From an uncultured Nitrososphaerota archaeon (lineage in GTDB: Archaea > Asgardarchaeota > Njordarchaeia > Njordarchaeales > Panguiarchaeaceae): a stretch of DNA of 22,524 nucleotides. This document shows positions 1 through 22,524 of this stretch, one piece after another; the stretch's first letter is position 1; each line of letters begins with the position of its first letter. Location of the stretch: positions 51,146-73,669 of the forward strand of contig CAZWPQ010000008.1 in NCBI GenBank assembly GCA_964636085.1. Reading direction: 5' to 3'. A program made the translations under genes and the position numbers. Below the pieces are notes generated by a model. It had not been told where the DNA came from. It was given only the letters and a program-made list of their open reading frames with translations, and ran no database searches.

Positions 1-877
1 TTGATAAATTTCTGTATGCCTTTTCCAGTTTGTTTTTTATTTCTATGAGCTGGTTAAGATAATCTTCATTTCTTTTCTCATACTTCCCAGCGACTATTAG
101 GACTATTTTCTTATCGATTTTTCTAGCGACATGTTCTAGGGACATCAATATGTAGTGAATTCCCTTGGATGGGTCTAATCTATTGAGATTAAAGACGAGG
201 TAGGCATTAGGCGCATATTTCTCCCTTATTTTTTCGATCTTATCATTATTTTTTGGTAGGAAAAATCTCTCTTCTATGCCGATGGGCACTATTCTAATTT
301 TGCCCAAATACTTATCACCATGTATCTCCTTAATCTTATGGATTATTGACCTACTAGCTATTGTTATCACATCCGAGTACTCCAATGCGTCTCTTTCCAT
401 CTTAACTATCTCCCTAAACGCCCGTGGATCTGAGCTATATGCCCCCTTTTCTTTTTCGATAATTGATTCAAACGCATGAATGGTCGTTATTATTCTCGTC
501 TCACAGCCTTTTAATCTAAGGATTTTTGCCATTCCTGGAACAGCAAAGTGTCCATGAAGATGAATTACATCAAAATCTCCACACTTAATGAAGGATGCTG
601 TTTTTTCCACGAATTCTTTTAATCTTTCTATCTCCTCGAGTTTTGTCCCATCAAATGGCGTCTCAATCCTGTCTTTATCACTAGTAAATATCCTATATAC
701 ATGTAATGTTGATCCATCCAACTCCATATCTTCATGCTCATCCATGTCTTTGAGGCCAAAAGTGTAGACCGTTACGGGGTTATTCTTTGCTAATTCCCTT
801 ACAAGATTCATTACTGCTACTCCACCGCCCCCAAATATAAGCGGCTTAAACTGTATACTTACAACACATATCTTCAT
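1..877 (-). CDS. Glycosyltransferase family 4 (GT-B, RfaB-like), 3' end runs off the window
   Basis: Not in the ORF track; translated by hand from ATG at 877 (GGTG upstream). Reads MKICVVSIQFKPLIFGGGGVAVMNLVRELAK...DFDVIHLHGH...IITTIHA...IRIVPIGI...NRLDPSKGIHY...LIVAG, which are typical GT4 N-terminal and donor-domain motifs. The frame stays open to the window edge. Confidence 0.9.
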   Translation of the reverse strand, partial: MKICVVSIQFKPLIFGGGGVAVMNLVRELAKNNPVTVYTFGLKDMDEHEDMELDGSTLHVYRIFTSDKDRIETPFDGTKLEEIERLKEFVEKTASFIKCGDFDVIHLHGHFAVPGMAKILRLKGCETRIITTIHAFESIIEKEKGAYSSDPRAFREIVKMERDALEYSDVITIASRSIIHKIKEIHGDKYLGKIRIVPIGIEERFFLPKNNDKIEKIREKYAPNAYLVFNLNRLDPSKGIHYILMSLEHVARKIDKKIVLIVAGKYEKRNEDYLNQLIEIKNKLEKAYRNLS

Positions 878-895
878 TAAAACACCAAAAGAAAG

Positions 896-1642
896 TCAAA
901 TGAATAGACTTTTAACCTTATATTCGGCATCTCTTATTTTGTTAGATATCCTCATGCCGCGATCTTCAAGAATATCAAGTAGAAGTCTGAGATCATCCTT
1001 GTTAACGTCGGATGCCAGGGACTCGCATAGCTCGTCAAGAGTCCATTTTCTGTCCATGGAGAGCACATCCACTAGTTCATTTAGAGCCTTCTTAAGGCGT
1101 TGATACTCTCCTCTTATCCACTCCGCCTTAGCGTCATCGGTTGATAGGCCATTGCTATGGATAATTATACTCCTCAAGGGATGTAGCGTTGCCTTAGGTT
1201 TTCTAGTTTTCTCTATATCCAACGATATGGTCTCTTTTGATGGTGAAGTGGTCAATTTGGATTCTTCATCAAGGAGAACCACTAATTTTTTCGCAGAGTT
1301 AAGTTCCTTGGATTTTCCTTTTAGAAAAATATGGTCAGCCATCAACAAGTAGTAGAGTAAAATCGCGACTTTTTCAACACCTAAATTACTGATTACTTCC
1401 CCAATTTTTATTGTGGTTGGGCTTATCTTTTTTCTATATAGATAGGATCCCCTGATGAATCCATGCTGATCTATATCAATAATAATCATGTGGGGAGAAG
1501 GTTCCCTATGCTCTATAGGGATCCGTACAATTCCAGTTAACGAGTCCTTGAAGTATTCGGGCTTAATTAATACCTCCTCCACGGTTGAGCATAATGGGCA
1601 TCTTACTTTTAGTAGTAATGGTTTAGAGATGGGTGTGCTCAT
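896..1642 (-). CDS. Hypothetical protein with N-terminal Zn-ribbon-like domain and probable C-terminal winged helix
   Basis: 248-aa ORF. N-terminal CPLC...GIVRIPIEH-x5-HMIIIDIDQHGFIRG. C-terminal WTLDELCESL...DLRLLLDILEDRG resembles a wHTH. Its start overlaps the upstream gene's stop (ATGA at 1639-1642). Confidence 0.75.
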   Translation of the reverse strand: MSTPISKPLLLKVRCPLCSTVEEVLIKPEYFKDSLTGIVRIPIEHREPSPHMIIIDIDQHGFIRGSYLYRKKISPTTIKIGEVISNLGVEKVAILLYYLLMADHIFLKGKSKELNSAKKLVVLLDEESKLTTSPSKETISLDIEKTRKPKATLHPLRSIIIHSNGLSTDDAKAEWIRGEYQRLKKALNELVDVLSMDRKWTLDELCESLASDVNKDDLRLLLDILEDRGMRISNKIRDAEYKVKSLFI

Positions 1643-2481
1643 TTCCTAGTCCACCTCCTAACAATCCAATCTGGGGCTAATATGCCAGTATATAGAAAGA
1701 ATGCAGAGAAAAACTGAAAGAATGATGATAATACTAGAGATATTAGTGCAGGCGCCACAATTTCCTCACCGCTCACCGCGGCCACATCTCTAATTGTTAT
1801 AGGTACCACTGCGAATACCATCAAAAGTATACCGAGAAGCATATATTCATGCCTATGAACAGTAACGGCATCCACATCAGCACCTCGAATCTTTGATCTA
1901 TACAGTAGATAATAGGAGAGTACCGTTAAGAAGCTAATAGCTATTAGCAGAATACTAGTCATTAACCGTATAATACTCTCTATATGTATGGTAGGGTTAG
2001 GGTTCCAAGGAGTTGGTTTTTGTAATCTAGGAATATCAGTACGAAGCCACATGTTCTGTGGTAAGAGGGCTAGTATAGAGCCTAGTATCCCAAAGCCGAT
2101 TGCTGGATAATCTACGCGTACTAGTATGTTGTTTCTCTGCAATCTAGCATAGATATACAAGGAGATATACCATAGAAATGTTGTGAATACCAATACTGCT
2201 GTGCATACAGGTAAGAAATTTATTGTGCATCCAAGCATACTTACGGGTGTCTCTGCAGACCCGTAAACCGCGAAGTATATATTTCCGATATTCCTAACAA
2301 ATAGAGATGCTCCTAGTGCCAAAAATCCCATTGAAAGAATTTTTAATCTAGGTATCTCATGTTTCTTGCTCACGAAGTAGAAAAGATACCCAAAATATAA
2401 CATCTCGATTGAGACAAGGAAGCTAAAGATTACATAAACCAGATAGAAGTGTAGGGGGTAGTTAAATTCTATGTATGACAA
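1639..2481 (-). CDS. Seven-transmembrane integral membrane protein (receptor-like, function unknown)
   Basis: 280 aa with about 7 hydrophobic segments, ending LYTGILAPDW. TTG start preceded by GGGGAG. Confidence 0.8.
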   Translation of the reverse strand: MSYIEFNYPLHFYLVYVIFSFLVSIEMLYFGYLFYFVSKKHEIPRLKILSMGFLALGASLFVRNIGNIYFAVYGSAETPVSMLGCTINFLPVCTAVLVFTTFLWYISLYIYARLQRNNILVRVDYPAIGFGILGSILALLPQNMWLRTDIPRLQKPTPWNPNPTIHIESIIRLMTSILLIAISFLTVLSYYLLYRSKIRGADVDAVTVHRHEYMLLGILLMVFAVVPITIRDVAAVSGEEIVAPALISLVLSSFFQFFSAFFLYTGILAPDWIVRRWTRK

Positions 2482-2559
2482 AAATCTCCCCCTTACCTTT
2501 ATATAATCCCAAAAATATATTTTTTAAAGAAATATAGTACATTAAAGTAGGGCCTTAAA

Positions 2560-4089
2560 ATGCAGACCATATCCTCAAAGACGCAGGATGTTATTTTTCT
2601 TCTAGGAGGATGTTTAATACATAGGAAGGCTAAGGCTCGCCTAAAGGCAGGTTTAAACGAGATAGTCTTGGAACCTGTAGAACCTATTGAGGATCTTAGA
2701 GAAATAAATTTATCTTCAGGCAGTATAGTAACTTATAGATTTGAGAATATCTCGAAACCAAAAATTGATGTCATACCCGAGGAAGTATCTGGGGTGATTA
2801 GGAGAATAAAGGAATTAAAAGCAGAGATATCCCTTTTAGAACAAGAAAAATCGCTTCTAGAGAGTAGGATTACTGGTATTAAGAGTGTAATAGAAAAAAT
2901 CTATAAGTCGTCGACCAGGAAAATGGAAAAAATAAGTGAAAACATCGAGATGGTGAATAGATATATAAAAGAGAGGATGCAGGAGTGCATGGAGTGCAGA
3001 AAAAGGATTATTGAGATAGAGGAGAATCTGGAGAAACTAAAAGCCGAGCTGGATTCTTTAAGGAAAAACCTCTCTAAATTGTCGGAGGCATTAATAACTG
3101 TTGGCCGTATTGTCTTAATAATTGACGCATCGAAGGATGAAGATGTAGAAATAGATGTTAGATTCGTGAGCAAGATCTCCTATTGGAACCCACTATACTC
3201 ACTCGAAATATCACACATAAATGGCGAAACAAAATATATACTAAAACACCGCATTAAACTTGAACAGAAAGGATTTGATGTATGGAAAAACATCGGTGTT
3301 AAATTTACAACGAGTGCTCCAAAACGAGTCGCATACAGCGAGCCTAATCCGTGGTATATAGAGCCAGTGCGCATCCCGGTAAGAGCGGCAAGAAAAAAAC
3401 CTCTAGCACTGCCAGAAGCAGTAGCAGCAGCACCACCTCCAGCTGAGAGACCTACACGACCTTTTGTAGTTGAGGGGAGGGAGTTCGGCACCGTAGTTAC
3501 CTATAGTTATAGTAAAAGGATAACTATATTCCCTGACACCCCCCTGATCCTTGATTTTGATTGTGTTGAGATAAATCCAAAAGTTATCTATGTGTGGGAT
3601 GCTTTTCTAGGAACCAAAGTCTTAGAGGTAATAGAGTTTAGGAATGAGAATTATAACCTTTTACCATCCAAATGTAATGTCTATTATGACGGTCGCCTCG
3701 TAAATAGTTTTGATATTGATTTTATTCCCATCGGAAGCACGCAGAGATGGGCTGTTAGGGAGGAGCCCGGAATACATGTGAAGAGAAAACTTGTGAGAAG
3801 GGAAGAAAAAACGAAGGGCATACTCTCCGAAAAGGCCTATATTAGGCTAGAATACCTGTTGCATGCTGAAAGCCATTTAGCTAAAACAGTCAACATGGAG
3901 ATTCTTGACCGCATACCAGTCCCTAGAGACCCGAAAATAGAAGTAAAGATCGAAGATATAAAACCTAGCGCTAGGATAGATAAGCTCGGCATAGTTAAGT
4001 GGGAGATGATGATCAAACCAAATGAAGAGAGAGATCTACACATTCAATACAGCGTTTATTTCCCACCAGACTACAGACTGCGAATTTAG
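2560..4089 (+). CDS. DUF4140/DUF4139 domain protein (TIGR02231/MuiA-like) with central coiled coil
   Basis: N-terminal VIFLLGGCLIHR, a long heptad coiled coil and YWNPLY. C-terminal VKRKL...ILDRIPVPRDPKIEV...GIVKWEMMIKPNEERDLHIQYSVYFP is typical of DUF4139. Confidence 0.85.
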   Translation: MQTISSKTQDVIFLLGGCLIHRKAKARLKAGLNEIVLEPVEPIEDLREINLSSGSIVTYRFENISKPKIDVIPEEVSGVIRRIKELKAEISLLEQEKSLLESRITGIKSVIEKIYKSSTRKMEKISENIEMVNRYIKERMQECMECRKRIIEIEENLEKLKAELDSLRKNLSKLSEALITVGRIVLIIDASKDEDVEIDVRFVSKISYWNPLYSLEISHINGETKYILKHRIKLEQKGFDVWKNIGVKFTTSAPKRVAYSEPNPWYIEPVRIPVRAARKKPLALPEAVAAAPPPAERPTRPFVVEGREFGTVVTYSYSKRITIFPDTPLILDFDCVEINPKVIYVWDAFLGTKVLEVIEFRNENYNLLPSKCNVYYDGRLVNSFDIDFIPIGSTQRWAVREEPGIHVKRKLVRREEKTKGILSEKAYIRLEYLLHAESHLAKTVNMEILDRIPVPRDPKIEVKIEDIKPSARIDKLGIVKWEMMIKPNEERDLHIQYSVYFPPDYRLRI

Positions 4090-4110
4090 TTCAACTATTT
4101 CGTGGTATTA

Positions 4111-4923
4111 ATGACTGCAAATATTGCGGACATAATTGGCCATATACTAGACATAATTGTCGATAACCTCATCATCTTTTTTGTTATAATAATAACATTG
4201 TGTGTATTGTATATTCTCTGGAACTTTCCATGGATACTCAAATACTACACCATCACAATTTATAGGGACAAAACCAATGCAGATGATACAATTCTAATTG
4301 CGTCGGATCTCCACCTCGAACTAGGCCAGCAAGTTCCTAAATCATTAGTTAGATATATCGAGCAGAACAGCATTAATGTTGTTGTTTTTGCTGGCGACCT
4401 CATGGAGTACAGGAGGAATGTCGATGATGAGGTTCTAGTTTCGATACTGGAGGATATGCTATCGGATATAATTAAAATACAGGCAGTACATAGGATATAC
4501 TACATCACAAGCACAAGTAGTCACGACCCTAAAATTAAACATGTAACCTCTACAAAAATACATGGAAAACCGATAATAATAATCCCTGGGGCTCTTCAAC
4601 TAGAGGTGGGAGGCACAGAATTCTTTATAAGTCACTGCGACTATGCATGTAGAAATGGGGCTGTGGCCAGAGTAATAAATAAGTTGATGAAAAAACTGGG
4701 GAGATCCTTATACATAGAGAATCTAATGAGGAAAAAACTAGACATACCAGAAGATACATGGATAATCTGCGGCCATACACACATCCCAGGAATAGACCTC
4801 AATAGAAAACTAGCAAATACTGGATGCTGGAAAAGAAGAGTTCTAATAAAATCGACAGAAACCGCTATTCTTATCAAAAATAGTAAGCCAAAGCTAGTTA
4901 TCCCCTCACAGCTAATAAAGTAA
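4111..4923 (+). CDS. Calcineurin-like metallophosphoesterase (LpxH-like) with N-terminal membrane anchor
   Basis: Motifs ASDLHL, AGDLME, SSHD (in place of GNHD), SHCD, CGHTH and NTGCW, plus a hydrophobic N-terminal helix. ATG at 4111 is preferred; the ORF track starts at GTG 4102. Confidence 0.85.
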   Translation: MTANIADIIGHILDIIVDNLIIFFVIIITLCVLYILWNFPWILKYYTITIYRDKTNADDTILIASDLHLELGQQVPKSLVRYIEQNSINVVVFAGDLMEYRRNVDDEVLVSILEDMLSDIIKIQAVHRIYYITSTSSHDPKIKHVTSTKIHGKPIIIIPGALQLEVGGTEFFISHCDYACRNGAVARVINKLMKKLGRSLYIENLMRKKLDIPEDTWIICGHTHIPGIDLNRKLANTGCWKRRVLIKSTETAILIKNSKPKLVIPSQLIK

Positions 4924-4950
4924 GAGGCTAAATAAAAATAGAAATAATAT

Positions 4951-6204
4951 CTAGAGATATTTTCTCGGATCCGTTATTTTCCCTTCAATAGCAGAAGCAG
5001 CTACTGTTGCTGGTGAGGCCAAATATATATATGAGTCTGGTGGCCCCATCCTACCTTTAAAGTTTCTATTAGCCGAAGAGATACACACCTCACCAGGAGC
5101 CAAAACGCCTTGATGTTTGCCTAGGCATGGACCACATCCAGGAGGTATAATCACTGCCCCCGCATCGAGAAATACATCGATCAATCCCTCCTTTATTGCC
5201 TGTTTTAGGACGGTCTTGGATGCTGGACCTACAATCATTCGGACGTCTGGGTGAATCTTTTTTCCCTCAAGGATTTTTGCGGCTATCTCCAAATCCTCTA
5301 AGCGTCCATTCGTACAGGTGCCGAGGAATGCCTGATGGATTTTTGTCCCCTCAACTTCCCTTACAGGTTTTGCATTTCCCGGAGAGTGGGGCGCAGCCAC
5401 CATGGGCTCTATCTCTCCCGCATCGAATTCGTATACTGCGGAATATTGAGCGTCTTTGTCTGCTAGCACAATCTCGTATTTCCCACCAATATGCCTATCT
5501 ATGTACTCCTTAGTCTTCGAATCTGGTGGTATTATGGCGGCTTTTGCCCCCATTTCCATAGCCATATTAGATATGGTTAGTCTGGAACTTATGCTTAAAT
5601 CTTCGATAGCGTTACCATAGAACTCTACCGCTTTATAGTCTGCCGCGTCCACTCCGAGTTTTCCAATTATGTATATTATCAGATCCTTAGAATATACGCC
5701 CTTTGGCCACTTACCCTTAACTATGATTTTTATTGTTTCAGGGACGCGCATCCACAATTTTCCAGTTGCCCAGACCATCGCCATGTCTGTGGCTCCTATC
5801 CCTGTTGAAAATGCTCCGAGCGCTCCATGTGTTGTAGTGTGAGAGTCCGTTCCAACTATTAGTAGTCCAGGTCTATCATATCTCTCAGCGAGAATTTGAT
5901 GGCATATGCCTTCTCCGATGTCATGGAAATACTTGATTCCCTGTTGCCTGACAAATTCTCTAACTCTTTTCTGCGTGGTAGCAGTAGTGACTGTTTCGGC
6001 TGGTATCCTATGGTCAAAAATTATGACGATTTTGTTGGGATCCCAAACTTTTTGTATTCCAAGTTTTTTAAAGTTTTTGAGCACCATGTCTGCATTCTCA
6101 TGGGACATCGCCAAGTCTATATTGGCCATAATAAATTCGCCGGGCTTTACATAATCCTTCCCAGCTTTTTTCGCCAAAATTTTTTCTGCAATCGTCATCC
6201 CCAT
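4951..6204 (-). CDS. leuC: 3-isopropylmalate dehydratase/homoaconitase-family large subunit (LeuC/HacA/DmdA type); substrate uncertain
   Basis: MGMTIAEKILA, DHRIP, GICHQ, GTDSHTTTHGALG, [4Fe-4S] cysteines in GTCTNGR and GCGPCLG, NRNFKGRMG, YLASPATVAASA. Start refined to ATG 6204, which follows GGGGTGAT. Confidence 0.95.
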   Translation of the reverse strand: MGMTIAEKILAKKAGKDYVKPGEFIMANIDLAMSHENADMVLKNFKKLGIQKVWDPNKIVIIFDHRIPAETVTTATTQKRVREFVRQQGIKYFHDIGEGICHQILAERYDRPGLLIVGTDSHTTTHGALGAFSTGIGATDMAMVWATGKLWMRVPETIKIIVKGKWPKGVYSKDLIIYIIGKLGVDAADYKAVEFYGNAIEDLSISSRLTISNMAMEMGAKAAIIPPDSKTKEYIDRHIGGKYEIVLADKDAQYSAVYEFDAGEIEPMVAAPHSPGNAKPVREVEGTKIHQAFLGTCTNGRLEDLEIAAKILEGKKIHPDVRMIVGPASKTVLKQAIKEGLIDVFLDAGAVIIPPGCGPCLGKHQGVLAPGEVCISSANRNFKGRMGPPDSYIYLASPATVAASAIEGKITDPRKYL

Positions 6205-6224
6205 GTGTATCACCCCCATAATTC

Positions 6225-6746
6225 TTACTCCCTAATCTTAATCTCACCCTTTTCTATCTTGTTTTTAAGGTACGGTATTAGCCCGCCAGTCTTTAATATT
6301 TCCATCATGAAATCTGGGAGCGGCTGGGCAGTTATCTTTTGTCCTGTCCTAAGATTCTTTATTTCTCCAGTGCTAAGGTTTATTTCTATTTCGTCGCCAT
6401 CCTCCACAATCTTTGTGACTCCTGGGGCTATTAGGATTGGTAAACCAAGGTTAATCGCGTTTCTAAAGTATATCCTAGCTACACTCTCCGCAACTATAGC
6501 GGCTATGCCAAAGTACTTTAGACAAGCAGCTGCTTGCTCTCTTGATGATCCACAGCCCCAATTTCTTCCAGCAACTATAATGTCCCCCGGTTTTGCTTTT
6601 TCTAGGAACTCAGGATACGTCGTCTTGAAGCAGTATTTCGCTGTTTCAACGGGATCCGTAATATGCATAAATTGTCCTGGAAAGATGAAATCTGTATCTA
6701 TGTTGTCCCCAAACTTCCAGACTCTACCCCTAATTATCTTCTCCAT
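6225..6746 (-). CDS. leuD: 3-isopropylmalate dehydratase/homoaconitase-family small subunit (LeuD/HacB/DmdB type)
   Basis: GRVWKFGDNIDTD, GRNWGCGSSREQA, ARIYFRNAINLGLP. Likely start is ATG 6746 after AGGTGA; 6752 and 6755 are alternatives. Confidence 0.95.
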   Translation of the reverse strand: MEKIIRGRVWKFGDNIDTDFIFPGQFMHITDPVETAKYCFKTTYPEFLEKAKPGDIIVAGRNWGCGSSREQAAACLKYFGIAAIVAESVARIYFRNAINLGLPILIAPGVTKIVEDGDEIEINLSTGEIKNLRTGQKITAQPLPDFMMEILKTGGLIPYLKNKIEKGEIKIRE

Positions 6747-6755
6747 ATTCATCAC

Positions 6756-7679
6756 CTATTGCTCCCCAATACGCTCTAATTCGCCATACATTTTCTTTAG
6801 AATTTCCTCTGGAATGTATTTCTTCTCCATCTCCTTTATTCTCGGAAGCCCTATCATCTCATTGAATTTCCTCCAGTTAATGCACATGTCCTCCCATTCA
6901 CTGGGAGACTTTGAGCGCTTTACTTTTTCTAGAACCTCTATCATAGCCTTTGTTGCAGCATATAGAAGGGTCAATGGAAGTGAAATCATTTTTACTCCTG
7001 CCTTTTCCAGTTCTTCGAACGTGAAATATGGCGTCTTTCCTCCCTCAATCATATTGAATGCTATGGGTACGGGAATTTCGTTAACAAGTCTCTTTACCTC
7101 ATCTAACGATTGAGGAGTCTCAACATATATATAATCTGCACCCGCATCAGCATACATCTTAGCTCGTCTCAAAACCTCATCAAACCCAGCTACAGATCTA
7201 GCATCAGTTCTTGCACCGATAACAAAATCTGGGTCAACCTCATTTCTTGCATCCACAGCGGCCCTTATTTTCCCAACCATTTCCTCGGCAGAGATGATTT
7301 GTTTGCCGAACATATGTCCACATCTTTTAGGCCATACTTGATCCTCAATTTGGATTCCAGCGGCACCAGTTAATATGACCTCTTTAGTGGTTCTATACAC
7401 ATTTATTGCATTGCCATATCCAGTATCGGCATCTACAATTACTGGGACCCTTACGGCATGACATATCTCTGTTGCGCGCTGGATCATTTCTCCAAAACTA
7501 ACTAAACCAACGTCTGGTTCTCCAATCTTAGTTGCCGAAACCCCATAGCCAGTCATCAGCAATAGTTTAAATCCCGCAAGCTCGGCTATTTTTGCAGAGA
7601 GAGCATCATATACACCAGGCCTTATTATGAGGCCCGGCTCCTTGAGCATCTTTCTCAATTCTTTTGATCTTTGAAGCAT
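6756..7679 (-). CDS. prpB: Isocitrate lyase/PEP mutase superfamily lyase (2-methylisocitrate lyase or 2,3-dimethylmalate lyase-like)
   Basis: PGVYDALSA, DADTGYGN, IEDQVWPKRCGH (catalytic KRCGH loop), ARTDA, NMIEGGKTP. Confidence 0.9.
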   Translation of the reverse strand: MLQRSKELRKMLKEPGLIIRPGVYDALSAKIAELAGFKLLLMTGYGVSATKIGEPDVGLVSFGEMIQRATEICHAVRVPVIVDADTGYGNAINVYRTTKEVILTGAAGIQIEDQVWPKRCGHMFGKQIISAEEMVGKIRAAVDARNEVDPDFVIGARTDARSVAGFDEVLRRAKMYADAGADYIYVETPQSLDEVKRLVNEIPVPIAFNMIEGGKTPYFTFEELEKAGVKMISLPLTLLYAATKAMIEVLEKVKRSKSPSEWEDMCINWRKFNEMIGLPRIKEMEKKYIPEEILKKMYGELERIGEQ

Positions 7680-7789
7680 TCATATCACCATTATACATTA
7701 TCAAAAATTTATAGAAAAATACCATTGGAGTTCTGGATCCTAGGAAAAATTTTATGCCTTTTTTATTAGATATGTTAGGGGTGAGATGC

Positions 7790-8422
7790 ATGAAAATAAT
7801 GTTGATTTCTGATACTCATGACAACATGTTTGTGATTAGGAAGATTTCTTTGCTTGTAGATAGGTATGAGCCAGATCTTATTATACATTGTGGTGACTAT
7901 ATATCACCATTCGCAGCTAGGAAGCTGAGGGATACTGGAAGAAGGATCATAGGTGTTTGGGGCAATAACGATGGAGACAAACACAAGATCCTGGAGATTC
8001 TACAGAATAGCAAATTTAGCATATATATTCAACCAGCAGAGGTGGAGATAAACGGCCAGCAGGGCATAATTTTCCATGGATGGAAAAGCCCAGAACTCAC
8101 CAAGAAGATTATTTACTCCATCGCCATGTCAGGAAAATATAAATATGTCTTCTATGGACACACTCACCAACTAGACATAAAAATTGCAAAAAATGGCAAA
8201 CTAAGAGATCTAGATGTAACCAGTGGAGAAATGTTTATTAGTCCTGACGAATTTGATTGCCTAGTAGCAAATCCGGGTGAGGCATCGGGTTGGCTTACAA
8301 ATAGGGGAACGAGCCTCTTCATAACAGTAGATGATAAGATAAGTATTGAACCTATTTGCTTGATCAATGAGAAAGATATGGAAAGAGCATATGAGTTGTT
8401 TGCTACGAACAATCAATGCTAG
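7790..8422 (+). CDS. YfcE/MJ0936-family metallophosphoesterase
   Basis: ISDTHDN, IHCGD, GNNDG, FHG, YGHTH, NPGE. Start refined to ATG 7790 after GGGGTGAG. Confidence 0.9.
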   Translation: MKIMLISDTHDNMFVIRKISLLVDRYEPDLIIHCGDYISPFAARKLRDTGRRIIGVWGNNDGDKHKILEILQNSKFSIYIQPAEVEINGQQGIIFHGWKSPELTKKIIYSIAMSGKYKYVFYGHTHQLDIKIAKNGKLRDLDVTSGEMFISPDEFDCLVANPGEASGWLTNRGTSLFITVDDKISIEPICLINEKDMERAYELFATNNQC

Positions 8423-9081
8423 GAATATAGAAATTGCTGGATAAAAAGCTATATTTTTTATACTGATTCATATTTCGTCTCCTAGTGGTTTACTTTAAGT
8501 ACTGTGCTAAGCATTAGAATCGATAAAGATCTCAAGAAACTGATGAATAACACAGACATTGACTAGAGAAGGGAGAATAACCCATCATAAGACCATCAAA
8601 GCGAATTACTTCAGTCTCACTAAGATAGCAATGCTATAGACCAGAAACATCACGGCAATTTCGGTAGCAAAATCATTAAGAGGAGACGAACATATAACTC
8701 ATAACAAATAGTCTTAAGGAACAAAACAGCCTCACCTTTATGAGGAATAATTCCGCAAGTATCATGCAGGCTATGACAACTGCTCTTATATAGAGCGATA
8801 TGCCATGGCCATTCTCTGCTATTTTTAATCCTTTATGCTCGGCTTCTTTCCATATTGCCTGCTTTAACTTAGGTACAAGCTTTTTAAGCGAAATATCACA
8901 TATCTTCATTTGGTTTGTCTCTGTGGATGTCAGTGATATACTGTATATATCGTGTACCAGCCGACCCTATAAGCATCAATCAAAAAACGAATTCTAGGAA
9001 ATGAGTCTTTTTATCTAATGTAATACTTAATTTTTTAAAAAAATTTAGTAGATATTTTATACTCGCGAGGTTTGATGCTAT

Positions 9082-9699
9082 ATGAAGAAGGCAATACCAA
9101 TAATCATGTTGGGAATCTTGATGTTGCTTTCTATCCAAACTTTGCTTGCCCAGGATACTATTCCCTTCACTGAGGGCCAAGAGATAACATACTACGTAAA
9201 CAAAGTAAAGAATACAGAGGACATGGTGTTTAGCTTAGGATCGATCAGTAAGGGTGATAAGATAGTTGTAAAAATAACAAGTATAGTTGGTACTTATGTC
9301 TATGCCAATATCTCCGTAAATGGTGAACTCAGACAATTTGGCTATCTCCTAGAGTGGGGAGAGCACTACCTTCTCAAGGATGAATCCTCAATAGCACTAT
9401 GGAAGTCAATGATGGAGGCCGAGGGCTATGAAGTATCTGGCTCAGGCGGCGATTGGACCGCTGAGTTTAAAGTTGAAAGCGAGGCCCTAACAATCAAATC
9501 AATATACAAGTTCAAGAATTACATACTTGACTACTACTACTTCTATACGGAAGCAATGGGCTACTCTGCGGAGTATGAGATATCTACCTCTAAGCCTGGG
9601 CCCTCAATGCTATGGATAGGAGTAGGAATAGTAGTAGCTGTAGTTGTGATATTGGCTGTTGTCATGGTATTAAAGAAGAGATCTAGCACAGGAGCATAG
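9082..9699 (+). CDS. Secreted/surface protein with signal peptide and C-terminal membrane anchor
   Basis: Signal-peptide-like MKKAIPIIMLGILMLLSIQTLLA, a beta-strand-rich Y/E/K body, and C-terminal PGP-SMLWIGVGIVVAVVVILAVVMVL-KKR. GAGG lies upstream. Confidence 0.85.
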   Translation: MKKAIPIIMLGILMLLSIQTLLAQDTIPFTEGQEITYYVNKVKNTEDMVFSLGSISKGDKIVVKITSIVGTYVYANISVNGELRQFGYLLEWGEHYLLKDESSIALWKSMMEAEGYEVSGSGGDWTAEFKVESEALTIKSIYKFKNYILDYYYFYTEAMGYSAEYEISTSKPGPSMLWIGVGIVVAVVVILAVVMVLKKRSSTGA

Positions 9700-9700
9700 T

Positions 9701-9731
9701 GCTTTTTCTATATTTTTTTGTTCATTTTTTT
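9701..9731 (+). terminator. Archaeal oligo-T terminator
   Basis: gctttttctatatttttttgttcattttttt immediately follows the stop of 9082..9699. Confidence 0.6.
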
Positions 9732-10134
9732 AATATTTGCATATTGCCTAATTTTTGCTATTAGTGATGCTCTAAAAACAAAAGTTGCTTAGATCATCAT
9801 GGATTAACATCATGGAACACTTTATGAGGTCCATCCATACACAAGAGATGTATAATCCAGTCGCAAATATTGCTTGAGAAACATACATCATTTAAACGCA
9901 GAAGACTCAGCAACGCTAGAGAGATGCAAAATAGTTCCATATAGAATATTTTTCATATCTCCGCAAAGAGTATAATATTATCCTAGCTACACTGGATAAG
10001 ACATAGTAAACAACTGAGGAATATATTTTTAAAACATAACAATCTATTCTAAAAACACGTAATTTATTCCTTGGGCTTAATTATTATTTCTTTTAAGCTT
10101 GCATATTTAGGCAGATTCAATCAAATTTATATGC

Positions 10135-11826
10135 CTAGACCCTTACCTGGATTATTTTATTATTTTCGTTCTTTAGCTGATGCATGTAGAACAATAGTAG
10201 TTCTTTTATTCCGCTTCTAAATACTTTGTTTAGAGTGTGCTCGAGGTTATCCATCGCGACTTTATAGAGCCTTATTTTTTGTCCAAATTTTAGTTTTAGC
10301 CGGGACAGATACTCAATACTACTTTTAACTAGGATACTACGACTAAGCTTCTTATTTGTTAGGCCCATGATTATTATGGGGTATTTATGGCCAGAGTTTT
10401 TCCAATAATCCTTGATCGTTCCTTCGATGAGAACTACATCCTCTAAGCGCGAAAGATCCACTATTATTATTGCGTATCTCGCACCCAAATAATATAGCTT
10501 TCTAAGCCTTTCAAACATGGGGGACATGTCTAGACTCCATATAACATACTGGACAAAGACGGTGCCGAATGGAGCTAGGTTAAAAATATCATAGAACGAG
10601 TAAAAATTCACTCCCACGCCTGATTCCTGTCTCTGTTCACATCTTAGCGACTTGCCCAAGATCCTGTCCTTTATGGGTGAACCCAAGACAATAACTTTTA
10701 TCCTAAATGTATTTAGTTCTCCAAAAATTAGTTCTATTGCTCTCTTGTATACATCTGGATCTATACCAATAAATATTTTCTCCAATAATCTTCCAATAAA
10801 TTCATCGGCCGTACCCCTGAAGATTATACCTAAGGTCTTTATCGCATATCTACGGACATGGTGATTTTTATCGCCAGTAAGCTTCAACAATAGACGTAAT
10901 GTAGAATGGTTTCCACTACTATAGAATACCAAGGATAGTGTCCTGAGAGCCCCTAGCTTGACGAGGTCAGTGTCCTTGATATACCTCCATAATAAATCTA
11001 TTATCCTCGTATCATTTGTCCTCATGTAAATCCATCCAAGTGTCTCTATGGCAAGACATCGTAGATATCGATCTGGAGAGCAGGCTAGAATACTGACATA
11101 TTTTCTTATGGGCATATGCTTTTCATATATTTTGCTCATTCCTCTGAGTGCTATAGAAATTGTTCTGAGCGCGATCTCATGGGTTTTTCTATTTCCAATA
11201 GAAATTATTTCTTTGAGAATCCTTAGAATCCCTGTGGGTCTACCTCTTAATATTTTTCCTAGTGATAAAGAAATTATCGCCCTAGACATTGGATCATCAT
11301 ATCGTGCATATAATAGCAGAAGATTTGCTATATCTATATTTCCCGTATTCTCATATAACAATCCGACGGCTAAAATTGCTGTTTTGAGCAGATCGGGTTC
11401 ACATTGGCTGAGGATTTTAACGATATCATTATAGTTAGCTACATCGTTTCCCTTCCTTCTAAACATTATCCCCAGCAATGCCAATACTTCCTTACGAATC
11501 GATGGGAAGTTCTTATATACATCAACAAGGATTTCAAAGGCATCTGAAGAAGGATTATAGCTGAATACTTTGGCAAGTATATGCAGGGCATCTATAGAAA
11601 GTCTCTCGTTGTATAGAAGAGGCCTAATATATTCATATACTACCTTGGGATACATACTTAGTAATCTATATGCGGCCTCTGGAACCGATACATTTAGACC
11701 AGCACAAAGTTTGGTTGTGACATATCTACCATCACCGATATTTCTGAGCAATGTAGCTATACTATCCTTCATGTATTTCAACGAAGGGGATATACGAGTC
11801 TCGGAGGGTTTTGTATCTCTTGGCAT
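10135..11826 (-). CDS. PC/HEAT-like helical-repeat protein fused to a C-terminal degenerate Rab-like small GTPase domain
   Basis: About 8 repeats of roughly 35 aa, e.g. AILAVGLLYENTGNIDIANLL, AIETLGWIYMRTNDTRIIDLL, ALRTLSLVFYSSGNHSTLRLL, AIKTLGIIFRGTADEFIGRLL. From about residue 374: IKVIVLG...GVGVNF...VIW...FERLRKLYYLGARYAIIIVDLS...PIIIMG, the Rab/Ras-like secondary-structure motif order. Confidence 0.85.
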   Translation of the reverse strand: MPRDTKPSETRISPSLKYMKDSIATLLRNIGDGRYVTTKLCAGLNVSVPEAAYRLLSMYPKVVYEYIRPLLYNERLSIDALHILAKVFSYNPSSDAFEILVDVYKNFPSIRKEVLALLGIMFRRKGNDVANYNDIVKILSQCEPDLLKTAILAVGLLYENTGNIDIANLLLLYARYDDPMSRAIISLSLGKILRGRPTGILRILKEIISIGNRKTHEIALRTISIALRGMSKIYEKHMPIRKYVSILACSPDRYLRCLAIETLGWIYMRTNDTRIIDLLWRYIKDTDLVKLGALRTLSLVFYSSGNHSTLRLLLKLTGDKNHHVRRYAIKTLGIIFRGTADEFIGRLLEKIFIGIDPDVYKRAIELIFGELNTFRIKVIVLGSPIKDRILGKSLRCEQRQESGVGVNFYSFYDIFNLAPFGTVFVQYVIWSLDMSPMFERLRKLYYLGARYAIIIVDLSRLEDVVLIEGTIKDYWKNSGHKYPIIIMGLTNKKLSRSILVKSSIEYLSRLKLKFGQKIRLYKVAMDNLEHTLNKVFRSGIKELLLFYMHQLKNENNKIIQVRV

Positions 11827-11839
11827 TCAGAAAAACCTA

Positions 11840-13306
11840 TCAACCATTTATGTGTGGAGAATGCCCCCTCTTAATTCTTCTTAGATTATCATTTAGGATA
11901 GCATCAGCGATTCGATTAGTGGCACTAATTATCTGCTGGATGTTGTGTGGACTTACGACTATAAAGTCTGTATGATGATCATATATCCTTGCGAGACATA
12001 AGACGAGAAACTTCGCTATATACCCAAGCAGATATGAAAGTTGTGTAGGATACGATTCCAAATAACCGATCAACACTGTTGGTATGGGCAAATAGTAGTG
12101 CGTTACAAAATCGATATATTCTATCGCTCTTGATAAGCTTTTGTACGAGTTCATATCGAATGCTACCCACAGTATTCCTGATCCGCATAGAAATGTCACT
12201 AGAATACTTGGTCTTATTCTAAGGTCGATATTCCATATGCCATAATCAGCCTTCATCACGCCGATATACTCGTCTTTAAGATGACACTTCCACAAGAGAA
12301 AGTCCATAGAACATAATGTTTTGCGGGCCATATTAGCATTCTTAGGACCCCCTCGCTCCTCCAGATCTGCAATTATCTTCTGCTTAACCAGATAGTCGCC
12401 AAGAAAGGCAATCTTAAGGAAAATACGGCCCCCCGGATTTTCTATCATCTGAACAGCGTCAGCCTCACCTAGGGACATCATTTGGTTCATTTTAAATTTC
12501 AGTTTCGTAAGGCTTATAAGTGAGAATAATCCGGATACACCATCAACACCACGATCTAAGAATTCCTTAAATAGTCCTAGTAGACTCCTACAACATGTAG
12601 TTGCATACTCAATCCATGACAACAACAGGCCACTCTTAGCTACTATGTCGAGTAGTTTTGGGCATTTAGACAGCAATAATTCTTCACTGGCACCCTCCAT
12701 ATTCCACATTTTGCCTACAAATGTTAGGAACTCATCTTTTGTTCTACAAATTAACGACAAAGCAACAATACACAGTAACTTTATTAGAGGAGTATTCTCA
12801 TAGAGACCTAGAATTAATCTAATAGTATTCATATTTCCCAATCTCTTAAAGATTTTTGCAATGCTCATAATCGCTACCGATTTTATAACAATATTATCCT
12901 CCTTATTTACAACCCTCCGAATGAAATAAGCACCGATATCTGTGTTTCCAATATCAGAAAATATTTCTACAAGCATATAGAGAATATGATGCCTATGCCG
13001 AGGGCAATCTAGGTATAGGCGCTCAATCACACGGATTATGTCACTATTTTTGGATCTATAGGTCATATAGAATATAGCCAACACATCATTAGCGAGCCTA
13101 GAATCCAGCAATGGTGAGACATAAAAGACAAACCTATCAATATCTCTAGACAAAACATCATAGTTTGCTTTGGGCAAAATAAGAGTCCTGCCCCCCAAAT
13201 TTGCTTCTACATAATCATTGGATCCTATACTACAGAAGAAATCGGATAATGCGTTTATCCACTCCCTATCGAATATCATCAGCTCATCTCGCCTACTGCA
13301 AGACAA
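11840..13306 (-). CDS. Paralogue of 10135..11826: PC/HEAT-like repeats plus degenerate Rab-like domain
   Basis: Aligns by eye with its neighbour (IGSNDYVEANL/IGDGRYVTTKL, YVSPLL-DSRL/YIRPLLYNERL, IFSDIGN/MFRRKGN). C-terminal LKIAFLGD...DF...IWNI...FLCGSGILWVAFDMNSYKSL...IPTVLIG. Start is TTG 13306 or ATG 13279. Confidence 0.8.
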   Translation of the reverse strand: MSCSRRDELMIFDREWINALSDFFCSIGSNDYVEANLGGRTLILPKANYDVLSRDIDRFVFYVSPLLDSRLANDVLAIFYMTYRSKNSDIIRVIERLYLDCPRHRHHILYMLVEIFSDIGNTDIGAYFIRRVVNKEDNIVIKSVAIMSIAKIFKRLGNMNTIRLILGLYENTPLIKLLCIVALSLICRTKDEFLTFVGKMWNMEGASEELLLSKCPKLLDIVAKSGLLLSWIEYATTCCRSLLGLFKEFLDRGVDGVSGLFSLISLTKLKFKMNQMMSLGEADAVQMIENPGGRIFLKIAFLGDYLVKQKIIADLEERGGPKNANMARKTLCSMDFLLWKCHLKDEYIGVMKADYGIWNIDLRIRPSILVTFLCGSGILWVAFDMNSYKSLSRAIEYIDFVTHYYLPIPTVLIGYLESYPTQLSYLLGYIAKFLVLCLARIYDHHTDFIVVSPHNIQQIISATNRIADAILNDNLRRIKRGHSPHING

Positions 13307-13441
13307 TTAATCTGCAGAGGCGATATTTGCCTCCCGCTGGATATCTATTGTGACTTCATCCAATTCGCTTTCGTCTTTGAGATTAAAGATCTTCCTCTTT
13401 TGGATAGCTATCTGAGTTTGTTCATTCTTTTCTGCCGACAT
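13307..13441 (-). CDS. Small 44-aa hypothetical protein with an acidic C-terminal half
   Basis: Below the ORF-track cutoff. MSAEKNEQTQIAIQKRKIFNLKDESELDEVTIDIQREANIASAD*. AGGTG Shine-Dalgarno lies just upstream of ATG 13441, with a TTTAAATA box about 45 nt upstream. The stop directly abuts the next ORF. Confidence 0.65.
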   Translation of the reverse strand: MSAEKNEQTQIAIQKRKIFNLKDESELDEVTIDIQREANIASAD

Positions 13442-13484
13442 TCATTACACCTAGACCCTTAATAATTAGAATACTTTCGATCCA

Positions 13485-13492
13485 TATTTAAA
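13485..13492 (-). promoter_or_regulatory. Putative archaeal TATA box (TTTAAATA) for the peptide/PC-repeat operon
   Basis: Consensus-like TATA about 45 nt upstream of ATG 13441, which would give a short leader containing the SD. Confidence 0.5.
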
Positions 13493-13861
13493 GACTATTA
13501 TTTAATTACATAGATTCTATCGCAGAATTTTTTAGAAAAGCACTAATTAATGCACAAATGTATAATTATCAAATTAAAAAACATGACACCTCAAAGCACC
13601 CCAAAGTTTAAGCCCGATGTTTTTCATCTCCTCATACTATCTAATACATAGTCTGACAGAACATCCAACAACAAACAAGTAATGCACAGGAGACATAACT
13701 TGCAGGAAAAAGCAGATATATTAAAGGATAAGGGTCATTACCATTATCAAAATTGCAAACAGACATCACTAGGCTATCCCAATCTTTGAATTTTTACTTC
13801 CCTTAAAAAATAGGTAAAATTAATAAGCCTTAATATTATCCCTTCGAGACACATCAGATAA

Positions 13862-14410
13862 CTACCACCACCATCCACGCATTGTAGATACCCCATATTC
13901 CATGGAGGATCTAGCAGTCCTGATAAGCGACAGCGGGAACATTACTAGGAACGATATGAAACCAAGGGGGATAGGCCTATAGCCCCAATCGTGTGCATCG
14001 TATATCGCTAGGCCCCCATAGATTAGTCCTAGTATAAACGCTACTACACCAATAGATACAACCAAATTTCTGATGGCCACCGTTAGAGACTGGCGGAATT
14101 TGGCTATAATAATACAGTATACTATCGTAAAGATAAATGAAATCAGCCCCAGAACATATATATCCCTAGCCTTCCACATCCAAGTCCAATCTGACCCCGA
14201 ATACCTTAGTCCGTAGAAATTAGAGGTAAACCTAATATAGACAGGGCCAAACCCAAAGATAATTAGTATCGCATGAAATGATTCTATATATCCCTCATAA
14301 TAATGATATTCGTAACTCGCGTATATCCATGGTATAAAAAAGCTTATCAATACAAGCAATGCGTATATTAAATTACGATCCTTTGTCGCGACTGAGCCCA
14401 TATAGTGCAT
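13862..14410 (-). CDS. Four-TM membrane protein, paralogue of 20994..21470
   Basis: Four hydrophobic helices. Motifs LISFFIPWIYA, IIFGFG, WTWMW, LGLIYG and PIPLGF are shared with 20994..21470. Start refined to ATG 14410 after GGTGG; the ORF track gives 14452. Confidence 0.8.
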   Translation of the reverse strand: MHYMGSVATKDRNLIYALLVLISFFIPWIYASYEYHYYEGYIESFHAILIIFGFGPVYIRFTSNFYGLRYSGSDWTWMWKARDIYVLGLISFIFTIVYCIIIAKFRQSLTVAIRNLVVSIGVVAFILGLIYGGLAIYDAHDWGYRPIPLGFISFLVMFPLSLIRTARSSMEYGVSTMRGWWW

Positions 14411-14533
14411 AGGGCCCACCAGATGTAGAGTAGCTAACCAAGTTCTAGCCAAAAAATTGGTTCAAATTAATTATATATTTAAAAAATCTTTTCTAATATG
14501 GATATTAGGTAACTTGGATATTAGCTAAGTTCG

Positions 14534-16069
14534 GTGTTGGGTACGAAATATATATTCGATAGGGAAACAGAGCTTAGAGATTTGGAGAGGTATTATAAGG
14601 ACTGTGTGTCTCTAGGTGCTAATTGTGGTGTTATCGTTTATGGTTGGCGCCGTGTAGGAAAAACAACGATTCTAAAGGAGTTTGTTAGAAAGGTGAATGG
14701 TGTTTATATTAACTGCATTTGGATCAGTGATCCATATGTTTTCTTGAGGCTTGTACTGGACTTCTTGCCTACAGATCTTGTTGGAAAATTTAAAATTTTC
14801 CTTGGAGAAGGAGACCCTATGTTTGTGCTTAGGAAGGCTTTTGATGCTTTGATTTCTTTGGCTGAGAGTACAGGCAAAAGGGCCTTCGTTTTGGATGAGT
14901 TTCATATATTTGTAGAGAAAGTATCAGGACGGATTGCAAGGGAGAAAAAGGCCAAGAAAGAAGTCATCACAGATGATGTTTTAGGCCTCCTAAAAGACAT
15001 CGTTGAGGCAAAGAAAGCATTTTGGATTTTCTCAACTAGCTTGGGTTGGGAGAAGGTAAGAGAAACAATAACGAGACCTAAAAAGGCTGAGAGCCCACTC
15101 ATCGCGGTTTTAAGGAAATACAAGATAGAGCCCTTCGATAAAGAAACCTCTATAAGCTTCATACGAAGTATAAATCCAGAGGTCCCATATGAATACTGCG
15201 AGCTATTGTACAGGCTAAGTGGTGGGATACCTAAAATTTTAGAAATGTTTACTACAAATTATGAGAAGGATAGACCTCTAATCGATCAGGCAATACGATT
15301 CATCGAGAGAGGAGAGCTTGACGATTTCTTCGAAAATGTAGTAAAGTTCATTGCAGAGATATCAAAAAGGGACTACGCCCTACTAACACAAGCGTTAAAG
15401 GCTATAGGCCTAGAGGAGAAAACAACGGATCAAATAGCACAACAGCTAAGAATGGATGTTGACTCCGCATATGTGCTGGTAGAGGAGCTGGTTAAGTGTG
15501 AGATTGTTCAGAAAAGGAAAGTAGGGCGGAGAGTCATTTACAATGTCAAGTACCCTCTCCTACCACTATGGGTAGAACTTAGAGTACCACCAGAAAAAAA
15601 TGTGTATGAAATAATGGCAAGGAAGTTGGGTATAACCTTAGAGAGTTATGTAAAGGAAATTCTAGAAGAATACGTAAAGAGAAACAGTGAGGTACATATT
15701 TGGGAGGATTCCAAAGGAACATTCTTTTATGGAAGCACGAGGGAATTAAAGTTCACGCCAAGAACAGTATTAAGGCCAAAAGATGCTGAGAAAAAGTATC
15801 CTATCAAAAAAGATTTTGACCTACTAGTGATTACTAACGAGAAACCAGTAGTTATCGAGATAAAACTAGATTGGACAGGTCTCAATGAAATGGACATCGA
15901 TAACATACTAGAAGTGGCACATGACCTAGGCGGCATACCAATCATAATAATAGAAAAAGGAGAGCCAAAAATACCACTAATAGCTTATGCGGCGAAGAGG
16001 GGGGTCATACTAATGTCAGGGGAAGCATTAAGACTTATCGCCAAAAAGATAAAATTTGCTCATTGGTAA
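14534..16069 (+). CDS. Archaeal ATPase (ATPase_2/STAND-like) with winged helix and C-terminal PD-(D/E)xK nuclease-like domain
   Basis: FDRETEL, Walker A YGWRRVGKT, Walker B FVLDEFH, SGGIP (GxP), HTH TTDQIAQQL...EELVKCEIV, and C-terminal DFDLL...VIEIK. Confidence 0.9.
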   Translation: MLGTKYIFDRETELRDLERYYKDCVSLGANCGVIVYGWRRVGKTTILKEFVRKVNGVYINCIWISDPYVFLRLVLDFLPTDLVGKFKIFLGEGDPMFVLRKAFDALISLAESTGKRAFVLDEFHIFVEKVSGRIAREKKAKKEVITDDVLGLLKDIVEAKKAFWIFSTSLGWEKVRETITRPKKAESPLIAVLRKYKIEPFDKETSISFIRSINPEVPYEYCELLYRLSGGIPKILEMFTTNYEKDRPLIDQAIRFIERGELDDFFENVVKFIAEISKRDYALLTQALKAIGLEEKTTDQIAQQLRMDVDSAYVLVEELVKCEIVQKRKVGRRVIYNVKYPLLPLWVELRVPPEKNVYEIMARKLGITLESYVKEILEEYVKRNSEVHIWEDSKGTFFYGSTRELKFTPRTVLRPKDAEKKYPIKKDFDLLVITNEKPVVIEIKLDWTGLNEMDIDNILEVAHDLGGIPIIIIEKGEPKIPLIAYAAKRGVILMSGEALRLIAKKIKFAHW

Positions 16070-16156
16070 TAACCAATCAAAAGAATTTATTGTTCCTATA
16101 TAGATGTGGCGATGTTTATCTCCAGAGTATTATTTATGGTTTGATGACTATAGTAT

Positions 16157-16918
16157 CTAGGGTATTGTATGCTTAATTTTGATTGCCGTCATTATTATGA
16201 ATATCATCGTAATGAGGATCATTGCGAAGATCGACATAGTGGGTGGTATTATGTCATAGCTATTATAGATAGAATATCTTACTGCCTCGACCGAGTATGT
16301 GAGGGGTAATGCAAAAGCCACTATTTGGATTGGTAGTGGGAGAGAGGATACTGGGATGAATATTCCACATAGAAAAATCATGGGGAATCTTATTGAGTTG
16401 AGAATCATCATGGTGTATGTTGGGTCTTTAATCAGAAAAGATATAAACACGCCGAATGAGGCAAACATAAATGCAGAGAGGATAAGTACGGCTACTAGAA
16501 GTATAGAGCAGAAGTATATGTTCAAAAGTAGGGGTATAATAACGATAAGCGTAGTGGTTAGTGATAGTAGTCCAAAGAAGAAGCTTCCGAGCACCTTCCC
16601 AAGGGCTATACCCATATAACTAATGGGAAATAGAAGTAATCGCTCAAACGACCCTATCTTTCTCTCAAAAACTATGGATGCAGAGGCCATGGATGTTGTA
16701 CCAAAGAATAATGCAAGAACTATAAGGCCCGGAATGAGATCGCCTATATGTCGGCCTCCCTTGAATATAAATGCCAATGTAAACGCAACTGGAAATACGA
16801 GTCCCCAGCTTATTGTTGGAGGCTTCAAGTAGTACTCCCTAATGTCCTTTTTTGCAATATAGAGAGCTCTAACAAAGTCATCAGCCTTGAGGATAAGACC
16901 CAATATGCTCACCCACAT
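16157..16918 (-). CDS. ABC-2 type exporter permease
   Basis: About 6 TM helices, with ERKIGSFERLLLFP, LGKVLG, FLCGIFIPVSSLP and LPLTYSVEAVR. The true start may be TTG 16903 after GGTGAG. Confidence 0.93.
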   Translation of the reverse strand: MWVSILGLILKADDFVRALYIAKKDIREYYLKPPTISWGLVFPVAFTLAFIFKGGRHIGDLIPGLIVLALFFGTTSMASASIVFERKIGSFERLLLFPISYMGIALGKVLGSFFFGLLSLTTTLIVIIPLLLNIYFCSILLVAVLILSAFMFASFGVFISFLIKDPTYTMMILNSIRFPMIFLCGIFIPVSSLPLPIQIVAFALPLTYSVEAVRYSIYNSYDIIPPTMSIFAMILITMIFIIMTAIKIKHTIP

Positions 16919-16928
16919 AGTTTAAAAT

Positions 16929-17864
16929 CTACTTAGCCTTCTCAATAAGTCTAATAAACACCTCCTCGGCATCCGCACCCCTGAGACTTAGCGATACAAC
17001 ATCAAGATTGAATTTTCTTACTACTTTAAGAATTTCTTCTAGTGCGATGACGACATCATCCACAACTATATTGTATGCTCCCCGTATGATTTTAGCAGAA
17101 ATGACTCCCCGTAGTTTTGTGAAGACATCTAGATCTCTAAGCATGGGGTGTGTTTGTAGCTCAATGACTTTCTCGCCACTTACCATTTTCCGAAGCTCTG
17201 CAGGGGGCCCCTCAGCGATTATTTTTCCTTTGTTGATTACGGCTATGCGGTCGCAAAGATTAAATGCCTCGTAAATATTGTGTGTAGTGAGGAATATTGT
17301 AATACCACTATTATTTAGCCTCTGTATTAGCCGCCATATCTGTCTCTTACTCTTAACATCTAGACCTATCGTTGGCTCATCAAGAAAGAGTATTTTGGGT
17401 TCATGTACAAGTGCCGCTGCAATGGTTAGCCGTCTCTTAAGACCCTTAGATAATTCTTTAAATTTTGCATTTCTTTTATCATCAAGCTCAAAGAAATTCA
17501 ATAGCTCTATGACTCTTCTCTTTCTGTCGGATCTGGGAACACCATACATCTCGGCACAAAACATGAGATTATCGAAACAAGAGAGCTCCATATAGAGATT
17601 AGATATGTCCTGGACTACACCAATAAGACTCTTCACAATGGTGGCATCCTTCTCCACATCATATCCAAAAATAGAGGCTTTACCTCTACTGATTCTGGTC
17701 AAACCACAAAGCATCCTAATTGTTGTAGTTTTTCCCGCCCCATTGGGCCCCAAAAACCCAAAAATTTCGCCTATATGTACCCTAAAGTTTATATGGTCAA
17801 CAGCCAATAGGTCACCATAATACTTTGTTAAGTCCTCTACAATTATAACATCTTTGTAGGACAG
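16929..17864 (-). CDS. ABC transporter ATP-binding protein (DrrA/NodI-like)
   Basis: GPNGAGKTT, LSKG signature, LFLDEPTIGLD, TTH. The frame extends upstream of the track's TTG 17807 (IIVEDLTKYYGDLLAVD) to CTG 17864 after AGGTGA. Confidence 0.95.
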   Translation of the reverse strand: MSYKDVIIVEDLTKYYGDLLAVDHINFRVHIGEIFGFLGPNGAGKTTTIRMLCGLTRISRGKASIFGYDVEKDATIVKSLIGVVQDISNLYMELSCFDNLMFCAEMYGVPRSDRKRRVIELLNFFELDDKRNAKFKELSKGLKRRLTIAAALVHEPKILFLDEPTIGLDVKSKRQIWRLIQRLNNSGITIFLTTHNIYEAFNLCDRIAVINKGKIIAEGPPAELRKMVSGEKVIELQTHPMLRDLDVFTKLRGVISAKIIRGAYNIVVDDVVIALEEILKVVRKFNLDVVSLSLRGADAEEVFIRLIEKAK

Positions 17865-17909
17865 ATGTTCTCACCTAGCCCATCGGATATGCCCAACATA
17901 TATTAGTAT

Positions 17910-18464
17910 CTATGGTATAGATTTTTTAACAATATTTATGAGCTCAACAACTCTTTTTGCCAATTTTTTTACATCATTGAGCCCCTCAACATCATCTATG
18001 ACCTCTTTCTTACCAAAACCAAAAGTCACAACGCCTCTCATACCAAGTATCATTTCGTGTTTAAGCATAAACGAAATCAATGTGGTTATGGCTCCATGGT
18101 GCCCGTATCTCCTACCCACAACTACTACTCCCCCAATTTTATTCTTGAGTTTCCCCTTCAGAGACCATGTCCTATCGATAAATGCCTTAAGTTGCGAGGG
18201 TATGCTATCAAAAAATACTGGGGAGACTATTATTATACCTGAAGCATCCAAGAGTAAAGACACTATCTTGTCCATATCATCCCTTATTGAACAATTCTTT
18301 GTTTTTAAGCATAGCCTACAGGAAGTGCATGGAGATATATTATAATCATAAATCCTTATCATCCTGACCTCCTGGCCCAAGCTTTCTAGTACAAATTTCA
18401 GCAAGTTACATATGCAGTCTGTATTCCCGCCCTTTCTAGGACTACCCGATATTATCAATATCAC
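17910..18464 (-). CDS. Iron-sulfur flavoprotein (Isf)/NADPH-dependent FMN reductase family
   Basis: GSPRKGGNT, Cx2Cx2Cx5C (CTSCRLCLKTKNC), DDM, SPVFF, LKAFIDR. Start refined to GTG 18464 after AGGTGG. Confidence 0.92.
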   Translation of the reverse strand: MILIISGSPRKGGNTDCICNLLKFVLESLGQEVRMIRIYDYNISPCTSCRLCLKTKNCSIRDDMDKIVSLLLDASGIIIVSPVFFDSIPSQLKAFIDRTWSLKGKLKNKIGGVVVVGRRYGHHGAITTLISFMLKHEMILGMRGVVTFGFGKKEVIDDVEGLNDVKKLAKRVVELINIVKKSIP

Positions 18465-18621
18465 TGATGTACCACCTTCAATACAATGATTAATTTTCGT
18501 ATTCAAATTGTAATATCCCAATTTAATTTTAAATATTGATGATCATAAAAATCATAAGGAATATTATCATCTCGCTACCGATAGTCTATTTAATCATATA
18601 CATAAGCCACATATAGATGAA

Positions 18622-19986
18622 TTATAGGAAATAGCTTCTTGCCACTTGGAATATCCTATCTCCTACTTGATCCCATGACTTTATATGCTGAGGCTTAATG
18701 GGGTATCTATCGTAGTGCTTTTTGATAATCCTCGATAACTTCAAAAATAAATGCATATAGACCCCTATTCTTGCCAGATCTTTCGCCACAGATGGTCTAG
18801 CGAGGTAAGCGATGTTACTCCTATGAATCGAGACATATCTTTTTATACTGCCTAACTCCCTCATTTGCATCGAATTTAGAGACATCATCAGCAGTGCTAA
18901 TTGTCTATTATCCATTCTTTCGAGGAAAATCCTTGCTAGCTCAAATATTGCATGCTTAACGCCTTCAGTTCTATTGTATCTATAACTATAATCCCAGAGA
19001 TCTTGAATATATAGGGTGCCACTTGTGAATTCTAGAGCATTTATTATTGTTGACGCTGCAACTTCAGACCCTCTCATTGCTGAGCAAATACCACCCGCAT
19101 GTAATGGATTAACTTGTGCACCCGCATCACCAACAAGGAGAACACCATTCCATACAAGCATTGAGAAAGGTCTCCTTACGGGTATGAGACCATAGCCACT
19201 ATCAATAATTAGTCCCGTGGCAAGTAGCTTTTTGCATATTTTTTTCGCCAATAGTTCGCATAGATGTGGGAAGATCCTAGATTTAGCATTGATCAGTGTC
19301 GTTCCTAGGCCAATATTCAGCCTTTTTGTTTCTTGTGGAAATATCCATAGATAGCCACCACGAAGTATTTTCTGGTCAAAATAAATCGTGGCGATATGGG
19401 TAGGATATTCTTGCTCAGATTCAATTATGCTCCGATATGCTATGGCTATCTCGTTCTTTAGTAATTTCCATCGCACAATATTGTTTGTTATCTTGTTTCT
19501 AATTACTGCTGGATAACCACTTGCATCTATAACAATCCTAGCTCTTATATCTTTGGTGGTGGAACCAGTATTAACCCTAGCACCTACCACTACATTATTC
19601 CTCATTAATGGTTGTAGTACTTCTGTTTCACATAATACATTGGCCCCATGTTTCTCGGCCAAACTTATCATATTGGATACAGATTCTACCCTATTGATAA
19701 TATAGAGAGGTCTCCAGTACTCAGCGACAAGAATATCACCGATACGAATTCTACTTAGCAACACAGTATTTAATATGCTTAAACTAAGAGATGCGCCAGA
19801 ATTAAGGGATTCAAGGCAATGCCTAAACATTCCCTCCCCACATACTTTGAAGCCAAGTCTATGTCTTGGCGACTTGTCAATTATGCAGACATCTATGCCA
19901 TCTCGCGCAAGCAGGTATCCGAGATAGGAACCAGCAGGTCCTCCACCAACTATGAGGACATCATAATCGTATTTATATGACGTCAT
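18622..19986 (-). CDS. Geranylgeranyl reductase family FAD-dependent oxidoreductase (DGGGPL reductase-like)
   Basis: DVLIVGGGPAGS, KVCGEG, IDASG, GGYLWIFP, NIGLG, LVGDAGAQVNPLHAGGI. Confidence 0.9.
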   Translation of the reverse strand: MTSYKYDYDVLIVGGGPAGSYLGYLLARDGIDVCIIDKSPRHRLGFKVCGEGMFRHCLESLNSGASLSLSILNTVLLSRIRIGDILVAEYWRPLYIINRVESVSNMISLAEKHGANVLCETEVLQPLMRNNVVVGARVNTGSTTKDIRARIVIDASGYPAVIRNKITNNIVRWKLLKNEIAIAYRSIIESEQEYPTHIATIYFDQKILRGGYLWIFPQETKRLNIGLGTTLINAKSRIFPHLCELLAKKICKKLLATGLIIDSGYGLIPVRRPFSMLVWNGVLLVGDAGAQVNPLHAGGICSAMRGSEVAASTIINALEFTSGTLYIQDLWDYSYRYNRTEGVKHAIFELARIFLERMDNRQLALLMMSLNSMQMRELGSIKRYVSIHRSNIAYLARPSVAKDLARIGVYMHLFLKLSRIIKKHYDRYPIKPQHIKSWDQVGDRIFQVARSYFL

Positions 19987-20419
19987 ATCGTAATCGCTTC
20001 CAAGTCAATTTGTTCTTTCTAAAATCATCAAAATAAATATGACATTAAAATTGCGCATAACATTAAGAAATACACAGAGTCACTATATTTGGTAGACCAG
20101 AAGTATGATTGTTGCATTGAGTCTACATACAGACAAAAACGACCAAAATAGAAAACCTATAGATAAATACAAGTTATGTAGAGATCTGGGACCAGAAAAA
20201 ACTACAAGAGTTCAGCTAAAGTACAGGGATGTGTATACCCAAGAATAGCATAAAACTCAGCTATAAGCTCTGCTCAGTGGCCATAAATATACATATCTCA
20301 TGAATTTGTAGAAAAATTCTCGACTATAGCTATTCTAGACTTATATACTAGCAATTCTTTTTTTATAGAATAATATATTTTAGATATTAACTATATAAAA
20401 TGTTTACAGGTGACATGCC

Positions 20420-20782
20420 ATGGTCAGAAAGAATCGAAATATTGAGGTTTATCTACGTATAGAGAAGATATATTTGCCTGCCGATATTTCTTCGCTTCCA
20501 TCCTATGATAGGAGACATATACAATGCCTAAGGGTTGAAAGCAGAAAGATTGAGGATACACATATCCCTGAAGAGGATCAAAAAATTCTAAATTTCGTCA
20601 AGGAAATCGCTAAAGAGGCCAATTTTTCCGTGAAAATAGTCAATGTAAATAGCTTCATAGGTAAACTCAAAGCAAAGTTTAAAGGCATAAGGAAATTTCC
20701 AGCAGTAGTTATAGGACAGCACAAAATTGAAGGCAACATTACCAAAGACGAAATAAAATCCCTAATTGACAAGTTAGCGTAG
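20420..20782 (+). CDS. Small thioredoxin/glutaredoxin-fold-like protein lacking CxxC
   Basis: AGGTGA SD. C-terminal VKIVNV...GIRKFPAVVIGQHKIEG matches the cis-Pro strand pattern of Trx/Grx folds. Confidence 0.7.
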   Translation: MVRKNRNIEVYLRIEKIYLPADISSLPSYDRRHIQCLRVESRKIEDTHIPEEDQKILNFVKEIAKEANFSVKIVNVNSFIGKLKAKFKGIRKFPAVVIGQHKIEGNITKDEIKSLIDKLA

Positions 20783-20944
20783 TATATCTAGAAATTCAGT
20801 ATTGCTAAATACTTTTATCTGGCTTCCTCACATATCCCCAATTTAATAGTTGGTTTTTACGATCTCCAGTTGTTAATGCAAAGATTAATCTTTGCTAATA
20901 TGGTTTATGTTTTTAAACGCTATTGTTTATATGCAAGTAAATCC

Positions 20945-20952
20945 TTTATAAA
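20945..20952 (+). promoter_or_regulatory. Putative TATA box (TTTATAAA) for 20994..21470
   Basis: Consensus TATA about 41 nt upstream of the ATG, with purine-rich sequence upstream and an AGGTGAG SD downstream. Confidence 0.5.
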
Positions 20953-20993
20953 CATTTTTTGCTTAGTTACACTAGAAAAAAGGTGAGCAACGT

Positions 20994-21470
20994 ATGTCGT
21001 TCCTAGAAGAGGAAAAAATGAAGATAATACTCCCATTGATAATGTTGATCAGCTTCTTCATACCATGGGTATACGCGAACTACGATGGCGCTAGCATCAT
21101 GATCTTTGGATTTGGAAGGGGACGTGTATCGATCCTTGGTTTCTCAGTATGGGGATGGATGTGGGATGGAGGAAGCAGCATCTACTATCTAGGGCTAATA
21201 GCACTTATCTTAACAATAATATACTTCCTCTTTGAACTACGTGACTACATACCTGCACTACAGGTCCCCAATGCCGAAATGATCAGCTTGGGCACAGGTG
21301 GTCTAGCATTCCTATTTGGTCTCATATATGGAATAAAAGCCATAAGCGACATTGAGGGGGCAACACCAATACCAATAGGCTTCATTATATTCCTCATTGT
21401 GGCAATCCTATCCTTGCTTCCCAAGATTAAGACCCTAACTGGCGCTGGTGCTGCTACCACTACCGTTTAG
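20994..21470 (+). CDS. Four-TM membrane protein, paralogue of 13862..14410
   Basis: AGGTGAG SD. Motifs LISFFIPWVYA, MIFGFG, WGWMW, FGLIYG, PIPIGF. Confidence 0.85.
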   Translation: MSFLEEEKMKIILPLIMLISFFIPWVYANYDGASIMIFGFGRGRVSILGFSVWGWMWDGGSSIYYLGLIALILTIIYFLFELRDYIPALQVPNAEMISLGTGGLAFLFGLIYGIKAISDIEGATPIPIGFIIFLIVAILSLLPKIKTLTGAGAATTTV

Positions 21471-21471
21471 A

Positions 21472-21490
21472 CTCTCTTTTTTTATTTTTG
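21472..21490 (+). terminator. Archaeal oligo-T terminator
   Basis: ctctctttttttatttttg immediately follows the stop at 21470. Confidence 0.55.
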
Positions 21491-21749
21491 CTACCGATTC
21501 TTATCTAGTCTTGCATTCTTATGAGCAATAGATCTTTATGCAATTAAAGTTTTCTACTTTTGCCATCATCAAGGGTTCCACATATCAGACGCCAGAAGAT
21601 AACTAATTAATATCTAAGGCTTTTTTATTTCTGGATTTTTTGGGTTCTTTCTATCGCGAAATTAAGGGCTCTATGTAATTTGTCCCATTAGTCTGCTTTT
21701 TAATTCCTTGTTTTAATGGATAATATTTATACCATATTTGGGGTCTTGA

Positions 21750-22524
21750 ATGTATAAAATTTGGTCTGTGCATCAGGTATTGAAGCCCATCTTGGGGCCA
21801 TCGAGTTCTCATACGTCAGCTCCCTTTGTGGCTGGATATTTTACATATCGGCTTTCTTTTCTAGACGAGCTTTTTCCAGAGATAAATAAGGAGAACTTCA
21901 TGGAGTCATTGGGATACATGGCTGTAACACTTACATGTAGGGATCCAGTCACGGAGGAACGTACATTTGTAGGGCACAGAAGTATTAGGGCCCTATTTAT
22001 GGGACTAATGGGGGGATACTTTGACAGAGAGGGCCAGAAAAATCTAGAAAAGGCGCGAGAAATCCTAGATGGATTCGAGGAAAAATCTCTTAAAGATCTG
22101 ACAAGAGTATCATTAAGTCCTATGCGTCTCCCAAAGGGTGTTTCTTTTGGGATTAACTTGCACACAGTTAGGAGATATAAGAATGTAAGCTATATGTTAA
22201 ATTTTGACTCCCTAGGTGGGGGCGTTATTCGTGTTACAGAGACTCTCGCCACTCTCCCTTTTGGCGGTTGTATTGATTTTATGAGACGGCCAGACAGGGT
22301 TCCCGAAAGCGAGGAGCTAATTAGTGATATAAAGGATTTGTTCTCGAGGGATATTCCAATATGGGTTTATCTTGATTCTTCAAGTCTATCTCGTTTCCGT
22401 AATTTCCATTCTTTTGAGCCAAAAACTATAGAGCAGAGAGCCCATCTCTATACATTGCTGGATACTATGCGGGGAGATATGTTAGATGGGGCAAACTTGG
22501 AGACAGGGATGTTTGGGGAATACA
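21750..22524 (+). CDS. sdaA: Fe-S-dependent L-serine dehydratase-like protein (beta domain, probably fused to alpha), 3' end runs off the window
   Basis: Not in the ORF track; translated by hand as 258 open codons. Reads MYKIWSVHQVLKPILGPSSSHTSAP...TFVGHRSIRALFMGLMG...DSLGGGVI. GPSSSHT, TxxGH and SxGGG are hallmark motifs of the SDH beta domain. Confidence 0.8.
   Translation, partial: MYKIWSVHQVLKPILGPSSSHTSAPFVAGYFTYRLSFLDELFPEINKENFMESLGYMAVTLTCRDPVTEERTFVGHRSIRALFMGLMGGYFDREGQKNLEKAREILDGFEEKSLKDLTRVSLSPMRLPKGVSFGINLHTVRRYKNVSYMLNFDSLGGGVIRVTETLATLPFGGCIDFMRRPDRVPESEELISDIKDLFSRDIPIWVYLDSSSLSRFRNFHSFEPKTIEQRAHLYTLLDTMRGDMLDGANLETGMFGEY

Follow-up and report, generated by a model that had tools for sequence, protein, structure and literature searches.

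An acidic microprotein gene and two predicted solenoid-pseudo-Rab fusion genes in one genus of Asgard archaea

The window analyzed here is a stretch of 22,524 nucleotides from the hot-vent genome of a Njordarchaeia genus, which bears out the Asgard host first suspected. Three genes on its minus strand make up the locus, one for a 44-aa microprotein and two for larger proteins, A and B (Table 1). The open frames as first read (44 aa, 13307-13441; 488 aa, 11840-13306; 563 aa, 10135-11826) and the spacing of 13 nt between A and B were recovered on re-checking, and all three frames are real genes. The isolation of the locus, claimed at about 400 bp, also held, with 420 nt of non-coding DNA upstream, where the neighboring gene ends at 13862, and 435 nt downstream, where a convergent gene ends at 9699.

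Table 1. Positions of the genes, predicted domains and signals at the locus
Feature	Positions	Strand	Basis
Putative archaeal TATA box TTTAAATA, with an A-rich BRE-like stretch upstream	13485..13492	(-)	sequence and 7-locus alignment
Shine-Dalgarno-like AGGTG before the peptide ATG	13448..13452	(-)	sequence; orthologous loci
Gene for the acidic 44-aa microprotein, a new family with an invariant Ala-Asp at the C-terminus	13307..13441	(-)	orthologue, clusters, alignment
Gene A, diverged solenoid-pseudo-Rab paralogue, probably 479 aa	11840..13279	(-)	open frame reaches 13306
A residues 1-60, helix/beta-hairpin/helix N-module common with B	13100..13279	(-)	AF2 secondary structure
A residues 61-191, about four PC/HEAT-like two-helix repeats	12707..13099	(-)	AF2 model; PSMD2 match
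A residues 284-470, strongly degenerate Rab-like G domain	11870..12430	(-)	Rab3C match; Atlas model
Gene B, 563 aa, with an N-module, a PC-like solenoid and a pseudo-Rab	10135..11826	(-)	AF2, structure matches, orthologues
B residues 14-71, N-module	11614..11787	(-)	AF2 model; conservation
B residues 72-370, nine two-helix repeats nearest Rpn2/Rpn1 PC repeats	10717..11613	(-)	phmmer, VIA
B residues 371-553, Rab-like pseudo-GTPase domain with triad F408, W430, Y445	10168..10716	(-)	Rab alignment

The TATA box and the SD-like element named in the earlier note were both found in the sequence. In each of the seven aligned loci a T/A box precedes the peptide gene at an equal distance, its TTTA-A-A columns being invariant, and a GGTG-type element occupies the SD position in most orthologous peptide loci. 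A scan with the sigma-70 model, which is unsuited to archaea, stayed at chance level. The order peptide-A-B is conserved in a second species, with different flanking genes there, and identity to the present locus is 69% for the peptide, 24% for A and 38% for B.

The score of the peptide against this orthologue was matched by none of 5000 shuffles. The family comprises 11 database clusters, with no family-wide match in Pfam or NCBIfam, and the C-terminal Ala-Asp is invariant in 11/11 sequences, with no di-glycine. Mismatches in the peptide alignments fall 162/92/309 by codon position, and strain pairs show a synonymous excess of 6:1. The 44-aa frame is thus a true gene and not a read-through fragment. 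The peptide and A frames do abut in frame in the source genome, as if a 533-aa protein had been cut in two by an in-frame TAA. However, this TAA is unchanged in three sequencing runs, and elsewhere the peptide keeps its Ala-Asp end whichever stop codon follows (TAA, TAG or TGA). Orthologues of A start where ATG 13279 lies; the gap from the peptide to this ATG is 27 nt, and in the second species (L035) the two genes lie in different frames, 26 nt apart. A broken or read-through gene is ruled out by the frame difference in L035 together with the conservation of the stop and of the peptide end.

One large family, probably Lokiarchaeia, gave weak matches to the peptide (E 0.005-0.1) in 23 of its genomes, always within the linker of a single FrhB-like protein encoded between genes for a HEAT-repeat protein and a Rag-like GTPase. 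These were treated as chance, because the repeat is of the widespread alphaRep type and the acidic positions that are invariant in the peptide vary there. Complex prediction for B (12-555) with the peptide scored 0.00 in two runs, a result that weighs neither way.

The solenoid and Ras-like fold proposed for B are well supported by its AF2 model (pLDDT 81.6) and by structure matches. The predicted solenoid is similar to human PSMD1 by phmmer (E 4e-7 over residues 116-367), and its structure matches by VIA are Rpn2 (Z 21.0), PSMD2 (19.2) and importin-beta (17.4). In Pfam, PC_rep scores 19.1 bits, slightly below the cut-off of 21, and HEAT_2 lies above its cut-off. The G domain matches Rabs at Z 14-16.5 and the free GTPases of its own genome at a best E of 7e-20. 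The N-module is the best-conserved part of B (49% versus 37% and 36%), and its full-length profile matches are confined to this genus. Orthologues of B occur in genomes G002 and G003 and in metagenomes; strain pairs show a synonymous excess of 8:2 in the repeat region. The peptides are acidic; B is strongly basic, at +33, with its orthologue at +26. No transmembrane segment was evident (maximum 19-residue hydropathy 1.4-1.7). A search for loci related to B found none; an alignment proved too diverged for use.

Word-index homologue searches with A and B returned only the queries themselves, and a full scan recovered the family. That A and B are collinear paralogues was confirmed by hhalign (99.1%, E 2e-18, 422 columns, A 5-446 against B 15-518), and the two segments first quoted as their common N-domain were both located in the proteins; plain BLAST joins the first ~180 residues only (26%, E 5e-9). 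For A, the open frame of 488 aa stands, but its start does not: ATG 13279 is the most likely start, given the database gene call and the start position of the orthologue. The solenoid and Ras-like fold of A are predicted with lower confidence than those of B, and its solenoid has fewer repeats, about four clear ones compared to nine. The AF2 model has a mean pLDDT of 57.9, with residues 199-350 below 50 and the N-module at 78-92. The repeats are similar to PSMD2 (Z 10.6, rmsd 2.8, 121 residues over A 51-234) and the G domain to Rab3C (Z 11.8, rmsd 3.0, 135 residues; the P-loop region is poorly modeled), and an Atlas model reaches TM 0.74 to Ras-family clusters over 172 residues. A alone has no sequence match in Pfam, NCBIfam or PDB and none by Foldseek at E <0.001. 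Its orthologue, P0029, has the identical gene order and is 39% identical in the N-module and 23-25% in the rest; strain pairs differ by 16 synonymous versus 11 non-synonymous changes.

As the best sequence and structure matches of the solenoid are Rpn2 and Rpn1, and 20S genes are present in 5/5 genomes of the genus, A and B might be imagined as Rpn1/Rpn2-like adaptors delivering substrates to PAN/20S, with the peptide as a Sem1-like glue. Several observations speak against such adaptors. The RPN2_N, RPN2_C and RPN1 domains are absent from A and B, whereas RPN2_N and RPN2_C are detectable in a true Rpn2 (P0068) used as control. B resembles further archaeal proteins with PC-type repeats (E to 3e-22) more closely than it does Rpn2, along which its residues 15-369, nine repeats and the N-module, align (391-749) at an rmsd of 11 A. 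No proteasome gene lies beside any locus examined. Ubiquitin E2 was found in 0/5 genus genomes, which are 75-83% complete, versus 5/5 control Asgard genomes, JAB occurs in 1/5, and a search for ubiquitin, run without a positive control, found none in the genus. Since the flanking domains of Rpn1/2 and a ubiquitin E2 were not found, a 19S-like role is unlikely, which weakens the proteostasis role of the earlier note, and delivery to PAN/20S in particular seems very improbable.

The peptide-A-B unit represents one layout within a wider set of modules confined to this genus, which includes a further domain, X, X-dead-Rab fusions and solenoid-dead-Rab fusions. Among 400 Asgard genomes, the peptide and the fusions were detected in one genus only, and the peptide and X co-occur in the same 4/5 of its genomes. 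At 6/9 informative loci the peptide gene adjoins A/B, a B-type gene, an X-Rab fusion, or a lone X or pseudo-Rab; three peptide loci have no such neighbor, and the linked loci share ancestry. Most B-type genes of the genus lack A and are preceded by an X gene, and one directly follows the peptide; the position of A in the present locus is that of X in the sister species. No B-type gene was found in G004 (78% complete), though the peptide and X-Rab are present there.

One account of this linkage is that of loose neighbors, an independent peptide gene with A and B placed behind its promoter, no complex, and A a drifting duplicate. The peptide gene is indeed solitary in G002, G003 (C298) and G004 (C204), where T-tracts or a convergent gene follow it, its conservation is far above that of A or B, and the branches of A are long. 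However, four different module types flank the peptide at the six linked loci, among them a diverged copy of the peptide immediately preceding a diverged X, and A is intact in two species at 24% identity, for which long-term selection is needed; we consider chance neighborhood unlikely.

Many His, Cys, Asp and Glu residues of domain X are invariant and resemble a metal site. The peptide has an invariant end and a leader-like acidic stretch, and it directly precedes X or X-Rab in G003 and G004. These features, and the failure to find E2 and ubiquitin in the genus, would suit a modification system in which a Pup-like or RiPP-like peptide is processed or ligated by X at its C-terminal Asp and the solenoid-pseudo-Rab proteins read the tag. 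Such a system is doubtful, more so than the loose neighbors, as the peptide lacks a di-glycine or GG[E/Q] end, X matches no ligase or RiPP enzyme in Pfam, NCBIfam, PHROG or PDB, homologues of X in Thermodiscus have no peptide nearby, and in the source genome X lies on a separate contig from the peptide-A-B unit. X has no viral or phage match either; an SPFH/Band-7 feature match of 0.92 is no more than a lead, given its low shared count and the poor model.

The earlier note took the G domains of A and B for pseudo-GTPases, and intact G1, G3, G4 and G5 motifs are missing from both sequences. The G1 Gly, G3 Gly, G4 Asn, G4 Asp and G5 Ala are absent from 15/15 fused G domains and retained in 19-25 of 27 free-GTPase controls, a set that itself includes some degenerate members. 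In B, the P-loop has a two-residue deletion, the Mg-binding Thr is replaced by Asp387, DxxG is lost and the guanine-specifying Asp is absent. The fused domains form a decay series from near-intact X-Rab fusions to A, and their tree, with its long branches, is compatible with one or several origins. The C-terminal prenylation cysteines of eukaryotic Rabs are absent from the tails of A and B. The P-loop lysine is present in 6/15 fused domains, A and B among them, and this leaves room for weak nucleotide or phosphate binding by the two proteins. Atypical G domains that still hold GTP constitutively, like Rnd or the N-terminal domain of p190RhoGAP, would be consistent with this lysine, which the orthologues of A and B also keep, and with an NK pair near G4 in B; the lesions of B listed above, and substitutions that are unlike between orthologues, make constitutive GTP binding highly unlikely.

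The Phe/Trp/Tyr triad is the Rab face for effector, GEF and GAP binding (PMC5902227). At the sequence level B retains this effector-binding aromatic triad: F408, W430 and Y445, as well as YYxGA, are present on alignment to Rab25, Rab11 and Thor-Rab. Among the 15 fused domains the triad Trp is kept in 14 and the switch-II aromatic in 12. A has two of the three residues here, and they are lost in its orthologue.

The reading that we favor, at a probability of about 0.5, is that A and B are a nucleotide-independent scaffold or Rab mimic with the peptide as partner. Domain shuffling would have placed a duplicate of a Rab-like GTPase native to the lineage behind an archaeal PC-type repeat, and the fused domain then would have lost its GTP-binding and GTP-hydrolyzing residues, a loss seen at the level of sequence. 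From the aromatic interswitch/switch-II face that B retains, and that binds effectors, GEFs and GAPs in active Rabs, we infer that its G domain most likely acts as an ever-present Rab look-alike, docking or competing for the partners of active GTPases. The solenoid may offer a second binding surface, as PC/HEAT solenoids do. The conserved promoter at the head of the unit would express the microprotein, whose linkage, conservation and charge make it most likely a ligand or regulatory subunit for A/B or X. A would be a faster-evolving duplicate that may co-assemble with B through the common N-module, which is the least certain step. The triad Trp is partly structural, so its retention need not imply partner binding, and the fast divergence of A and the loss of the triad in its orthologue also count against a scaffold or mimic. 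An obligate A-B heterodimer is weakened by the B-type genes that lack A and follow X, or in one case the peptide.

A bolder and rather doubtful version would make these genes an undescribed archaeal signaling or tagging system of microprotein, putative metal-binding X and solenoid-dead-Rab receptors, with the peptide as ligand or covalent tag coupling the scaffolds to active Rab-like GTPases. If true, one lineage of Asgard archaea would have a pseudo-GTPase regulatory layer that evolved independently of eukaryotes.

No family with a solenoid-pseudo-Rab fusion is described in the libraries and papers searched, in agreement with the earlier note. A term search of main texts did not find the fusion described in PMC13734099, 10.1101/2024.07.03.601958, 10.1101/2020.10.19.343400, PMC10307638, 10.1101/2025.02.13.637844 or PMC10933270, and none of the large Atlas clusters covered has both PC repeats and a Ras domain. 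Pseudo-GTPase scaffolds are known in eukaryotes; we found no archaeal description in the literature searched, and no paper on a PC-repeat/Rab fusion anywhere. Within one Asgard genus the Rab domains of the family range naturally from near-intact to fully degenerate, which lends them to asking directly what surface selection preserves after GTP binding is lost. The dead Rab domains could serve as baits for the partners of Asgard Rab-like GTPases, and the microprotein represents a strongly conserved new family without an annotation name. Since only one genus was found to carry the module, we read it as a parallel invention rather than the forerunner of some eukaryotic complex.

Among known systems, Pup/UBact, Sem1/DSS1 and RiPP precursors are short, acidic, low in aromatic residues and highly conserved, with an invariant C-terminus. 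The present peptide differs from them in having no sequence match, no GG motif and no recognized ligase or RRE enzyme nearby; the C-terminal GG[E/Q] of Pup/UBact tags is absent from all 11 peptides, and no RiPP modifying enzyme was recognized beside the peptide in the window, X being its neighbor in other genomes. Roco proteins also place a repeat region before a Ras-like domain, but they have active Roc motifs and a COR domain, to which A and B, ending ~10 residues past the last G-domain helix, have no match. The tandem PC-type two-helix repeats of the Rpn1/PSMD2 and Rpn2/PSMD1 toroids of the 19S proteasome base, which close a ring of 11 repeats with axial helices, are predicted in A and B as well, and the likeness is one of repeat pattern and best structural match; the flanking RPN1/RPN2 domains, an N-terminal rod and C-terminal domains, are theirs, whereas in B nine repeats and an N-module, superposing poorly, directly precede a G domain. 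Asgard PC-type/HEAT proteins (kinase-PC, ATPase-PC and repeat-only) belong to the same repeat family and are the probable source of the solenoid, but none of those examined has a G domain or N-module, and their repeats are regular where those of B are degenerate. Asgard Rab-like GTPases (Thor-Rab, PDB 7ezb) are the best GTPase match, with a common fold and RabF-type motifs. G-domain fusions are common in Asgard archaea, with 26 of 61 reported for MK-D1 (PMC10933270), and roadblock/longin fusions are known; here the partner is instead an N-terminal PC-type solenoid, the nucleotide motifs are lost and a microprotein is linked. A G fold without nucleotide motifs, known here from sequence and models, is shared with the eukaryotic pseudoGTPases CENP-M and p190RhoGAP pG1/pG2, which are scaffold or interaction domains (PMC10211241), the role favored here; the resemblance is one of fold. 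A and B differ from these in their archaeal host, their solenoid fusion and their apparently independent origin from an archaeal Rab-like gene.

Re-examination of the sequence bore out the layout given in the earlier note: three minus-strand ORFs with a 13-nt gap, non-coding flanks of 420 and 435 nt, and a TATA box and an SD upstream. The 44-aa ORF shares its reading frame with protein A, and a single TAA, unchanged in contigs from three runs, one at depth 59, divides it from A's open frame. A second species (loci L035 and L075) has the same gene order, with products of 47, 475 and 566 aa, and at L035 the small gene and A lie in different frames, 26 nt apart; the microprotein is therefore encoded by its own gene, separate from A. 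Translation of A most likely starts at the ATG at 13279, giving 479 aa. The two ORFs flanking the unit, one resembling a secreted protein with a membrane anchor and the other a membrane protein with several passes, are absent from the orthologous locus.

Features located in the analysis (window positions unless a locus, contig or protein is named)
Feature	Location	Remark
TATA box; SD	13485-13492; 13448-13452
B N-module	residues 14-71	helix, hairpin, helix (AlphaFold2)
B solenoid	residues 72-370	nine two-helix repeats (AlphaFold2)
B G domain	residues 371-553	Ras-type alpha/beta (AlphaFold2)
B orthologue	L036:951-2647	98% identical to L035's; one-base frameshift near codon 70, this assembly alone
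Protein among B matches	P0101	408 aa, two tandem Ras-family domains
Unfused X, window's genome	L040:1480-2502	contig C17
Other X loci	L021, L022, L023, L024, L025, L079, L145-L148
Diverged peptide and X, genome G003	L146:2683-4005	among short unknown ORFs
Second diverged X, G003	L147:5855-7552	among short unknown ORFs
Longer X homologues, Thermodiscus	L156:3590-5302, L157:2526-4202	peptide or GTPase domain not nearby
Complete free Rab-like GTPase gene	contig C8:50119-50727	~420 nt ahead of window start, ~10.5 kb from B
Aconitase-family large and small subunit genes, PEP-mutase/isocitrate-lyase family gene	4951-7679 (-)	ordinary metabolic cluster
ORFs with no significant Pfam match	896-2481 (-), 9082-9699 (+), 13862-14452 (-), 20994-21470 (+)
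Asgard proteins with regular PC-type repeats	L104:2708-4150, L105:4481-5911, L103:1514-3598
Further Asgard PC-type repeat proteins	L102:3733-6252, L106:2679-3743, P0017, P0028, P0005
Conserved run in one large Asgard family	L167-L171, L175	HEAT-repeat protein, FrhB-like Fe-S protein (C-terminal extension), Rag-like GTPase (C-terminal extra domain)

Protein B was modeled with confidence by AlphaFold2 from nine sequences (pLDDT 81.6, pTM 0.74), and the model, together with sequence and structure matches, bears out the PC-like solenoid and Ras-type fold that had been proposed. By sequence the repeats match human PSMD1/Rpn2 (E 4e-7), and the structural ranking places Rpn2 (Z 21.0) before PSMD2/Rpn1 (Z 19.2) and importin-beta (Z 17.4). 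The G domain can be aligned with Thor-Rab, Rab25, Rab11 and Rab5, its best match being a free GTPase of the same genome, on contig C24 (E 7e-20). Compared with Rab25, the P-loop is two residues shorter, the Mg-binding Thr is replaced by Asp387, DxxG is lost and G4 lacks its Asp, whereas F408, W430, Y445 and a YYxGA motif are retained. With nucleotide motifs lost and the Rab alignment and triad kept, the earlier assignment as a Rab-like pseudo-GTPase holds at the sequence level. The three aromatics make up the triad that, in Rabs, lies in the middle of the interface with almost every partner (PMC5902227).

A and B are collinear paralogues with a common N-domain, as first noticed (hhalign 99.1%, 422 columns). 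In A the N-module is followed by about four repeats, a poorly modeled helical stretch and a G domain more degenerate than that of B. The two A sequences form a long-branched clade (support 100/99); homologue searches found A only in the window's genome (G000) and the L035 species. The G1 Gly, G3 Gly, G4 Asn, G4 Asp and G5 Ala are all missing from every one of the 15 fused G domains; the triad Trp, by contrast, is retained in 14 and the switch-II aromatic in 12. The alignment holds a decay series from near-intact fusions of domain X with Rab to A.

Domain X, of about 340 aa and with no family match, occurs alone, ahead of B-type genes or, in the congeneric genomes G002, G003 and G004, fused to decayed Rab domains. 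B-type genes occur in G003 as well as in G002, where two N-terminal pieces and a single C-terminal one amount to two or three genes; wherever the upstream neighbor of a B-type gene is seen, it encodes X. The invariant motifs of X are GLD-NY-FCH, GFD-H-WE, R-QGD and H-EH; a metal site is suggested by the His, Cys, Asp and Glu they contain. A peptide-modification system centered on X is one of the two main rival readings, which we consider improbable.

The microprotein is a new family; Pfam and NCBIfam yielded no family-wide match. A profile search gave 11 clusters, 43-48 aa in length. Every one has Ala-Asp as its C-terminus, and L21, K22, L27, E29 and I32 are invariant. Identity to the L035 orthologues is 69% for the microprotein, against 24% for A and 38% for B. 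Mismatches at codon positions 1, 2 and 3 number 162, 92 and 309, two strains differ by 6 synonymous versus 1 non-synonymous change, and at seven loci a TATA box lies at constant distance upstream. The peptide is net acidic, nearly devoid of aromatic residues, and presumably disordered when free.

Its linkage recurs. The peptide gene precedes A and B in G000 and at L035, a B-type gene directly at L086, an X-Rab fusion in G004 and, as a diverged copy, a diverged X on contig C322 of G003; at L152 a pseudo-Rab precedes it. It stands alone in G002, on G003 C298 and on G004 C204. Family modules thus adjoin it at 6 of 9 informative loci, a count given no P value because the loci share ancestry. That peptide and A/B are only loose neighbors, as the solitary copies might indicate, appears unlikely. 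The diverged loci of G003 possibly lie on mobile DNA. Among 400 Asgard genomes searched, convincing peptide and X matches came only from four of the five genomes of the host genus, and full-length matches to N-module plus repeats from three. The search for the architecture and its synteny found the same three-gene order in a second species. Distant X homologues occur in two Thermodiscus genomes without other parts of the module.

We favor a scaffold model, to which as a whole we give a probability of about 0.5. The dead Rab domain would serve for docking independently of nucleotide, either binding the partners of the active Rab-like GTPases or competing for them, and the solenoid would add another platform for binding. 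Basic B (net charge +33), A or X may be what the acidic peptide binds, and A, a duplicate, may pair with B through the common, best-conserved N-module. Small GTPases that stand alone number at least eight in G000 (2.41 Mb, 83% complete; from hydrothermal vent or sediment samples); seven of them share a lineage-specific hairpin insertion and have complete G1-G5 motifs. The class of this genome, Njordarchaeia, is assigned to the Asgard archaea by Huang et al. (10.1101/2025.02.13.637844). Of the two roles first suggested, proteostasis and membrane trafficking, a 19S-like one is unlikely despite the 20S genes of the genus, since E2 was found in 0/5 of its genomes versus 5/5 control Asgard genomes; trafficking is only a possibility. 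A and B have no transmembrane segment or prenylation cysteine; most fusions have basic C-terminal tails like those of free Rabs, weak in A and B of G000.

PC-type repeat proteins exceed the Pfam cut-off in 8 of the 400 Asgard genomes, and one repeat-only protein matches human Rpn2 with E 3e-19. Several end in a hydrophobic segment, which presumably recalls the Rpn2 axial helices. These regular proteins may stand closer to Rpn1/2 than B does. B itself was rejected as an Rpn2 orthologue: the RPN1/RPN2 flanking domains are absent, and archaeal PC-type repeat proteins, a scattered family fused to kinases, ATPases or nothing, are closer to it than Rpn2.

By membership tests, A and B belong to neither the Rab GTPase, the Rpn1/Rpn2 nor the Roco families. 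Asgard GTPase fusions to roadblock and longin domains are described in PMC10933270, and a structural survey relates Asgard alpha-solenoids to eukaryotic scaffolds, with no PC-repeat or GTPase fusion among them in its main text (PMC13734099). In keeping with the initial statement that no characterized solenoid-Rab fusion was known, no description of fusion or peptide was found in the literature covered, which omits most subscription journals. The unit is real and, as a module, apparently undescribed; it has a new microprotein family and is richer than first seen yet limited to one genus, its interactions and pathway being putative. Its proposed working mode is that of pseudoGTPase scaffolds such as CENP-M and the pG domains of p190RhoGAP (PMC10211241).

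Follow-up and report, generated by a model that had tools for sequence, protein, structure and literature searches.

Both eukaryotes and bacteria are known to have pseudoGTPases, and Asgard archaea have been studied for their expanded sets of Rab-, Ras- and Arf-like GTPases as forerunners of the trafficking switches of eukaryotes. CENP-M partners the HEAT-like protein CENP-I, and AAGAB partners adaptor complexes, the large subunits of which are alpha-solenoids; the Roc domain, for its part, is an active GTPase. Class i pseudoGTPases, in the scheme of Stiegler and Boggon as it is used in PMC12490416, neither bind nor hydrolyse nucleotide and function in protein binding or scaffolding (PMC12490416, PMC5593906, PMC10211241). 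The psGD of AAGAB, of class i, is a binding module for the AP1 and AP2 sigma subunits (PMC12490416), and CENP-M, also of class i, appears as a kinetochore scaffold in a table of PMC10211241. Among Asgard proteins, the Thorarchaeota Rab (Thor-Rab) binds both GDP and GTP and hydrolyses GTP (PMC10933270). We found no description of archaeal pseudoGTPases in the literature searched, where the papers using both words treat other subjects.

The window analysed here is a stretch of 22,524 nucleotides from an Asgard-type archaeon (GCA_964636085.1, contig CAZWPQ010000008.1, positions 51,146-73,669). It carries two tandem minus-strand genes, P0001 and P0002, each encoding an N-terminal HEAT/PC-repeat solenoid followed by a C-terminal Ras/Rab-fold domain (Table 1). 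The protein collection holds P0002 in a 479-aa form, with its start at the ATG at 13279. The 13-nt spacer between the P0002 stop and the P0001 ATG suggests that both genes belong to one transcription unit and would be co-transcribed. A 44-codon ORF lies upstream of them. The original prediction, made from the letters of the window, had placed the two C-terminal domains accurately: position 10707 is the first base of beta1 of P0001 (FRIKVIVLG, residues 374-382), and 12424-12427 is the start of IFLKIAFLG in P0002 (residues 295-303). Furthermore, all of the motifs that it quoted are found in the two ORFs.

Table 1. Coordinates, within the window, of the two genes and of their domains and motif remnants.
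Feature	Position	Strand	Basis
Gene 1, P0001, 563 aa, solenoid and pseudo-Rab domain	10135..11826	-	ORF and translation
P0001 N-terminal HEAT/PC-repeat alpha-solenoid, residues 1-364	10735..11826	-	Pfam HEAT_2 and profile matches
P0001 C-terminal predicted Rab-fold pseudoGTPase domain, residues 372-563 and stop	10135..10713	-	HMM, AF2, Foldseek
P0001 G1 remnant GSPIKDR, shortened P-loop	10663..10683	-	Paralog alignment, model
P0001 G3 remnant WSLDMS (canonical WDLAGQ)	10522..10539	-	Alignment with eight intact paralogs
P0001 beta5 and G4 remnant IIIMGLTNKKL (canonical LVGNKxDL)	10345..10377	-	Paralog alignment
P0001 G5 remnant YKVAMDN (canonical ETSAK/ETSAL)	10246..10266	-	Paralog alignment
Spacer of 13 nt, gene 2 stop to gene 1 ATG	11827..11839	-	Sequence
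Gene 2, P0002, 488 aa from TTG	11840..13306	-	ORF and translation
P0002 N-terminal region, solenoid-like, a paralog of the P0001 solenoid	12455..13306	-	BLASTP
P0002 C-terminal predicted Rab-fold pseudoGTPase domain, residues 294-488 and stop, very diverged	11840..12427	-	HMM, hhalign, models
P0002 G1 remnant GDYLVKQK, full length, without glycines or GK[ST]	12377..12400	-	Alignment
P0002 G3 remnant WNIDLR	12218..12235	-	Alignment
P0002 beta5 and G4 position TVLIGYLESY, no NKxD	12050..12079	-	Alignment
P0002 G5 position IVVSPHN	11942..11962	-	Alignment

The C-terminal domain of P0001 is clearly related to the eight intact Rab-like GTPases of the same genome (E = 1.8e-19, and 1.4e-26 against a profile of intact GTPases only), and its best PDB sequence match is the solved Thorarchaeota Rab 7ezb (E = 3.8e-5). 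The P0002 domain is far more diverged, yet it still matches Rab-like GTPases, with a canonical-only HMM along the entire domain (p = 4e-6) and with the family profile in hhalign (91% probability, E = 1.1e-6). Because both domains match canonical-only profiles, and P0001 additionally its own paralogs and 7ezb, the resemblance to Rabs is not due to chance. The HMM comparison with Ras (PF00071) and Roc (PF08477) that had been proposed succeeded in one part and failed in the other: hmmscan found neither family at E<=1 for the whole proteins or the C-terminal pieces, whereas lineage-specific profiles detected the relationship. Neither Pfam nor NCBIfam yielded a match for either C-terminal domain, and a PF00071 scan of the whole genome marked 13 places, neither P0001 nor P0002 among them. 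RabF-like stretches can be read in P0001 (GVGVNF, YVIW, YYLGA, IIVDLS); in P0002 they are weak. A C-terminal Cys is absent from both proteins, which end in QVRV (P0001) and HING (P0002), and the top structural matches are Rabs.

The AF2 models of the two domains (pLDDT 86.4 for P0001 and 85.8 for P0002), which are biased towards the Ras fold because their alignments contain real GTPases, both predict the Ras order of elements, b1-a1-b2-b3-a2-b4-a3-b5-a4-b6-a5. They superpose on Rab23 with Z 20.8 and an rmsd of 2.1 A over 163 residues for P0001, and with Z 18.5 and 2.2 A over 163 residues for P0002; all of the best 50 Foldseek PDB matches of the P0001 domain are Rabs. The ESM Atlas model of P0002, the only alignment-free model for either domain, reaches TM 0.64-0.74 to Ras/Arf/Roc clusters with a low overall pLDDT of 0.56. 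Collectively, these models support the earlier claim that a Ras/Rab fold has been retained. The pocket itself is altered in the models: with beta1 at residues 372-382 and alpha1 at 385-393, the P-loop of P0001 is down to two residues, and in P0002 (beta1 294-303, alpha1 305-319) it is down to one.

We compared the G motifs by alignment with the eight intact stand-alone paralogs of the same genome. All eight keep G1 to G5, whereas the P0001 and P0002 domains are without the switch-I Thr as well as G1, G3, G4 and G5. The G1 motif GDGGVGKT[ST] of the intact paralogs corresponds to GSPI--KD in P0001, where the P-loop lacks two residues, no glycine precedes the lysine and the Mg-binding Ser/Thr has become Asp, and to GDYLVKQK in P0002. 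At the switch-I Thr column of G2, P0001 has Gly and P0002 a misaligned Thr-Leu-Cys. DLAGQ of G3 is SLDMS in P0001 and NIDLR in P0002, GNKxDL of G4 is GLTNKK and GYLESY, respectively, with the guanine-specifying Asp of P0001 missing in either register, and SAK/SAL of G5 is VAM and SPH. The alignment thus bears out the original prediction of a broken G1 and of replaced G3 and G4 motifs. The GKS of RILGKS was considered as an alternative Walker A motif and rejected: in the model, helix alpha1 spans residues 385-393, and the GKS falls at its C-terminal end.

With the fold kept and the G motifs degenerate in the predicted models, both domains resemble class i pseudoGTPases. We give a probability of roughly 0.78 to the reading that both are class-i-type pseudoGTPases, that is, nucleotide-free interaction modules derived from a Rab-like GTPase; that they bind no nucleotide is a prediction from the models and from the missing G1-G5. 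Since all motifs needed to hold GTP are lost, the domain is probably a fixed binding module and not a switch. Alternatively, the domains may bind nucleotide in a non-canonical way, as class ii/iii pseudoGTPases or ATP binders, and operate as slow or locked switches. Consistent with this, Lys K386 of P0001 sits in the P-loop Lys column (its relatives P0003 and P0004 have K-S and K-T), the G1 segment of P0002 is of full length, and GTP binding does occur among accepted pseudoGTPases, as in the N-terminal domain of p190RhoGAP (PMC10211241). However, the glycine-rich P-loop lacks two residues in P0001 and is down to one in the P0002 model, no compensating motif is visible, and the losses go together: the Ser/Thr for Mg, the switch-I Thr, both Asp and Gly of DxxG, the Asp of NKxD, and SAK. 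Non-canonical binding is therefore quite unlikely.

The N-terminal part of P0001 is a HEAT solenoid by its Pfam HEAT_2 score of 44-47 bits (cut-off 27.7), and HEAT_2 is matched by four of the five members of the family that combines HEAT repeats with a pseudo-Rab domain. Against the PDB, the family solenoid profile matches the PC repeats of proteasome Rpn2/PSMD1 (5.6e-6) and CAND1. The P0002 N-terminal region has no Pfam match of its own and counts as a HEAT/PC solenoid only through its paralogy to P0001, with which it shares 26% identity over 179 residues (BLASTP, E 5e-9).

Full-length P0001 and P0002 each matched only themselves in word-indexed homolog searches, and P0001 is a single-member cluster in the protein collection; the relatives described here came from an exhaustive HMMER search with the C-terminal domain and from genome searches. 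The closest of them are 37% identical to P0001 and 22% to P0002, so synonymous sites are saturated. Relatives with HEAT repeats and a pseudo-Rab domain occur in two congeneric genomes (552 aa and 545 aa), and the same tandem gene pair is also found on a metagenome contig. Degeneracy extends to every one of the 14 fused Rab-like domains examined, of which five are carried on HEAT solenoids and nine on domain X, an uncharacterised domain of ~340 aa. In the tree, the X-fused domains cluster with three of the five HEAT-fused domains (support 83/91), and the sister of that cluster is a canonical paralog, C24_6959 (contig C24:6959-7471; support 84/96). The original proposal of a role as interaction module fits this fusion pattern.

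It had further been argued that the intact long ORFs speak against simple decay, and our analysis agrees: at the stop frequency of the window, the odds of a stop-free run are ~1e-15 for 563 codons and ~1e-13 for 488 codons, and the degenerate architecture recurs elsewhere. In the P0001/P0003 pair, the Rab-like domain and the solenoid are equally conserved (37.0% and 37.7% identity). Given these open frames, this conservation and the recurrence in other genomes and on the metagenome contig, simple decay of the two genes is unlikely. On some copies constraint may be weak, since identity between G011 and G012 is 20% in the Rab-like domain, far below the 36% of the solenoid. This difference could also mean that selection acts on the solenoid part alone and that the C-terminal domains, above all that of P0002, are neutrally drifting relics. 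The very long branches of P0002 and of the G012_C41 homolog (4.2 and 2.9 changes per site), a frameshift in the P0001 ortholog on contig L039 and the lack of any detectable P0002 homolog besides itself in a collection of 5.8 billion proteins would all fit such drift. Yet a drifting tail would soon acquire stops, and ~190 codons are open in every copy seen; the hydrophobic core pattern and the order of secondary structure are still good enough to yield confident models of the Ras fold and a match with ESM, where no alignment enters. As the solenoid and the Rab-like domain are also equally conserved in P0001/P0003, and the pseudo-Rab domain is the element common to two different fusion architectures, we consider neutral relics very improbable.

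Domain X is present in four of the five genomes of this genus and in none of the other 395 genomes of the phylum; the genome analysed here has it at contig C17:20590-21567. It has neither a Pfam match nor a PDB profile match, its Atlas model is poor (pLDDT 0.39), and with its invariant His/Asp/Glu/Cys it is a putative enzyme. An assignment to SPFH/Band-7 was rejected, as the feature match of 0.92 covered merely 151 shared features. A complex prediction of domain X with the P0001 Rab-like domain, run without controls, scored 0.00 and is counted neither way.

No theme unites the surroundings of the paralogous loci, which include genes for cation efflux, ATP-cone, TldD, Na/H exchanger and Ig-domain surface proteins. 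A Schlafen/AlbA_2 gene adjoins one homolog, and 1.2 kb upstream in the window there is an archaeal ATPase_2 protein that PADLOC matches to PDC-S27. Both of these neighbours would suit a fast-evolving conflict system of defence or mobile elements, in which the dead Rab would be a decoy for, or a sensor of, factors aimed at the host's Rab-like GTPases or at their regulators, as would a family that is genus-restricted, multi-copy and rapidly diverging. PADLOC, however, gave no match for P0001, P0002 or domain X, the neighbours of the paralogs are ordinary and varied, and neither an integrase nor repeats nor any other sign of a mobile element was seen; a conflict system therefore seems a most improbable explanation.

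Returning to the nucleotide-free interaction module, we take it to descend from one of the lineage's own canonical Rab-like GTPases; the nearest intact paralog is C24:6959-7471. Fusion to other modules would have been followed by dismantling of the nucleotide pocket, in which the P-loop lost residues or became occupied by a longer alpha1 helix, and in which other residues took the place of the switch-I Thr, DxxGQ, NKxD and SAK. The domain has retained its hydrophobic core and, in switch-II/alpha2, the stretch R..YYxGA, which suggests that it now presents one fixed surface. Under this hypothesis, it would dock proteins constitutively, binding the solenoid, or domain X in the sister proteins, to a common partner. 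More tentatively, and rather doubtfully at present, domain X, HEAT solenoid and pseudo-Rab could form a three-part system confined to the genus, with the dead Rab as its shared adaptor. It would link X with the solenoid, or dock them to proteins (longin, roadblock or TRAPP-like) that regulate the real Rab-like GTPases.

Taken together, these results point to a single lineage in which a Rab-like paralog was repeatedly fused and its nucleotide pocket stripped, while eight paralogs stayed intact. If the domains are nucleotide-free, they offer small, expressible models of the change from switch to scaffold and a handle on the partners of Asgard Rab-like proteins. Moreover, the counts of 'GTPases' in Asgard genomes would then include dead members and need to be read with care. 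The three-part adaptor system, if true, would be an archaeal counterpart of the CENP-M/CENP-I or AAGAB/adaptin pairs, and it would mean that the conversion of a G domain into a pseudoenzyme scaffold began before eukaryotes, or independently of them.

Among known systems, ROCO proteins (for example LRRK2 and Methanosarcina barkeri Roco2) likewise carry a Ras-like domain in a multidomain protein with repeat solenoids, and LRRK2 Roc and M. barkeri Roco2 are among the structural matches (Z 13.5-14.6). P0001 and P0002, in contrast, have no Pfam match to Roc or COR and no COR domain, and ~10-20 residues follow alpha5 in the models; their G-like domain is C-terminal and nearer to Rabs than to Roc (Z 20.8 vs 14.6). 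With the Asgard Rab-like GTPases, represented by Thor-Rab (7ezb/7ezd/7eze), the domains share the fold and the switch-II/alpha2 signature YYxGA, but Thor-Rab is a stand-alone protein of ~180 aa, whereas the P0001 and P0002 domains are without G1, G3, G4 and G5 and are fused to a solenoid of ~290-370 aa. CENP-M/CENP-I and AAGAB/adaptins pair a dead G domain with a solenoid, which resembles the arrangement in P0001 and P0002. The eukaryotic class i pseudoGTPases (CENP-M, AAGAB psGD, p190RhoGAP pG1/pG2) are alike in their small-GTPase fold and degenerate G motifs (PMC12490416, PMC5593906, PMC10211241). Unlike these, P0001 and P0002 are archaeal, their domains have no detectable sequence relationship to the eukaryotic ones, derive from a lineage-specific Rab-like paralog and are only predicted to have lost nucleotide binding, and the pairing is covalent, with the pseudo-Rab domain C-terminal to the solenoid or to domain X.

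The window lies on contig C8 of an archaeal metagenome-assembled genome (2.4 Mb, 83% complete), and P0001 and P0002 are flanked by typically archaeal genes (geranylgeranyl reductase, an 'ATPase_2' protein, aconitase and PEP mutase). The genome also carries eight stand-alone Ras/Rab-family genes, each of about 200 aa, which fits its assignment to the Asgard archaea. P0002 is followed after 13 nt by P0001, and the two intervals originally predicted to be Rab-like (10135-10707 and 11840-12427) correspond exactly to the C-terminal ~190 residues of the two proteins, starting from strand beta1. A candidate Glu/Lys/Gln-rich ORF, ending with its stop codon immediately next to the TTG at which P0002 starts, falls outside the region homologous to the family N-termini. 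Upstream of P0002, in divergent orientation, is an archaeal ATPase_2 protein (ORC/Cdc6-like AAA); PADLOC matches it to the candidate system PDC-S27 (E 1.5e-8), and one stretch of it weakly resembles Csa3. The same contig carries, ~480 bp before the window start and ~10 kb from the two pseudo-Rab genes, a Rab-like GTPase gene that is intact (PF00071, E 7.6e-31).

Coordinates of the genes and domains discussed
Feature	Coordinates	Strand	Remark
P0002 gene	window 11840-13306	minus	488 aa counted from TTG; protein collection entry 479 aa from ATG at 13279
P0001 gene	window 10135-11826	minus	563 aa ORF
Candidate ORF	window 13307-13441	minus	44 codons
ATPase_2 protein	window 14534-16069	plus	511 aa
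Intact Rab-like gene	C8:50143-50664		
Domain X, window genome	L024:1480-2502 (C17:20590-21567)		
Domain X, locus L011	L011:355-1398		
Domain X, locus L012	L012:5-1045		
Schlafen/AlbA_2-domain gene	L011:3333-4031		
P0001 ortholog	L039:936-2647		ENA ERZ27245482 k141_908111

We found that the C-terminal part of P0001 is plainly Rab-like. It matches the canonical paralog of its own genome on contig C24 (E 1.8e-19), an HMM made from intact GTPases alone (n = 14, E 1.4e-26) and, in the PDB, a solved Thorarchaeota Rab (E 3.8e-5) followed by Rab25, Rab11 and Rab5. Divergence is much greater in the C-terminal domain of P0002: a phmmer search of the PDB gave no match, the canonical-only HMM covers the domain over its full length (p 4e-6), and hhalign against the family profile gave 91% probability (E 1.1e-6, 188 columns). 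The AF2 models of both domains, built on alignments including real GTPases and hence leaning towards the Ras fold, have pLDDT of 86.4 (P0001, with strands and helices in Ras order) and 85.8 (P0002); they bore out the proposed superposition on Rab structures, with Z 20.8 and rmsd 2.1 A over 163 residues against Rab23 for P0001 (VIA-align) and Z 18.5 for P0002. The best 50 Foldseek matches of the P0001 model in the PDB are all Rabs (E ~1e-10). An alignment-free ESM Atlas model of P0002 residues 290-480, free of the GTPase-alignment bias although its overall confidence is low, reaches TM 0.64-0.74 to Ras/Arf/Roc clusters. The Pfam search proposed in the original prediction failed, in that neither the Ras nor the Roc model finds either domain, and routine annotation would therefore miss both.

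The prediction that G1, G3 and G4 are broken holds for both domains when they are aligned with the eight stand-alone paralogs as internal controls, all of which keep GD(G/x)xVGKT[ST], T-I/V-G-A/V-D, DL(A/S)GQ, NKxDL and SAK/SAL. The P-loop of P0001 is two residues short, lacks the glycine preceding the lysine and has Asp for the Mg-binding Ser/Thr; the G1 segment of P0002 is full length, without any of the glycines and without GK[ST]. In the predicted models, two residues (P0001) or one residue (P0002) lie between beta1 and alpha1, and the P-loop is physically absent from both. The GKS of RILGKS was ruled out as a Walker A motif, as it is located at the distal end of helix alpha1.

Nucleotide motifs of the intact paralogs and the window domains
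Motif	Intact paralogs	P0001	P0002
G1	GDGGVGKT[ST]	GSPI--KD	GDYLVKQK
Switch-I Thr	Thr	Gly	Thr not kept (aligns TL-C)
G3	DLAGQ	SLDMS	NIDLR
G4	GNKxDL	GLTNKK	GYLESY
G5	SAK/SAL	VAM	SPH

In P-loop NTPases, GTP binding is abolished when the anion hole, both Mg ligands, the gamma-phosphate sensor Gly and the guanine-specifying Asp are lost together. As both domains have lost all of these, we infer from their sequences that neither would bind GTP; binding of a nucleotide in a non-canonical way is less well supported than a nucleotide-free fold.

The N-terminal solenoid of P0001 (residues 1-364) matches Pfam HEAT_2 above threshold and PC_rep and Adaptin_N weakly, and a PDB search with the family profile picks up the HEAT protein CAND1 as well as proteasome Rpn2/PSMD1, the latter in its PC-repeat region. 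A Pfam scan of the N-terminal part of P0002 gave no match; it is paralogous to that of P0001 (26% identity over 179 residues, E 5e-9).

Relatives were gathered by an exhaustive search with the P0001 domain and by genome searches, and the degenerate Rab-like domain was found in two fusion contexts: HEAT-fused, as in P0003 from a metagenome contig (37% identity to P0001) and in 552-aa and 545-aa proteins from two congeneric genomes, or C-terminal to an uncharacterised domain of ~340 aa, domain X, in proteins of ~490-556 aa. G1, G3, G4 and G5 are absent from the fused domains (14 of 14 examined). Maximum-likelihood analysis places the X-fused domains in one group with three of the five HEAT-fused domains (support 83/91), and the sister of this group is the canonical paralog C24_6959 (84/96). 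The placement of P0002 and of one further copy, both on very long branches, is unreliable. Metagenome contig L039 has the same layout as the window, with the P0001 ortholog coming directly after a P0002-like gene; the tandem pair is therefore older than the window genome. Further metagenomic proteins (P0029, P0017, P0013, P0020, P0026 and P0011) likewise bear degenerate domains, in forms that include ~190-aa stand-alone proteins, a 408-aa protein with two tandem dead domains and a protein of 2130 aa in which six stretches match; such domains thus seem common in these archaea.

Intact long ORFs had been taken to argue against simple decay, and this argument stands: at the window stop-codon frequency, frames of 563 and 488 codons would stay open by chance with probabilities of ~1e-15 and ~1e-13, and between P0001 and P0003 the Rab-like domain is conserved like the solenoid (37.0% vs 37.7%). 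Counted against functional constraint are the G011/G012 pair, in which the Rab-like domain is far less conserved than the solenoid (20% vs 36%), the extreme divergence of P0002, and a single frameshift that splits the L039 ortholog near L039:1155-1175, with homology continuing in both frames, and that reflects a real recent inactivation or else an assembly error. We interpret these data as a genuine though relaxed constraint on fold and surface that is weakest for P0002, and regard neutral relics as less well supported than a functional pseudoGTPase.

Domain X has 34 invariant columns with many His, Asp, Glu and Cys (motifs include GLDxNYxxFCH, GFDxHxWE, RxQGD and HxEH), looks like an enzyme, and has no match in Pfam, PADLOC or PDB sequences. 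It was found in four of the five genomes of the genus, with up to five copies per genome, and in none of 395 genomes from the rest of the phylum. Some copies are solo (as on contig C17 of the window genome), others are joined to a dead Rab-like domain or sit just ahead of a HEAT+pseudo-Rab gene. Since a separate X gene lies immediately upstream of that gene at three loci in congeneric genomes, the order X, HEAT, pseudo-Rab is the same whether fused or split. This recurrent association suggests domain X as a candidate partner of the pseudo-Rab domain. In one congeneric genome the HEAT+pseudo-Rab gene has a Schlafen/AlbA_2-domain gene as its immediate downstream neighbour.

Most likely, the two window domains are class-i-type pseudoGTPases. 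A Ras fold without nucleotide would present one fixed surface and may act as a docking module carried by the solenoid scaffold. Conservation across intact and dead members is highest in beta1, in the R..YY part of switch-II/alpha2 and in the columns ahead of beta5; this pattern fits a retained alpha2 surface and could equally be structural. A role in a conflict system is less well supported than such docking.

The pseudoGTPase class is accepted for both eukaryotes and bacteria (PMC12490416, PMC5593906, PMC10211241). In the literature searched, neither archaeal pseudoGTPases nor HEAT+Rab-like fusions in Asgard archaea are described. Lacking a COR domain, the window proteins are not ROCO proteins, and without the defining motifs their domains are not Ras family members in a functional sense; judged by sequence and predicted models alone, they have the sequence and fold features of class i pseudoGTPases.
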